A stretch of 43,276 nucleotides of DNA from a virus (Duplodnaviria; Caudoviricetes): the IMG/VR virus record IMGVR_UViG_3300008255_000206, positions 1-43,276 of that record; one strand, given 5' to 3'. This document shows, in pieces, positions 1 to 43,276 of the stretch. The position numbers and the translations under genes are program-made. The notes below the pieces were generated by a model. The model did not search any database and had not been told where the DNA came from. It worked only from the letters and a program-made list of their open reading frames with translations. How positions within the stretch are numbered: the first letter of the stretch is position 1; every line of letters starts with the position of its first letter.

Positions 1-1
1 A

Positions 2-1426
2 GCAAAAAAGCGCGCCAAAATTCAGCAAGATTTTGAACAGGCGATTGATGATCTGGAAGGGCAAATCGAACGCTTGAGGTTTACTCGCGGGGCTCCAGAA
101 GACCCCAACGGGCTGGCTTTCCGAGCAGGTAAATCGCTGATGAATATAACCTACATGGCCAATATGGGCGGGGTTGTGCTCAGCAGTATTCCTGACTTCG
201 GTGGGCTTGTGCTGCGGAATGGACTGATAAACACCTTCCGTCATGCCTTTCTGCCGATGATCAAAGACCTTCAGGCGTTCAAAATGTCGGCAAAAGAAGC
301 TCAACACGCAGGCGTTGCGCTTGACCTTGCGCTCGGAACTCGGGCCGCAGCCATGCACGACGTTTTTGATGAGCTCGAACATGGGACTAAATTCGAGCGT
401 GGCCTGCAATGGGCTTCGAATAATTACGGCTACTATACCTTGTTCGATGGTTATAACACTGGTGTTAAATCCATCGCCGCCGCACTCATCAACGCTCGAA
501 TGATGAAGGCATTGCAGGATGCCAGTGAAGGTAAGCTTGGAAAAGCAGAAGCCGCATACCTTGCCGCAAACGGTATTGATGAGCGAACCGCCACTGACAT
601 GTGGAAAGAGATCGTAACTACTCCAGGAGCTGCAGTAAATCGCAACGGAGTTTATGTTCCTAATACAATGAATTGGGGGGCTGCGGCGAGAAAAGCAGCG
701 GATGAGGCAACTAATCCTAACGAAGTTCGTCGCCATTTGCTTGCCGCCGAACGAGGCACCGAACTCGCTCGAGCTTATCAAGCCGCGCTTGGTCGACAAG
801 CTGATGCTTGGATCGTAACCCCCGGCCTCGAGCGCCCGTTGTGGATGGATAAGAATATTTTCTTCCGTATGATCGCACAGTTTCGCTCTTTCACTTATTC
901 TTCTCACCAAAAGACTTTGATCGCTGCGATGCAAGAGGCGAAGATCGGCTATAAACACGACATAGGCAATATGGCTAATGTCATTTCTGGCGTCACAACC
1001 ATGCTTGCGTTGGGAGCGCTTTCATATTATGCTTACGCTAATATACGAGGTGGTGACACGCTGAAAAAGATGCAGAAAGCCACTCCAGGTGAGTGGGCAT
1101 TTCAAGCAGTCGCTCGGTCAGGTTTGCTTGGTATTCTAGCCGAGGTTCAAAACCAAGCCATGAACGTCCCCGCCTTTCGCGGTGTGGCGTCTTTTGGCAC
1201 TGATACCGACACAAAACCATTCTTCGCCGATCCGCTGATCAAAGCACTAGGACCTAACGTAGAAACCGGACGAGATGTTGTCAAGGCCTTGGGCCTGTCC
1301 GGTGCCGATCCAGGTAAACGCGTTGAGTCTCTCCGTGACCTTATGCCACTACAAAACTTTACAGCTCTCGGTTGGGCGTTTGACGCAATCGAAGAGTATG
1401 GTAAAGATTTCGTTGGAGCCAACTGA
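2..1426 (+). CDS. C-terminal part of a large internal virion (ejection) protein, 5'-truncated
   Basis: Frame is open from base 2. Ala/Gly-rich helical protein directly upstream of the tail fibre, the position of T7 gp16-like proteins in podoviruses. Confidence 0.7.
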   Translation, partial: AKKRAKIQQDFEQAIDDLEGQIERLRFTRGAPEDPNGLAFRAGKSLMNITYMANMGGVVLSSIPDFGGLVLRNGLINTFRHAFLPMIKDLQAFKMSAKEAQHAGVALDLALGTRAAAMHDVFDELEHGTKFERGLQWASNNYGYYTLFDGYNTGVKSIAAALINARMMKALQDASEGKLGKAEAAYLAANGIDERTATDMWKEIVTTPGAAVNRNGVYVPNTMNWGAAARKAADEATNPNEVRRHLLAAERGTELARAYQAALGRQADAWIVTPGLERPLWMDKNIFFRMIAQFRSFTYSSHQKTLIAAMQEAKIGYKHDIGNMANVISGVTTMLALGALSYYAYANIRGGDTLKKMQKATPGEWAFQAVARSGLLGILAEVQNQAMNVPAFRGVASFGTDTDTKPFFADPLIKALGPNVETGRDVVKALGLSGADPGKRVESLRDLMPLQNFTALGWAFDAIEEYGKDFVGAN

Positions 1427-4400
1427 TGACAATCTCTACCACAACGACTGACTTCATCTACACCGGCAACAATTCGGCGACAGAATTTGCTGAGGGCCCG
1501 TTTGCTTTTGTGCGGAGTCAGGTGGAGGTCATTCTTCGTGACACTGTGACGAATACGGACACGTTGCTGACTCACGGGGTTCATTACCAAATTTCAAATC
1601 TGGGGGAAGTCGATGGGGTTACTGTTACGTATCCCCTGAGTGGAAGTCCCCTGTCTTCCACTCAAAAACTCATTGTATACCGTGCAATGAATTTTCTGCA
1701 ACCGACGCAAGTTTTGAACCAGGGCGGCTTCAACGCCAGCTCGATCGAAGATCAGTTCGATCGCGTTGTGATGATGCTGCAGGAACACCGCACGCTGCTT
1801 ATGCGGACGCCTCGGTGGAAGCATTTTAGCACCGTTGCTGATGTGCTTCTTCCCGAACCCTCTGCAAGTTCCTATCTGCGTTGGAACCCCGCAGGGACCG
1901 GCCTGATGAATGGTCCTCAGTCAGCTGTTCTTCTGAACGGAAACAGCGATCCCTACGAAAACGTCGCATCGATGCTGGCAAGCACGACTAACATGATTGG
2001 CTATCATGTCAAGGTAGCGGGTTACGAACGGCCTGGCGACGGCGGAGATGCTGTTTACAAAATCGTTGCAGCTGGAACTTACACCGCAAATCCATATGGC
2101 GGTGTTTTTGATCTGACCGGCATAGCTGGCCAAGCGGTTTTGGCAGATGGGCCTTACATTAAAGGCGAATGCTTTGGTATCGTCCTTGATGCCAACGGAC
2201 AAGCGCAAGAGCGTTCTGCCAACTTCAACGCTTGGATCAAGTATCTCGACAGTCTTGATGACACATACAAAGCCGATGACGGAGAAACTCTCACCGAGCT
2301 GTTGACCGGCGGCTATCGTGGCGTTTTGAATACTGACTTTACCGCCAAAGATATGCTGGCTTTGACTGGTGAGTCTGATACAAACGTCAGTAACTTGTGG
2401 CTTTACCTTAACTGCAAAATCATTGCAGTTGCGGGTGGAACTCTCGAAACACATACTCATACTCGTCCCATTCCTTTGATCCATTTCAAGGGTCGCAATT
2501 GCAAAATTGGTTGGCCTAAGCTCGAATGCGAGATGCTTTGCGCTGGCATCAAAGCCAAGGTTGATTTGGGGAATACTCATTGGAACCTCGAAATGCGAGG
2601 TTTCCATCGTTATGGCCTGTGGTTGACTGCCGCTAATGACTCAACTTGGTGGGATCCGATTATCAAGCAGTTCTATCGTGATCCTGATTGGATCAGGAAC
2701 GGTGTGAACACTGATGATTGGGATGAGTGGAACGGGGATTGTGTGGTCATTACGACCAAAGATCGCCGGATCATCGGGGGTCAGATTGGCTGGAGCGGAC
2801 CTTGTGTTCGCATTACTGACACAATGCCCTCTAATGCTGCTGAACGCATCCCAGGTCGTAACTGCTATTGGTGCGGACTGTCGGCCAGCTCCAATTACAT
2901 CGACGGCGACAACGGCGGTGGGGATTTCATTTGGGATAATCCGCACTTCATGCAGCCGGTAAACGCATCTGGTTGGTCTGGTGGTCCTCGCTACGGCGCT
3001 TTCGCTGACTACGATATGATGAGTGGCGATATGATTATTCGCCAAGTCGATACGCCTATTGGCATCTTGTCATTCTGCAAGGTTTCAAACCTGACTTACT
3101 TCGATCGCCTTGATAACGATGGGTGCAATCACTATCTGTTCGGCGCTCAGGTTGAAATTACCAACGAAGCTAATGGTTCGACGGTGAACGTCAGTTCGGT
3201 ATCGACTTCGCCGAACCACATTCTTGATCCGCGCATTCGTGTCTTTGCATCTCGCGGCGGAGCAGGGGGCGCGCGGTTCCCTTTCATGGCCTCAATGGCG
3301 CGTTCTCGCCAGATGACGCTGACGTTTGAAAATGACTACTGGACTCACCAGACCGCTTTCACAGCTGGCGGTTTGGTCGACGGCCATGCCTTCTTGGCTA
3401 ACCATCAAGCTGCGATCGAGGCCCTGGCTGATATCCAGCAAAACGTTCGTTATATTCCTGCAACCGGACTTGCAGACGTAGGCGATGGCGTTCACTTTAC
3501 TGGAGCTTCGCTCGTAACGCTCGGTGAAGGTCACGCGGATCAAATCATCCGGCAGTTGATGCGTAACCCGTCGACTGCGCCAGTGTGCTTGTTGTCCAAG
3601 GGGCAATCAAACTCTGTTGGACACGTTGCTGCTAAGAATGGCGATCACACAATCCAACCGGGTGTTTATGTCTGGAATGGCACCCTGAACGACGGGGCTG
3701 GAACAGCCTTTATTCCGGCTGAATATGGCGTTGCGCCCTTCAATCGAGGAACGGATCCGTGGGCAAACAACATTGCACTCAGCGCCGCCAACGAAATCAA
3801 ACTCGCAACAGGTCGCGACGTTTACATTATCGTGATGGCGAAGGGCGGAAGAAACGCTGAATGCTGGGTGCCCCCAGCTGTTAACACTGCCAATGGCTGG
3901 ACAGCGGATGAAGACTTTACTGCCTTCATCGAAGCGGAACTGATCAAAGCGCTTCCCCTGATCCCCGGCCGCAAGCTGATTGCGCCTGATGCACTTCTGT
4001 GGCAACAAGGCGAAGCAAACAGCGGAGACACGGTTACAGTTTACAGAAACAAACTGAAGGCCATGCTGAATTGGCTGGTGGGACTTTCTTATTTCAATCC
4101 CTCCATCAGCTGGCTGGGCGACCACAGCAAATGGAATGTCGCAAACAGGGCTTCTGGAAACTACACCGGATCCGTGCAGGACCGAGGTCGACTGACGGCT
4201 GGTGTTTACACGCCAACTGTTTATGCCGCAGGCGATCGGTGGCTTGCGCAAGGCGCCGTTACGGTTAACCCCGGCGGTGTAACGGCGGTTGATGGTCAGC
4301 TTATCTATGCCCTGACTGACACACCAGCTGGGGCCGGAGATTGGCTTGTTGTAGATGCTGACAGCGCACCGGTGCGGTCGGGAGCTCGATGGGAACTCAA

Positions 4401-6102
4401 CGTCAAACCGACTGTGTATAACTATTATCCTGCCGACGATGAGGACGGCATTGCACAAATCAATGATGAGTCTCCTGGCGATAAACTGACTCGTAAGATG
4501 CAAGTGGCCGGGGCAACGATGACAGAAACGCTGAATGGCGAGTCTGATATCGTGCAGATTGATACATCAAACTATCGCTTTAAGAGCGGGCTGGTTATCG
4601 GAACAAACAAGTCCAACCTAGCCAAACTCGTCGATCCGCCTGTTACTCCTCTCGACAGCTCTGCAATACACCCTGATGTGAGACAAACCGTGTCGCCTTG
4701 GCTTGAAGGCAACGGCAATCCGCTTTACCGTATTCAGGATTTGGAGGATATCAGCGTCACAGGGCGGTTTGTGCAGTCTGCTGCTGGGGGCTTTCCGTTC
4801 GCTGTTCGGGGTCCACTGAACTTCTTCACCGCATTTGCTGGGAGCATCGACACCGATGGTTTCGGCATGACGATCAAGCCGTCTTTGGCCTTGGATGGCT
4901 GGGCTGAGAACGGTGTGGTTTATGGCTGGCGGATACAGGGCATAGCCGCTACAGCTGCAACGGGTATCTCTTTTGATGGAGACTCTCGGAATATAGTCGC
5001 TGCTTTGAACGTGGTGCGTCATTTGCTCCGCACCGGCAACAAGGCCCACGCCTATGCCATTGCCGGACTGGCAGGGACTGACACGCCAAACGCTGACAGC
5101 GAGAACATCGTTCTTCTCGGTAACGTCGCCGACGATATAGTCGGCAATCTCTATCACATCGAGGACGCTGTTCCTCGTATTGTTACCGCATTTGGTGTTG
5201 CTCGGCGGATCGAAAAAGGCATTGAGATTATCAACGATGCCGGTTCCCTGTTGCAACTCCACATCGGCAACATGATTGCAGGGCCAAGCGTCTCGGCAAT
5301 TGATGCAGTCGGCACCGGCAACATGAAGGACAGTGTATTCGCTTTCAACTTCCTGGACGGTGCTGGCGTTGCCTCTTCGGATAACTATGCGTTTTCCCTC
5401 GGGCAAGTAGGCACCAAAAATATCCTTCTGTTCGGGAATGTTTATCACGAAACTACAAATCCTCTAGGCGCGTTTTGGTCAAACGCTGCCGGTCCGCTCA
5501 ACTTGCTCGGAGAAACCTTCGACGGAGTAACGGGCATCTGTATGAAGCTGGATCGCAATCTTATGGTTGCGACTATCGGCTACTGCATGTTCAACGGCGG
5601 AACCTACGGCATCAGTGCGACAGCCAACGCCAAAGCAGCCCTGACTGATCAGCGCAGCATCTATGTGCAGTCGACCAATACTTTCGAAGGTGTCGCCACG
5701 GCAGTTGTGGACAAGGCGAACTCATCCGGCTTGATTGGCGATCAGCGAGCCAATGGAACTGTGATCGGCAATACCGCTTCTGATGAGGTGTTGTTCATTG
5801 CACAACGAGCAGGTTGGATCACGGGGGTTCAAATCGGCTACCTCAGCGCTGCGGCTGGTGCGACTTCGGGCACATTCAATCTGATCAAATCAAACACCGG
5901 CGGTTCGACTACGTTGCTCAGCAAAGCCGTCTCGCATTCTGTGGCTCAGTATGGAGGGACTCAGTATTCCTCCGAGCACGCAGATTTGACCAACAGCTTT
6001 GCTCGGGGAGATATCATTCGACTGACCTGCAACGGCGGCGGTGACAGCGCTCGGAAGGCGCTTGTTCAGCTTGACTTCTTCTACTACGACAACGGCTCGT
6101 AA
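1426..6102 (+). CDS. Tail fibre/tailspike: T7-gp17-like N-terminal anchor, beta-helix regions and an SGNH (SASA/CE6-like) esterase
   Basis: N-terminal YTGNNSATEF...FDRVVMMLQE anchor pattern; GYERPGDGG tailspike motif; GQSN, WQQGEAN and DGVH esterase motifs; Gly/Asn-rich beta-helix-like repeats. Confidence 0.85.
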   Translation: MTISTTTTDFIYTGNNSATEFAEGPFAFVRSQVEVILRDTVTNTDTLLTHGVHYQISNLGEVDGVTVTYPLSGSPLSSTQKLIVYRAMNFLQPTQVLNQGGFNASSIEDQFDRVVMMLQEHRTLLMRTPRWKHFSTVADVLLPEPSASSYLRWNPAGTGLMNGPQSAVLLNGNSDPYENVASMLASTTNMIGYHVKVAGYERPGDGGDAVYKIVAAGTYTANPYGGVFDLTGIAGQAVLADGPYIKGECFGIVLDANGQAQERSANFNAWIKYLDSLDDTYKADDGETLTELLTGGYRGVLNTDFTAKDMLALTGESDTNVSNLWLYLNCKIIAVAGGTLETHTHTRPIPLIHFKGRNCKIGWPKLECEMLCAGIKAKVDLGNTHWNLEMRGFHRYGLWLTAANDSTWWDPIIKQFYRDPDWIRNGVNTDDWDEWNGDCVVITTKDRRIIGGQIGWSGPCVRITDTMPSNAAERIPGRNCYWCGLSASSNYIDGDNGGGDFIWDNPHFMQPVNASGWSGGPRYGAFADYDMMSGDMIIRQVDTPIGILSFCKVSNLTYFDRLDNDGCNHYLFGAQVEITNEANGSTVNVSSVSTSPNHILDPRIRVFASRGGAGGARFPFMASMARSRQMTLTFENDYWTHQTAFTAGGLVDGHAFLANHQAAIEALADIQQNVRYIPATGLADVGDGVHFTGASLVTLGEGHADQIIRQLMRNPSTAPVCLLSKGQSNSVGHVAAKNGDHTIQPGVYVWNGTLNDGAGTAFIPAEYGVAPFNRGTDPWANNIALSAANEIKLATGRDVYIIVMAKGGRNAECWVPPAVNTANGWTADEDFTAFIEAELIKALPLIPGRKLIAPDALLWQQGEANSGDTVTVYRNKLKAMLNWLVGLSYFNPSISWLGDHSKWNVANRASGNYTGSVQDRGRLTAGVYTPTVYAAGDRWLAQGAVTVNPGGVTAVDGQLIYALTDTPAGAGDWLVVDADSAPVRSGARWELNVKPTVYNYYPADDEDGIAQINDESPGDKLTRKMQVAGATMTETLNGESDIVQIDTSNYRFKSGLVIGTNKSNLAKLVDPPVTPLDSSAIHPDVRQTVSPWLEGNGNPLYRIQDLEDISVTGRFVQSAAGGFPFAVRGPLNFFTAFAGSIDTDGFGMTIKPSLALDGWAENGVVYGWRIQGIAATAATGISFDGDSRNIVAALNVVRHLLRTGNKAHAYAIAGLAGTDTPNADSENIVLLGNVADDIVGNLYHIEDAVPRIVTAFGVARRIEKGIEIINDAGSLLQLHIGNMIAGPSVSAIDAVGTGNMKDSVFAFNFLDGAGVASSDNYAFSLGQVGTKNILLFGNVYHETTNPLGAFWSNAAGPLNLLGETFDGVTGICMKLDRNLMVATIGYCMFNGGTYGISATANAKAALTDQRSIYVQSTNTFEGVATAVVDKANSSGLIGDQRANGTVIGNTASDEVLFIAQRAGWITGVQIGYLSAAAGATSGTFNLIKSNTGGSTTLLSKAVSHSVAQYGGTQYSSEHADLTNSFARGDIIRLTCNGGGDSARKALVQLDFFYYDNGS

Positions 6103-6113
6103 GGACAACCCAA

Positions 6114-6404
6114 ATGATGACTAAACCAATTGAATTTTGGTTGGCTTTATGCGCCGGGGTTCTGATTGTAATTGAGCGCCATCGAGAGAAACCGATGTTA
6201 TCTCGGGCAGCAATCGCGGGAGCATCTGGTTGTATGGGGGCCTCACTTGCCCCCGACTTTGCCTTGTGGACTGGTCGAAGCGAAACTATTGGAGTTATGC
6301 TTATCACAGCTTTAGGTTATCTAGCAATGGATATCGGCACAGCTGTGATTTCCGATACTACTCTTTGGAAACGGCTCGTCGAAAAACGACTCGGAAAGGA
6401 GTGA
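6114..6404 (+). CDS. Putative holin (about 3 hydrophobic segments)
   Basis: 96 aa, hydrophobic stretches, basic C-terminus, Met-Met start, upstream of the lysozyme. Confidence 0.55.
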   Translation: MMTKPIEFWLALCAGVLIVIERHREKPMLSRAAIAGASGCMGASLAPDFALWTGRSETIGVMLITALGYLAMDIGTAVISDTTLWKRLVEKRLGKE

Positions 6405-6405
6405 C

Positions 6406-6564
6406 ATGGAAAAGACCAAAGAAAGACTCAAAACGCATCGCGGTATGTTTGTCATCATTCTCGTGCTGCTGTTCTTCTGGCTGATTTCTGATCGCAAGTT
6501 CGATCACAATCTCAGCGTTAAAGACTGGCGAGAACAGTATAAAGACGAAAGGAATGTAAGATGA
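6406..6564 (+). CDS. 52-aa single-TM protein in the lysis cassette
   Basis: Translated by hand: MEKTKERLKTHRGMFVIILVLLFFWLISDRK...NVR*. GGAG RBS upstream; ATGA overlap with the lysozyme start. Confidence 0.6.
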   Translation: MEKTKERLKTHRGMFVIILVLLFFWLISDRKFDHNLSVKDWREQYKDERNVR

Positions 6565-7214
6565 TTAAGGTTTCGGATCAAGGACTGCTGGAAATCGCAG
6601 AACACGAGGGCATTGTGCCGGCGCCTTACAAGGATAGCAAAGGCATTTGGACCTTTGGCATCGGGCATACCGCAGGCGCTGGCGGACTCGATCCGCGTGA
6701 AATGAACAGTCGAATGCCGAATGACGTGGATGCGGCTATTGTCAGGGCTTTGCAGATTTTCCGCGAGGATATCGCCAATGTCGAGAAGCGTATCCAGGCA
6801 GTTATCAAAACGCCGCTCAAGCAGCATCAAATCGACGCACTCGCTTCTTGGGACTTGAACACCGGCGGTCTTACCTGGAAACACAAGACCACCAAAAAGC
6901 CTTGTCAGCTTGTGCAGCAGATCAATTCTGGCAACCTTTCCGCCGACGGTTTCATGGGCTGGCTTCGGCCGATTGAGATCAAAGGGCGTCGAGAAGAAGA
7001 ACAGGAGTTGTTTCGCTCGGGGGACTACAGCGCAAACGGAGACCATATTGCGGTTTGGGAAACCGACGGAAAAGGCAATCTGCGTCGGATTATGAAAACG
7101 ATCAAAGGACGTGATCTGCTGAAAGTCATGAAGGCAGCGACTGTGGTTATGCCTACTGAAGTCGGCGATGAGCATCAAAGCCTGTGGGATCGGCTTTTGG
7201 AGAAACTGCGATGA
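6561..7214 (+). CDS. Endolysin, GH24 phage lysozyme
   Basis: HEG-x7-D-x5-T catalytic pattern (HEGIVPAPYKDSKGIWTFGIGHT) and a C-terminal RR-x-x-E motif. Confidence 0.9.
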   Translation: MIKVSDQGLLEIAEHEGIVPAPYKDSKGIWTFGIGHTAGAGGLDPREMNSRMPNDVDAAIVRALQIFREDIANVEKRIQAVIKTPLKQHQIDALASWDLNTGGLTWKHKTTKKPCQLVQQINSGNLSADGFMGWLRPIEIKGRREEEQELFRSGDYSANGDHIAVWETDGKGNLRRIMKTIKGRDLLKVMKAATVVMPTEVGDEHQSLWDRLLEKLR

Positions 7215-7591
7215 TGTTTTTTCGTTGGCTCGCTTCGTTTTTAACGAGCGGCTTTCTCGATCGAGTACTCTCTACGGTGGACAAACGCATCGAAGCAGAG
7301 ACTGACCGGGAAAAAATCAAAGGCGAGATCATCAAGGAACATTACTCAACCCGAGCTGACTGGATGCGTTCCGGCGGCTTCTGGCTTTGCATGATGTTCG
7401 CGGTTCCGTTGGCTTTCTGGTTTACGGCTGTTGTGATTTACAGCATCTTCTGGTGTAAGCTTTGTCTGTATCCTCAGCCGTGGTCGATCGCCGCTTTGCC
7501 CCCACCGCTTGATGATTGGGCAGGCATGATGATCCTTTCAATCTTCGGGGTGGTCGGTATCCACCAGTTCAAAAAAAAGGAAATAAAATGA
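7211..7591 (+). CDS. Holin-like membrane protein (GTA-type 3TM holin-like)
   Basis: ATGA-coupled to the lysozyme; amphipathic N-terminus, charged coil, two TM segments and a basic tail. Confidence 0.6.
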   Translation: MMFFRWLASFLTSGFLDRVLSTVDKRIEAETDREKIKGEIIKEHYSTRADWMRSGGFWLCMMFAVPLAFWFTAVVIYSIFWCKLCLYPQPWSIAALPPPLDDWAGMMILSIFGVVGIHQFKKKEIK

Positions 7592-7923
7592 CTATTACTG
7601 TTGAACGTATCGGCAAAGGGGCAACAGCCTTCACCTTCTCAGCTATCGCCAACGGCGAAGCAACCGATGTGCTGGAAATGAAAAACGGCATAGGACTGGC
7701 AGCCTCGCTTCAAACAACGGGAACCTTTGACGGCGGAACAGTTACGCTTGAGGTTTCCAACGACGGCGTAACTTTCTATGACTGGAAAGATATCGAAGGC
7801 ACCGCGATCGGAATGACCGCAGCTGGTTATGCCGAGTTCTGTGTGGCGGCTCGTTATGTTCGGTTGGGACTCGCGGGTGGAGCAGGGGGCGCGATGGTCG
7901 GCATCATCGTGGCACAAGGATGA
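7588..7923 (+). CDS. Small beta-rich virion protein (possible spike base)
   Basis: AAGGAA RBS and ATG at 7588; GTFDGGTVTLEVSNDG...ARYVR jelly-roll-like pattern. Confidence 0.55.
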   Translation: MTITVERIGKGATAFTFSAIANGEATDVLEMKNGIGLAASLQTTGTFDGGTVTLEVSNDGVTFYDWKDIEGTAIGMTAAGYAEFCVAARYVRLGLAGGAGGAMVGIIVAQG

Positions 7924-9269
7924 AAGATTTCACTGTCATCGCTCGACGCAGGGGCCGGAGACTCAGAGGGTCTGTTGCGCTTCTTGTAATCAACACTATC
8001 GGTCCGCAAAATGCGTCAGGTGCGGTGCCGGTTGATTACACGATCAACTCCAATGACAGCGGAGTGCAAGTGCTGCTGAGCCTTGCGTCTACCGCTAATC
8101 CAGTTGCTTCGAATTTCGGAGCAGACAGCGGGGGTGGTGCAGCTGCTGGGGGTTATACTTATCTCGGTACTGTGGCGCTGACAGTCGGTGGTTCAAATAT
8201 TCCCTTGGCAATCCCCGACGGATTGCAGAATGTTTTTAAGCTGCATTTTCTGCCAACTGGCGGTGGCGATGCAAATGTAGTTTCTTCGGCGTCAGTGAGC
8301 ATCGACACAACTGACAGCGTTTTGTCGCCGGTGTCCTTTGCTGACAATAGCGCAGAAGGTGTCAGCTGGGGATTTACCCCTGACGAAGATAGCGCTGCAA
8401 TTTCTGGTTATCGTGTCAGCGTTTGGCCAGATGGCACTGACCCCTCGGATGCGCTGATTGCGAGTGGCACCGGGGCAACGGCAACAGCTACTGGCACAGC
8501 AGCAGGAACGATTGGAGAAAGCGGGACTTTTGCCTCGCTTGGTGCGGGCACCTATCAACCAACGATTTACTACAAGGACCCTTTCGGAAACGAAGTCTTT
8601 GCGACTTATGCGGACGTGACGGTGGCGGCTCTTGTGACATTTGCTGTAGAGCGAGTCGTCGCGGACTATCTCGGCAACAACGCGGTTACTAGCACCAAGA
8701 CGTTCTCGATCAATCTTCTGGGCTATGATACCGGCACCTTGATCATGGTTCCTTACGGCAACGAGGATTTCCTGGTTGGTGGGACGCTGCAAGGCAACGC
8801 GATGACTGTCGAGCAAATCTCGACGGGCACTGCAGGTGGTGCGAAGGCATCCTTGTTAACCTATGTTTTAACTGCACCGGGAACCGCGACTGAAAGTCTT
8901 GTTCTCAACGTCAATACGGCACAGCAATATAACGTGGTCGATGTGTGGGCTGTAAAGGGTGGCCAGATCGTAAGTAAGAACTACCAGGAGAAATTGGACG
9001 GCACTTCGTTCAGCGTTCCCGTCACTCCAGACAATGCTCAGAATGCGATATTCGCTTTTGTCACTGGACGACAGCAGCCAGATACCGCTTTCACTTGGAG
9101 TAACCTTACTGAAATTGACGACGAGCGAGTCGCAGCGGGTAATAATGCCTATATGTCTACTGGACTTGTGGAAAACGTTCCTTCAGGTGTAGCGTTCGCT
9201 GTGGCCGGTTTTCTCACTGGCTCTTCTTTCCGTCACTCAATGATTGCCGTCGCAATCACTCCCCTCTGA
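7920..9269 (+). CDS. Putative virion fibre/spike protein with Ig-like beta domains
   Basis: 449 aa, rich in G/A/S/T/V, ATGA-coupled to the preceding gene. Confidence 0.55.
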   Translation: MKDFTVIARRRGRRLRGSVALLVINTIGPQNASGAVPVDYTINSNDSGVQVLLSLASTANPVASNFGADSGGGAAAGGYTYLGTVALTVGGSNIPLAIPDGLQNVFKLHFLPTGGGDANVVSSASVSIDTTDSVLSPVSFADNSAEGVSWGFTPDEDSAAISGYRVSVWPDGTDPSDALIASGTGATATATGTAAGTIGESGTFASLGAGTYQPTIYYKDPFGNEVFATYADVTVAALVTFAVERVVADYLGNNAVTSTKTFSINLLGYDTGTLIMVPYGNEDFLVGGTLQGNAMTVEQISTGTAGGAKASLLTYVLTAPGTATESLVLNVNTAQQYNVVDVWAVKGGQIVSKNYQEKLDGTSFSVPVTPDNAQNAIFAFVTGRQQPDTAFTWSNLTEIDDERVAAGNNAYMSTGLVENVPSGVAFAVAGFLTGSSFRHSMIAVAITPL

Positions 9270-9277
9270 GGTAAACT

Positions 9278-12187
9278 ATGGCAAACTTCGTCTTTAATTA
9301 CTCTGATGGTATCGAAGAGGTCACCGAGTCTTTTAACGCTCTTGGTCTACGTATGGCGATTTTGGCTGACCCTACTGAACCAGACAGCGTGGCGATTGTC
9401 TCGCAGCCTGCCGTTGGTCGGGCCATTGCCCGTGAGGATGGGCGCGTGGGTATCGACCTGCTGGATCATGACCCAGATGGCGATATCGTGGTGGTCTACG
9501 ATAGGACGAAAGCCGGTGTCACTCAGCGGGTTACGGCGACGGTCACGGTAGCACCGGCCATCAAGCTTGGCGGATGGGGAAGAGCGAACTACTACAAGCT
9601 CGAAACTGACCCTACGACAGACAGGATTATAAAAGAACCTGGCGAGACCACTCGCAAGGTTCACATTACGGCTTCCAGGGCCGAACTGGACGCAGCCGCC
9701 ATCGAGGCCATGGAGGTCGGCTACTCTAACGTCTCGGCTGCTTCCGTCGGGGGCGCATGGCTGGCTGCGAACAAGGCTCAGGGCGGTGCCAACTATTATG
9801 GAGAGACCCCGGAGCTGGCGCTGAACCAAACGCTCGGAACGGCGCTGTTCGAAACCCTTGCTGATACGCTCGAAACCTCCCCGTGGATTTTGTTTGAGCG
9901 GGGATATGAATATCCGACAGACTCAAATCTGTTCCGCTCGGCCATCGGGGAAAGCAAGTTGCATCCGATTGTCCAGACCTCATATGGGACAGGTGCCTTC
10001 CCGCGATATACGGGGCCGGTTGGCCCATCGGTGACGACAGGTGCTCCGACCAATATCGTTGTGCAAGATCTTCGGTTTAACGCCATGTTCCTGTGCAATG
10101 ATCCGTCATGGCTCATCGTGGATAACTTCTACACTGGATGTGAAGAAGGCGACGATGGCATGAGCTTCACTTTCTCAGCGTTCAAGCGCGGGATTACCAT
10201 TCGGAATGGTGTTGTTCTCGATGCGTGGAGAAAAGGGCCGACCAAAACTCAGGTGCCGGATTGGCACCTTCAAGACGACCGTGTTTCTGGGATTTATCTC
10301 TCTGGCATCTATAATGGCCTAGTCGAGAACCTCTTCATCGCCCACACAGGATGGGAAGATGGATACAGGGCGGACGGCAATGCTGCCTTTCCGCAGCCAC
10401 CCTCTGACCGCAGTCACAATATTTACGAGCAAACCGACTGCTTTAACATGACCAAGCGAAATCTGCTTCTGACGGATGCTGCTGGAAACTCAATCCAAAA
10501 TCGGGCTAACGGAATAGCACAGAGGATCGTAACTCTCAACTGCAACACGGGTCTTACAATGGGACCTGGGGTTCATGAGGCAGGTGTGTCTTATGGAACG
10601 CACGGTTTAGTTACAGAATATGTGCAAACGCACGCGGGCGGACGAAACGTCTGGCCACGAATGGACGGAGAGGTTCTATCGCAGAAGGATTTGGGTGCGC
10701 GCGGTTGGGGTGTTGTTTTTCAGGATAAGAACCTCGCGCTTGATCGTGTTGTGATGATTAACGCCGACCCTGGGTCTATTCCAGAGATGACTTCCAGCAC
10801 GGATATTGGCCCCGTTGGTGATCTTCCCGATGGAGTCACTGATCCTTACGCGGAGAACACATATGCTCCTGATGGTAGTGCTACTACTATCCTAAGAGCG
10901 GGCTATCAATTCGCCAGATGGGGCGAGGGTATCAATGGAACCTTTGGCGTTGATGGGATCGACAGCGGCGTCTTGAACGACACCAAGATTAGCGTTTATG
11001 CGGACGAGAGGTTCTCTACCACAGGGTCGACGGCTGAAAGTTTTATTGCAGCAGTCAGGGCAATCGACGTGGAAGACAAGCCTTGGAATGAGGCCATTGC
11101 GCTGATCAATTGGACCTTGGCCCGCCTCGGGCACACAGTCCCAAATCGCTCTCTTCCGGCTGACGTTCATTTCCTTCCGCACCCCGAAGGCTTCACCCCT
11201 GGCTTTCGGTGGGACATAGAACTTGACTGCTCCACGGGCGATCTGCCGGGAACCGTGGCCGGTGACAGCATGTATATTGATGGTCACTATACTGAATGGA
11301 ACGGTACCCCGAAGAACAGCATTGACGAGGTGCATTTCGGGGTGGGCGGATATCTGGCCGTCCTCGGAGGTGCTCTGCGCCCGACTGGACAAGTTGTAAC
11401 TTCCGCCGGCGGCAATACCCTTGAGGTGGCCCAAGGCGCCAAATTCGATCTGGAAACGCTGAACGCGACGGCCGGAAACCTGATCGCCGACGTGACAGAA
11501 GCTCGTCTTTTGATCACTGGAACGGTCAGCGGTGTCGATCTGGTGGCCAATTACAAGGCCCGTGTGATTGTCGATGAAAGCGGAGAGCTGACCACAGATA
11601 GCGCGACCATCTATGGCAAGGGCATGGTCGGCTTCGACGGCACGGCTGGCGGAACGGCGACGATTAACCTGACCGGCACCACAACCTTCAAGCCGACTGT
11701 CGTTCTGCCAGTTGCTGGCCTATCCGGCGGTCCATCTGGTTATTCCACGGGTTACGATATTGCACCGAAGCTTGGCGCTGTCGTCACCGGTCTGACCTCG
11801 GGCGCTACTGGTGTTGTGGTCGATCTGATCTTCAAAGGTAGCCGAAAGGCTAACGTTGCTTTGAAGAACGTCTCTGGCGTCTTTGTAAGTGGGGAGACCT
11901 TGCAGGCTGACTGCGAGGCCGGGCCGGTTCCTACTTTTGATGCAAACAGCTTCGGCACTGTCGAGTCCGCTCCTGTCGTGACTATTGGCAAGATCAGGGA
12001 GGCGCTATTCGCTGCGACAGCTGTTAATTCGGTGGTCAATATGAACGATGATATCGAGGTGGAAACCAACGGTGTTGCGGCAGGAACCTACGACCTGATC
12101 GACGTGGATAGCCTGACCGACAACGGGGCGACCCTGCCGTCTGGCGTGGCTGTGGTGGGCAACAAGCTGGTGCTGACGGTCAGCTGA
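9278..12187 (+). CDS. Putative tailspike/depolymerase with a right-handed beta-helix
   Basis: GAGG RBS; pectin-lyase-like repeats (ITIRNGVVLD, SGIYLSG, HNIY) and an N-terminal Ig-like segment. Confidence 0.65.
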   Translation: MANFVFNYSDGIEEVTESFNALGLRMAILADPTEPDSVAIVSQPAVGRAIAREDGRVGIDLLDHDPDGDIVVVYDRTKAGVTQRVTATVTVAPAIKLGGWGRANYYKLETDPTTDRIIKEPGETTRKVHITASRAELDAAAIEAMEVGYSNVSAASVGGAWLAANKAQGGANYYGETPELALNQTLGTALFETLADTLETSPWILFERGYEYPTDSNLFRSAIGESKLHPIVQTSYGTGAFPRYTGPVGPSVTTGAPTNIVVQDLRFNAMFLCNDPSWLIVDNFYTGCEEGDDGMSFTFSAFKRGITIRNGVVLDAWRKGPTKTQVPDWHLQDDRVSGIYLSGIYNGLVENLFIAHTGWEDGYRADGNAAFPQPPSDRSHNIYEQTDCFNMTKRNLLLTDAAGNSIQNRANGIAQRIVTLNCNTGLTMGPGVHEAGVSYGTHGLVTEYVQTHAGGRNVWPRMDGEVLSQKDLGARGWGVVFQDKNLALDRVVMINADPGSIPEMTSSTDIGPVGDLPDGVTDPYAENTYAPDGSATTILRAGYQFARWGEGINGTFGVDGIDSGVLNDTKISVYADERFSTTGSTAESFIAAVRAIDVEDKPWNEAIALINWTLARLGHTVPNRSLPADVHFLPHPEGFTPGFRWDIELDCSTGDLPGTVAGDSMYIDGHYTEWNGTPKNSIDEVHFGVGGYLAVLGGALRPTGQVVTSAGGNTLEVAQGAKFDLETLNATAGNLIADVTEARLLITGTVSGVDLVANYKARVIVDESGELTTDSATIYGKGMVGFDGTAGGTATINLTGTTTFKPTVVLPVAGLSGGPSGYSTGYDIAPKLGAVVTGLTSGATGVVVDLIFKGSRKANVALKNVSGVFVSGETLQADCEAGPVPTFDANSFGTVESAPVVTIGKIREALFAATAVNSVVNMNDDIEVETNGVAAGTYDLIDVDSLTDNGATLPSGVAVVGNKLVLTVS

Positions 12188-12188
12188 C

Positions 12189-13376
12189 TCATTTCGGCAC
12201 CGCCTTAGCTAAAGGCCGATAAACATATCCGCCTTTTTCTAGCTGCTTTTTAATCAGCTGCCCCCGTTCCATCATCTCAATCGTAGTGTTGATTTGATGG
12301 ACGGGGATACGCTCTTGTAAGAACTGAACTAGTCGGGGTTCAGCGATCGGCTTATTCTCTTTCATGTAAATTGTGTAGAGGTAATGCCATGCTTCCTCGA
12401 TGTTCCGACCAGCGCCGCCGGACGACATGGACTTGAAGATATCCGGCATAAAGAACTCAGCCTCGATCAGGGTGTCAAGCGCCTGCTGGAAATCAGCAAC
12501 GGTTATCTCGTAGCGAAGGTCCATTGCGGCATAGATCATGCAAAGCTTGAGCAAGTGGACTAGTCGCCGTCCGTTGTAATACATCAGCTTGGGATGATCT
12601 GGGGTCGGAACCCCTCCACCGAAGTGCCAGTTCTTGATGAGGATTTTCACCTCTTCCTGGAAGAACATCTGGCCATACATGTTGCCGATCTTTTGCAGCT
12701 TCTTCTTCAACGCGCCGAACCGCTTGGTGTCACCTTCCTCGTCTTCATCTTGAAAGGGGTCTTTGAGTTGTTTGTCGGCTGTGAATACGATGATTGTGCG
12801 AGAGGTGAAGCCCTGATCCCAAGCGCCCTCTGGAAGGAAAGAGTTGAGGTAGGACGGAGTACAGGCGGTGAACATATTGATTTGCGGGTTTTCGATTTCG
12901 ATCTCAAGCTTATTTGTCCGGCGCTTCTCTCCGTAAGCCTTGCAATCGTAAAGGTCAGTCAGTGCGTTCATCATCGCCTTGTCATATTCGGGTAGAAAGT
13001 TACCAAGCTCATTGACGCAGAGGGTCAATGAGTTATAGGTGATTACGTTCTGTTTGTCCTGGGGACGAACTATCTTCTTTTCGCAGTCAGCGAGCTCGTC
13101 AACTAGTGAGGCTTTAGTGACAGAAGTAGGCGCGAGGTGCTGTTCTTCAACACTCGCAAGTAGGTCGCGGACACGCCAAGTGACCTCTGTTTTGCCAACC
13201 GCTGGTGGAGCGCATAGAATGATGTAGAGGTTAGGAAACAGGTTAGACCCGTTGGTGCGAACCCACACCTTGCGCTCCAACGCTGCGCCGACGGAGAAGA
13301 TCGCGCCCCATTTTCGGAAAAGCTCTGGTGAAGCGATGTGCTTTGTGGCATCTAGAAAATCCCCGATCCATGTCAT
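12189..13376 (-). CDS. AAA+ ATPase, DUF3987/MCM-like putative replicative helicase
   Basis: Walker A APPAVGKT, Walker B LCVNE, sensor FTACTP, Arg finger GFTSR, probable C-terminal winged helix; 4-bp overlap with the polymerase gene. Confidence 0.7.
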   Translation of the reverse strand: MTWIGDFLDATKHIASPELFRKWGAIFSVGAALERKVWVRTNGSNLFPNLYIILCAPPAVGKTEVTWRVRDLLASVEEQHLAPTSVTKASLVDELADCEKKIVRPQDKQNVITYNSLTLCVNELGNFLPEYDKAMMNALTDLYDCKAYGEKRRTNKLEIEIENPQINMFTACTPSYLNSFLPEGAWDQGFTSRTIIVFTADKQLKDPFQDEDEEGDTKRFGALKKKLQKIGNMYGQMFFQEEVKILIKNWHFGGGVPTPDHPKLMYYNGRRLVHLLKLCMIYAAMDLRYEITVADFQQALDTLIEAEFFMPDIFKSMSSGGAGRNIEEAWHYLYTIYMKENKPIAEPRLVQFLQERIPVHQINTTIEMMERGQLIKKQLEKGGYVYRPLAKAVPK

Positions 13377-14983
13377 AGATAGTCCTTGAAGCGCCGTATT
13401 GGGGCAGGACGATTACGCTCGTCCGCTTTGCCTTTCCATTTTACAAGGCCATACGGATTTACGTTGGGGTTATCGTAGTCATACTTCCCCCAATTCCATC
13501 CGATCTGTGCCTCGAGCGGAACGTGGAACATTCGACCGCCTTTAAGCTCTTTGTTGACTTGCATTACATTGAGGATTTCGGGGATAAGATCAGCGTGTTC
13601 AGAGTAGGGGATTTGGAAGAGGATGGAGTCATGAACTTGAAGGAGCGGTTGAACTACGGTAGAGGGGAAGTGGCGATATACTTGAAGCAGACCCCGGTCG
13701 ATTTCCTCACCGGTAGAGGATTGTGGATCGTAGGCGATGGCAGCTCGCCAAGTAGAAGCGTCATTGCCTCGTCCAAAGAAGTGACGGCGACGGCCGAAGA
13801 GGTTGTAGAGAACTCCAGTCTCTTCGATTTTATTGATGACCCAAGCGTGCCAAGCCGGAATGGCCGGGAACTCCTCGAAGTAGTTATCTTGGAACGCCTT
13901 GACAAGGATGGTGGGGATGTGAGTCTGGGCTGCCATGTTTGGCGGCTTGCCGAAGTAGTTTGTGCCGTGACCTAGTTTCTTGGCCGACTGACGATAACTG
14001 TCTTGCCGATGAAACATGATCCCGTCGCAGAATTTCTTCCACTCGGCGGGGTCTTCGGGCCAAGCGAGGTTGGGCCAGCACATACGGCTGACGGTTGTGT
14101 GCAGATCGCCGCCTTCGCAAGCGTCCAGATAGTGCCCGGCAAACTCAGGGCCAACGGCTCCGGTCCAAGACTTTTTGCCAAGAAGCCTTGCGATATCTTT
14201 GGCGTCATAGTCATAGAACGTCTCCCAAAGCCTGGCACCGACGTTGCGGGCGTCAGCTTGCTCGAGGTCAATGTTGAGAAAGATCATGCCGGGATCAGCT
14301 TCGAAAGGCTCACGCAATGACCGATCGACGTTTTGCAGATTGGTGCCGGAACCGAAGTCTGAATAGGCCGAAGACAGTCGACCGGTGTTTGTTCCTGCGA
14401 TGTTGTAGCCCGTGCGGATGCGGCTGTCCTCGTCAATCTGGGTGCGTAAGAAGCCAAGAGACTTACTGATCCCCCGCATGATAAGGATCATATTGCAGAA
14501 CGGCAGAGCAAAGAGGTGGACCTTGAGTTTCTCCAAGGCCTCCTCATTTACTGTTGCTGCAAAAATTCCATTTGAGTTTCGTTTCTTGATTTCTTTGAAA
14601 CCGAGGCAGGTGTAGAACAAGGACTTGATCTGCATCGGCGAGGCCGGGTTGAAAGGGCCATCAAACAACTCGGTGCAGAGATAATCGAACTTCTCTCGCA
14701 CCTCGTTGTAGGTTTCAGTCAGCTCTTTGATTTTCTTGTCGCGGACTTCCTTGTTGATGTATACGCCGTGAAGCTCCATCTCCATGTAAGGAGCAAGCTT
14801 GTCGAGCGCCGTCGCATAAGTCTCTTGGACTTCGGGATCGGAGTTGATCTCCTCTTGCAAGACGTTGTAGATTTCTGCGGTTACGCAGCAGTCAAGGCCA
14901 TTGTAAATCCATGACGCCTGATTGGCGGTCAAGGTTTTCATCATGGCCTCGTCGAGAAAGGCGGTGTCGAATACGTCAGCCAT
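13373..14983 (-). CDS. polA: Family A DNA polymerase, polymerase subunit (carries ExoIII only)
   Basis: TGRLSS, NLQN, motif A DLEQADAR, motif B RQSAKKLGHGTNYFG, motif C VHDS; N-terminal YNGLD. Start placed at MADVF. Confidence 0.93.
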   Translation of the reverse strand: MADVFDTAFLDEAMMKTLTANQASWIYNGLDCCVTAEIYNVLQEEINSDPEVQETYATALDKLAPYMEMELHGVYINKEVRDKKIKELTETYNEVREKFDYLCTELFDGPFNPASPMQIKSLFYTCLGFKEIKKRNSNGIFAATVNEEALEKLKVHLFALPFCNMILIMRGISKSLGFLRTQIDEDSRIRTGYNIAGTNTGRLSSAYSDFGSGTNLQNVDRSLREPFEADPGMIFLNIDLEQADARNVGARLWETFYDYDAKDIARLLGKKSWTGAVGPEFAGHYLDACEGGDLHTTVSRMCWPNLAWPEDPAEWKKFCDGIMFHRQDSYRQSAKKLGHGTNYFGKPPNMAAQTHIPTILVKAFQDNYFEEFPAIPAWHAWVINKIEETGVLYNLFGRRRHFFGRGNDASTWRAAIAYDPQSSTGEEIDRGLLQVYRHFPSTVVQPLLQVHDSILFQIPYSEHADLIPEILNVMQVNKELKGGRMFHVPLEAQIGWNWGKYDYDNPNVNPYGLVKWKGKADERNRPAPIRRFKDYL

Positions 14984-15323
14984 TAGCGATAGACTCTGTA
15001 TGAGGAGCATACAAAAAGACCGGGATAGAGGCTATTTTTGCGAACTCTATTTCGCCGGCTACACCTTTCGACTCCCGCCAACCATCGAGAATGAGAACAT
15101 AGATGGACTCGGCTAAAGCCAACATGTGATGATTGTAGTTGGCCCAAAAGTTGTAGTCAGTTGGCATCTCATATCTGTGAGCAAGCCAATGACAGTGAAC
15201 GATTGGACTGTAAATCATTTCTCCCTTTTGTAGGAGTTTGGCCGTAGCCCGTTCGGCAGCCATATAGCGTTGCTGCCTGATGTTAGAGTCTGGGTGAGAG
15301 TAGGGGGATGCGAGATAGATCAT
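14976..15323 (-). CDS. DUF1937 / nucleoside 2-deoxyribosyltransferase-like protein
   Basis: IYLASPYS...SPIVH...GWRESKGVAGEIEFA signature. Confidence 0.8.
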   Translation of the reverse strand: MIYLASPYSHPDSNIRQQRYMAAERATAKLLQKGEMIYSPIVHCHWLAHRYEMPTDYNFWANYNHHMLALAESIYVLILDGWRESKGVAGEIEFAKIASIPVFLYAPHTESIANG

Positions 15324-15610
15324 GGTTTCAAACTCAAGAAAGGAGGAAAGCCATAACGGCGGATAGCGCGATCGGAAAATTCAATGGTCCAGAGATCGGC
15401 GGGAACTGTCGTTGACTTGATTGCTTGTGCAAGGTGAGCGGCGATTGTTTTGTTGCCGTAGCCCCTCAGATCACCGCTGCGCTGCATGACGCCTTCGTCC
15501 ACGCTGACCTCAACCTCGAAGAACCCGCCCTCGGTTGGAAGGACGGGATGAGTTTTCTCAACTATCCGGGTGCGAAGCGTGGCGAGGATCATTTCAAGTC
15601 GATCCTGCAA
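15320..15610 (-). CDS. Hypothetical protein
   Basis: Overlaps both neighbours in the operon. Confidence 0.5.
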   Translation of the reverse strand: MQDRLEMILATLRTRIVEKTHPVLPTEGGFFEVEVSVDEGVMQRSGDLRGYGNKTIAAHLAQAIKSTTVPADLWTIEFSDRAIRRYGFPPFLSLKP

Positions 15611-15819
15611 GCGACCGTAGGCAACGGAGGCTCTGGCGGAAAGATAATGTGGTCAAGCGAAAACGAGCGGCGCTCGCCCTTGTGCACGTCGATGCCGGTC
15701 AGAAACCAGCCGGGCTCGTAATCGAAGCCGGGGTTTGTGAGGTATTCAAGGCACTCCACGTCGAGCATACGATCGCTTGTGATGCCTTTGTAGTTTTTGT
15801 AAGTGAATGAAAGGATCAT
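15589..15819 (-). CDS. Stand-alone WYL-like domain protein
   Basis: FTYKNYKG..SDR...WFLTGIDVHKGERRSFSLDHI matches the WYL/SH3-fold pattern. Confidence 0.7.
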   Translation of the reverse strand: MILSFTYKNYKGITSDRMLDVECLEYLTNPGFDYEPGWFLTGIDVHKGERRSFSLDHIIFPPEPPLPTVACRIDLK

Positions 15820-15950
15820 TCTGCTTTCTCCTCTTTTTTCGGCCGCGCCAGTGCGTCGATCACGGCCTGGGTTATGTCTTCCGCCTGTTGCTGATTATAA
15901 CAATGCGGAACAACGGCTTGGAAAATCTTCCAGAAGCGAGCGTCTTTCAT
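15816..15950 (-). CDS. 44-aa hypothetical protein
   Basis: Translated by hand: MKDARFWKIFQAVVPHCY...EEKAE*. AAGGA RBS; ATGA overlap with the WYL gene. Confidence 0.55.
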   Translation of the reverse strand: MKDARFWKIFQAVVPHCYNQQQAEDITQAVIDALARPKKEEKAE

Positions 15951-15987
15951 AGACTGGTTTCCTTTCAGTAGGTAGATGAAGCGCACG

Positions 15988-17025
15988 TCAGTCTTCCTTC
16001 TTCAACGTGCTGTGGTCGTTGCGCATGAATTTCCAGCTGGGCTCGTTAGTGTAGATCGAGCCCAAGAAACCGAGAGACTTTTCAAGCTCGGGCTGCAGTG
16101 AGTGGTGCTGGAGCATTGTGTCGCCAAGAAACTTGGGGCATGGTATTCCCATCCGCTTCCAGAAATATTTCATGTCATAGGAAAAGTTTTGACCGATCAT
16201 CGGGAACTCGGTGTTTATGCGGCGAACCCAGGCCCAGGCGGCTCGTTCCTGTTCGAGGGTTGGCCAGAAATTTCCACTGCTTTTCTCGCGATCGTAGAAA
16301 GGCAGGACGATAGCACGAGAGCCGTCTGCAGTGGAGTAACCCACTTCTGTGATATCAAGTCCAATGGTCTCAATGTCGCAAGACAAGAACGGCTGACCAA
16401 CAAGAAACTCATGGTAGAAGTCCTCGATATCCTGTAGATCGGGGTTCATGTAGATGAGGTGCGACGGACGGCGAAGCTCGGGAAAGAGGCATTCGCGCCG
16501 GGTTTTGCTGACGTCAGCTAGGACGATCGGGCGCAGGCCATACTGTCGCATGACAGAGTTGGGGTGCCATGTGGGGATGACCTTGCGGACAAGGCGATCG
16601 CCACCAATCTCAGTCGAAAGATCGAAGGTCTCGAGCGGAGACCCTCGATACTTTTTGATCCCCTGCTTTTTGCACAAAGCCCAAAGCGCGACGTTGCCCA
16701 TTGCAAGGATCACATTGGGCTGTCGGTTACGGATCTCGGTGTAGAGTCGATGCAGTTCGTGCTGGAAATCAACTCGAACATACTGATCGGGCTTGGTAAA
16801 CAAGGGACGATAGTTGGGGATTGCGGTTGCCTTGGGTCCACAAAAATTTTCCAAACGTCCACCTGCGGGAAAACGATTGAAGACGTTTGTGAGATAGCAG
16901 TCGGACTCAGCAATCCCAGCCTGACGGAGTAGACTACGTAACATCCCCCCTGCTGTGCCGGAAAAGGGGGCACTTCGCTGTTCGTCTTGCTCGCTCCACG
17001 CTTCGCCTACGATCATTATGGACAT
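15988..17025 (-). CDS. UDG family-4-like domain fused to the N-terminal part of a 3'-5' exonuclease (second polymerase subunit)
   Basis: IVGEA..PFSGTAG, YLTNV and TWHP UDG motifs, then ExoI CDIET, ExoII QNFSYD and DTML. Start placed at MSIMIVGEA. Confidence 0.85.
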   Translation of the reverse strand: MSIMIVGEAWSEQDEQRSAPFSGTAGGMLRSLLRQAGIAESDCYLTNVFNRFPAGGRLENFCGPKATAIPNYRPLFTKPDQYVRVDFQHELHRLYTEIRNRQPNVILAMGNVALWALCKKQGIKKYRGSPLETFDLSTEIGGDRLVRKVIPTWHPNSVMRQYGLRPIVLADVSKTRRECLFPELRRPSHLIYMNPDLQDIEDFYHEFLVGQPFLSCDIETIGLDITEVGYSTADGSRAIVLPFYDREKSSGNFWPTLEQERAAWAWVRRINTEFPMIGQNFSYDMKYFWKRMGIPCPKFLGDTMLQHHSLQPELEKSLGFLGSIYTNEPSWKFMRNDHSTLKKED

Positions 17026-17032
17026 GGTATGG

Positions 17033-17356
17033 TCATTCCGCTTCTCGAACAGACCATACAGCCTGTGTTGCAGATGGTTTGCCGTAGCGGTAACGGGCGA
17101 CGCCGGGGCAACAGGCTTGGTTAGCAAAGCACCGAATGAAGGACGGACAGCTCCAAAAGCCATCATTGCGAGGATCATCAGAGCTTATAAAGCTATCGCT
17201 TTCAAAGGTGACTTCAGTTTTCCCCACAGTAAACATCATCTTGCCTTTGGGTTTTTTCAAGCAATCAACCATCTCACATTCAACAACTATGCCGGGCTTT
17301 AGAATAGAGCCGGGAAAACCTGAGTGATCATGATTGTGCCAGTCAGACCAGATCAT
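17033..17356 (-). CDS. Hypothetical protein
   Basis: ATGA-coupled to the methyltransferase gene. Confidence 0.55.
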   Translation of the reverse strand: MIWSDWHNHDHSGFPGSILKPGIVVECEMVDCLKKPKGKMMFTVGKTEVTFESDSFISSDDPRNDGFWSCPSFIRCFANQACCPGVARYRYGKPSATQAVWSVREAE

Positions 17357-18636
17357 AGGTTGAGGTTCCTTTTTGCTTCGGCGACGTATTCAGGGTTGAG
17401 TTCCAATCCGGCGGAAATTTTCGCACCAAGTTCTTCGGCAACTCGAACCGCCATCCCGCCGCCACAGGTGGGATCAAGCATACGTGTGCTGTCATCGACA
17501 AGCATACGCAGGAAGTGAGTGAGCATACCGTGAGGCTTCTCGCTCATGTGATATTCTTTTGTAGTGCTGCCCGAATAGCTGTTGTTGACCGCTCGCACAA
17601 TGGGCCGATCGCCCCGAGTGCAGAAAAAAGCAGTTTCATAAGTGCGGCGAGGGCCTCGGTTGTGGTCAGGCAACATGCCCAGGCCATCGCTGCGATGCCA
17701 GATGAGCGGGAACGGGTCGACTTTCCAGCCACCGAGGTTTTGTAGAATGTCGCGGGTCTCGCCGTAGTAATTCATCGAGAACCAAAAAACCATGTGCGCG
17801 GATGAGGCGACAAAGTTGTCCTGTTCTTGCACGAAGGTGTGCAGAAGTTTCCAATAAACATCTGGTGCGTCATCGTATCCGCCGAGGTTCTTGGCTGCCG
17901 ATTGACCAGACTTGGTTGCGAGAATGCCGTAAGGAAAATCGCAATGAATGAGGTTGTAGGCCGGAGCATGGGGCTTCTTTGCCCACTCGAGGAAGTTGGC
18001 CTGAACAATGTAAGCTCGGCGATCGGGCTCTTCTTTTTCTTCCTGCTTCTTCGGGACGATCGGGGCAGCGATATCGGCGACTGCCTTGACGATATCGTGT
18101 TTCTCGCTCATGCGCTGGCGCTCGATTTTCCGGCGAGCAAAGTTGAGGGCGTTTGTGTAGGTTGGGGCCTTGGCGACTTCCGGCACGTTTTCATCTCGCA
18201 TTCGCTTGATGATAAGCGCATCGCTGATGGAGGCTTTGGCCGCACCGAGGGACTCAGCCGTCCTTGTCATGTTCCATTGAGGATTGATGGACAAAGACAG
18301 CTGATGAAAGCTGACGATTGCGTCGTTCTGCTCTTGCCACGTGAGGTCACGACGCTTGACGTTTTCTTCCAACTCGATAAGTTGAAGCTGCGTCGGATCA
18401 AGCTCGTCAGAGAACTGAACGGTGATGTTGTCGAAGCCCAGATGTTTGTGTGCGCGAAGCCGACGTTCTCCGGCGATCAGGATAAGTCCCTCACGCTGCA
18501 CGACAATGGGATGGATCAGACCCCGTTGGCGGATGGACTCTGCCAGTGACTCGATATCAGAGAAGTCTTTTCGCTGCCGCTCGTCGGGAACGGTTATGGA
18601 ATTGACAGGGATTACGGCGAAGTTTCCGCTAGTCAT
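17353..18636 (-). CDS. ParB-like N-terminal domain fused to an N6/N4 DNA methyltransferase (beta order)
   Basis: LIAGERRLRA and EEN..R ParB motifs, an HTH, catalytic DFPY, H-x-x-EKP, SAM motif LDPTCGGG and GLELNPEY. Confidence 0.85.
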   Translation of the reverse strand: MTSGNFAVIPVNSITVPDERQRKDFSDIESLAESIRQRGLIHPIVVQREGLILIAGERRLRAHKHLGFDNITVQFSDELDPTQLQLIELEENVKRRDLTWQEQNDAIVSFHQLSLSINPQWNMTRTAESLGAAKASISDALIIKRMRDENVPEVAKAPTYTNALNFARRKIERQRMSEKHDIVKAVADIAAPIVPKKQEEKEEPDRRAYIVQANFLEWAKKPHAPAYNLIHCDFPYGILATKSGQSAAKNLGGYDDAPDVYWKLLHTFVQEQDNFVASSAHMVFWFSMNYYGETRDILQNLGGWKVDPFPLIWHRSDGLGMLPDHNRGPRRTYETAFFCTRGDRPIVRAVNNSYSGSTTKEYHMSEKPHGMLTHFLRMLVDDSTRMLDPTCGGGMAVRVAEELGAKISAGLELNPEYVAEAKRNLNL

Positions 18637-18673
18637 TCGCGAGCTCCGTTAACAGATTGATAATAAGCCGAAT

Positions 18674-18701
18674 GGAGGCACGACGAGTAAGCCGTGCCTC
18701 C
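18674..18701 (-). terminator. Hairpin after the SSB gene (weak terminator or processing stem)
   Basis: 9-bp stem GGAGGCACG/CGTGCCTCC; poor U-tract. Confidence 0.4.
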
Positions 18702-18762
18702 GCAACCAGAACGCCGTCAACGTAGGCCTGGAGAACCGGACCTGGCTTGACGACGAACAGGA

Positions 18763-19233
18763 TCATGCCTCAGGAGCCGTTGCGCCCAGGTTGTCATACA
18801 TGACTTCCGGGTTTTCCTTGTCCGGCCGCAGGGTCAGTTCGCCCAGAAACCGACAGCCCTGTGCGTTTGCGAGCAGTTCGCTGACGGTGGAGGTTTCGGG
18901 CTGGCCGAGTGCAACACAGGCAAACTGCTTGAAGCGATACATACCTTTCTCGTAGGCAACCTTGTCGACCGCCCCGTCAGAAACGAAGAAGGTCTTGCGC
19001 AGCTGAACCTTGGTCACGTCGCCATAGGCGGACAGCTCGTCCGGGTCAACGTCATCGGTCGGGCTGACACACTGGCATACGAAGTCGATGCGATCGCCCT
19101 CGTTGCCGTCCTGGTCCTTGAAGGTCGTGACCTCGGGATGTTTGATGACCTGCCAGATATAGTGGCCGATAGGCATGTTCGATGGCCGCTTGATTTCTTC
19201 TGCTGCACGATCGAGCGCGTCAGTAAAACGCAT
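18763..19233 (-). CDS. Putative single-stranded DNA-binding protein (DUF669-like)
   Basis: P-x-G-x-Y start and OB-fold-like strands; lies in the Sak4/exonuclease module; AAGGAG RBS. Confidence 0.6.
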   Translation of the reverse strand: MRFTDALDRAAEEIKRPSNMPIGHYIWQVIKHPEVTTFKDQDGNEGDRIDFVCQCVSPTDDVDPDELSAYGDVTKVQLRKTFFVSDGAVDKVAYEKGMYRFKQFACVALGQPETSTVSELLANAQGCRFLGELTLRPDKENPEVMYDNLGATAPEA

Positions 19234-19300
19234 GGTAGTCTCCTTGAATTGCCCACGTCTGGGCTGGGGTTATCCCTAGCGACACGTCTGTCGGAGGGGA

Positions 19301-19615
19301 TCAGAGGCCGTTTTGAAAACGGCGAAGGTCTTTGCCGAAAGCGGTTTCGAGCTTGGCAATGTCGGCACGAACCCGAAAAAGGCGCTCATAGATAGAGCAG
19401 GGCTGCGCGTCTTCGCCACTCGGTTCTACCGGAGAGGTGTTGCAAGGTTGGGTGCCGAAAGCGTAGTCAGTCATTGTTGCCATTTCTGCCTGAATACTTT
19501 TCAGATGCTTCAGCGCTTCTTCGATATCAACGAGAATACTGCCGAAGGACTCTTGCTGAGAGTCTGGTGACTTGGCAGCAAAAAAGTTTAAGTCAGGTTG
19601 ATATTGTTCCGGCAT
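19301..19615 (-). CDS. Hypothetical coiled-coil protein
   Basis: AAGGAG RBS; begins immediately after the ATPase stop. Confidence 0.55.
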   Translation of the reverse strand: MPEQYQPDLNFFAAKSPDSQQESFGSILVDIEEALKHLKSIQAEMATMTDYAFGTQPCNTSPVEPSGEDAQPCSIYERLFRVRADIAKLETAFGKDLRRFQNGL

Positions 19616-19616
19616 T

Positions 19617-20399
19617 TTATTTCTCCTTCAGTTTTGCGAAGATTGTTGCAAGCCCTGTTTCGAGCGGATACTCTGCATCAATCCGCATCGGGGCAGGGTT
19701 TTTTAGATCGACCATGCCTGTTGGCATAGTTTTGATCTTACGCTTGACGTTAGCACCGGTGCCGGAAGACTCGGCGAGCAACAGAGTGTTGAAGTTGCGG
19801 GGAATTTTCGGACCGAGTGCCTTGCCGATCGCGGAGGCATAGTGCTTAACCGTGCCGTCCTTGTTCTCGGTAATCTCGATGTGTGAGATGATGATGACGT
19901 TGGTTTTAAAAAACTCCCCGGTGACGTTCATCAGCAGGTCGTCGATGAGTGACTGCGCAACAGAATACCACTGGCGCGGGTCTTTGACAGTGGGGTTCAT
20001 ATGTTTGGCCCAGCGGAAAGCGGCCTGGCCGAGGTTGGTCAGAGAGTCGATGACCAAGATGACGTTCGGACCCCAGGATGCGGGGTCTGAACCGTCGTCC
20101 CATTTCTCCAGCGCGGTCAGGGTGTTGGCATAGGCTTTCGGCGCGCCGACGCTGACTGTGCCTGTTGGCGAGCTTTTCATCTTGTCGCGGAAAGACTGGT
20201 ATTGGACCTTGGACAGGTCAAGACGCTGTTCCTTGGCGTGGTTAACCAGCGCGTCCAAGCCGCTGTCCAGGTCGATGATGCGCAACTCGTATCCGGCGGC
20301 AAGCAGAGAGACAAGGGCTCCCGTTTTGCCGGTGCCAGAAGCGCCGATGAACATGAGTTTGACAAACTCAGAAGAAGTGTGTTCGGTGAGGGATGGCAT
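19617..20399 (-). CDS. AAA_24 / Sak4-like RecA-fold ATPase
   Basis: GASGTGKT, IIDLDSG, LVIDSLT and IISH motifs. Confidence 0.8.
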   Translation of the reverse strand: MPSLTEHTSSEFVKLMFIGASGTGKTGALVSLLAAGYELRIIDLDSGLDALVNHAKEQRLDLSKVQYQSFRDKMKSSPTGTVSVGAPKAYANTLTALEKWDDGSDPASWGPNVILVIDSLTNLGQAAFRWAKHMNPTVKDPRQWYSVAQSLIDDLLMNVTGEFFKTNVIIISHIEITENKDGTVKHYASAIGKALGPKIPRNFNTLLLAESSGTGANVKRKIKTMPTGMVDLKNPAPMRIDAEYPLETGLATIFAKLKEK

Positions 20400-20590
20400 C
20401 AGATTTTCCGTTCGGCTTGGAGGGCTTTAACCAAACGGTCAAGATCCGGGAGGAGGGAAGCAGCGAGCTCGACTGTTTCTTCAGTCGCCGTTTCGAGGTG
20501 AGCAATAGCGTAGACCGCAGCTTGCGCGCCCTTTGCCCGACGAATGGCAAAGTTGTGCATCTGGGTTTTTTGCAACAGAGGGGTTTGCAT
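20399..20590 (-). CDS. Hypothetical protein
   Basis: TGATG stop-start coupling on both sides; start MQTPLL. Confidence 0.55.
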   Translation of the reverse strand: MQTPLLQKTQMHNFAIRRAKGAQAAVYAIAHLETATEETVELAASLLPDLDRLVKALQAERKI

Positions 20591-21510
20591 CAGCGTGCCT
20601 CCAGGGGATCCCAATTGTGTTCAGTGTAGTCTGCCTTGATGAAATTTTCCCGCACATGCTGAGGGCGAGAACAAACTCGACGGAAAGGGCAACCGCCGTA
20701 GTTGCCGCAGCTCGAGGCGTTCATCGGGAACTTTTCCATCTCGGTTGCATGGCGAGCGAGGTTGATGGTCCACAAGGCTGACTCATGCCATTCGGCAATC
20801 TGTGACTCGGTGCGGGTTGTGACGCCTCGTCCGAACTCGGTAAAGTTGATCGCGATTTGAGCTGCGTCGATGATGACGCCGTGAACCGGGGACTTGAGGA
20901 TGACCTTACCGGCCCAAGCGTAGCCGGTCATCTGGTTCGACGGATTGAACTGATCGAAGAAGTAAGGCCCGATGGTTGAGCCCGTGGTTTTCTGGTCAAC
21001 CACGTAGAGCTTGCCGCCGAAATCGCTAACGCGATCGAGATGGCCGCAATAAAGAATGTCCTCGGAGAGTTCGAGATTGAATGACAGTTCAACCGCCGGG
21101 GTTCCGTCTGCGAGGTGATATGTGGTCAGGCCGTCCTCGGTTTCTTCGCCGTATTGCTCGAGATACCAGACAATAGTGCGGATGAGGTTCGGGCGGGTTT
21201 TGGCCGCGTGATCGAAGGTCATGGGGTAGCCACCAGCGGGCGACTCATCACGGACCCACGAGTTGATCAGAGCGGTGTGGACAACTGAGCGCATGGCGTC
21301 CTCGTGTGATGCACCAGCGGCTTTGTGCTTGTAGTAACCTTCCAGGGCGGATGCGTAAAGCCCGCCAAACAGAAGATGGACGTTTTGCTGCCGAGGCTGG
21401 ATGCCTCGGATCATTGTGTAGTAGTATTTGCGAAGGCAGGTTTGAGCAAGCTCAAGGGAGGTTGCATCCCAAGCAAACTGAACGCCGTCGCGGAAAGAGC
21501 GCTTTTCCAT
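20590..21510 (-). CDS. PD-(D/E)XK Cas4/AddB-like exonuclease with probable 4Fe-4S cluster
   Basis: N-terminal C-x-R, GHLDR, VVDQKT, Q-x-x-x-Y and C-terminal C..YGGCPFRRVC. Confidence 0.85.
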   Translation of the reverse strand: MEKRSFRDGVQFAWDATSLELAQTCLRKYYYTMIRGIQPRQQNVHLLFGGLYASALEGYYKHKAAGASHEDAMRSVVHTALINSWVRDESPAGGYPMTFDHAAKTRPNLIRTIVWYLEQYGEETEDGLTTYHLADGTPAVELSFNLELSEDILYCGHLDRVSDFGGKLYVVDQKTTGSTIGPYFFDQFNPSNQMTGYAWAGKVILKSPVHGVIIDAAQIAINFTEFGRGVTTRTESQIAEWHESALWTINLARHATEMEKFPMNASSCGNYGGCPFRRVCSRPQHVRENFIKADYTEHNWDPLEAR

Positions 21511-21701
21511 CAGATATCCAACTCGATGTTCAGCCCGCTAACGGCCTTTTGGGCTGCGGTCAGGGTTTTCGTAGCCTTAACGGCGGCCGGGTTGGATTTG
21601 TAGGCTGCCCGACGTTCCCTCATGTGAGCGATGATCGCGTCGAGATCCTCTTTAGTCATTTTAAGGGGGTCTTTCATGAACAGGTCGGTGACTTGGCTCA
21701 T
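21510..21701 (-). CDS. Hypothetical protein
   Basis: Coupled to both neighbours; GAGG RBS. Confidence 0.65.
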   Translation of the reverse strand: MSQVTDLFMKDPLKMTKEDLDAIIAHMRERRAAYKSNPAAVKATKTLTAAQKAVSGLNIELDI

Positions 21702-21886
21702 AGTTCTACCTCAACTTTTATGTCGGCGGTTTCGCTTTCGGTCGACTTTAACCGATCAACGTAGGCTGAAATGATGGTGCGGATTACAGTCGAGACGCTG
21801 CGACCGGATGCGGAGTAGACCGACTCGAGGTAATCCCAATCACCCTCCCGAAGGTTCAGGGTGTGTTTCTTCAGATCCTCTTTCAT
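21698..21886 (-). CDS. Ribbon-helix-helix DNA-binding protein
   Basis: KHTLNL strand, a helix, then GRSVSTVIRTII second helix, as in CopG/Arc. Confidence 0.65.
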   Translation of the reverse strand: MKEDLKKHTLNLREGDWDYLESVYSASGRSVSTVIRTIISAYVDRLKSTESETADIKVEVEL

Positions 21887-22091
21887 TGGATTTCCTGATG
21901 ATGAACAGGTGGGTGTCGGGCCGGGCTGGGTCTGGCTTCAAGATGAGGTTTGCCAGATCGGGGTCAACTTTCCGCTCAGCGTAGAGGCGCTGTTGCAGAC
22001 GCCCAACGTCATTGGTCTCGACAAGGACACCGATACGAGCGTTGAGCGCCGCATAGAGAAGCTCAAGCAAAGGGAGCTTAGGCTTCGACAT
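21840..22091 (-). CDS. Hypothetical protein
   Basis: GAGG RBS; overlaps both neighbours. Confidence 0.55.
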   Translation of the reverse strand: MSKPKLPLLELLYAALNARIGVLVETNDVGRLQQRLYAERKVDPDLANLILKPDPARPDTHLFIIRKSNERGSEETHPEPSGG

Positions 22092-22425
22092 GGACCTCGA
22101 CCAGCTCCTCGGTTTTCTCGACGGGACGGAAAGTCACCAGCGGGACGATGTTCAGCTTCTCCTGCTGGGTGCCGGAAACGATGCAGGAAAACTCGACGCC
22201 ATCATCAATGTGAGGGGCGATGAAGGCAGCTTGACCGCGTTCGACATAGCCCATGTGCTGGAAGTTGTAGAGGATTTTGATGGCCGAGGGATCATACTGG
22301 TTCTCGGGCTCACGCTCGTAGAAGATCTCGTCTCCTGGCTGGCAAGCCTCGGCCCAGGCTTTGGCGTGAGGGCCGCGAAAATGCATTCCGACGACTCGGA
22401 CATTCGGAAAGGTTGGTATGCGCAT
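22078..22425 (-). CDS. HIRAN domain protein
   Basis: VVGMHFR...EREPENQYDPSAIKI...MGYV signature; AGGAG RBS before the ATG at 22425. Confidence 0.85.
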   Translation of the reverse strand: MRIPTFPNVRVVGMHFRGPHAKAWAEACQPGDEIFYEREPENQYDPSAIKILYNFQHMGYVERGQAAFIAPHIDDGVEFSCIVSGTQQEKLNIVPLVTFRPVEKTEELVEVHVEA

Positions 22426-22440
22426 TGTTAACTCCTGTTT

Positions 22441-22486
22441 AAAAAGCGCCTGCCGAGTGGAGGATGCTGTGTCCACTCGGCAAGCG
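22441..22486 (-). terminator. Rho-independent terminator
   Basis: About 15-bp stem (core TGCCGAGTGGA/TCCACTCGGCA) followed by U5 on the minus strand. Confidence 0.75.
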
Positions 22487-22515
22487 TCGGCTGCGGGTAA
22501 CGGAGAAGAAACCCC

Positions 22516-23025
22516 TCAGCCGATTTCGATCGAAGCGAGCTTTTCCTTCTGCTTCAGGTTCGCCTTGGCGACGCGAACGATTTCCTCGTTCTCGGCCACC
22601 TGAGCGATAAGCTCGGCGTATTGCTCGTCGGCGTTGTCGCCCTTCGACTCTTTCCAGGCCTTGATGGTGAGGCCTTTGTCCTTGATCTTGCCGTTGACGT
22701 AATCGCGAGCCAGGCGGGTGCATTCGGCCTCGAGCGGCGTCTGCGACTTGCGGCCGGCGCTGACGTTGTGCAGAGTGAAAACGTATTCGGCGTCCTTGGC
22801 CGTCACGAGTTCCTGAGCCTTGGTCTTGATCTCGTCAGTCGGGGCCTCGACACCGGCGTCCTTCATCAGCTTGGTGATGGCTGCGCGCACGTTGTTGCCG
22901 ATGTTTTCAGCGCGAACCTGGTTCAGCGCCTTGGCTTCGGCTTCGTTGAGCGTGTGGCCCGGCGCGTAGGGCTGGTTGACGGTGACTTCAACGCCTTGAA
23001 CGGTGATCTGCTTTTCGTTTGCCAT
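22516..23025 (-). CDS. Hypothetical helical protein, probably highly expressed
   Basis: Has its own promoter, AGGAG RBS and terminator; strong codon bias. Confidence 0.8.
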   Translation of the reverse strand: MANEKQITVQGVEVTVNQPYAPGHTLNEAEAKALNQVRAENIGNNVRAAITKLMKDAGVEAPTDEIKTKAQELVTAKDAEYVFTLHNVSAGRKSQTPLEAECTRLARDYVNGKIKDKGLTIKAWKESKGDNADEQYAELIAQVAENEEIVRVAKANLKQKEKLASIEIG

Positions 23026-23060
23026 TTGTGGGGTCTCCTATTTGGCGGGTTCGTGCGGTT

Positions 23061-23089
23061 AATATAACGATCGGTTGTGGGAGAGTCAA
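23061..23089 (-). promoter_or_regulatory. Sigma70-type promoter
   Basis: TTGACT-17 bp-TATATT. Confidence 0.75.
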
Positions 23090-23137
23090 TGGTCGTAATG
23101 AGGTGATATGGTTGTTTCGACCGACGGTATGACCATA

Positions 23138-23533
23138 TCAACTCGGTTCGAGCGGCGGAAGCGTGGCGAGCCCTGCGTTGGCTTCTGCTGCGGTGATGAC
23201 CTTTCGGGCAGGCTGGTAGCGGGCGAACTTGTCGATCCTTTGAGGGACAGAAGCTGGTGGCGGAAAGGAGGGTTCGTAGGTATACACATCTCGGTAAAAA
23301 CCCTCCTCGACACTTCTTTTAACGCTTTCATAAACTTCTTGAAAGGTCAAAGACCTCGCCCTCGGAATTGGGAATGCCTCGGATGTAGCTGTGGGGGCTC
23401 CCCAATCAACCTGAAAGTAACGACTAGAGTCGCCCGATAGCATTTTCAGCCTTTCTTCCACCAGCTTTTTCCAGCGGTCTTGCTCTTCCTTACTCGACAA
23501 GGGAGTCGTCCTCGAAGCTGTCACTGGAGACAT
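23138..23533 (-). CDS. Hypothetical protein (start uncertain)
   Basis: Fills the gap after the helicase on the coding strand. Confidence 0.4.
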   Translation of the reverse strand: MSPVTASRTTPLSSKEEQDRWKKLVEERLKMLSGDSSRYFQVDWGAPTATSEAFPIPRARSLTFQEVYESVKRSVEEGFYRDVYTYEPSFPPPASVPQRIDKFARYQPARKVITAAEANAGLATLPPLEPS

Positions 23534-24959
23534 AGGCCAGATACTTTTTGGCTCGCGTCTCGATAACATACTTGAGGTTCGCGTCTTGCTCATGGTCTTT
23601 CACCCTGCAGAGATGTTGATTGAGGAACCACACACGATCAAACTCGAGGCCTTTGGACTTGTGACCAGTCATCAGGTGGATACGACCATCACGAGACATG
23701 AGGTGTTCGAGGTAGGCGATGGCGTCGCCGATGGTAGCGGTTTGCTCGAAGATGACCTTGATGCAAGCTGCCGTGTCGTGGACCTTGCCCTCAGCGCCAT
23801 CGCGAGCTTTGGAAAGCTGTTTTTCTTTCCACTTGGCGAGCTCGGCGATGGCTTCCTTGGTCGGGGTCTTGGTCGAGCCGAGCTTGTTCATGATCTTGCT
23901 CAGCGGCTTGACCATATCACGGCCCGAGATTTCGGGAAGCAGGCCGACCTTGATCAGTCGAATTGCCATCGAAAACAGCGGAGCGTTGTTGCGGCAGATG
24001 ATCGCATCGCCTTGCTGGAGCTCCTCTGGCCGCCAGACAACGGGACGGTGAACCTCGCCGTCAATTTGCCAGTCGGGAGACTGCAGGTCGGGTGCTCGCC
24101 AAGTCGCGTTGGCGGCGATGTTCTTGCCGCAGCGGAAGGTGACAGTCAGGCGCAGCTCTTCCATGTCGAACATCTGAATGAGGTTCGGCAGGGATTTCGT
24201 GTCGGCGCCTCGGAAACCATAGATCGCTTGGAAGGGGTCGCCGACAGCGATGATGCGGTTGCGCTTGACGATCTTGCGCAAGACCAGGTGGTTGAGGGCC
24301 GACAGATCTTGAGCCTCGTCGACCATAAGCAGCTGTGTGGTCGGCCAACTGACCGGCGACAGAGCAGGGCAATAGATCATATCGTCGAAGTCCAACGTGC
24401 CCTTGAGGGCTTGCTGGAAGGAGATGATCAGTGCGGCTTGGACGAGCTCGCGCTGGAGCTCGGAAGGTTCCATCGGAAGGCTGAAGAAAAAGTCCTCGTC
24501 AGAGTCGATGGATTTGTAGGGCGTGCCTTTGCGGAATTGCTCGGGCAGATAGCCGCCGGCTTTTGCTTGCCGAATGATATCGAGAGTATCGGCAAGCTCT
24601 TCAAAGGCGATGGTTTTTTCTTCGGGGTCTTTCAGCTCGCCGATGAGCGATTTGACGATCTCGAACATCTTGCGATCGGCGATGTTGGTCTTGCAGCGGA
24701 TGAAATTGCGCCAAGCTGCGAAGCCGATGGAGTGCAAGGTTTTGGCCTCACAGTTCTTTGGCAGTCGTTCGGCCATTTCGACTGCGATGGCCTTGTTGAA
24801 AGCCAGGCAGAGGATCTGAACGCGGGGCAAAGCCTCGGCGATCATGACCAGTGTAGAGGTTTTGGCGGCACCAGCGCGAGCGACGACTGCGAGATTGGCG
24901 GCGCTGTTTTGCGCCGCCTCGATGATTGCCTGCTGTTCAGGTGTGGGGGTATGGGTCAT
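23490..24959 (-). CDS. UvrD/Rep-like SF1 helicase
   Basis: PTPEQ, ARAGAAKT, LAFNK, TLHS, VDEAQD, VGDPFQAIYGFRGA, TGHKSKGLEF and YVIETRAK. Confidence 0.92.
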   Translation of the reverse strand: MTHTPTPEQQAIIEAAQNSAANLAVVARAGAAKTSTLVMIAEALPRVQILCLAFNKAIAVEMAERLPKNCEAKTLHSIGFAAWRNFIRCKTNIADRKMFEIVKSLIGELKDPEEKTIAFEELADTLDIIRQAKAGGYLPEQFRKGTPYKSIDSDEDFFFSLPMEPSELQRELVQAALIISFQQALKGTLDFDDMIYCPALSPVSWPTTQLLMVDEAQDLSALNHLVLRKIVKRNRIIAVGDPFQAIYGFRGADTKSLPNLIQMFDMEELRLTVTFRCGKNIAANATWRAPDLQSPDWQIDGEVHRPVVWRPEELQQGDAIICRNNAPLFSMAIRLIKVGLLPEISGRDMVKPLSKIMNKLGSTKTPTKEAIAELAKWKEKQLSKARDGAEGKVHDTAACIKVIFEQTATIGDAIAYLEHLMSRDGRIHLMTGHKSKGLEFDRVWFLNQHLCRVKDHEQDANLKYVIETRAKKYLAYVSSDSFEDDSLVE

Positions 24960-25216
24960 TTTGCGGACTCCGCAAGCATGGCGTCGGCGATGAGGAAGGT
25001 CGTTTTTGCGACAGCTTCCCAAAAGTCTTTTAAAGCTTCTTCCGGTGTTTTGCCCGGAAGCACTTCAAGGGGGTCGTCGTGCATAGTAGCGCAAATGCCT
25101 GCCAGCGCTTGACCGGCATACCACTGACGAAGGGACATGCCGGGGTGAGGAGATGAGTTGGTGTTTTCCGGGTAAGGAAAAGCAGCGTGACCATCGGAAC
25201 CATCAGTGCGCAGCAT
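24956..25216 (-). CDS. Conserved phage hypothetical protein
   Basis: AFP...GMSLRQWYAGQAL...IADAML pattern, common in phage early genes. Confidence 0.75.
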   Translation of the reverse strand: MLRTDGSDGHAAFPYPENTNSSPHPGMSLRQWYAGQALAGICATMHDDPLEVLPGKTPEEALKDFWEAVAKTTFLIADAMLAESAK

Positions 25217-25659
25217 CAGAAGTTCACCTCTTCAGTCTCGGCGATTTCAAGGATGCGTTTGTCCTCAATTGCCTCGAAAAGCTTGTCGGCGTTCCGCAGG
25301 ATGGTGGTGACGAAGTGCTGGGCCTCGACCGAGGCAAGGTGCTCGCCCATGCCTTTGACAGAGGCCATCTGCCGGGCCATGACGCGGAGCTCACGCTGAG
25401 CGCGGTTCGGGTAGGAGAGGAAAAGGCCGATGCCGACAGCCTCGGGGGAGTCAAAGCTGACGTAGCGATAACGCTCGTGATAGTAGTGGATATCGGCAGA
25501 AAGGTTGTCCTGGAAGTCGTCAGTCAGGTTGATGACAACCTCGCCGCTGCCGTTTTCCCGAAGGTTCACACTCAGAACCTCGGCTGTCGTGTAGCCCAGC
25601 GTCTCGCGGCAAAACTTTTCGATCGCAGGGATTTCTGCGAGAAACTCAGTCATTTCCAT
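25216..25659 (-). CDS. Hypothetical protein
   Basis: GGAG RBS; lies downstream of the promoter at 25708-25736. Confidence 0.7.
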   Translation of the reverse strand: MEMTEFLAEIPAIEKFCRETLGYTTAEVLSVNLRENGSGEVVINLTDDFQDNLSADIHYYHERYRYVSFDSPEAVGIGLFLSYPNRAQRELRVMARQMASVKGMGEHLASVEAQHFVTTILRNADKLFEAIEDKRILEIAETEEVNF

Positions 25660-25707
25660 TTGGAAGGTCTCCGTTGCTGTGTCCGGGCAGAGTTCGCCCG
25701 TGGGGTG

Positions 25708-25736
25708 ATTGTGCGTTTTTTCGGCCGAAATGTCAA
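25708..25736 (-). promoter_or_regulatory. Sigma70-type promoter with a palindrome in the spacer
   Basis: TTGACA-17 bp-CACAAT; spacer contains TTTCGGCCGAAA. Confidence 0.7.
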
Positions 25737-25745
25737 CCGGCGTGA

Positions 25746-26006
25746 TCAGATATCAATGGCGATGTTAAGGCCACCGAGGGGCGAGTTGTCGACTTCGGCT
25801 TGCTTGCGGGCTTCATGGCGAAAGAGCTCATCACGGGCCGCTTTCAGAGCATAGTCCCACAACTCTTCTGGCGTTTGTAAAACGACATAGCCGTCTCGCA
25901 TGATATCACGAGAGGGGAAAGCGATGAAAGCGTCTTTGAACTCGAGAAAATAAATCGCCGGAGCGATGTATTTGCGGCTTCCCGCGAATTGGGCTTCTGG
26001 GGTCAT
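25746..26006 (-). CDS. Hypothetical protein
   Basis: GGAG RBS; ends GGLNIAIDI. Confidence 0.65.
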   Translation of the reverse strand: MTPEAQFAGSRKYIAPAIYFLEFKDAFIAFPSRDIMRDGYVVLQTPEELWDYALKAARDELFRHEARKQAEVDNSPLGGLNIAIDI

Positions 26007-26028
26007 AACGATAGCTCCAGTTTGATGA

Positions 26029-26412
26029 TTAGTAGGCCGAGGCAGAAGACGAGAAAGATGACTGCAAGGAAGCGAAGATAGTTAAACATTGGATGGCCTT
26101 GTAGAGGATGAGGACGAGAAGAAGCGCGGAAAGCGCCCAACCGCCGACTGCAGGAACGGGCACAAGCGTGGTCTCGACTGGAACAACCGGCGATCGGCAG
26201 TCTGTTCCGGTGCTGGTGACGCAGCCGAAGAAGGTCCAGCAGGCATCATCGCCGTAGCGATCTATGCAGCGGATTTCGAAGCCCTTGAGGCAAACCGTGC
26301 TTTCAGTGGTGCAGGGATTAGGGTCAGTCCAAAACTCTTGAGTCATCACGTAAGTGACTTCCTCAAAGAGCGAGGGAACGGGGAGGAAGGTTGCAACGGG
26401 GACAACGCTCAT
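26029..26412 (-). CDS. Cys-rich membrane protein with a VPLPA-CTERM-like anchor
   Basis: VPVPAVGGWALSALLLVLILYK, preceded by six Cys. Confidence 0.6.
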   Translation of the reverse strand: MSVVPVATFLPVPSLFEEVTYVMTQEFWTDPNPCTTESTVCLKGFEIRCIDRYGDDACWTFFGCVTSTGTDCRSPVVPVETTLVPVPAVGGWALSALLLVLILYKAIQCLTIFASLQSSFSSSASAY

Positions 26413-26744
26413 TTGGAAGTTTCCTTTGCTTCGGCTAACCAAAACTCGTGGTTGCGCCAGGTGAATTTGTATTGTTTGAGCTTGCGGTGTTTGCGGCAGA
26501 TGGTGTTGAGGTTTCGACAGTCGATGCCGATGACGGCGGCAACTGCGCCTTGAGACTCATACCATTTGCCATCGAGGGCGAGCGGGTGTTTGGAGTGGAA
26601 GTTGCGGCCCTTGCCTGCGCGGTGAGTTGTTCCGCGCAGATGTGCTTGTGATATTGCTTGCTGAGGAACGCCGGTTTGGCGAGAGGCCTCAGCTTGTGAC
26701 TCGTAAGTCACGCCGTCGATCTCAACCGGGACTTTGCGGGTCAT
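26409..26744 (-). CDS. Protein with two NUMOD1/IENR-like HTH repeats
   Basis: PVEIDGVTYESQAEASRQTGV and PLALDGKWYESQGAVAAVIGI. Confidence 0.7.
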   Translation of the reverse strand: MTRKVPVEIDGVTYESQAEASRQTGVPQQAISQAHLRGTTHRAGKGRNFHSKHPLALDGKWYESQGAVAAVIGIDCRNLNTICRKHRKLKQYKFTWRNHEFWLAEAKETSK

Positions 26745-27144
26745 TGGCCTTTCCTTTGTCTGTAGTGTCGGTGGGGGTGGCGAGGGCGAGGATACCGGAG
26801 GCTATTGCTTGCCCTGCGGCTTCGAGTCCTGCGCGGTATTTTTCTTCGAAACCTTTTTTAGCTAGAGGTCCATTTTGCCGCTGACACTGATAAGCAATTT
26901 CTGCACACTCCCGCACCACCGCAGCCCGTTCTGCGCGGCGTGCTTCCTCGGAGGAGGCGAGGGCGGCTTGCAGGCGTGCGATTTCGGTTCTGGCCTCTAG
27001 CAGAGAGTAAAACAATGCCACTGTGAGGTTGTTGGATGGAGACAGCCCCATGGGGGTATCGTATCGAAACCACTTAACGGGCCGATCGTTGTTGTTTTCA
27101 TCATACTGCACAGACCATTTTTCGTCTATCTTTAGGTCTTTCAT
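26722..27144 (-). CDS. Hypothetical protein
   Basis: Coupled ORF in the early operon. Confidence 0.6.
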   Translation of the reverse strand: MKDLKIDEKWSVQYDENNNDRPVKWFRYDTPMGLSPSNNLTVALFYSLLEARTEIARLQAALASSEEARRAERAAVVRECAEIAYQCQRQNGPLAKKGFEEKYRAGLEAAGQAIASGILALATPTDTTDKGKANDPQSPG

Positions 27145-27464
27145 GTCTGTTGCTCCTTTGCGCGGGCGAGGGCGGCGTCGGCTACGTTTTTTGCATTACT
27201 TTGTTCCCATTCCTGCTCTACGCTGGTCATTGGAGCGCATTGTGTTTGGAAACTTTCCCAGCCCTCAATGAAAGCTGCCTTCACCAGTTCAGCGATTAGC
27301 TTGTCTTTGGCGGCGACCTCTGCTGCGCGCCTGGTCTTTTCCATCTCGTATGCGTCGTGATACGAGGCCGCTTCTGCTTGCAGTCTTGCGATCTCAGCGT
27401 CTTTCCGGGCTGCTTCCTCGGTGCCTGCGTCATAGTGCTGGTTAACGGTCATGGCTGGCCTCAT
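27141..27464 (-). CDS. Hypothetical protein
   Basis: Coupled ORF; shares an EIARLQA segment with 26722-27144. Confidence 0.6.
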   Translation of the reverse strand: MRPAMTVNQHYDAGTEEAARKDAEIARLQAEAASYHDAYEMEKTRRAAEVAAKDKLIAELVKAAFIEGWESFQTQCAPMTSVEQEWEQSNAKNVADAALARAKEQQT

Positions 27465-27481
27465 TTTCAGAAAAATTCATC

Positions 27482-27715
27482 TCAGTCTCCATACTGCTTT
27501 ATCACGTCATCATCCATTCGGCGCAGTTGCCAATCCGGGCCAAGCTGTGCTTGCAGTTGTTTCGCGTGAGTGATGGTGCCACGCCAAGCCCAAGCACGAC
27601 TTTGCATATGTTGCTCTGTAGTGAAGTGCAACCACACTCGCAGCCTGTGGTTATACAACCGGCGCAGCTGTGGTTGATGGTTGAGCGGTGCTCCGCGAAC
27701 TTGATGGTAGCTCAT
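27482..27715 (-). CDS. Hypothetical protein
   Basis: GGAG RBS. Confidence 0.6.
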   Translation of the reverse strand: MSYHQVRGAPLNHQPQLRRLYNHRLRVWLHFTTEQHMQSRAWAWRGTITHAKQLQAQLGPDWQLRRMDDDVIKQYGD

Positions 27716-27757
27716 TCTGGTCTCCGTTGGGAGGGGTTTCCCCCTCCCGGCTGGTTG

Positions 27758-28123
27758 TCAGGCGAAAGGCCGATAGTTATCGCTTTCGGCCAGAACGATG
27801 ACAAAAACTCCGCGATAGAGCATTCCGAGGCGGCAGTCAAGAATGCGACCGGCGGAAATATCGCTGAGTTCTTGCAGAGAATGCTCCCAAGAATTGATCG
27901 GCTTGGCCAGATAGTCCAAAAACACCATCGGCTCGTCTCCACCTTTGGTCAGTGCGAGTTCGGGGTCTTTGTGCACCACAATGTCACCCGGCTCGAAATC
28001 GAACCGCTGTTGCAGCTTGGCGTAGTGGCCCGCCAGCTTTTCGATGATCTGTTCCTGCGTCAGCTGGGGTTCTTTTTCTTCTCCCTGCTGCATTCCACCT
28101 GCCAGAAAAGTTGCGAGATCCAT
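27758..28123 (-). CDS. Hypothetical protein
   Basis: AAGGA RBS; followed by a GC hairpin. Confidence 0.65.
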   Translation of the reverse strand: MDLATFLAGGMQQGEEKEPQLTQEQIIEKLAGHYAKLQQRFDFEPGDIVVHKDPELALTKGGDEPMVFLDYLAKPINSWEHSLQELSDISAGRILDCRLGMLYRGVFVIVLAESDNYRPFA

Positions 28124-28219
28124 GTTGTATTCCTTTGCTAAACCGTGCAGAAGCGCACGGGAAGACTGCGGAGCCTTCCGATGGGCTTCTGGGGGGAGGC
28201 GAACCTCCCCCCAAAACTG

Positions 28220-28597
28220 TCAGTCAAACAGATCATCATCAACGGTCTTAGGCACCACGTCGATTTCGTTACCGTCCTTGTCGGTGACTTTGAAATCCCC
28301 GATCTCGTAGCGATCGAACCGCAACCAACGACTGGTGCGCTTGCCGGGCTCCAGATTGTGATGGCGAATGACGAGCACATCATAGGCTGTGACGGCGGCT
28401 CGGCCCGGAACGAGGGCAGTGACTTCTTCGTTCAGGGCCCTGACGATGTTGCGATACCGATAACATCGCTGACGAAAGTTGATCGCCGCCCCGACTGTCG
28501 GAAACGTGACAATCATGCCTGGGTTATCGAGGGCCTTGTTCATGACCTGCTCGCAATCTTGATATGCGGCAGGCGATTTGTTATAACCTCGGGGCAT
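28220..28597 (-). CDS. Hypothetical protein
   Basis: Start MPRGYN, TGATG-coupled to the upstream ORF. Confidence 0.7.
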   Translation of the reverse strand: MPRGYNKSPAAYQDCEQVMNKALDNPGMIVTFPTVGAAINFRQRCYRYRNIVRALNEEVTALVPGRAAVTAYDVLVIRHHNLEPGKRTSRWLRFDRYEIGDFKVTDKDGNEIDVVPKTVDDDLFD

Positions 28598-28797
28598 CAG
28601 CTGAGCTCCGCCGGGTTGTGAACATACGGCTTGCCGTCTTTTTCGATCAACAGCGTTGTCACGTTCCACGGGTGAACCTTGCGGCGGGTGAGTTTCTGAA
28701 ACTTGGCGATGGCCAGCCGATGACCGTCGAAGGAGGTTTCTGCTTCCGTTTCGACTGTTTCTTTCGAACCGGTGTAGAAGCTGCGATATTTGTTCAT
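28597..28797 (-). CDS. Hypothetical protein
   Basis: GGAG RBS; coupled to neighbours. Confidence 0.65.
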   Translation of the reverse strand: MNKYRSFYTGSKETVETEAETSFDGHRLAIAKFQKLTRRKVHPWNVTTLLIEKDGKPYVHNPAELS

Positions 28798-28937
28798 TGG
28801 GGGACTCCGAATGTGATGAAGGTGCCGACGGCGAGCAGCAAGAACGGCAGGCCGATCATGAAGGCTGAGATGAGCAGAAACTCACCCAGCCAAACTGCGA
28901 TGCCGTAGCGGCGGATGAGGTTGAGGTAGGGTTTCAT
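28794..28937 (-). CDS. 47-aa membrane protein
   Basis: Translated by hand: MKPYLNLIRRYGIAVWLGEFLLISAFMIGLPFLLLAVGTFITFGVPQ*. ATGA-coupled on both sides. Confidence 0.6.
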   Translation of the reverse strand: MKPYLNLIRRYGIAVWLGEFLLISAFMIGLPFLLLAVGTFITFGVPQ

Positions 28938-29068
28938 TTCTTTTTTCCTTCATATATTATGAGATTGATTGCAGCCAGTGTTGCGAGCCAGTTTGCCTTT
29001 TCAAAACTACCGACAGCAGCGCATATTACGCTCACAACGATTAGAGCGACGAATAAAACTGCGTTCAT
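28934..29068 (-). CDS. 44-aa membrane protein
   Basis: Translated by hand: MNAVLFVALIVVSVICAAVGSFEKANWLATLAAINLIIYEGKKK*. GGAG RBS; ATGA-coupled on both sides. Confidence 0.6.
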   Translation of the reverse strand: MNAVLFVALIVVSVICAAVGSFEKANWLATLAAINLIIYEGKKK

Positions 29069-29289
29069 TCGTGCCGCTCCGTTGTCAACAAGAGCCTTTG
29101 CTTGCTCCCGCCCTTTTCCATGAAATCATTAAAGCGAGCGCAGAGGGCTAACCGGCCTGATACTGGCAACGCCATGATTGACATGAAAGCGTTTTCGACT
29201 GGATCACGCAAGGCCACCGTGCGCGCACGATGAACCTCGGTGTTGTGAGCATAATAAGACGTCAGTCTGGGCGCCATGTTCATCCCCAT
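29065..29289 (-). CDS. Hypothetical protein
   Basis: GAGGAG RBS; coupled. Confidence 0.55.
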   Translation of the reverse strand: MGMNMAPRLTSYYAHNTEVHRARTVALRDPVENAFMSIMALPVSGRLALCARFNDFMEKGGSKQRLLLTTERHE

Positions 29290-29438
29290 TGCTCCTCGGC
29301 CAGCCGCACCTCGCGTGGTGGCTTAATTTCAAACACCTCTGCGAAATGCTGATTGAATTCTTCGAGCGCGTCGAGCATGTCGAACGTGTCGTCGTGACGC
29401 AGCTTGGCTTCGCCGTAGCGATCTTTACGCTTGGTCAT
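29280..29438 (-). CDS. Hypothetical protein
   Basis: Start MTKRKD with GGAG RBS. Confidence 0.5.
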   Translation of the reverse strand: MTKRKDRYGEAKLRHDDTFDMLDALEEFNQHFAEVFEIKPPREVRLAEEQWG

Positions 29439-29634
29439 TTTTGGCTCCGTTGATGAGGTTTGTGAGGTCTTCGATTGCCCGCTGATATTGTCCGCGCTTG
29501 TATGCGGTGCCTGTAATGCGAGCGGCTTTGTCAAGGATTTCTGCGCCAGAATGGCGGCTGTTCCTCATGCCCGCTGCCAAAAGCCGCAGATGGCCGCGAA
29601 TAAAAATCGCCATGCCTTGTTCTTCTCTGGTCAT
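29425..29634 (-). CDS. Hypothetical protein
   Basis: Start MTREEQ, ATGA-coupled. Confidence 0.6.
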   Translation of the reverse strand: MTREEQGMAIFIRGHLRLLAAGMRNSRHSGAEILDKAARITGTAYKRGQYQRAIEDLTNLINGAKNDQA

Positions 29635-29816
29635 TTCAGCTCTCCCAGATACTGCGCCTCGCAAAAGGCGGAACCAAGCAGGTTGAGCTTCACGTCATCC
29701 GACAACCAGCGGTCCGGTGTTTTGGAGTTTGATGCACACATTGCGCGCACCCTGAACTCGTTCTCCCCGACAGCTATCTTGCGAATGCCGTCGACAGTCA
29801 GCATGTAAATGAACAT
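29631..29816 (-). CDS. Hypothetical protein
   Basis: GGAGG RBS before MFIYML. Confidence 0.55.
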   Translation of the reverse strand: MFIYMLTVDGIRKIAVGENEFRVRAMCASNSKTPDRWLSDDVKLNLLGSAFCEAQYLGELK

Positions 29817-29817
29817 T

Positions 29818-30102
29818 TCAAACCTCCATGATTTGCACTGGCACAATTACGCAGTCAGATGCTTTGCGTGACTGGATCGGTTCGAGATGCAACGTCTCGT
29901 TAATCTCACCGAAATAGTTACTCACGTTGCGGTGCAGCCTGCCGGCGAGCCAAAAACGCAAGGCCATCTTTGCGGCCTTGCGTGAGGTGAACAAACGCGG
30001 CGGATGCGCTGCGGTAAACTCCATGTGAGTTCCTCCGCGACTTCCATTTGGGCGTGGCATATACCAGCCGGTTGAAAGCTGTTTGATTACGAAAAATGTC
30101 AT
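29818..30102 (-). CDS. Hypothetical protein, first gene after the ribozyme
   Basis: A-rich enhancer plus GGAG RBS. Confidence 0.65.
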   Translation of the reverse strand: MTFFVIKQLSTGWYMPRPNGSRGGTHMEFTAAHPPRLFTSRKAAKMALRFWLAGRLHRNVSNYFGEINETLHLEPIQSRKASDCVIVPVQIMEV

Positions 30103-30141
30103 TCCGTTCTCCGTTGTTGTTTCTTTCGAGACTTGTCTCGG

Positions 30142-30199
30142 TGGCAGTCATCATCAGGCGGGGAATGCCAATCCCCACAACGCCTTGCGGCGTTTCGAC
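30142..30199 (-). ncRNA. Type II hammerhead ribozyme with pseudoknot
   Basis: Minus-strand order: GUC, GAAA, CGCC-GCAA-GGCG, UU (cleavage), GUGGGGA-loop UUGGCAU-UCCCCGC, CUGAUGA, U, GAC, UGCCA. Both core motifs, three stems and a 5-bp loop I/tail pseudoknot are present. Confidence 0.88.
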
Positions 30200-30203
30200 G
30201 GCT

Positions 30204-30221
30204 TTACTCGTCGCTTCGCAT
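30204..30221 (-). CDS. Minigene / leader peptide MRSDE
   Basis: GGAGG Shine-Dalgarno 5 nt before ATG CGA AGC GAC GAG TAA. Confidence 0.5.
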   Translation of the reverse strand: MRSDE

Positions 30222-30270
30222 TTCAACCTCCCTTGTTGGCAATCGCCAGACACACTGGTCCCGTGCACCC

Positions 30271-30299
30271 ACGATACCATAAATTGATCCCCGGCACAA
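30271..30299 (-). promoter_or_regulatory. Sigma70-type early promoter
   Basis: TTGTGC-17 bp-TATCGT with an extended -10 TGn. Confidence 0.6.
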
Positions 30300-30325
30300 T
30301 CGCGGCATCAAGCCCCGTGGCACGG

Positions 30326-30630
30326 TCCGGTGTGCGGGTGTATGCGTCTGACACTCGTCGCTATGGTGGGGGATTGGCTAAATCGGACCGTTTTTCAATG
30401 TGCCGTTGTCACGGGTGCCGTTGGACCATATCGCCTCATATGTATGTGAGGGGGTGAGGGTGTTCCTAGAATGTTCCAAAAAAAAAAAAATTTATAAACT
30501 CATAAAAAACAACAACTCCGAGGTGGTATGGTTCATACACCGCGCGAACGGACCATATCGGAAACCGGGTCAATTTAGCCAATCCCCCACAATACACGCA
30601 ACTCTCAGGCGCATACGCCAACACACCGGA
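30326..30630. repeat. Long imperfect inverted repeat flanking an A13 tract (candidate origin)
   Basis: Arms 30326-30383 and 30573-30630; perfect 18-bp core GTGGGGGATTGGCTAAAT; internal direct repeat GGACCATATCG. Confidence 0.8.
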
Positions 30631-30652
30631 AACGGGGGCATTGCTGCCCCCG
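30627..30652 (-). terminator. Putative terminator
   Basis: CGGGGGCA-4 nt-TGCCCCCG followed by UUU, just after the stop of 30661-31221. Confidence 0.55.
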
Positions 30653-30660
30653 AGGTTGTA

Positions 30661-31221
30661 TCAGAGCTTGATATCAATCGCCATTGCCGCAAGCTCGGCT
30701 GCCGCTTTGGCTTCCGCCTCGAGTATGGTCTCGGCTTTGCGCACAATGGAGGCTTTCCAGCCGTCGTCCTGCTTGCCAAAGATCTCCCAAACAGCCGCGT
30801 CGCGTTCGCTCGGGGACATGTCTTTGTAACCTTCGACGTGGGGCTTGATCTGGTCGCGAACGATCGAGATGACCTTCTTGTCAACGGTCGAAAGCCCGAG
30901 CCCGCCGTTGCCGCGCTCTGCGCCCCAATCACCGGCTGCGAGTTGATCCGCAACCTTCTGCATCAGAGCCTCGCCGGTTTCCGCCACTTTCGGCCCGTTG
31001 GCGGCGATCCATTCCCGACGCTCAGCCGCCGTCAGGTTCTTCCATCCGTCATCGTTGCCGTATGCGACCTGTGCCGCACCAGCCGCCGCGTCGGCGATCT
31101 TTTGCTTCAGCCCGTGCAACGTGGCTTGCCTGATGATCTCGGGCGACAACGCCGAGGGAGTGATCGTGACGCTTTTGCCGCGCGACTCGACAACAAAAGT
31201 ATTGGTGAAGTTGATTTGCAT
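30661..31221 (-). CDS. First early gene, hypothetical helical protein
   Basis: GGAG RBS before MQINFT; strong codon bias; followed by a terminator-like hairpin. Confidence 0.8.
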   Translation of the reverse strand: MQINFTNTFVVESRGKSVTITPSALSPEIIRQATLHGLKQKIADAAAGAAQVAYGNDDGWKNLTAAERREWIAANGPKVAETGEALMQKVADQLAAGDWGAERGNGGLGLSTVDKKVISIVRDQIKPHVEGYKDMSPSERDAAVWEIFGKQDDGWKASIVRKAETILEAEAKAAAELAAMAIDIKL

Positions 31222-31360
31222 TTTCGTTTCTCCGTTAGCTTTGTCCGGTGAACCATTCACCGTAGGGCCATCTATGCACATCCCGCGATGATTCGCAACA
31301 ACGGATTTTGCCCCCATGCGAGTTTGTTTGTGCCAAAATGTCGCACGCACGGCCTTGCTT

Positions 31361-31377
31361 TTGCGAATGACTCGCAA
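31361..31377. promoter_or_regulatory. Palindromic operator resembling an alphaproteobacterial Fur/Mur box
   Basis: TTGCGAATGACTCGCAA; partial copy ATGATTCGCAACAA at 31288-31301. Confidence 0.5.
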
Positions 31378-31460
31378 CAATTTTTCCCCGACTGCCCGTG
31401 CCTGCCCACGCAAGGCCACCCCCCGGTTCGCCGACACCCACCCCCCTCCCCTCTATAGAC

Positions 31461-31555
31461 CCCCCTCGCTAAATTTGTAGTTTCAAAACATGAGCCATAC
31501 TTTCTTTCCCCCTCGCTAAAAATGTAGCGCGAAGCGCTTGAGCCATACCTTTTCC
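31461..31555. repeat. Imperfect tandem repeat, two units of about 47 bp
   Basis: CCCCCTCGCTAAA-nn-TGTAG-(10-11 nt)-TGAGCCATAC occurs twice; a third GAGCCATAC lies at 31619-31627. Confidence 0.8.
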
Positions 31556-31563
31556 GTGCCATA

Positions 31564-31592
31564 TTGACTCGAGCGTGCGAAGGAGGTAGAAT
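31564..31592 (+). promoter_or_regulatory. Sigma70-type promoter for the packaging/structural operon
   Basis: TTGACT-17 bp-TAGAAT. Confidence 0.75.
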
Positions 31593-31639
31593 GCAGAGGA
31601 CCGGCGGAAAAGTGGCCGGAGCCATACAGGAATAGGAAA

Positions 31640-32233
31640 GTGAGCCTCGAACAAGATATCCTCGCCGCCTTGGGGCCGGGCAGGTTGCCGGTCAAGGTTG
31701 AGGCCGAGATTGTTCGGGAGATCACCGACGCCGATATCGCTCGGCTTGTGACTACGCCCGCAGGCACCGCGCCTCAAGAAATCAAAAAGATCACCGAGCG
31801 CCATCACATGGTCGCACGACTGCTCGCGGCAGGGACTCCCGAGGGCGAAGTCGCCATTATCACCGGTTACACGCTGTCGCGAGTTTCGGTGCTTAAAGGC
31901 TCGCCTGCGATGCAAGAGCTCATCGCTCTGTATAAGAAGGCCGTCGACACCGAGTTCGTTGCGGTCTTCGATCACCTCGCTGGTTTGTCCAAGGACGCGC
32001 TGACTGAGCTTCGGGAACGGCTTGAGACCGAGCCGGAGAAGTTCTCCAACAAACAGCTGCTTGAAGTCCTCGACGCAACCCTTGATCGCACCGGGCATCC
32101 CCGAGCCAAGGAAGTCAAGCAAGAGGTCAACGTCAACATCCGCGATAAACTCGATGCTGCTCGCATCCGTGCTCGCCGAGCTGCACAGGGTGAAATCATC
32201 GAGGCCGACTATAAAGAGTTGCTCAATGGATGA
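31640..32233 (+). CDS. Putative terminase small subunit (HTH)
   Basis: HTH-like EGEVAIITGYTLSRVSVLK; overlaps the terL start. Confidence 0.65.
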   Translation: MSLEQDILAALGPGRLPVKVEAEIVREITDADIARLVTTPAGTAPQEIKKITERHHMVARLLAAGTPEGEVAIITGYTLSRVSVLKGSPAMQELIALYKKAVDTEFVAVFDHLAGLSKDALTELRERLETEPEKFSNKQLLEVLDATLDRTGHPRAKEVKQEVNVNIRDKLDAARIRARRAAQGEIIEADYKELLNG

Positions 32234-33710
32234 AGAACTGCTCGAGGAACTCGGCAAAAAAGCCTATGATCCTCTCAGCTTTGTCTATTGGGCTTTTCCT
32301 TGGGGCGAGCCCGGCAGCGAACTTGCTGAGGAAAAAGGCCCGGATGAGTGGCAGATCTGGGTTTTGACTCAGCTCCGTGATGGCGTCATTGACGTAAACA
32401 CAGCAATCCTCATCGCAGTCACTTCGGGCCACGGTATCGGCAAGTCCACCCTCGTTGCTTGGATCGTCCTCTGGGCTTTCACGACTTTCCCCGGCACTCG
32501 AGGCGTTGTGACCGCCAACACCGAGAACCAGCTCAAAACCAAAACTTGGGTCGAGATTGCCAAGTGGCATCGGCTGTTTCTCGCCAAGCATCTGTTCAAA
32601 CTCACCGCCACCGCCCTGTTCTGCGTTGACGAAGAACTCGCCCGTGAGTGGCGGATCGACATTGTTCCTTGGTCCGAGCGTAATACGGAAGCCTTCGCGG
32701 GTCTGCACAACGCAGGCAAACGCATCTTGATCGTTTTTGATGAGGCTTCCGCAATCCCGGATATCATCTGGGAAACAACCGAGGGTGCCCTCACTGACAA
32801 AGACACCGAAATCATCTGGTGCTGCTTTGGAAACCCAACTCGAAACACAGGGCGCTTCAAGTCCTGCTTCCCCGGCGGCAAGTTCGCACACCGCTGGAAA
32901 TCCCGTGAAGTCGACAGCCGCACGGTTCGCCGCACGAACAAAGACCAGCTTAATAAATGGGTCGAGGACTATGGCGAGGACTCCGACTTTGTTCGCGTCC
33001 GTGTTCGAGGGATGTTCCCCCGAACTGACGCACTGTCTTTCATCCCATATGACTTGGCGGTGGAGGCTTCCGCTCGCCAAATACCTGAGCAGTTTGCCCC
33101 TTGGGTGCTCGGCGTTGACGTTGCTCGCTTTGGCGATGACCGGACGGTTATCTATCCAAGGCGAGGACGTGATGCTCGCTCCCTTCCCCCTCGCATCTAC
33201 CAGGGACTTGACACCATGCAGGTCGCCACTCGAGTGATGGAGATGCACTATGAACTCCAGTGCGCCGCAATCTTTGTCGATGGAACAGGCGTCGGAGCGG
33301 GCGTTGTGGATCGACTGGCCTCCCTTGGACTCCCCGTCATTGACGTTCAGTTTGCCGCAAAACCCGACGGTTCTAACGTGACCGATCCCGGTGTAGCCTA
33401 TGGCAACAAGCGAGCTGAAATCTATGGAGCCCTTCGCGAGTGGCTTCGCATCGGAGCAATCCCCGAGACCATAGCGCGGAGCGATATCAATCTCCCTCGC
33501 GAAATGGCGATCCCGACTTATTCCTTCAACGGGCAGAATAAAATCATGCTCGAGCCGAAGGACGCTATCAAAAAACGAGGCGAGGCCTCTCCTGACATTA
33601 CCGACGCCCTTGCTTGCACCTTCGCTTATCCGATCCCTGAAATCCGGGCAATGGCGCCGATGAAGGCCAAAAGCGAGTATGATCCCTACAAGGATTTCTA
33701 CAATGTTTAA
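32226..33710 (+). CDS. terL: Terminase large subunit
   Basis: SGHGIGKS, IVFDEA, GNPTR, GVDVARFGDD and SPDITDAL motifs. Confidence 0.95.
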   Translation: MDEELLEELGKKAYDPLSFVYWAFPWGEPGSELAEEKGPDEWQIWVLTQLRDGVIDVNTAILIAVTSGHGIGKSTLVAWIVLWAFTTFPGTRGVVTANTENQLKTKTWVEIAKWHRLFLAKHLFKLTATALFCVDEELAREWRIDIVPWSERNTEAFAGLHNAGKRILIVFDEASAIPDIIWETTEGALTDKDTEIIWCCFGNPTRNTGRFKSCFPGGKFAHRWKSREVDSRTVRRTNKDQLNKWVEDYGEDSDFVRVRVRGMFPRTDALSFIPYDLAVEASARQIPEQFAPWVLGVDVARFGDDRTVIYPRRGRDARSLPPRIYQGLDTMQVATRVMEMHYELQCAAIFVDGTGVGAGVVDRLASLGLPVIDVQFAAKPDGSNVTDPGVAYGNKRAEIYGALREWLRIGAIPETIARSDINLPREMAIPTYSFNGQNKIMLEPKDAIKKRGEASPDITDALACTFAYPIPEIRAMAPMKAKSEYDPYKDFYNV

Positions 33711-33867
33711 GAAACCAGCTGCTCCACCACCGCCGCCGACCCCTTCCACAACCGCTGATGCGTCACAGGGTCTGACTACCGGACCTCGGCGCCAGTTCAA
33801 GCTGCCGGGCGTTTACAGCGCGCAGCCCAATACCATTCAGCGGAGCAAGTCTGGAGGCACTTCGTGA
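33703..33867 (+). CDS. Small Pro-rich virion protein (T7 gp7.3-like position)
   Basis: MFKKPAAPPPPP...; lies between terL and portal and overlaps both. Confidence 0.55.
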   Translation: MFKKPAAPPPPPTPSTTADASQGLTTGPRRQFKLPGVYSAQPNTIQRSKSGGTS

Positions 33868-35552
33868 TCAGCCTTCAAAAACCGGCAATGGAAAAACTCG
33901 TCGCAACTCACCTTGCGATGGACCTGGAGTTTGCCAACTGGCGACCCCACCTTCAGGAGGTTGCTCAATATCTCCTGCCTCGCCGCTACGCTACCCTTGC
34001 CGAGAACTCTCCGCTTGCACCTACGCGAGGCAACGGTTCCAACCGTGCCGCTAAGTCGCGCAACAACAAAATCCTCGACAGCACCGGGACCAAAGCCCTT
34101 CGTGATCTTGCCGCAGGTATGCTCAATGGCATCACTTCGCCCGCACGGCCTTGGCTTCGCATTCGTGAGATGGGTTACGAGCACTATCGTTCGATCGAGC
34201 ACAAAGCTTGGTATGAAGAAGTCGCTCGGCGAATGCTTCTCGTTATGGCGGGCTCGAATTTCTACAATTCCCTCGCCATCGTCTATCTCGATCTCGCTGC
34301 CTTCGGCTCAGCCTGCTGTCTCATCTACGAAGACTTTGACGACATTATCCGCTGCTATAATTCTCCACTCGGTGAGTTTCGTTTCGGTGTTGATCATCGC
34401 GGAGTTGTGTGTCGATACAGCCGCACATTTGCCCTCACTGTCGAAGAGACTGTGAAAAAGTTCGGTATCGAAAACGTTTCGAAACGAGTGCAGGAAGCAC
34501 ACAAACGGGGCGGAGCTGACGCTCAAAATTACATCACCATCTGTCATCTCATCGAGCCCAACCTGGACGATGATCGTTCCATTCCCTCGCGGTTTGGTTA
34601 TCGTGAGTTTTATTGGGAAGCGGGAACCAATACCGGACAACTGCTACAGCGCAATGGCTATGGCGAAAAGCCAGGCCTGTTCACTCGTTGGGAAGTTACT
34701 GGCAACGATATTTACGGAACCAGCCCCGGCCAAGATGCGCTGCCTGACGTTATCCAGCTGCAACACGAAACCCTGCGCAAAGCTCAGGGGATGGACAAAA
34801 TCGTCAATCCGCCTATCGTGGTTGAGTCTGCCACGCCCTTCACTCAGGTTGACTTGCTTCCAGGCGGTATGACTCGAGTTGGGTCCGGTGCCTCATTCGG
34901 CGCCAAGGCGGTTTATCAAGCCCAACTGCCCCTCAACGAAATGACGGTTGATATCAACTTTCTTCGTATGAGGATACAAGAGACTTTCCACAACGATCTG
35001 TTCCGAATGATCTCGAGCCTCGAGACTGTTCGATCGGCGACTGAAATCGATGCAAGGCGGGAAGAAAAGCTTGTTTTGCTTGGTGCTGTGCTCGAGCGTT
35101 TCGAGAACGAAGCTCTTGACCCTGCCGTTAAGCGTATCTACAGCATCATGCTCCGCAAGGAACTGCTGCCCGAACCGCCGGAAGACCTCGATCCAACCGC
35201 CATCGACGTTCAGTATGTCTCGATCTTGTCCGACGCGCAGCGGGCTATCGGCACCGTCTCGATCGAGCGTTTCACGCAATTCTACGGCAACATGTTGTCT
35301 GTCGACCCTGAGTTGAAAATGACCGTCAATATGGACGAAATTCTCCGCGACTATGCCGATCGTCTGAACGTCACAGCCGCTGGTCTCTACAGCCGCGAAC
35401 AAGCTGCGGAAGCCCGTCAACAGGCGAACGAACTTAACCAAACTCGCGAAGCGGCGCTGGTGGGCAAAGATTTGACTGATGCCGCATCCAACCTGTCCCA
35501 AACCGAAGTCGGGGGAGGCCGTAAGGCTCTCGACATTCTTCTCGGCGGATAA
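33864..35552 (+). CDS. Portal (head-tail connector) protein, podovirus type
   Basis: DSTG...LAAGM...TSPARPW, RW...YG.SP and SATEI..R.EEK...LG.V.ER motifs. Confidence 0.93.
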   Translation: MISLQKPAMEKLVATHLAMDLEFANWRPHLQEVAQYLLPRRYATLAENSPLAPTRGNGSNRAAKSRNNKILDSTGTKALRDLAAGMLNGITSPARPWLRIREMGYEHYRSIEHKAWYEEVARRMLLVMAGSNFYNSLAIVYLDLAAFGSACCLIYEDFDDIIRCYNSPLGEFRFGVDHRGVVCRYSRTFALTVEETVKKFGIENVSKRVQEAHKRGGADAQNYITICHLIEPNLDDDRSIPSRFGYREFYWEAGTNTGQLLQRNGYGEKPGLFTRWEVTGNDIYGTSPGQDALPDVIQLQHETLRKAQGMDKIVNPPIVVESATPFTQVDLLPGGMTRVGSGASFGAKAVYQAQLPLNEMTVDINFLRMRIQETFHNDLFRMISSLETVRSATEIDARREEKLVLLGAVLERFENEALDPAVKRIYSIMLRKELLPEPPEDLDPTAIDVQYVSILSDAQRAIGTVSIERFTQFYGNMLSVDPELKMTVNMDEILRDYADRLNVTAAGLYSREQAAEARQQANELNQTREAALVGKDLTDAASNLSQTEVGGGRKALDILLGG

Positions 35553-35582
35553 TGGTTGCGATAATGGAAAGAGCGTGATAAG

Positions 35583-35924
35583 ATGGCGGACAGGACAAAG
35601 CGACTTCAAAAGAGCTACGCAAAGCAGGATGAGTTCTTCATAAACGACGGACTGAGGGCCCTCACCAAATCTTACAACGGCCGCAGGTTTATTTGGTGGC
35701 TGTTCAGCGAAGCGGGGCTCTTTAACAATCCGTTCAACACGAACGCACTCAGCACCGCTTTTGCGGCAGGAAAGATGGACATAGGCCAGGCCGTTCTCGC
35801 TAGACTTCTGGAAGTTGATGATGAGGCCTATATCAACATGCAACGTGAAAATGCGTTGCTGCAGAAGCAACGGCGAGAGGAGTTAAAACAAGGAGAAGAA
35901 GATGAAGACGAACTGGATGATTAA
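35583..35924 (+). CDS. Bbp19-like hypothetical protein
   Basis: GRRFIWWL...TAFAAGKMDIG pattern; lies between portal and scaffold. Confidence 0.7.
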   Translation: MADRTKRLQKSYAKQDEFFINDGLRALTKSYNGRRFIWWLFSEAGLFNNPFNTNALSTAFAAGKMDIGQAVLARLLEVDDEAYINMQRENALLQKQRREELKQGEEDEDELDD

Positions 35925-36615
35925 CTTGCCGCGCATCTATTGGGAAGGCGCGACTGAGGGCACGCCGACACCGGCCCCCGCTCCGACTCCGGCTCCTGCT
36001 CCGGCAGCTACGCCGCAGTCTCTCATTCAAGGGGATCAAACCCCCGCAAACCCTACGGCGCCGTCGGAACCCGCTGCCTCGCTCATCTCGCCCGACGCGA
36101 AGCCCGCATTCGTGAGCGAACCAGTTTCTTTCAAAGACGAGACGTTCGCCGAAGATATCAAGCCCCTGATCCCTGAGAACTTCGAGGTTGATCCCGAGGG
36201 CATGAAAGAATTTTTGACTGGTATCAACAACGCAGCTTCGCGTGCTGATATCGTCAAACACGTCCTGCAGACCTATGCCGATGTGCAGAAGGCGCAGCAA
36301 GAGTCCGCCGCCGGAGAGTTCAAGGCGCGGATAACTGACTGGCAGAAGCAGACTCGAGAGCACCCGGAATACGGAGGAGCGAAACTCGATCAGTCTTTGG
36401 CCAACGCTAAGCTGGTGGCGCAAACCTATGGGGGGAAAGAGTTTTTCGATTTCCTCGAGGTTACCGGCGCAGGATCGCATCCTGAGATGCTTGCGTTCCT
36501 CAACAAGGTGCACAAGGAGATGACCAAAGAAGGAACCCCCCTCATTGCACCTTCTGTTTCCACTGAGCGGAAGTCTTTGGCTGACCGCATTTTCACATCC
36601 TCGGAGAAAAACTAA
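35902..36615 (+). CDS. Capsid scaffolding protein
   Basis: Pro/Ala-rich N-terminus and TGAGSHPEML motif; immediately upstream of the capsid gene. Confidence 0.75.
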   Translation: MKTNWMINLPRIYWEGATEGTPTPAPAPTPAPAPAATPQSLIQGDQTPANPTAPSEPAASLISPDAKPAFVSEPVSFKDETFAEDIKPLIPENFEVDPEGMKEFLTGINNAASRADIVKHVLQTYADVQKAQQESAAGEFKARITDWQKQTREHPEYGGAKLDQSLANAKLVAQTYGGKEFFDFLEVTGAGSHPEMLAFLNKVHKEMTKEGTPLIAPSVSTERKSLADRIFTSSEKN

Positions 36616-37614
36616 ATGGCAACCCTTGCCTCCAATAACCCGACCCTGCTCGATTGGCAGAAGTCGATGGACCCTGACGGGTCGGTCGCTGCTGTCATCG
36701 AAATTCTCAACGAAACCAACGAGATGCTTGCCGACATGACCTGGATCGAGGGCAACCTCCCCACCGGCACCATCACGACCATTCGGACCGGCTTGCCCGA
36801 ACCGACCTGGCGCAAACTCTACGGCGGTGTCCAGCCGACCAAATCGACTCGGGAACAAGTCACCGAGTCCTGTGGTATGCTGGAAGACTACGCCGAAGTC
36901 GATAAGGCGCTGGCGGACCTCAACGGCAACATCAACGCTTTCCGCCTGTCGGAAGCGCGGCCGCATATCGAGGGCTTCAACCAGTCGATGCAGCAAACGC
37001 TGTTCTACGGCGACACTGAAGTCAACCCGGAACGGTTCACCGGGCTGGCTCCGCGTTACAGCAGCCTGTCCGCTGACAATGCCGACAACATCATCGACGC
37101 TGGCGGCACCGGCACTGACAACCGCTCCATGTGGCTGATCTGCTGGAGCGAAGAAACCTGCCACGGTCTGATCCCGAAAGGCTCTCAGGCCGGCCTGCAG
37201 ATCAATGACAAAGGCCAGGTGACCATCGAGAACGCCGATGGAAGCAATGGCCGGATGGAAGCCTATCGCACCCACTTCCGGTGGGACGCTGGCCTCTGCG
37301 TCAAAGACTGGCGCTATATTGTTCGCATCTGCAATATCGACTACAGTCTTCTGTCGGCCGATGCCTCGACCGGCGCCAACCTGCCCGAGCTGATGTTCGA
37401 TGCAGAAATGCGTCTGCCCTCCATGTCGATGGGCCGCTCCACCTGGTATGCCTCGCGGGATATCATCACTAAATTTGGTCAGCAGTTGACCAACGGGGTG
37501 AAGAATTCCACCCTGACGATGGAAAATGTGGGGGGCGTGAAATCCGTCACTCACAACGGCATTCCGATCCGGCGTGTGGACAAGCTCGCCGTTGACGAAG
37601 CCCGTGTGGTCTGA
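36616..37614 (+). CDS. Major capsid protein (BPP-1 Bbp17-like)
   Basis: IEILNETNEML, RTGLP..TWR, FYGD...PERFTGL and DWRY.VRI.NID motifs. Confidence 0.93.
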   Translation: MATLASNNPTLLDWQKSMDPDGSVAAVIEILNETNEMLADMTWIEGNLPTGTITTIRTGLPEPTWRKLYGGVQPTKSTREQVTESCGMLEDYAEVDKALADLNGNINAFRLSEARPHIEGFNQSMQQTLFYGDTEVNPERFTGLAPRYSSLSADNADNIIDAGGTGTDNRSMWLICWSEETCHGLIPKGSQAGLQINDKGQVTIENADGSNGRMEAYRTHFRWDAGLCVKDWRYIVRICNIDYSLLSADASTGANLPELMFDAEMRLPSMSMGRSTWYASRDIITKFGQQLTNGVKNSTLTMENVGGVKSVTHNGIPIRRVDKLAVDEARVV

Positions 37615-37626
37615 GGAGATCTTCAA

Positions 37627-38085
37627 ATGATTATGGACGAACGCAGCGAGTTCTGCGACAAACTCTCGGTTGCAGCCGCAGCCGGCACCGCCCTGGTTGG
37701 CGATGTAATGGACCTCGGAGCCAATGTCAAAAACATTGGTCGAGGGACTCAGCTTTATCTCGTGGTGACGGTGACTACCACCTTCACCTCGGGCGGCGCC
37801 GCCACGGTCAACATTCAGCTCTGCTCGGACTCGACGGCGGACCTGAACACTTCACCGACTGTGCATTGGGAAACTGGCGCAGTCGGTTTCGCTACCCTGA
37901 CGGCACGGACTGTCTCGGCCCACGCCAAGCGGTTCATCGTCGCACTTCCGCAGGGTCTGCCTTACGAGCGCTACCTTGGGATCAAGGTCGTGACAGCGGC
38001 AGCTATCACTACCGCCGGCTCCATCAGCGCGTTCCTGACGCCGCATCCTGACAATTGGGATGTTTATCCGGAGGGCAATAACTGA
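37627..38085 (+). CDS. Capsid cement/decoration protein (Bbp16-like)
   Basis: MIMD...F start, D-L-G...IG.G, ERYL and G.ISAFL; follows the capsid gene. Confidence 0.75.
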   Translation: MIMDERSEFCDKLSVAAAAGTALVGDVMDLGANVKNIGRGTQLYLVVTVTTTFTSGGAATVNIQLCSDSTADLNTSPTVHWETGAVGFATLTARTVSAHAKRFIVALPQGLPYERYLGIKVVTAAAITTAGSISAFLTPHPDNWDVYPEGNN

Positions 38086-38414
38086 TGCGTGTTGTCCTCA
38101 AACGTCCCGCCTACGATGGATTGCGTTATTTCAATGCCGGCCTGGCCGAAAATTGGGATGACGAAACTCCGCTTCCGAAGGATGCTCGTGAAGCCCTGCC
38201 GGGCGAAACTGCCGACACGGCCCTGAAAAAGCCGAAAAAGCAGCAGCCCAAGGCGCTTTCCCAGATCGCGCAGAAGTCGCGTGAAGAACTGGAAAAGGAA
38301 ATCAGCGCCAAGTTCGAAGCTGAGGCCAAAAAGCAGGCGGATGAAATCGCTGAGCTGAAAGCCAAACTTGCCGAGATCGAGCCGGCAAAAGACGAGAAGA
38401 AGGCCAAAATCTGA
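38085..38414 (+). CDS. Hypothetical charged protein
   Basis: TGATG coupling on both sides. Confidence 0.7.
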   Translation: MRVVLKRPAYDGLRYFNAGLAENWDDETPLPKDAREALPGETADTALKKPKKQQPKALSQIAQKSREELEKEISAKFEAEAKKQADEIAELKAKLAEIEPAKDEKKAKI

Positions 38415-39100
38415 TGGTGAGCACGGTCCTTGACATTTACAACGCTGCCTTGTCGGCCTGTCATGCTAAGGGCCGTGTTTCTTCTTTGACAGAAAACTCT
38501 CGAGAACGGGAAGAATGTGATATCTGGTATGATCTCGTTCTCGAAACAGTTCAAGAAGCCGCGTGGTGGCCGTCGAGTAAAGCCACCGAGCGACTTGCTT
38601 TGCTGACAACACGAGACACAAACGCAGCCTGGGTCGCAACCGATCCGCTGCCGCAGTATAACTACAAATACTCCTTGCCGACTGGTTATCTTCGAGCTTG
38701 GCATCTGACGGATTTCACTCAGTTTGAACTCGGTTACGATGCCACTCGAGAAAAAACAGTCCTGCACAGCAACACTCCGAACGCAAGCCTCACTTATGCG
38801 CGCAAGCAAGAGCTTGTCGGCACCTGGACGCCGGGGCAGCGGAATGCGACTATATATGGACTCGCCGGGCACATTGCGGGCGCGTTGACAGGCCGAGGCG
38901 AAATCGTCCAAAAGAATTTCAACCTCGCCAATCAGTTGCTTGCCGATGCCCAAGCTGCTTCAATGCCGGTCGGACAGCAACAGTTGCAGTTCATCCCCTC
39001 CGTTCTACAAGGCCGAGGCTATAGCGATTTCTCTCACACTGAGGTTCGTTATTACTATCCGATGGGCGGACTGTTTTCTGCGGGAGCTACCCCAGCATGA
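38414..39100 (+). CDS. Tail adaptor (tubular protein A-like)
   Basis: DIYNAAL and Y.YSLP.GYLR motifs, plus gene position. Confidence 0.8.
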   Translation: MVSTVLDIYNAALSACHAKGRVSSLTENSREREECDIWYDLVLETVQEAAWWPSSKATERLALLTTRDTNAAWVATDPLPQYNYKYSLPTGYLRAWHLTDFTQFELGYDATREKTVLHSNTPNASLTYARKQELVGTWTPGQRNATIYGLAGHIAGALTGRGEIVQKNFNLANQLLADAQAASMPVGQQQLQFIPSVLQGRGYSDFSHTEVRYYYPMGGLFSAGATPA

Positions 39101-41865
39101 CTGAACCGTTTGTTAAAGCAGCCTTTACTGGCGGTGTTCTTGCGCCGGCTTTCTATGGTCGCTCTGACATGGAGAAGTTTGACCTTGGTATCCGGCAAGG
39201 TTACAATTGGTGGGTGGATTATCGAGGCGGGATCAGTGTTCGACCGCCCCTTGAGTTTTGTGATTACATCAAAGAGGATGACAAGCGCGTTCGGCTCATG
39301 TCCTTCTCTTTCAACAATGACAGTGCAAACAATTATATTCTCATCTTTGGCGACCGTTACGTTGCCTTTGCTCGTGACGGAGCCTATATCACCGAAACCG
39401 CAAAAACAGCTACGATCGCGGCAGGTGTCAACACAACAGTTACTTCAGCTGCTCACGGTTTCTCAAACGGCGACTGGATTAAGCTCTACGGCACGGGATT
39501 GCCTTACGAAACGTTTGAGGTGAAATCCGTCACCGCCAATACTTTTCAGCTTACTACGCCGTTTGGCGTTCCGATGAACTCGGTAGGCTATTCGTTTTCT
39601 GGCACTTATTCTTTGGCTCGAATTTATATGCTGCCTAGCCCTTATTCGGCGGGCAGTCTTCTTCGCCTTACTACATCGCAATACCGTGATGTGCTCTATA
39701 TTACATCCAACTCTTATCCGCGAAAGAAACTCATTCGCACCTCAGACGCTTCTTGGGCCTTCGAGGACGTAGAGAACGTCCCCAGCATACCTGCGCCGGT
39801 TGCGACTGCCATTACCTCTTCTGTTGCAGGAACCGCTGGAGTTTGCTATGCAGTTACTGCCGTGGACTCAAACGGCGAAGAAAGCCTGTTGTCCAACATC
39901 ATGCTCAGCGAGACCGTTGTTTTCATGCCGACAACGGCAGGGGAAATAACCTTCACCTGGAACGCAGTTGCTGGTGCAATCAAATACCGAGTCTATCGCT
40001 CCCTCTTGACCATCGTGGGCGCCTCCATTACCAAAGGCGAAACCCTTGGTTATCTCGGAGAAACCTTGTCCACTTCATTTGTGGACACAAACATCATTCC
40101 TGATTTCACCAAAACTCCACCAACCTATGATGATCCGTTTGCCGACGGCGCTGTTCTTTATATCGACATTACAGCCGGAGGTTCTGGTTACGCGAAAACC
40201 GGAACAACTGTCAACCTTAGCGGCGGAACAGGGTTCTCTGGTGAAGTAATTGTAGATGGAGGCGAAATCGTTGGCGTCAGAATTATCAATCCCGGAACTG
40301 GATACACCGGAGGTGCCGTTACTTTTTCTGGTGCCGGAACAGGAGCAACCGCCACTCTGTCCGCTTCGCCTGCATCGGGAAACAACCCAGCGGCCTCACT
40401 CCTCACGCAGCAGCGTCGTGTCTATGCTGGCACGTCAAACCTTCCCATGTCAATTTACGGTTCTCGTCCGCGCTTCCAGGACAATTTCAACTACGATTAT
40501 CTCGCAGTAGCAACTGATCCGTTTGATCTGTCGATTGACTCAGAAGAGCTGACGCCGATCAAGCACCTTATGCCGGTTGATCTGGGCTTCATGGTGTTTA
40601 CTGGCGGCGCAGTCCACCAAGTGCTGGGCGCAAACGATCAATCTATAAACGCAGACAACGCGACGCAGCGGCCTATCACAGATGATGGATGTGCAAACGT
40701 CGCTCCGCTTCGAGTTGGCGATCATATCATCTATGTCATTCGCGGATCAGCTGGGGTCAACAGTATTCAGCCAAGCAATCTTCGAAACTACTATGAACTC
40801 GCCGACCGCAGTTTGTTTTCCAACCATTACTTCACCGGGGAAAACCGCGTCATTGCCTGGGCTTTTGCAAAGGTGCCTTTCAGGCAGGCTTGGGTGGTTC
40901 GCCAGGACGGCACGATGCTGTCTTGCACCTACGTCCCCGATCAAAACGTCTATGCCTGGACTGATCATGGCACCTTGGGGTTTGCTCACTCTGTGGCAAC
41001 CGCAATCGAAGCCAATGTAAACACTGTCTACTTTGTTGTCGAGCGAACTGTTAACGGCGTGGTGAAAAAGTTCTTCGAGCGGATGGACAGCTACATCATC
41101 AACTCAGAAGAAGACATGGCTGCAGTTGATGCTTATACAGAAACGTCGTTGACTCCTGGCGCCGGAACGATTTCGGTCAGCGCCTCTACCGGAACAGGCG
41201 TGACTATCACTTCAGCTGATGCGCCGTTTACCGCTGATATGGTGGACAAGCATCTTCGAGTCAATCACGGGCGGATCAAGATAACAGCTTATGTTGATGC
41301 CAACAATCTCGTTGGAGATGTTGAGTTGCCCTTGACTCAGCTTTATCCCGAGACTCAATTGCCAATTGCTTCTTCTCAATGGACAATTGATCCCCTTGTT
41401 GAAGAGGTTACGGGCCTGGGGCACCTTGAGGGCCTGACTGTAAGTTTGGTCGCCGACGGCGCACAACAGCCTGATGTGGTTGTGACTGACGGAGTGGCTG
41501 CACTCACACAACCCGCATCGCATGTTGTTGTCGGGCTCAACTACACCGCGCTGTTTGAAACCCTGCCGCTTTACAGCACCTCGCAAGTAATTATCGACAA
41601 GAAAAAGCGAGTTGTTTCTGCCAGTGCTCGGTTGCTCAATGCGCGCGGATTGCAAGCAGCTAGCGGCGGCAGCGACCGGTTTTATGATATAAAAATCAGA
41701 ACCTTCGAGCCTTTTAATGCTCCGCCAATGAGGGCCAACGGGATTTATGAGTTCCACGTAACTGGCAACTTCATGGAAGATGCTACCTTTATGCTTCGCA
41801 AAAACGGCCCTTTTAAAGCGACTGTCTCTGGCTTTGTCCTTGATGTGGAGCCCGGCCTTGATTAG
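39097..41865 (+). CDS. Tail nozzle (tubular protein B-like)
   Basis: FTGGVLAP..YGRSD start, beta-propeller-like body, AWTDH and HLEG.TV..VADG motifs. Confidence 0.85.
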   Translation: MTEPFVKAAFTGGVLAPAFYGRSDMEKFDLGIRQGYNWWVDYRGGISVRPPLEFCDYIKEDDKRVRLMSFSFNNDSANNYILIFGDRYVAFARDGAYITETAKTATIAAGVNTTVTSAAHGFSNGDWIKLYGTGLPYETFEVKSVTANTFQLTTPFGVPMNSVGYSFSGTYSLARIYMLPSPYSAGSLLRLTTSQYRDVLYITSNSYPRKKLIRTSDASWAFEDVENVPSIPAPVATAITSSVAGTAGVCYAVTAVDSNGEESLLSNIMLSETVVFMPTTAGEITFTWNAVAGAIKYRVYRSLLTIVGASITKGETLGYLGETLSTSFVDTNIIPDFTKTPPTYDDPFADGAVLYIDITAGGSGYAKTGTTVNLSGGTGFSGEVIVDGGEIVGVRIINPGTGYTGGAVTFSGAGTGATATLSASPASGNNPAASLLTQQRRVYAGTSNLPMSIYGSRPRFQDNFNYDYLAVATDPFDLSIDSEELTPIKHLMPVDLGFMVFTGGAVHQVLGANDQSINADNATQRPITDDGCANVAPLRVGDHIIYVIRGSAGVNSIQPSNLRNYYELADRSLFSNHYFTGENRVIAWAFAKVPFRQAWVVRQDGTMLSCTYVPDQNVYAWTDHGTLGFAHSVATAIEANVNTVYFVVERTVNGVVKKFFERMDSYIINSEEDMAAVDAYTETSLTPGAGTISVSASTGTGVTITSADAPFTADMVDKHLRVNHGRIKITAYVDANNLVGDVELPLTQLYPETQLPIASSQWTIDPLVEEVTGLGHLEGLTVSLVADGAQQPDVVVTDGVAALTQPASHVVVGLNYTALFETLPLYSTSQVIIDKKKRVVSASARLLNARGLQAASGGSDRFYDIKIRTFEPFNAPPMRANGIYEFHVTGNFMEDATFMLRKNGPFKATVSGFVLDVEPGLD

Positions 41866-42184
41866 GTATAATGAAACGCAAGGACCAAACTGGTCCGATC
41901 GGACTTTCGAGGTCTTTGACAATCAAGCTCGTCTTTTCGTAATCGGCTGCAAGGTGCAGAGCTTGATCGAAAAGAAACTCTATATCGGAATTGATGAGGT
42001 AATCCCTCTGTCTTTTTCTCAGCTTCGTAAACTGCGAGGCTTATTCGCCCATGCTTTTGCTGGTTGGAAAGTAACAGCTTTGGTCGAAGAACAAAACACT
42101 ACAGGACTAGCGTTTGCGCGGTTCTTCAAACTCACACAAACCGGACGGGTTGCCGGAGTCATAACTTTTGAGAGGGATTGCTAA
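41858..42184 (+). CDS. GNAT-like virion-associated protein (T7 gp13-like position)
   Basis: TTG start with GGAG RBS; V...N...LAFARFF pattern. Confidence 0.55.
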   Translation: MIRYNETQGPNWSDRTFEVFDNQARLFVIGCKVQSLIEKKLYIGIDEVIPLSFSQLRKLRGLFAHAFAGWKVTALVEEQNTTGLAFARFFKLTQTGRVAGVITFERDC

Positions 42185-42738
42185 TGGCTTTTCTCGCACC
42201 TCTTGCCGGAACACTTGCGGGCGCAGCTGCTAATGTTGCTCCTCTGCTTTCTGCCGGAGGCTCGATCCTCGGCACCGTAAGCACGATCAGCGGCTTGAAT
42301 TACCAAGCAGCCATTTCAGAACGCGAAGCAGCCTTTGCCGAGCGTGAGCGGCTGTATGCACAAGAAAAAGGCCAGATCAACCAACAAGAAGCTGACCTCG
42401 CCGCAAAAGCTGAAATCGCGGCTATGGAAAACAAACAAGCCGCGTCGGGCTTTGAGGTTGGTTCAGGCTCGTTTGAACAACGTCGTCGAGTGGCTAGTAT
42501 TCTTGCCAAACGTGATGCCCTTCGCATTCGCCAAGACGCCGATCGAGAAGCAGAACAGTTGGCTGAAGTTGCTCAAGCAAAACGATCCGAGGCAAGCATG
42601 GCAAGGCGCAGCCGCCTGTTCGCTGGCGTCGGCGGTGTTTTCGATTTTGGCACTTCGCTTATCAACGGCGCAGAATTGGCAAACAAACTCAAGGCGTCCG
42701 CCATTCGGCGTGATGCAGCAATGGCGAGGTATTCTTGA
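42184..42738 (+). CDS. Internal virion protein (T7 gp14-like position)
   Basis: Ala/Gly hydrophobic N-terminus and AASGFEVGSGS motif. Confidence 0.7.
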   Translation: MAFLAPLAGTLAGAAANVAPLLSAGGSILGTVSTISGLNYQAAISEREAAFAERERLYAQEKGQINQQEADLAAKAEIAAMENKQAASGFEVGSGSFEQRRRVASILAKRDALRIRQDADREAEQLAEVAQAKRSEASMARRSRLFAGVGGVFDFGTSLINGAELANKLKASAIRRDAAMARYS

Positions 42739-43276
42739 TGGTCGGTGAAGTTCGTCCTAGCAATCGGCAGGTTCTTGCAGACAGCCCTCGTATTGTGCCG
42801 GGGGCATTCGGCGAAGGCTTGTCTGACTCTGTGCAACGTTTTGCAAACTCTGCCATGGACTACCGGCTTAGCGAAGACGAGATCCTCAACGCCCGGACTT
42901 CTCTGAAGATCGCGCACAAGCAACGGCAAGAAGCGCTGGATCGCTCCAGCACTCAGGTTGAAATCATTCGTGCACGAGCTCAGCTCACAAAAGACTTCGA
43001 AGAACTCCGTCGGTCACTTCCGCCAGACTATGCCGGCTTTACAGAACAGGTCGAGGCAAAAACGCGAGCAACCGTCGAGGAAATCAAGAAGAAAATTCCG
43101 GAAAATCTGCAAGCGGACTTTGCACCGGATCTCGAGATCTTTACACAAAACTTCATCTCGTCTTCTTACTTGACAGAAATTGAGCAAGGCGACGCAGAAT
43201 ACGCAAGAAAGCTGGACGAGCTCATTCAATTGGGCACCAATCAGGTTTTGTCCGGGGAAGACAACTATGCCAATTG
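42738..43276 (+). CDS. Internal virion protein, 3'-truncated
   Basis: ATG coupled to the previous stop; the frame runs off the end of the window. Confidence 0.6.
   Translation, partial: MVGEVRPSNRQVLADSPRIVPGAFGEGLSDSVQRFANSAMDYRLSEDEILNARTSLKIAHKQRQEALDRSSTQVEIIRARAQLTKDFEELRRSLPPDYAGFTEQVEAKTRATVEEIKKKIPENLQADFAPDLEIFTQNFISSSYLTEIEQGDAEYARKLDELIQLGTNQVLSGEDNYAN

Follow-up and report, generated by a model that had tools for sequence, protein, structure and literature searches.

A podovirus replication module with a split family A DNA polymerase, an MCM-like helicase, and no recognisable primase

The replication arm of the window (the whole 43,276-nucleotide stretch of viral DNA analysed here) encodes a family A DNA polymerase (PolA) and, immediately after it, a DUF3987 helicase without a primase domain. 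With a His at the F762 position of the polymerase, this is a module of the 119X/PaP2 type. The module belongs to a widespread podovirus family with 119X/PaP2, Kuura, Mel-JY34, and many uncultured relatives, and profile searches of their sequences indicate that the lack of a recognisable primase is real and family-wide, so that some non-standard priming route is needed. Polymerase-encoding DNA viruses nearly always have a primase. Phage 119X is one of very few unexplained exceptions: a 2016 survey named it as a phage that encodes a polymerase but no primase and suggested non-canonical priming (PMC4889955). We extend this exception to a large family. New in this analysis are the split of the polymerase within its exonuclease and a candidate origin, consisting of a conserved inverted repeat that encloses a T13 tract. 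The explanation we prefer, with about an even chance of being right, is that the phage supplies helicase, polymerase, and a protein that binds single-stranded DNA (SSB), and that the host or recombination, not a polymerase with an Asp steric gate, provides the primers. Because the family has members in culture, a minimal set of genes in common, a candidate origin, and natural pairs with Glu and Asp, three or four purified proteins would allow the priming question to be tested directly.

The helicase, its genomic setting, and the search for a primase

The helicase gene (12189..13376, minus strand; 395 aa; PF13148, E = 5e-12) overlaps the polymerase stop by 4 nt and encodes a DUF3987/SF6 (MCM-like) AAA+ protein with a C-terminal winged helix. 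In the AF2 model (pLDDT 93.7), for which MCM proteins are the top structural matches, residues 1-312 correspond to the MCM AAA+ domain (Z 19.9, rmsd 3.3, 269 residues aligned to MCM7) and residues 320-390 form the winged helix, leaving no room for a primase domain. This modelled combination of an MCM-type AAA+ domain and a C-terminal winged helix points to an SF6/DUF3987 helicase and agrees with the initial annotation, which had described an overlapping MCM-like ATPase without a primase domain. Residues G61, K62, E123, R193, R270, and R271, which we take to be those of Walker A/B, the Arg finger, and sensor 2, are invariant in 106 homologues. Helicase and PolA are inseparable in the family: all 345 helicase-bearing loci, a count that contains duplicates between collections, carry PolA, including 122 found with helicase queries. 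Helicase ORFs exceed 500 aa at only two of the 345 loci, once through an internal insert and once through a C-terminal tail. The “DNA primase” label that PHROG attaches to the window ATPase was rejected, as the profiles matched only in their helicase half; phrog_3022 (788 columns) matches 49 of 55 genomes, and every match listed starts at column 341 at least.

The plus strand of the window contig, whose estimated completeness is 92%, carries podovirus genes for head and tail, and its minus strand carries the replication arm, running from ~31,200 to 12,189. Its identity to PaP2 and Kuura is only 30-35%, and it has BPP-1-like head genes. The same replication arm is joined to differing sets of virion genes in relatives (G001, G003, and G004 vs. 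G002 and G009), and therefore the module moves between morphogenesis types. Recorded hosts of the family are very diverse and include Caulobacter, Pseudomonas, Vibrio, Polaromonas, and Microcystis. For Shea, a relative of PaP2, terminally redundant ends and possible episomal persistence have been described (PMC13348215).

No Pfam primase family was found among the 65 ORFs of the window, a check that the initial annotation had called for, nor among 29 further or homologous ORFs or, for 17 relatives, in 143 ORFs representing 159 variable ones. On the genome level, 31-77 genomes were searched with six Pfam primase models, each with a control that gave a match. Six-frame searches yielded no match for Prim-Pol (31 and 55 genomes), Toprim_2 (32 and 55 genomes), DNA_primase_S and PriCT_2 (32 genomes each), or DUF3854 (77 genomes, with phiAsp2 as positive control), and Toprim_3 gave a single sub-threshold match with an internal stop in one of 32 genomes. 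A search with PF16793 had no control match and thus carries no weight. For the 55-genome set, 12 of the 61 loci first chosen were left out, 11 of them for size; it comprises 35 genomes with Glu and 17 with Asp at the steric gate of the polymerase and three with this residue unread, and a primase match occurred in none of them. The earlier statement that no TOPRIM or AEP primase is recognisable therefore extends from the window to up to 77 related genomes, as judged by HMM searches of the window and its relatives. The initial annotation had also named the missing genome segment as a place where a primase might lie. This is unlikely, since both contig ends fall within genes for internal virion proteins, two genes that adjoin each other in relatives (G002, G005, G008, G009, and G010), and by this gene order the DNA missing from the window is very likely the remainder of those two genes. 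Profile searches likewise found no primase in five circularly complete relatives of the Asp clade.

A highly diverged phage primase might still hide among the conserved hypothetical ORFs (22516-23025, 28220-28669, 30661-31221, or smaller ones), but we consider this quite improbable. Phage primases can evade common models, as illustrated by the phiAsp2 enzyme, which is seen only by DUF3854, and ORF 22516-23025 has no usable ESM Atlas match. Against this, the conserved family-less ORFs all stay below ~190 aa, their alignments show no acidic DxD/DxE pattern of the primase kind, the candidates are absent from the PaP2-like group by BLAST, and DUF3854 itself gave no match in 77 genomes. A fourth conserved small ORF without a family lies at 21510-22091, and the stretch 21698-21886, judged by eye, presumably resembles a ribbon-helix-helix protein.

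Sugar pocket and split exonuclease of the polymerase

The polymerase gene (13373..15010, minus strand, likely start 14983; PF00476, E = 3e-34) encodes a subunit consisting of the ExoIII helix and the polymerase domain. Its AF2 model (pLDDT 90) has a plain Klenow-type fold without an added template-gripping domain and is matched by Foldseek to KlenTaq and Bst (E = 1e-19 to KlenTaq). Together with this fold, motifs A, B, and C and the catalytic Asp residues identify a family A DNA polymerase; D248, K344, and D461 are invariant in the homologue alignment. The steric-gate (E710) position is occupied by Asp253 (codon GAC, 14252..14254, minus strand) within DLEQADAR, which falls on motif A of Taq and Klenow in a profile alignment. 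This Asp, already recognised in the initial annotation, is present in 119 of the 119 closest homologues (the best 120 of 2638 matches, self removed), which rules out a sequencing error, and in 41 of 150 wider representatives. Two points had been missed by that first reading: the ExoI/II half resides in a separate gene (see below), and the F762 position in motif B3 is a His (His348, 13967..13969, minus strand; KlenTaq motif B alignment), as in 119/119 of the closest homologues and 149/150 representatives. The HDS of motif C, which had been singled out as a departure from HDE, is indeed present at residues 460-462, with Ser after the motif C Asp in 119/119, but it is no special feature, as the T5-like TS3 has VHDS and the Gordonia phage Tolls VHDA. 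On independent pairs, Asp and HDS did not covary significantly (median p 0.25).

Across the 150 representatives, taken at 50% identity, the gate residue is Glu in 109 and Asp in 41. The first scans used Asp-containing patterns and were thus biased to Asp. Among loci derived from the PaP2 helicase, 69 of 77 readable ones have Glu and eight Asp; the 77 derived from Kuura-like polymerases have 73 Glu and four Asp, and those derived from the Mel-JY34 helicase have Asp at all 35 readable loci out of 44. Trees yield nine gate changes on 243 rows and eight on 54 rows and place the Asp clade of the window within a set of Glu lineages, indicating that Asp arose repeatedly on a Glu background, about 8-9 times. 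A single Asp clade was rejected (p-AU 1.75e-36) in a test of 20 against 29 rows that omitted five long ones.

This distribution bears on the central proposal of the initial annotation, that this polymerase may prime itself or incorporate rNTPs. In the version in which the Asp gate admits rNTPs and lets the polymerase make RNA or mixed primers, we regard it as very improbable. Asp is fixed in a large subclade of 72 tree rows, and Gly mutants at the steric gate let Taq and Pol theta insert rNTPs (PMC4215692, PMC6158600). However, Glu-gate relatives are equally primase-less, Asp toggles among close relatives (of two sister tips, L012 has Glu and L283 Asp), and the phiAsp2 PolA combines Asp and His with a primase of its own. 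Moreover, sugar tolerance gives no de novo initiation, and the staphylococcal CCPol is reported to prime with an intact gate (PMC7581432). Because the Glu-gate relatives lack a primase as well, the Asp gate, by its distribution in the alignments, does not track primase loss and appears to be a side feature and no marker of self-priming.

The Asp is best read as a tolerated substitute for Glu in a sugar pocket that His762 has already reshaped. Patel and Loeb are said to have found in 2000 that Taq Glu615Asp takes up more rNTPs. The same mutant is described as remaining active (PMC4215692). The literature we searched contained no paper on a natural PolA with His762 or an Asp gate. Whatever the priming route, PolAs with His762 and Asp710 are natural variants of the sugar-selection pocket and interesting for polymerase engineering. 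Several relatives (P0010, P0011, P0026, L064, L311, and others) have inserts of ~300 aa, probably inteins, in polymerase motif B, and a further one lies in the P-loop region of the helicase. L009 (vir526), a record with an archaeal host assignment, also has this PolA-helicase pair, there with Glu and Phe.

Judged from its motifs, PolA is bipartite, split inside the exonuclease, with ExoI/II carried by a separate gene. The N-terminus of the polymerase subunit retains the ExoIII motif YxxxD (residues 36-40, 14891..14905, minus strand; Y36 and D40 invariant). A second gene (15988..17178, minus strand, likely start about 17028; PF03167, E = 5e-16) joins a UDG-family domain to the ExoI/ExoII half, and its DxE and NxxxD are conserved in 17/17 sequences. 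The two products match adjoining parts of the profile phrog_17 (columns 472-788 for UDG-exo, 809-1256 for Pol), and the halves are fused in Mel-JY34 and vir526. In the window, 1 kb containing four small genes separates the two, and the ~500-aa polymerases form a large clade that holds the window and Kuura. We infer that both halves reassemble into a proofreading replicase. The family-4 UDG residues are largely kept (GE 17/17, F 16/17, N 14/17, H 15/17), with the motif A Pro mostly replaced by Trp. A DUF1937 nucleoside 2-deoxyribosyltransferase-like gene (14976-15323) precedes the polymerase in 16/28 genomes and, together with the UDG domain, may hint at nucleotide handling. A short ORF at 15589-15819 matches phrog_3715.

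A candidate origin and routes to a primer

The replication arm further encodes a predicted DUF669-like (N4-type) SSB (18763..19233, minus strand; ESM Atlas TM 0.61-0.63 to DUF669 clusters), found by BLAST in 18/28 genomes; DUF669 has been linked to the N4 SSB (PMC4889955). Recombination genes are core in the family, with a PD-(D/E)XK exonuclease (20590..21510, minus strand; PF12705, E = 9e-16) in 26/28 and a Sak4-like annealing ATPase (19617..20399, minus strand; phrog_124, E = 1e-13) in 21/28 genomes. A UvrD/Dda-like SF1 helicase (23490..25022, minus strand; PF00580) is present in 18/28 and an N6/N4 DNA methylase with a fused ParB-N domain (17353-18636) in 22/28 genomes, and a stand-alone HIRAN domain gene lies at 22078-22476.

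The strongest inverted repeat of the window is non-coding (30326..30630; 77-nt arms at 30326-30402 and 30554-30630, 75% complementary) and scores 29.5, the top of 567 window positions with a median of 8. Between its arms, a repeat scan found a T13 tract (30478-30490) whose T strand is that of the replication genes; of 300 simulations, two produced a run at least as long. On this strand, a T run of 11-23 nt at most 3 kb from the small terminase gene is present in 14/18 Asp-clade genomes and, with matching strand and place, in 6/7 Kuura-like Glu genomes. Mel-JY34-like genomes have T9 in 2/5 cases, and the tract was found in none of seven PaP2-like genomes. The inverted repeats flanking the T run exceed the control maximum in 8 of 14 cases, are absent in four, and are cut by the contig end in two. 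Several relatives' contigs break at this site. Iterons near the T tract are not proposed, as a hexamer repeat is enriched in some genomes, but inconsistently. From its sequence features, the inverted repeat with T13 is a candidate origin or genome-end signal. Because the T tract of Kuura and a 606-nt terminal repeat are separated by about 60 nt, the tract may be a packaging signal and not an origin.

In the explanation we prefer, the helicase would use its winged helix to load itself where the inverted repeat and the T tract lie, and would open the T tract there. Behind it, together with the DUF669 SSB, would work a proofreading replicase reassembled from both halves of the polymerase. On SSB-coated DNA, host DnaG or RNA polymerase would provide the starts, and later on strand invasion by Sak4 and the exonuclease would do so. 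The N-terminal domain of DnaB recruits DnaG, and the model of the window helicase has no DnaB-type N-terminal domain, which would speak against the DnaG route. The host diversity of the family likewise favours a host-independent route over host priming, and the position of the polymerase gene is a further counter-point to priming by the host or recombination. Of viruses with a polymerase of their own, 98% are reported to encode a primase as well, and a primase is usually fused to DUF3987 helicases or located directly upstream of them (PMC4889955); in the window, this slot is occupied by PolA.

The gene order leads to a second, more doubtful reading, that the His762-type PolA of the whole family, with Glu or Asp, is itself the primase and initiates de novo on single-stranded DNA held by the helicase or the DUF669 SSB, like CCPol-MP. 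It would account for PolA filling the primase slot and for the near-universal His762, it has family A precedents in CCPol-MP and a virophage PolA-like domain, and it accords with the non-canonical priming proposed for 119X in the 2016 survey. However, phiAsp2 has His762 and yet a fused primase, the proofreading motifs are intact whereas CCPol lost most of its exonuclease, and the family shares no MP-like small protein besides the SSB. Taken further, and just as tentatively, His762-type PolAs could form a new class of self-priming replicases that start chains at the T-tract origin while the helicase or the SSB grips the template, a host-independent replisome of three proteins. If so, the Asp gate would tune sugar choice in some lineages.

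The recombination genes and the inverted repeat also allow for replication without primers, by strand displacement on both strands from nicks, fold-back, or invaded 3' ends at the inverted repeat, with Sak4 annealing the displaced strands. The conserved inverted repeat near the genome ends, the core exonuclease/Sak4/SSB module, and the GC skew at fourfold-degenerate sites, which in 14 pooled genomes switches sign where the T tract lies and shifts gradually over the genome length, are consistent with such a mode. Nevertheless, we consider it unlikely: no nicking initiator was identified, the repeat arms are merely 75% complementary, and the skew is confounded by codon usage, with a sign that fits no simple displacement model. 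The sign change runs opposite to the usual convention for bacterial origins, and the strand skew of these genomes revealed no clear replication mode.

Comparison with known systems

The CCPol-MP-Cch2 system of SCCmec, cited in the initial annotation as a precedent, resembles the window in that a family A polymerase cut within the exonuclease stands beside a helicase without a classical primase. It differs at the gate: CCPol is reported to keep E710/F762 (E174/F225), to prime with dNTPs only, and to require MP (PMC7581432). The window has Asp and His at these positions and, between polymerase and helicase, which overlap, no gene for a small beta-barrel cofactor of the MP type; such a cofactor might be encoded elsewhere. 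In addition, the partner of CCPol is Cch2 and not the MCM-like Cch, whereas that of the window polymerase is MCM-like, and CCPol has lost most of the exonuclease (three helices kept) without a complementary gene, whereas the window has ExoI/II with conserved residues at 15988-17178.

The self-loading MCM-like helicases Cch and SaPIbov1 Rep share the MCM-type AAA+ domain and the C-terminal winged helix with the window helicase (Z 10.4, rmsd 9.5, 298 residues aligned to Cch 5dgk; Z 8.5 to 8tch), and the inverted-repeat, AT-rich character of their origins is similar to the window element. Unlike them, the window helicase has no N-terminal domain, and its candidate origin lies 17 kb from the helicase gene and not just downstream of it. 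AgaPH, a DUF3987 protein, is reported to unwind 5' to 3' and to bind its primase-polymerase (PMC11724360).

The UDG-PolAs of N4-like, SPO1-like, and SP15-like phages (the last described in PMC13697223) and the split T7-like PolAs provide parallels for a family-4 UDG joined to the exonuclease and for a two-gene exo/pol arrangement (PMC10201439, PMC13697223), but in the accessible part of PMC10201439 the B3 residue of UDG-PolAs is given as Phe, Tyr, or Leu and never as the His seen in the window, and PaP2 does not appear there. Pas55 of the Actinoplanes phage phiAsp2 has both Asp at the gate and His at 762. In contrast to the window polymerase, it is fused to a primase, with a DUF3854 TOPRIM-type domain at its N-terminus, and a helicase, has HDE in motif C, and forms a long separate branch.

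Finally, the Pseudomonas phages 119X, PaP2, PaMx41, and Shea (Jamesmcgillvirus, Fredfastierviridae), the Caulobacter phage Kuura, and the Microcystis phage Mel-JY34 have the same order as the window, PolA with a DUF3987 helicase of ~400 aa directly after it, and the 119X/PaP2 group, Kuura, and Mel-JY34 also share His at 762, HDS, and the lack of a detected primase. PaP2 and Kuura differ from the window in having Glu at the gate, and PaP2 and Mel-JY34 in having an unsplit polymerase.

Follow-up and report, generated by a model that had tools for sequence, protein, structure and literature searches.

This locus raises the question of whether the minus strand just ahead of a virus's early genes encodes a self-cleaving hammerhead ribozyme, as had been predicted from the sequence, and if so, what that ribozyme does for the virus. 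The window (the whole stretch of DNA that was analysed) is a record of 43,276 bases that is 92% complete and whose plus strand carries podovirus-type genes for the head and the tail. The minus strand holds the early or replication arm: about 20 small ORFs run from 30102 downwards and are followed by genes for a helicase, an exonuclease, Sak4, a ParB-methylase, a family A polymerase, and a primase. (The family A DNA polymerase is split into two ORFs of 396 and 545 amino acids, at 13373-17178 on the minus strand, with small genes between them that include a nucleoside 2-deoxyribosyltransferase-like gene; the ParB/N6-N4 methylase fusion lies upstream.) This DNA occurs in sequencing runs whose records describe aquifer or groundwater metagenomes, and there is no RNA run among those listed. 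The closest terminases from cultured phages are 43-48% identical and belong to the Pseudomonas phages AF and UFJF_PfDIW6 and to epsilon15-like phages. A blastn comparison of positions 29000-31500 with 50,697 cultured phages gave no match.

Structure of the predicted ribozyme

The element at 30199-30142 on the minus strand has the topology of a type II hammerhead (loops cap stems I and III, and stem II is open), and it carries a U inserted after A9. Four lines of evidence lead to this assignment: the sequence, a structural descriptor, shuffled controls, and a covariance model (R1). Reading 5' to 3' on the minus strand, the 5' side of stem II is GUC (30199-30197) and is followed by GAAA (30196-30193). 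Folding and alignment place stem III at 30193-30180; it comprises 5 bp (ACGCC/GGCGU), including the A15.1-U16.1 pair (A30193-U30180), and is capped by a GCAA tetraloop (30188-30185). The cleavage triplet is GUU (30181-30179), which is counted as an NUH cleavage site in the literature (PMC3138052; PMC9217987), and the predicted scissile bond lies after U17 of this triplet, between 30179 and 30178, based on the hammerhead consensus and on its equivalence to the start of a published primer. Stem I (30178-30158) has 7 bp (GUGGGGA/UCCCCGC, with one U-G pair) and the loop UUGGCAU, as indicated by folding and covariation. It is followed by the core CUGAUGA (30157-30151), the inserted U (30150), and GAC (30149-30147), which closes stem II. 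Finally, the tail UGCCA (30146-30142) pairs with UGGCA of loop I (30170-30166) to form a 5-bp pseudoknot, in the register seen across the subfamily described below, and this pseudoknot is stacked directly on the 3-bp stem II. All of these elements agree base for base with the original prediction.

The core nucleotides C3, U4, G5, A6, N7, G8, and A9, as well as G12, A13, and A14, are all intact. The descriptor finds that stems of 7, 3, and 5 bp enclose the core and that the G10.1-C11.1 pair is present. (The loop I/tail pairing of 5 bp compares with a minimum of 4 bp for the type II pseudoknotted hammerheads of Perreault 2011.) Apart from N17, the ribozyme has no sign of decay, with 20 of 20 pairs and all invariant bases of the core preserved. 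From the map of ORFs, the ribozyme is intergenic within a phage operon, on the sense strand, and adjoins small genes.

Evidence that the hammerhead is genuine

The descriptor for type II hammerheads matched a single site in the 43,276-base window. When we searched 300 dinucleotide shuffles on both strands, we found 2 loose matches, none with equally good stems and none with a 5-bp pseudoknot. (We rejected a loose match to a type III descriptor at 28440 on the plus strand as due to chance: GAAAC does not follow its core, it is antisense to a gene, and it is lost under a stricter descriptor.)

A comparison with the Rfam hammerhead models had been suggested as a check, and its outcome was negative: the scan of the window gave no hammerhead match, either at the gathering score or at E <= 10 (there were unrelated weak matches only), and the ribozyme did not reach the gathering threshold of RF02276 (37 bits in cmscan). 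Nor did we find any other Rfam ribozyme in the window at the gathering score. Because RF02276 caught just 21 of 52 descriptor hammerheads at its gathering score in 20 control loci, we do not consider this miss to be a refutation. The same 21 of 52 imply that Rfam undercounts phage hammerheads. The short stem III, U17, and the insert probably account for the miss, and the window ribozyme is a member of the structural class and not of the family as defined by RF02276 scores.

R1 was built from 52 viral type II hammerheads, with the window ribozyme left out. It scores the site at 39.5 bits (E of roughly 3e-8), and the second-best match in the genome at 12 bits. Both R1 and the two pattern scans described below were seeded with core letters from the window, so they test the stems and the tail and not the core.

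For transcripts that start at 30340 or lower, stems I and III fold with a probability of at least 0.99. Nearest-neighbour folding without the pseudoknot does not predict stem II; forming the active fold would take 5.4 kcal/mol before any pseudoknot energy is counted (the range for the family is -0.9 to 10.8). In the minimum-energy fold, the 5' leader is paired with the tail region. The leader also contains UGGCGAUUGCCA (30237-30248, minus strand), in which the UGGC of loop I and the UGCCA of the tail both recur; this stretch could compete with the pseudoknot unless it is folded on itself.

Short contigs from two further runs (X2 and X5) extend across the ribozyme and agree with it at every base, which excludes an assembly error; these runs share habitat and year and possibly come from one campaign. 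Across the DNA contigs of eight sequencing runs that we compared, there were no variants in the ribozyme.

A subfamily of viral hammerheads with a conserved pseudoknot

We searched IMG/VR for the exact pattern, including the insert after A9, which has an estimated 370 or so matching stretches, and we examined at least 128 loci. The matches listed, together with the terminase loci, contain 162 distinct type II hammerheads, whose cleavage triplets are GUC (151), GUA (8), GUU (2), or AUC (1). Among the matches listed, 104 of the 162 have a loop I/tail pseudoknot of at least 4 bp, versus 24.5 (maximum 40) if the tails are shuffled, and the paired positions covary. Furthermore, 84 of the 121 type II hammerheads with enough flanking sequence among the matches listed start no more than 13 nt after the stop codon of a gene of at least 41 amino acids. 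(We prefer this stricter count; a looser one, 100 of 119, also scored the window itself as positive.)

In a second scan, the loop was fixed as TTGNCAN and the tail was left free. This gave 67 distinct matches, 63 of them with good stems; these 63 viral hammerheads, whose loop is UUGRCAW, make up the subfamily to which the window ribozyme belongs. Its loop, UUGGCAU, is the subfamily consensus (51 of 63). The proposed pairing of the tail UGCCA with UGGCA of loop I was borne out: 57 of the 63 members have all five pseudoknot pairs in the register of the window, and the middle pair is G-C in 53 members and A-U in 9. That a single nucleotide after A9 is natural also holds, as the insert is found in 23 of the 63 members and in the near-twin from locus L347 (see below). 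The cleavage triplet is GUC in 61 members and GUU in 2.

We aligned 61 of these hammerheads, leaving out two copies from L350 with a 4-bp stem II. In the alignment, 98.9% of cells are paired, a value that none of 500 column shuffles reached, while slid controls gave at most 48%. Stem III is 100% paired, and 98.7% of the pseudoknot cells are paired; the tail was absent from the search pattern and yet its pairing is conserved. Across the subfamily, stem I has two-sided changes at all 7 pairs. Some members of the subfamily pass the RF02276 gathering score, including those from L312, L315, L316, L333, L341, L343, L358, and L372.

The searches also turned up other groups of ribozymes. A second type II subfamily (43 of the 162, among the matches listed) has a 17-nt stem I arm with a 3-nt loop, no pseudoknot, and a tail that starts with CAA; examples are in L087, L094, L108, L125, L127, L145, L147, L152, and others. 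Just 1 of 44 short-arm members reaches a 4-bp pseudoknot, and it is likely that this subfamily uses another tertiary contact. Large hammerhead arrays lie between small phage genes, with at least 10 copies in L140 (2719-7282), at least 8 in L358 (2498-6740), and 4 in L127 (3001-3757). A twister-P5 ribozyme (L050, 14-74) and a pistol ribozyme (L097, 1166-1210) adjoin type II hammerheads in phage loci.

Near identity to an assayed ribozyme

Table S1 of Perreault et al. 2011 (PMC3088659) gives the oligonucleotides JP090, JP096, JP130, and JP139 for HH3, a hammerhead from an Agrobacterium tumefaciens prophage and the third of a triple array. In L347, we found three hammerheads around ardA, marR, and integrase genes, and the third of these has the letters of the HH3 oligonucleotides. 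Over the 37 nt of the predicted 3' product, the window and the third hammerhead of L347 are identical at 33 bases, and all four changes keep the pairing. Furthermore, the published primer for the 3' fragment of HH3 (JP139) begins at the base that is equivalent to the predicted cut in the window. The A. tumefaciens triple array cleaves in vitro and in E. coli, and the same study reports that the pseudoknot is required for fast cleavage, that it forms on the 3' strand alone, and that 4 of 18 consensus hammerheads tested showed no cleavage (PMC3088659).

Together, the covariation and the near-twin that matches an active ribozyme fully support the identification as a pseudoknotted type II hammerhead. 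We consider it almost certain that the fold is genuine, and it would very probably cleave at physiological Mg2+ concentrations.

Genomic setting ahead of the early genes

The ribozyme had been placed between a promoter and the early operon. The position itself is supported, but the predicted promoter (30299-30271, minus strand) is a weak match to a sigma70-type site (TTGTGC-17-TATCGT, with the TG of an extended -10 element): it was missed by a scan for the consensus promoter. However, the window has four such patterns with an extended -10 element, of which this is one, and the inverted repeat (see below) is followed by a TTG-17/18-nt-(T/G)A element in L273, L219, L306, L215, and L013. Because these relatives have similar elements at the same place, we think that the weak promoter is supported; transcription from it would start near 30264.

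Between the putative promoter and the ribozyme is a predicted GGAGG ribosome site (30231-30227) and a 5-codon ORF (30221-30204, minus strand), encoding MRSDE, whose stop codon is 4 nt ahead of the ribozyme. The layout is the family's usual cassette (stop codon, ribozyme, ribosome site, and gene) with the 5-codon ORF in the slot of gene 1. On the other side of the ribozyme, between it and the next ribosome site, is an extra hairpin of 5 bp (30140-30127, minus strand; CGAGA-CAAG-UCUCG), with a predicted folding energy of -5.3 kcal/mol, in a layout like that of RiboJ. A comparable hairpin is found at that place in just 14 of 138 hammerheads. The first long early ORF (30102-29818, minus strand) encodes 94 amino acids, does not belong to a known family, and starts 76 nt after the predicted cut. 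Folding predicts that cleavage leaves the accessibility of its ribosome site nearly constant (0.28 versus 0.26 unpaired). Within this ORF, about 200 nt past the cut, is a strong terminator-like hairpin (29983-29956, minus strand; 11 pairs and a run of T), which could limit or attenuate the processed transcript.

Upstream of the putative promoter is an imperfect inverted repeat of 305 bp (30326-30630, with no strand assigned; z = -7.9), whose arms of 77-84 bp match at 75% and flank a poly-T core. Beyond it is a conserved phage gene of 186 amino acids (30661-31221, minus strand; 74 homologs), which we used as a marker of synteny; a terminator-like hairpin follows this gene (30652-30628, minus strand). 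The marker gene is divergent from the small terminase gene, and it lies upstream of the repeat in those relatives where the repeat was found. Its family has a length of about 170 amino acids, a motif HGLxQKIADAA, and a Pfam domain in 0 of 74 homologs. For the 186-amino-acid protein itself, we found no Pfam match or useful PHROG match, Atlas matches were below the reliable range, and there was no relative in genome contigs.

Repeats are present at the same place in L013 (6145-6542), L273 (3919-4349), and L215 (870-1310), and after the marker gene in L219, L306, and L310. The succession of marker gene and repeat recurs in L013, L273, L219, and L306, while L215 has the repeat and a promoter-like site. 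In this clade the repeats are 200-430 bp long, mostly with a poly-T core and CCATAC/GTATGG motifs, and they precede the early promoter. Their position and shape are kept, while the arms share no sequence among the four phages that we compared, and the G-U pairs of the repeat have no strand preference (5 versus 4). The repeat probably belongs to the context rather than to the ribozyme itself, and it may serve as a replication origin or as a packaging or end element; the marker protein is a possible partner for it. The CCATAC motif is also found just upstream of the small terminase gene, at 31492-31630 (plus strand), where there are three copies of GAGCCATAC and two CCCCCTCGCTAAA repeats.

Hammerheads are patchy at this position. 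Among relatives with at least 2.9 kb after the marker gene, 4 of 14 have a hammerhead downstream of that gene, and among terminase relatives (at least 52% identity and at least 4 kb upstream, duplicates included), 2 of 17 have one at the same place. Because most relatives do not have a hammerhead there, the ribozyme is dispensable in the clade. One of those that do, L306, has the same stem I as the window (near-identical), a compensatory change from G-C to A-U in the pseudoknot, and a GUC triplet. Among the fetched loci, we found no close relatives of the leader beyond the identical records L001, L209, L210, L295, and L374. The original prediction had overlooked this absence from most related phages, the 5-codon ORF with its GGAGG site, and the presence of the whole pseudoknot and the hairpin on the mRNA.

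Proposed role and alternative explanations

Our best explanation overall, to which we give a probability of about 0.65, is that cleavage in cis at 30179/30178 provides the early mRNA with a 5'-OH end that is folded into a pseudoknot, and that this end slows decay. The early transcript would start near 30264, from the promoter at 30299-30271. Once the tail had been synthesized, stems I-III and the pseudoknot would fold and the bond after U30179 would be cut, in an Mg2+-dependent reaction that is probably somewhat slower than at GUC. The leader of about 86 nt, held by only the 3 bp of stem II, would then be released; it would finish with the stem III hairpin and carry a 2',3'-cyclic phosphate. 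The processed mRNA would begin with a 5'-OH and a 37-nt pseudoknot, lacking both an unpaired 5' base and a 5' monophosphate, and the second hairpin would precede its ribosome site. Such an end would be likely to slow mRNA decay, given that RNases E, J, and Y favour 5' monophosphates (PMC7509114). It had been proposed that stem I would protect the 5'-OH end; this is reasonable, and our model extends it, as the entire H-type pseudoknot and the second hairpin would be retained on the mRNA beyond stem I.

Selection for shaping or stabilising the mRNA end is probable, although its effect need not be strong. Since an uncut primary transcript would already carry a 5' triphosphate, cleavage may add little stability, and the review on decay nucleases (PMC7509114) describes the effect of a 5'-OH on stability as unreported for primer-initiated transcripts. 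GUC and AUC rank as the best cleavage triplets (PMC9217987), and the rarity of GUU (2 of 63 in the subfamily and 2 of 162 type II hammerheads among the matches listed) counts against our explanation, as do the missing Rfam match, the failure of folding to predict stem II, and the 4 of 18 consensus hammerheads that showed no cleavage. A large effect on expression is disfavoured because folding predicts unchanged access to the ribosome site after cleavage, because GUU ranks below GUC and AUC, and because most relatives are free of ribozymes at this place.

It is also conceivable, but we think unlikely, that the ribozyme is the left-over border of a gene cassette. Gene 1 would have been lost except for its ribosome site, start, and stop, which survive as the 5-codon ORF, and the ribozyme would still cut while drifting (C17 to U); its role would lie in the past, when it served gene shuffling as a repeated unit, and it would now do little for expression. 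L219 has a promoter, a 133-amino-acid gene, and a hammerhead in that order, with the gene in the slot of the mini-ORF, and the mini-ORF begins at about the same distance from the -10 box (50 nt downstream). Its ribosome site resembles those of the genes at 29816 and 29634, and of 305 hammerhead-like matches, the window ribozyme is the only one with such a mini-ORF. The rarity of GUU, the patchy distribution of hammerheads among relatives, and the arrays between small genes in L140 and L358 all fit with this account. However, a drifting ribozyme is hard to reconcile with 20 of 20 intact pairs and an intact invariant core, with only N17 changed, and among the fetched loci we did not find a close relative with an intact gene 1.

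We consider it quite improbable that the ribozyme is conditional, gated either by a ribosome that stops on MRSDE and covers stem II and GAAA, or by pairing of arm 2 of the inverted repeat with stem I and loop I in read-through RNA. The stop codon of the mini-ORF is 4 nt ahead of stem II, and arm 2 (around 30380-30366) could base-pair with the region of stem I and loop I. In folding predictions, stem I is lost from transcripts that start at 30385-30405 (probability of at most 0.01) but retained (0.99) if the start is no higher than 30340 or no lower than 30600. When the ribozyme was compared with the 500 nt ahead of it, the best local match scored 12; across 168 other windows from the genome, no score exceeded 11. 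However, this match was spotted after the fact, and its longest exact run, of 10 nt, is equalled in 14 of the 168 control windows. The loop UUGGCAU, being the subfamily consensus, is not tuned to this repeat; there is no such complement in L306 (which has the same stem I), L013, L305, or L219 (scores of 6-9); the predicted promoter lies downstream of the repeat; and the mini-ORF is absent from the other hammerheads among the 305 matches. More broadly, 7 of 125 type II hammerheads among the matches listed have an upstream complementarity score of at least 10; on the downstream side, 4 of 121 reach this score, as do 6 of 470 controls, and the upstream matches that we inspected were mostly gapped and in apparent coding sequence. 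We rejected antisense control by the inverted repeat, as the complement is not conserved and the high upstream scores within the subfamily are mostly due to degenerate hammerhead copies or coding matches. Relative to elements that sense a ligand or an RNA (riboswitch-like, such as glmS), the upstream complement and the mini-ORF are present here but are not conserved. In the open-access literature, we found no report of a phage hammerhead that is gated by a leader peptide or by antisense RNA. If the gating were real, this would be a natural gated RiboJ, a hammerhead under the control of translation or RNA that times early expression in a phage; the slower GUU site would leave time for control, and the end of the early mRNA would depend on the state of translation or on the promoter used.

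Finally, an inactive look-alike (a chance motif, or one misfolded in its context, within a leader or within the open frame of 102-120 amino acids that crosses the ribozyme and ends at 29918) would account for the lack of an Rfam match and for the pairing of the leader with the tail region in the minimum-energy fold, but it is barely credible given that 0 of 300 shuffles are equally good, that R1 gives 39.5 versus 12 bits, that 33 of 37 bases are shared, with compensatory changes, with a copy that matches an assayed ribozyme, and that the crossing frame, which overlaps the 94-amino-acid gene in a different reading frame, is without homologs among the fetched loci.

Comparison with known systems

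The closest known system to the window ribozyme is HH3 of A. tumefaciens. The two share the type II topology, a 7-bp stem I with the same U-G pair, the loop UUGGCAU, CUGAUGA, the U after A9, a 3-bp stem II, and the tail UGCCA. They differ in the cleavage triplet (GUU in the window and GUC in HH3), in stem III (5 bp versus 8 bp), and in the sequence of stem II (GUC/GAC versus ACC/GGU). HH3 is one of three hammerheads between genes, whereas the window has a single copy that heads an operon behind a 5-codon ORF; it also differs from clustered arrays in general, which have at least two ribozymes per operon. Unlike the array in L347, no ardA or integrase gene was found in the window. The consensus layout of RF02276 (Hammerhead_II, clan CL00010) is the same as that of the window ribozyme.

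In its position, the ribozyme is similar to HHphage of the haloviruses HF1 and HF2, a phage hammerhead that precedes the first ORF of an early polycistronic transcript and for which a 5' end has been mapped no more than 3 nt from the cut (PMC3088659). The two differ in that HHphage, from an archaeal virus, has an insertion in its core and lies 13 nt before the start of a helicase gene, whereas the window ribozyme has a canonical core and a distance of 76 nt to the start codon. The combination of a hammerhead and a short hairpin between a promoter and a ribosome site is also found in RiboJ, which yields a uniform structured 5' end and raises mRNA about twofold on average (PMC6206723). RiboJ is synthetic and derived from sTRSV, whereas the window has a natural pseudoknotted type II element.

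The type, the pseudoknot, the insert, and the position in an early transcript all have published precedent, and the arrangement was described and assayed in 2011, so this copy leaves existing knowledge unchanged. The purpose of self-cleaving ribozymes in phages is described as still open in the literature (PMC6765202). We found no other ribozyme in this genome, and because this copy heads an early operon and almost matches one that has been assayed, it is a clean test case for the hypothesis that phage hammerheads shape the ends of mRNAs.

Follow-up and report, generated by a model that had tools for sequence, protein, structure and literature searches.

The window, by which we mean the whole stretch of 43,276 nucleotides analysed here, is a 43-kb virus record with podophage gene content. 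The terminase, head-tail adaptor, major head, tail and internal virion genes lie on the plus strand, and the minus strand carries a split DNA polymerase, a primase, a helicase and many small open reading frames (ORFs) of no assigned function. These small minus-strand ORFs form a block, and at its head stand a hammerhead ribozyme and a five-codon minigene. They occupy a non-coding gap that runs from 30661, where an early gene ends, to the ORF start at 30102. The features of this gap, in the order in which the minus strand is read, are the following.

30326-30402 and 30554-30630, no strand assigned: arms of a 77-nt inverted repeat, upstream of the ribozyme
30271..30299, minus strand: possible sigma-70 promoter, a weak match to a relaxed regular expression (TTGTGC 30299-30294, 17-nt spacer, TG-extended TATCGT 30276-30271)
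30226..30234, minus strand: Shine-Dalgarno (SD) sequence AAGGGAGGU, -12.2 kcal/mol, of the same style as the start at 29816
30204..30221, minus strand: minigene of five codons, MRSDE, plus TAA (ATG 30221-30219, TAA 30206-30204)
30196..30213, minus strand: alternative hairpin, CGACG 30213-30209 with CGUCG 30200-30196 and two more pairs, which excludes stem II
30142..30199, minus strand: type II hammerhead, by core, stems and model score
30199-97 (GUC) and 30149-47 (GAC), minus strand: stem II, 3 bp, open
30196-94, minus strand: G12-A14
30193-89 and 30184-80, minus strand: stem III, closed by a GCAA loop
30181-30179, minus strand: GUU cleavage triplet, with the predicted cut between 30179 and 30178
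30178-72 and 30164-58, minus strand: stem I, 7 bp, loop-closed
30170-30166 (loop I, UGGCA) and 30146-30142 (3' tail, UGCCA), minus strand: pseudoknot, 5 bp
30157-51, minus strand: CUGAUGA of the core, with an extra U at 30150
30127..30140, minus strand: small hairpin between the ribozyme and the next start
29818..30112, minus strand: GGAG (30112-30109) and the first downstream ORF (ATG 30102, 94 aa), with a stronger internal start at 30024

The candidate promoter at 30299-30271, which was absent from a stricter promoter scan, would place a transcription start near 30264. No homologue of the downstream 94-aa ORF was found; the protein search returned only its own cluster. Contigs from other runs are identical to the window with zero differences over 30098-30285 in one (X5) and 30174-30422 in the other (X3), and thus the locus is not an assembly slip; both look like the same strain and are therefore uninformative on conservation.

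The arms of the inverted repeat are 75% complementary with a long perfect core, and its A/T-rich centre carries, on the minus strand, a long run of T. Both strands fold alike (-165.5 and -161.4 kcal/mol, with 9 and 10 G-U pairs), indicating that the repeat may act at the DNA level, for example as an origin, an operator or a genome-end signal. One arm (30378-30369) is also a perfect 10-nt complement of ribozyme positions 30176-30167, which comprise the 5' strand and loop of stem I. The predicted probability of this pairing is 0.86-0.87 for transcripts starting at 30385-30420, about 0.27 for starts at 30500-30560, and falls to 0 in transcripts that contain both arms; if transcripts with the arm at 30378-30369 alone exist, the arm would provide a start-site-dependent anti-ribozyme pairing far stronger than the CGACG hairpin. 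A G-rich repeated stretch at 31440-31525, which lies between the first early gene and the terminase region and near a sigma-70-like promoter at 31564-31592 on the plus strand, is a candidate genome end or packaging site.

The hammerhead and its class

Type II hammerheads of prophages and phages were described by Perreault et al. 2011 (PMC3088659) and are represented in Rfam as RF02276; that account covers the type II topology and the pseudoknot, and reports that the ribozymes cluster near small prophage genes and cleave while being transcribed in vitro. The ribozyme that the initial annotation had placed beside the minigene proved to be real. A model built from 21 other subfamily sequences, with the window excluded, scored it at 70.2 bits (E 1.9e-17), and the next-best match in the window reached 12.7 bits, so that the ribozyme is single-copy. 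The CUGANGA and GAAA core segments surround a three-way junction with A15.1-U16.1, stems I and III are loop-closed, and stem II is open, which is the type II topology. In an alignment of 22 subfamily sequences, 97.7% of the cells were paired and 12 of the 20 pairs had changed on both sides, with covariation in all seven stem I pairs and in four of the five stem III pairs. Loop I and the tail form a pseudoknot that agrees with the one given for type II in PMC3088659; its cells were 98% paired in the 22 sequences, yet they are nearly invariant and hence give no covariation support, and the subfamily search pattern itself selected for the pseudoknot. The GUU triplet conforms to the NUH rule and is counted among the active NUH sites (PMC3138052), although it is rare, being found in 3 of the 297 family members pooled below. 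The extra U after A9 is common to 145 of 155 family members, in a sample whose main search pattern had required it. From these features, the window copy is expected to cleave itself at the predicted bond. An alternative core using GAAA at 30224 was ruled out by inspection because its stem II would be weak and G-U paired.

The window gave no ribozyme match in Rfam, either at the gathering score over its whole length or at E values up to 10 within 29900-30750, and the copy does not reach the gathering threshold of RF02276 Hammerhead_II (37 bits). Among 20 sibling loci with the same core, 10 passed this threshold and 15 matched at E values up to 1. Judged by its sequence, the window ribozyme would thus be assigned to the type II structural class and not to the Rfam model RF02276. 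Like the type II ribozymes in PMC3088659, it has an open stem II, closed stems I and III, a CUGAUGA/GAAA core and a pseudoknot between loop I and the tail, and it sits between small phage genes, a setting for which processing of long transcripts was proposed there. Unlike them, it has an extra U between A9 and stem II, which is apparently not among the core variants that the paper describes, a GUU site, a UGGCA/UGCCA pseudoknot, a single copy, and a minigene rather than a full gene upstream.

Its closest counterparts form a UGGCA/UGCCA subfamily, which was reached through a blastn match in Rhizobium phage vB_RleA_TRX32-1 (MW023914, L001) and then by pattern scans, and which also includes five further loci (L202-L206) and Actinoplanes prophage regions (L358, L398, L399). 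The window copy shares with it the 7-bp stem I, the same loop and tail, the 3-bp stem II, the extra nucleotide after A9, and an SD and start behind the tail. However, the other members mostly follow full-length frames and are often clustered, and none has a minigene with a strong SD. Clusters of about ten same-subfamily hammerheads with repeated tails lie between small genes in L204 and L205, and clusters of three to five are similarly placed, also with repeated tails, in Actinoplanes genomes (L358, L398, L399). The type II hammerhead at about 39600-39665 of MW023914.1 is unannotated in the GenBank record; as this is a cultured phage, it is a tractable system for studies of the subfamily.

Two resemblances were seen in the leader. 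The motifs UGGCG and UGCCA within 30249-30237 resemble both pseudoknot strands and pair with each other, and UGGCG is predicted to be able to pair with the 3' tail of the ribozyme as well. The start of the minigene (30227-30213) resembles the 5' end of the ribozyme in 8 of 10 nucleotides and contains GCGAAGC, so it may possibly be a decayed partial duplication.

The minigene and its counterparts in the family

The initial annotation had described a strong SD, five codons (MRSDE, 30221-30204) and only 4 nt between the minigene and the ribozyme, and all of these lie on the minus strand at exactly those positions. The SD core AAGGGAGG occupies 30234-30227. By anti-SD pairing energy, this start ranks third among the 1308 ATGs of the window and first on the early strand, far above chance, indicating that the minigene start is unlikely to be accidental. 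The TAA is followed by AGCC and then directly by the 5' strand of stem II, which puts the end of the stop codon 7 nt before G12. Upstream of the ATG, the frame continues without a stop for another 52 codons, but the SDs of the in-frame starts in that part are weaker. An in-frame stop 2-9 nt before G12 arose in 4.5% of shuffles, which is borderline. Since CGACG lies within codons 3-5, the locus has, as far as its letters can tell, the leader ORF with an initiation site overlapping a competing helix that a translation-gated switch would need.

The short distance between stop codon and ribozyme is not special to this locus. A core-pattern scan of 17 of the 64 parts of the viral collection, together with 20 ribozymes from other loci, gave 171 members that folded as hammerheads, and 155 were left after near-duplicate leaders had been removed. 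In 115 of these 155, the stop of a long frame falls 2-9 nt before G12, a long frame being one of 40 or more codons, or of 25 or more in truncated loci. Another 24 have only a short-frame stop at this distance and 16 have no stop there, so a terminating ribosome is not obligatory. Across 297 ribozymes, 217 such stops fell at 2-9 nt, against 30, 19 and 13 in the three 8-nt bins that follow. Termination beside the core is therefore normal in the family, and what is unusual in the window is an upstream gene of five codons. The tight spacing could result from genome compaction. In L324, type II hammerheads lie right behind tRNA-like sequences.

Short SD-led genes before hammerheads were sought in three scans that required an SD 12-44 nt upstream of the hammerhead pattern (the first two covering 28 and 44 of the 64 parts, the third being complete), and the pool with the other ribozymes amounted to 297 non-redundant sequences. 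Standalone starts were defined as canonical, SD-led, within 75 nt of the ribozyme and outside any frame of 60 codons or more. There were 13 of them, and six end 2-9 nt before G12, all in unrelated phage records: MQ in L216, MLPR in L248, MRPA in L598, and minigenes of 17, 9 and 11 codons in L505, L531 and L541. Shuffling between start and ribozyme predicts 1.5 such flush endings (p=0.0013), for filters that were chosen after the candidates had been seen. A stricter control that used the other two frames of the same starts was not significant (6 of 13 against 6 of 26, p=0.135), and counting frames of 40 codons as genes gave 5 of 9 against 3 of 18 (p=0.052). The other seven starts are not flush, and six of them read into the ribozyme, which argues against necessity and for a relic origin. 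The layout is rare, as all 13 starts came from the SD-selected scans and a comparable SD was found before none of the 155 unselected ribozymes.

In L248, the ribozyme stands between two other hammerheads, and the closest gene stops a good way upstream; L598 resembles it. A consensus promoter immediately precedes the L541 minigene, an arrangement similar to the one that we infer for the window. Several other loci combine SD-led starts with hammerheads in different ways. In L226 (L657), an SD-ATG stands right before the hammerhead and the same SD-containing hairpin is repeated upstream and downstream, so that the locus looks like an empty cassette. In L638 (L658), L249, L243 and L625, SD-led frames read into or through a type II hammerhead; that of L638 has 121 codons and is apparently in frame with the next gene, and the starts of L625 and L638 are coupled.

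The competing hairpin

The initial annotation held that CGACG in the minigene can pair with CGUCG at the ribozyme and so exclude the active fold. The hairpin is indeed predicted at these positions and is incompatible with stem II. Its energy is -5.5 to -6.8 kcal/mol, its probability in the secondary-structure ensemble is about 1.0, and it dominates for all 12 transcript starts tested from 30216 upward (P 0.97-1.0). In the nearest-neighbour ensemble, it makes the active fold costlier, with a penalty of 9.2 instead of 4.5 kcal/mol; these energies leave out the pseudoknot and the tertiary core, both of which favour the active fold.

The claim that this hairpin is a selected anti-ribozyme element did not survive. 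Of 400 shuffled leaders, 108 impose an equal penalty, as do 72 of 400 32-mers drawn at random from the window, and a local measure of occlusion gave p=0.28 in 1000 shuffles of the window leader. Among 176 family leaders, 22 occlude the core as strongly as the window's or more strongly, mostly ordinary coding ends, and the family as a whole is not enriched for anti-core hairpins (mean 1.65 kcal/mol, against 1.76 kcal/mol in shuffles). Five of the six analogous minigenes have no such hairpin (occlusion p of 0.84 in L216, 0.91 in L248, 0.47 in L598, 0.61 in L505 and 0.85 in L541), and L531 alone stands above its shuffles (p=0.02), indicating that what the loci share does not include the hairpin. 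With shuffles, family leaders and analogues all matching or lacking it, we rejected the hairpin as a selected element; it is neither above chance nor conserved with covariation. In L099, the leader forms an anti-core hairpin whose strength (10.3 kcal/mol) exceeds that of each of 60 shuffles, and on this modelling it would be a better candidate than the window for a selected blocking hairpin.

Possible roles of the minigene

The reading that we tentatively favour is that a known type of mRNA-processing ribozyme is preceded here by a placeholder minigene, which replaces the upstream gene and assists folding or sets timing. The ribozyme would cut the early mRNA at the head of the small early-gene block, freeing an 86-nt fragment with the minigene; the downstream mRNA would then start with a 5'-OH, and the stem I hairpin would cap this end. 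The minigene would stand in for the full gene that normally ends at this place, and its ribosomes would clear the leader before terminating at the distance from the core that is usual in the family. A ribosome loaded at the AUG would cover CGACG and the rest of the leader and so favour the active fold. When the initiation footprint was masked in the folding model, the hairpin was gone and the penalty on the active fold fell from 9.2 to 5.3 kcal/mol, below the 6.1 kcal/mol of the leaderless ribozyme; the SD itself is predicted to be 64% unpaired on average. A ribosome on the stop codon would briefly cover the 5' strand of stem II and G12, reaching 30199-30194 with what we take to be the position of its leading edge, and would leave stem I and the pseudoknot free, so that cutting would take place before its arrival or after its departure. 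Loading should therefore help and termination should delay, and the net effect is probably translation-assisted folding or timing rather than an on/off switch, with the CGACG hairpin incidental.

Parts of this scheme have parallels. Elongating ribosomes unfold mRNA structure, whereas an assembling 30S subunit does not, and the ribosomal footprint is about 30 nt (PMC4538824). In translational coupling, as treated in the same source, an upstream ribosome unfolds the mRNA and both frame and distance matter, and the mg2 minigene of axe-txe (PMC8708949) is likewise a very short ORF that changes the fate of a neighbouring mRNA in cis. However, as described in these papers, both act on a downstream start or a nuclease site and not on a ribozyme.

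Alternatively, the minigene could be a neutral relic, the orphaned start of a gene, before a ribozyme that cuts co-transcriptionally regardless of ribosomes. We regard this as nearly as likely as our favoured reading, which it does not exclude, because the minigene perhaps began as a relic and was later kept. Such a relic could arise if a cassette of stop codon, ribozyme and SD landed behind a start codon, or if a gene between two cassettes was deleted. A late arrival is suggested by related phages. A model search found no orthologous ribozyme in any of 28 related-phage loci. The upstream early protein led to 19 other loci, some with less than 1 kb of downstream DNA, and Rfam and descriptor searches found a ribozyme in none; Rfam also found none at eight terminase loci. 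These relatives are distant, with terminase identities of 71% or less, and some of the loci are short. Among 67 terminase-related loci, type II hammerheads with different pseudoknots are present in three (L170, L171 and L174, about 47% identical), and in five closer records pattern matches were no commoner than in the reversed control. A blastn search against annotated phages returned only the 35-nt ribozyme match in TRX32-1 and four low-complexity matches, and pattern scans of metagenomes and genomes yielded 70 loci; only 12 of them, including the record of the window itself, gave a hammerhead fold. With the ribozyme missing in related phages, the cassette looks like a late arrival in the lineage of the window.

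The relic explanation also draws on the apparent empty or interrupted cassettes, namely the SD-ATG before the ribozyme in L226 and the starts running into it in L625 and L638, on the non-significant frame control, and on the efficient cleavage, free of ribosomes, that was reported for clustered phage hammerheads upon in vitro transcription of native fragments of about 2 kb (PMC3088659). In addition, the minigene leader resembles the 3' tails of the subfamily, with TGCCA 15 nt before the ATG (family range 13-28). This resemblance is weak, however, as TGCCA is there in 3 of 80 control starts and 7 of 80 align equally well; at 4-9% in controls, we did not retain the leader as a relic ribozyme tail. 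Model and pattern scans of the window found no second or degenerate hammerhead, including a former cassette ahead of the minigene, and the SD is the strongest on the early strand; both results count against a relic. Moreover, the unrelated window, L248 and L598 converge on a near-consensus SD, four to five codons, TAA and a gap of 3-7 nt.

The dedicated switch that was originally proposed, in which the CGACG hairpin holds the ribozyme off until ribosomes melt it and thereby ties processing to host translation, now appears improbable. Its ribozyme, its strong start, the predicted removal of the hairpin by a ribosome and the recurrence of the layout in six records all stand, but the selected hairpin does not. 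The hairpin dominates the modelled ensemble and vanishes under the masked initiation footprint, and that of L531 exceeds its shuffles; on the other side are its chance-level strength (p=0.27-0.28), its scarcity among the analogues, the lack of family enrichment, and the 5-bp pseudoknot, which lies outside the model and favours the active fold. Researchers have tuned engineered ribozymes by upstream competing sequences that pair with the ribozyme and lower cleavage (PMC7192461), but the constructs described there are synthetic and eukaryotic and are not relieved by translation, and the competing hairpin of the window is not above chance. It is more improbable still that the arrangement is a brake or a near-inactive ribozyme, with most early mRNA left uncut because heavy loading from the strong SD holds a terminating ribosome over stem II and G12 or because the rare GUU is slow: a footprint of about 30 nt (PMC4538824) would indeed put a stop-codon ribosome over 30199-30194, but GUU is an active NUH site (PMC3138052), the stems, core and pseudoknot are all intact, and stops at this distance are normal in the family.

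The class and the setting of the ribozyme are known from earlier accounts (PMC3088659, PMC6765202, PMC6155905), and relative to what these describe, the new element would be a strong-SD minigene in the slot of the upstream gene. A literature search with few subscription papers and no supplements found no account of a natural phage hammerhead that has a minigene or stop codon set beside it, and the term "stop codon" is absent from the main text of PMC3088659. The cellular role of phage hammerheads is treated as an open question (PMC6765202, PMC6155905). The minigene makes a link to translation easy to probe, because its SD, AUG and stop can be changed without protein loss, and seven natural constructs are in hand, the window and its six analogues. 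If translation is irrelevant, the minigenes would be footprints of ribozyme cassettes moving into phage operons; if it matters, these loci would be ribozymes that are naturally coupled to ribosomes, and would offer synthetic biology a compact part. We further speculate, although we consider it rather unlikely, that phage type II hammerheads in general are serviced by ribosomes, being set flush to stop codons so that the ribosome times their folding and cutting, and that dedicated minigenes have repeatedly evolved to supply this ribosome where no gene ends at a suitable point. If true, this would amount to a natural translation-coupled ribozyme module that links phage mRNA processing to host translation.
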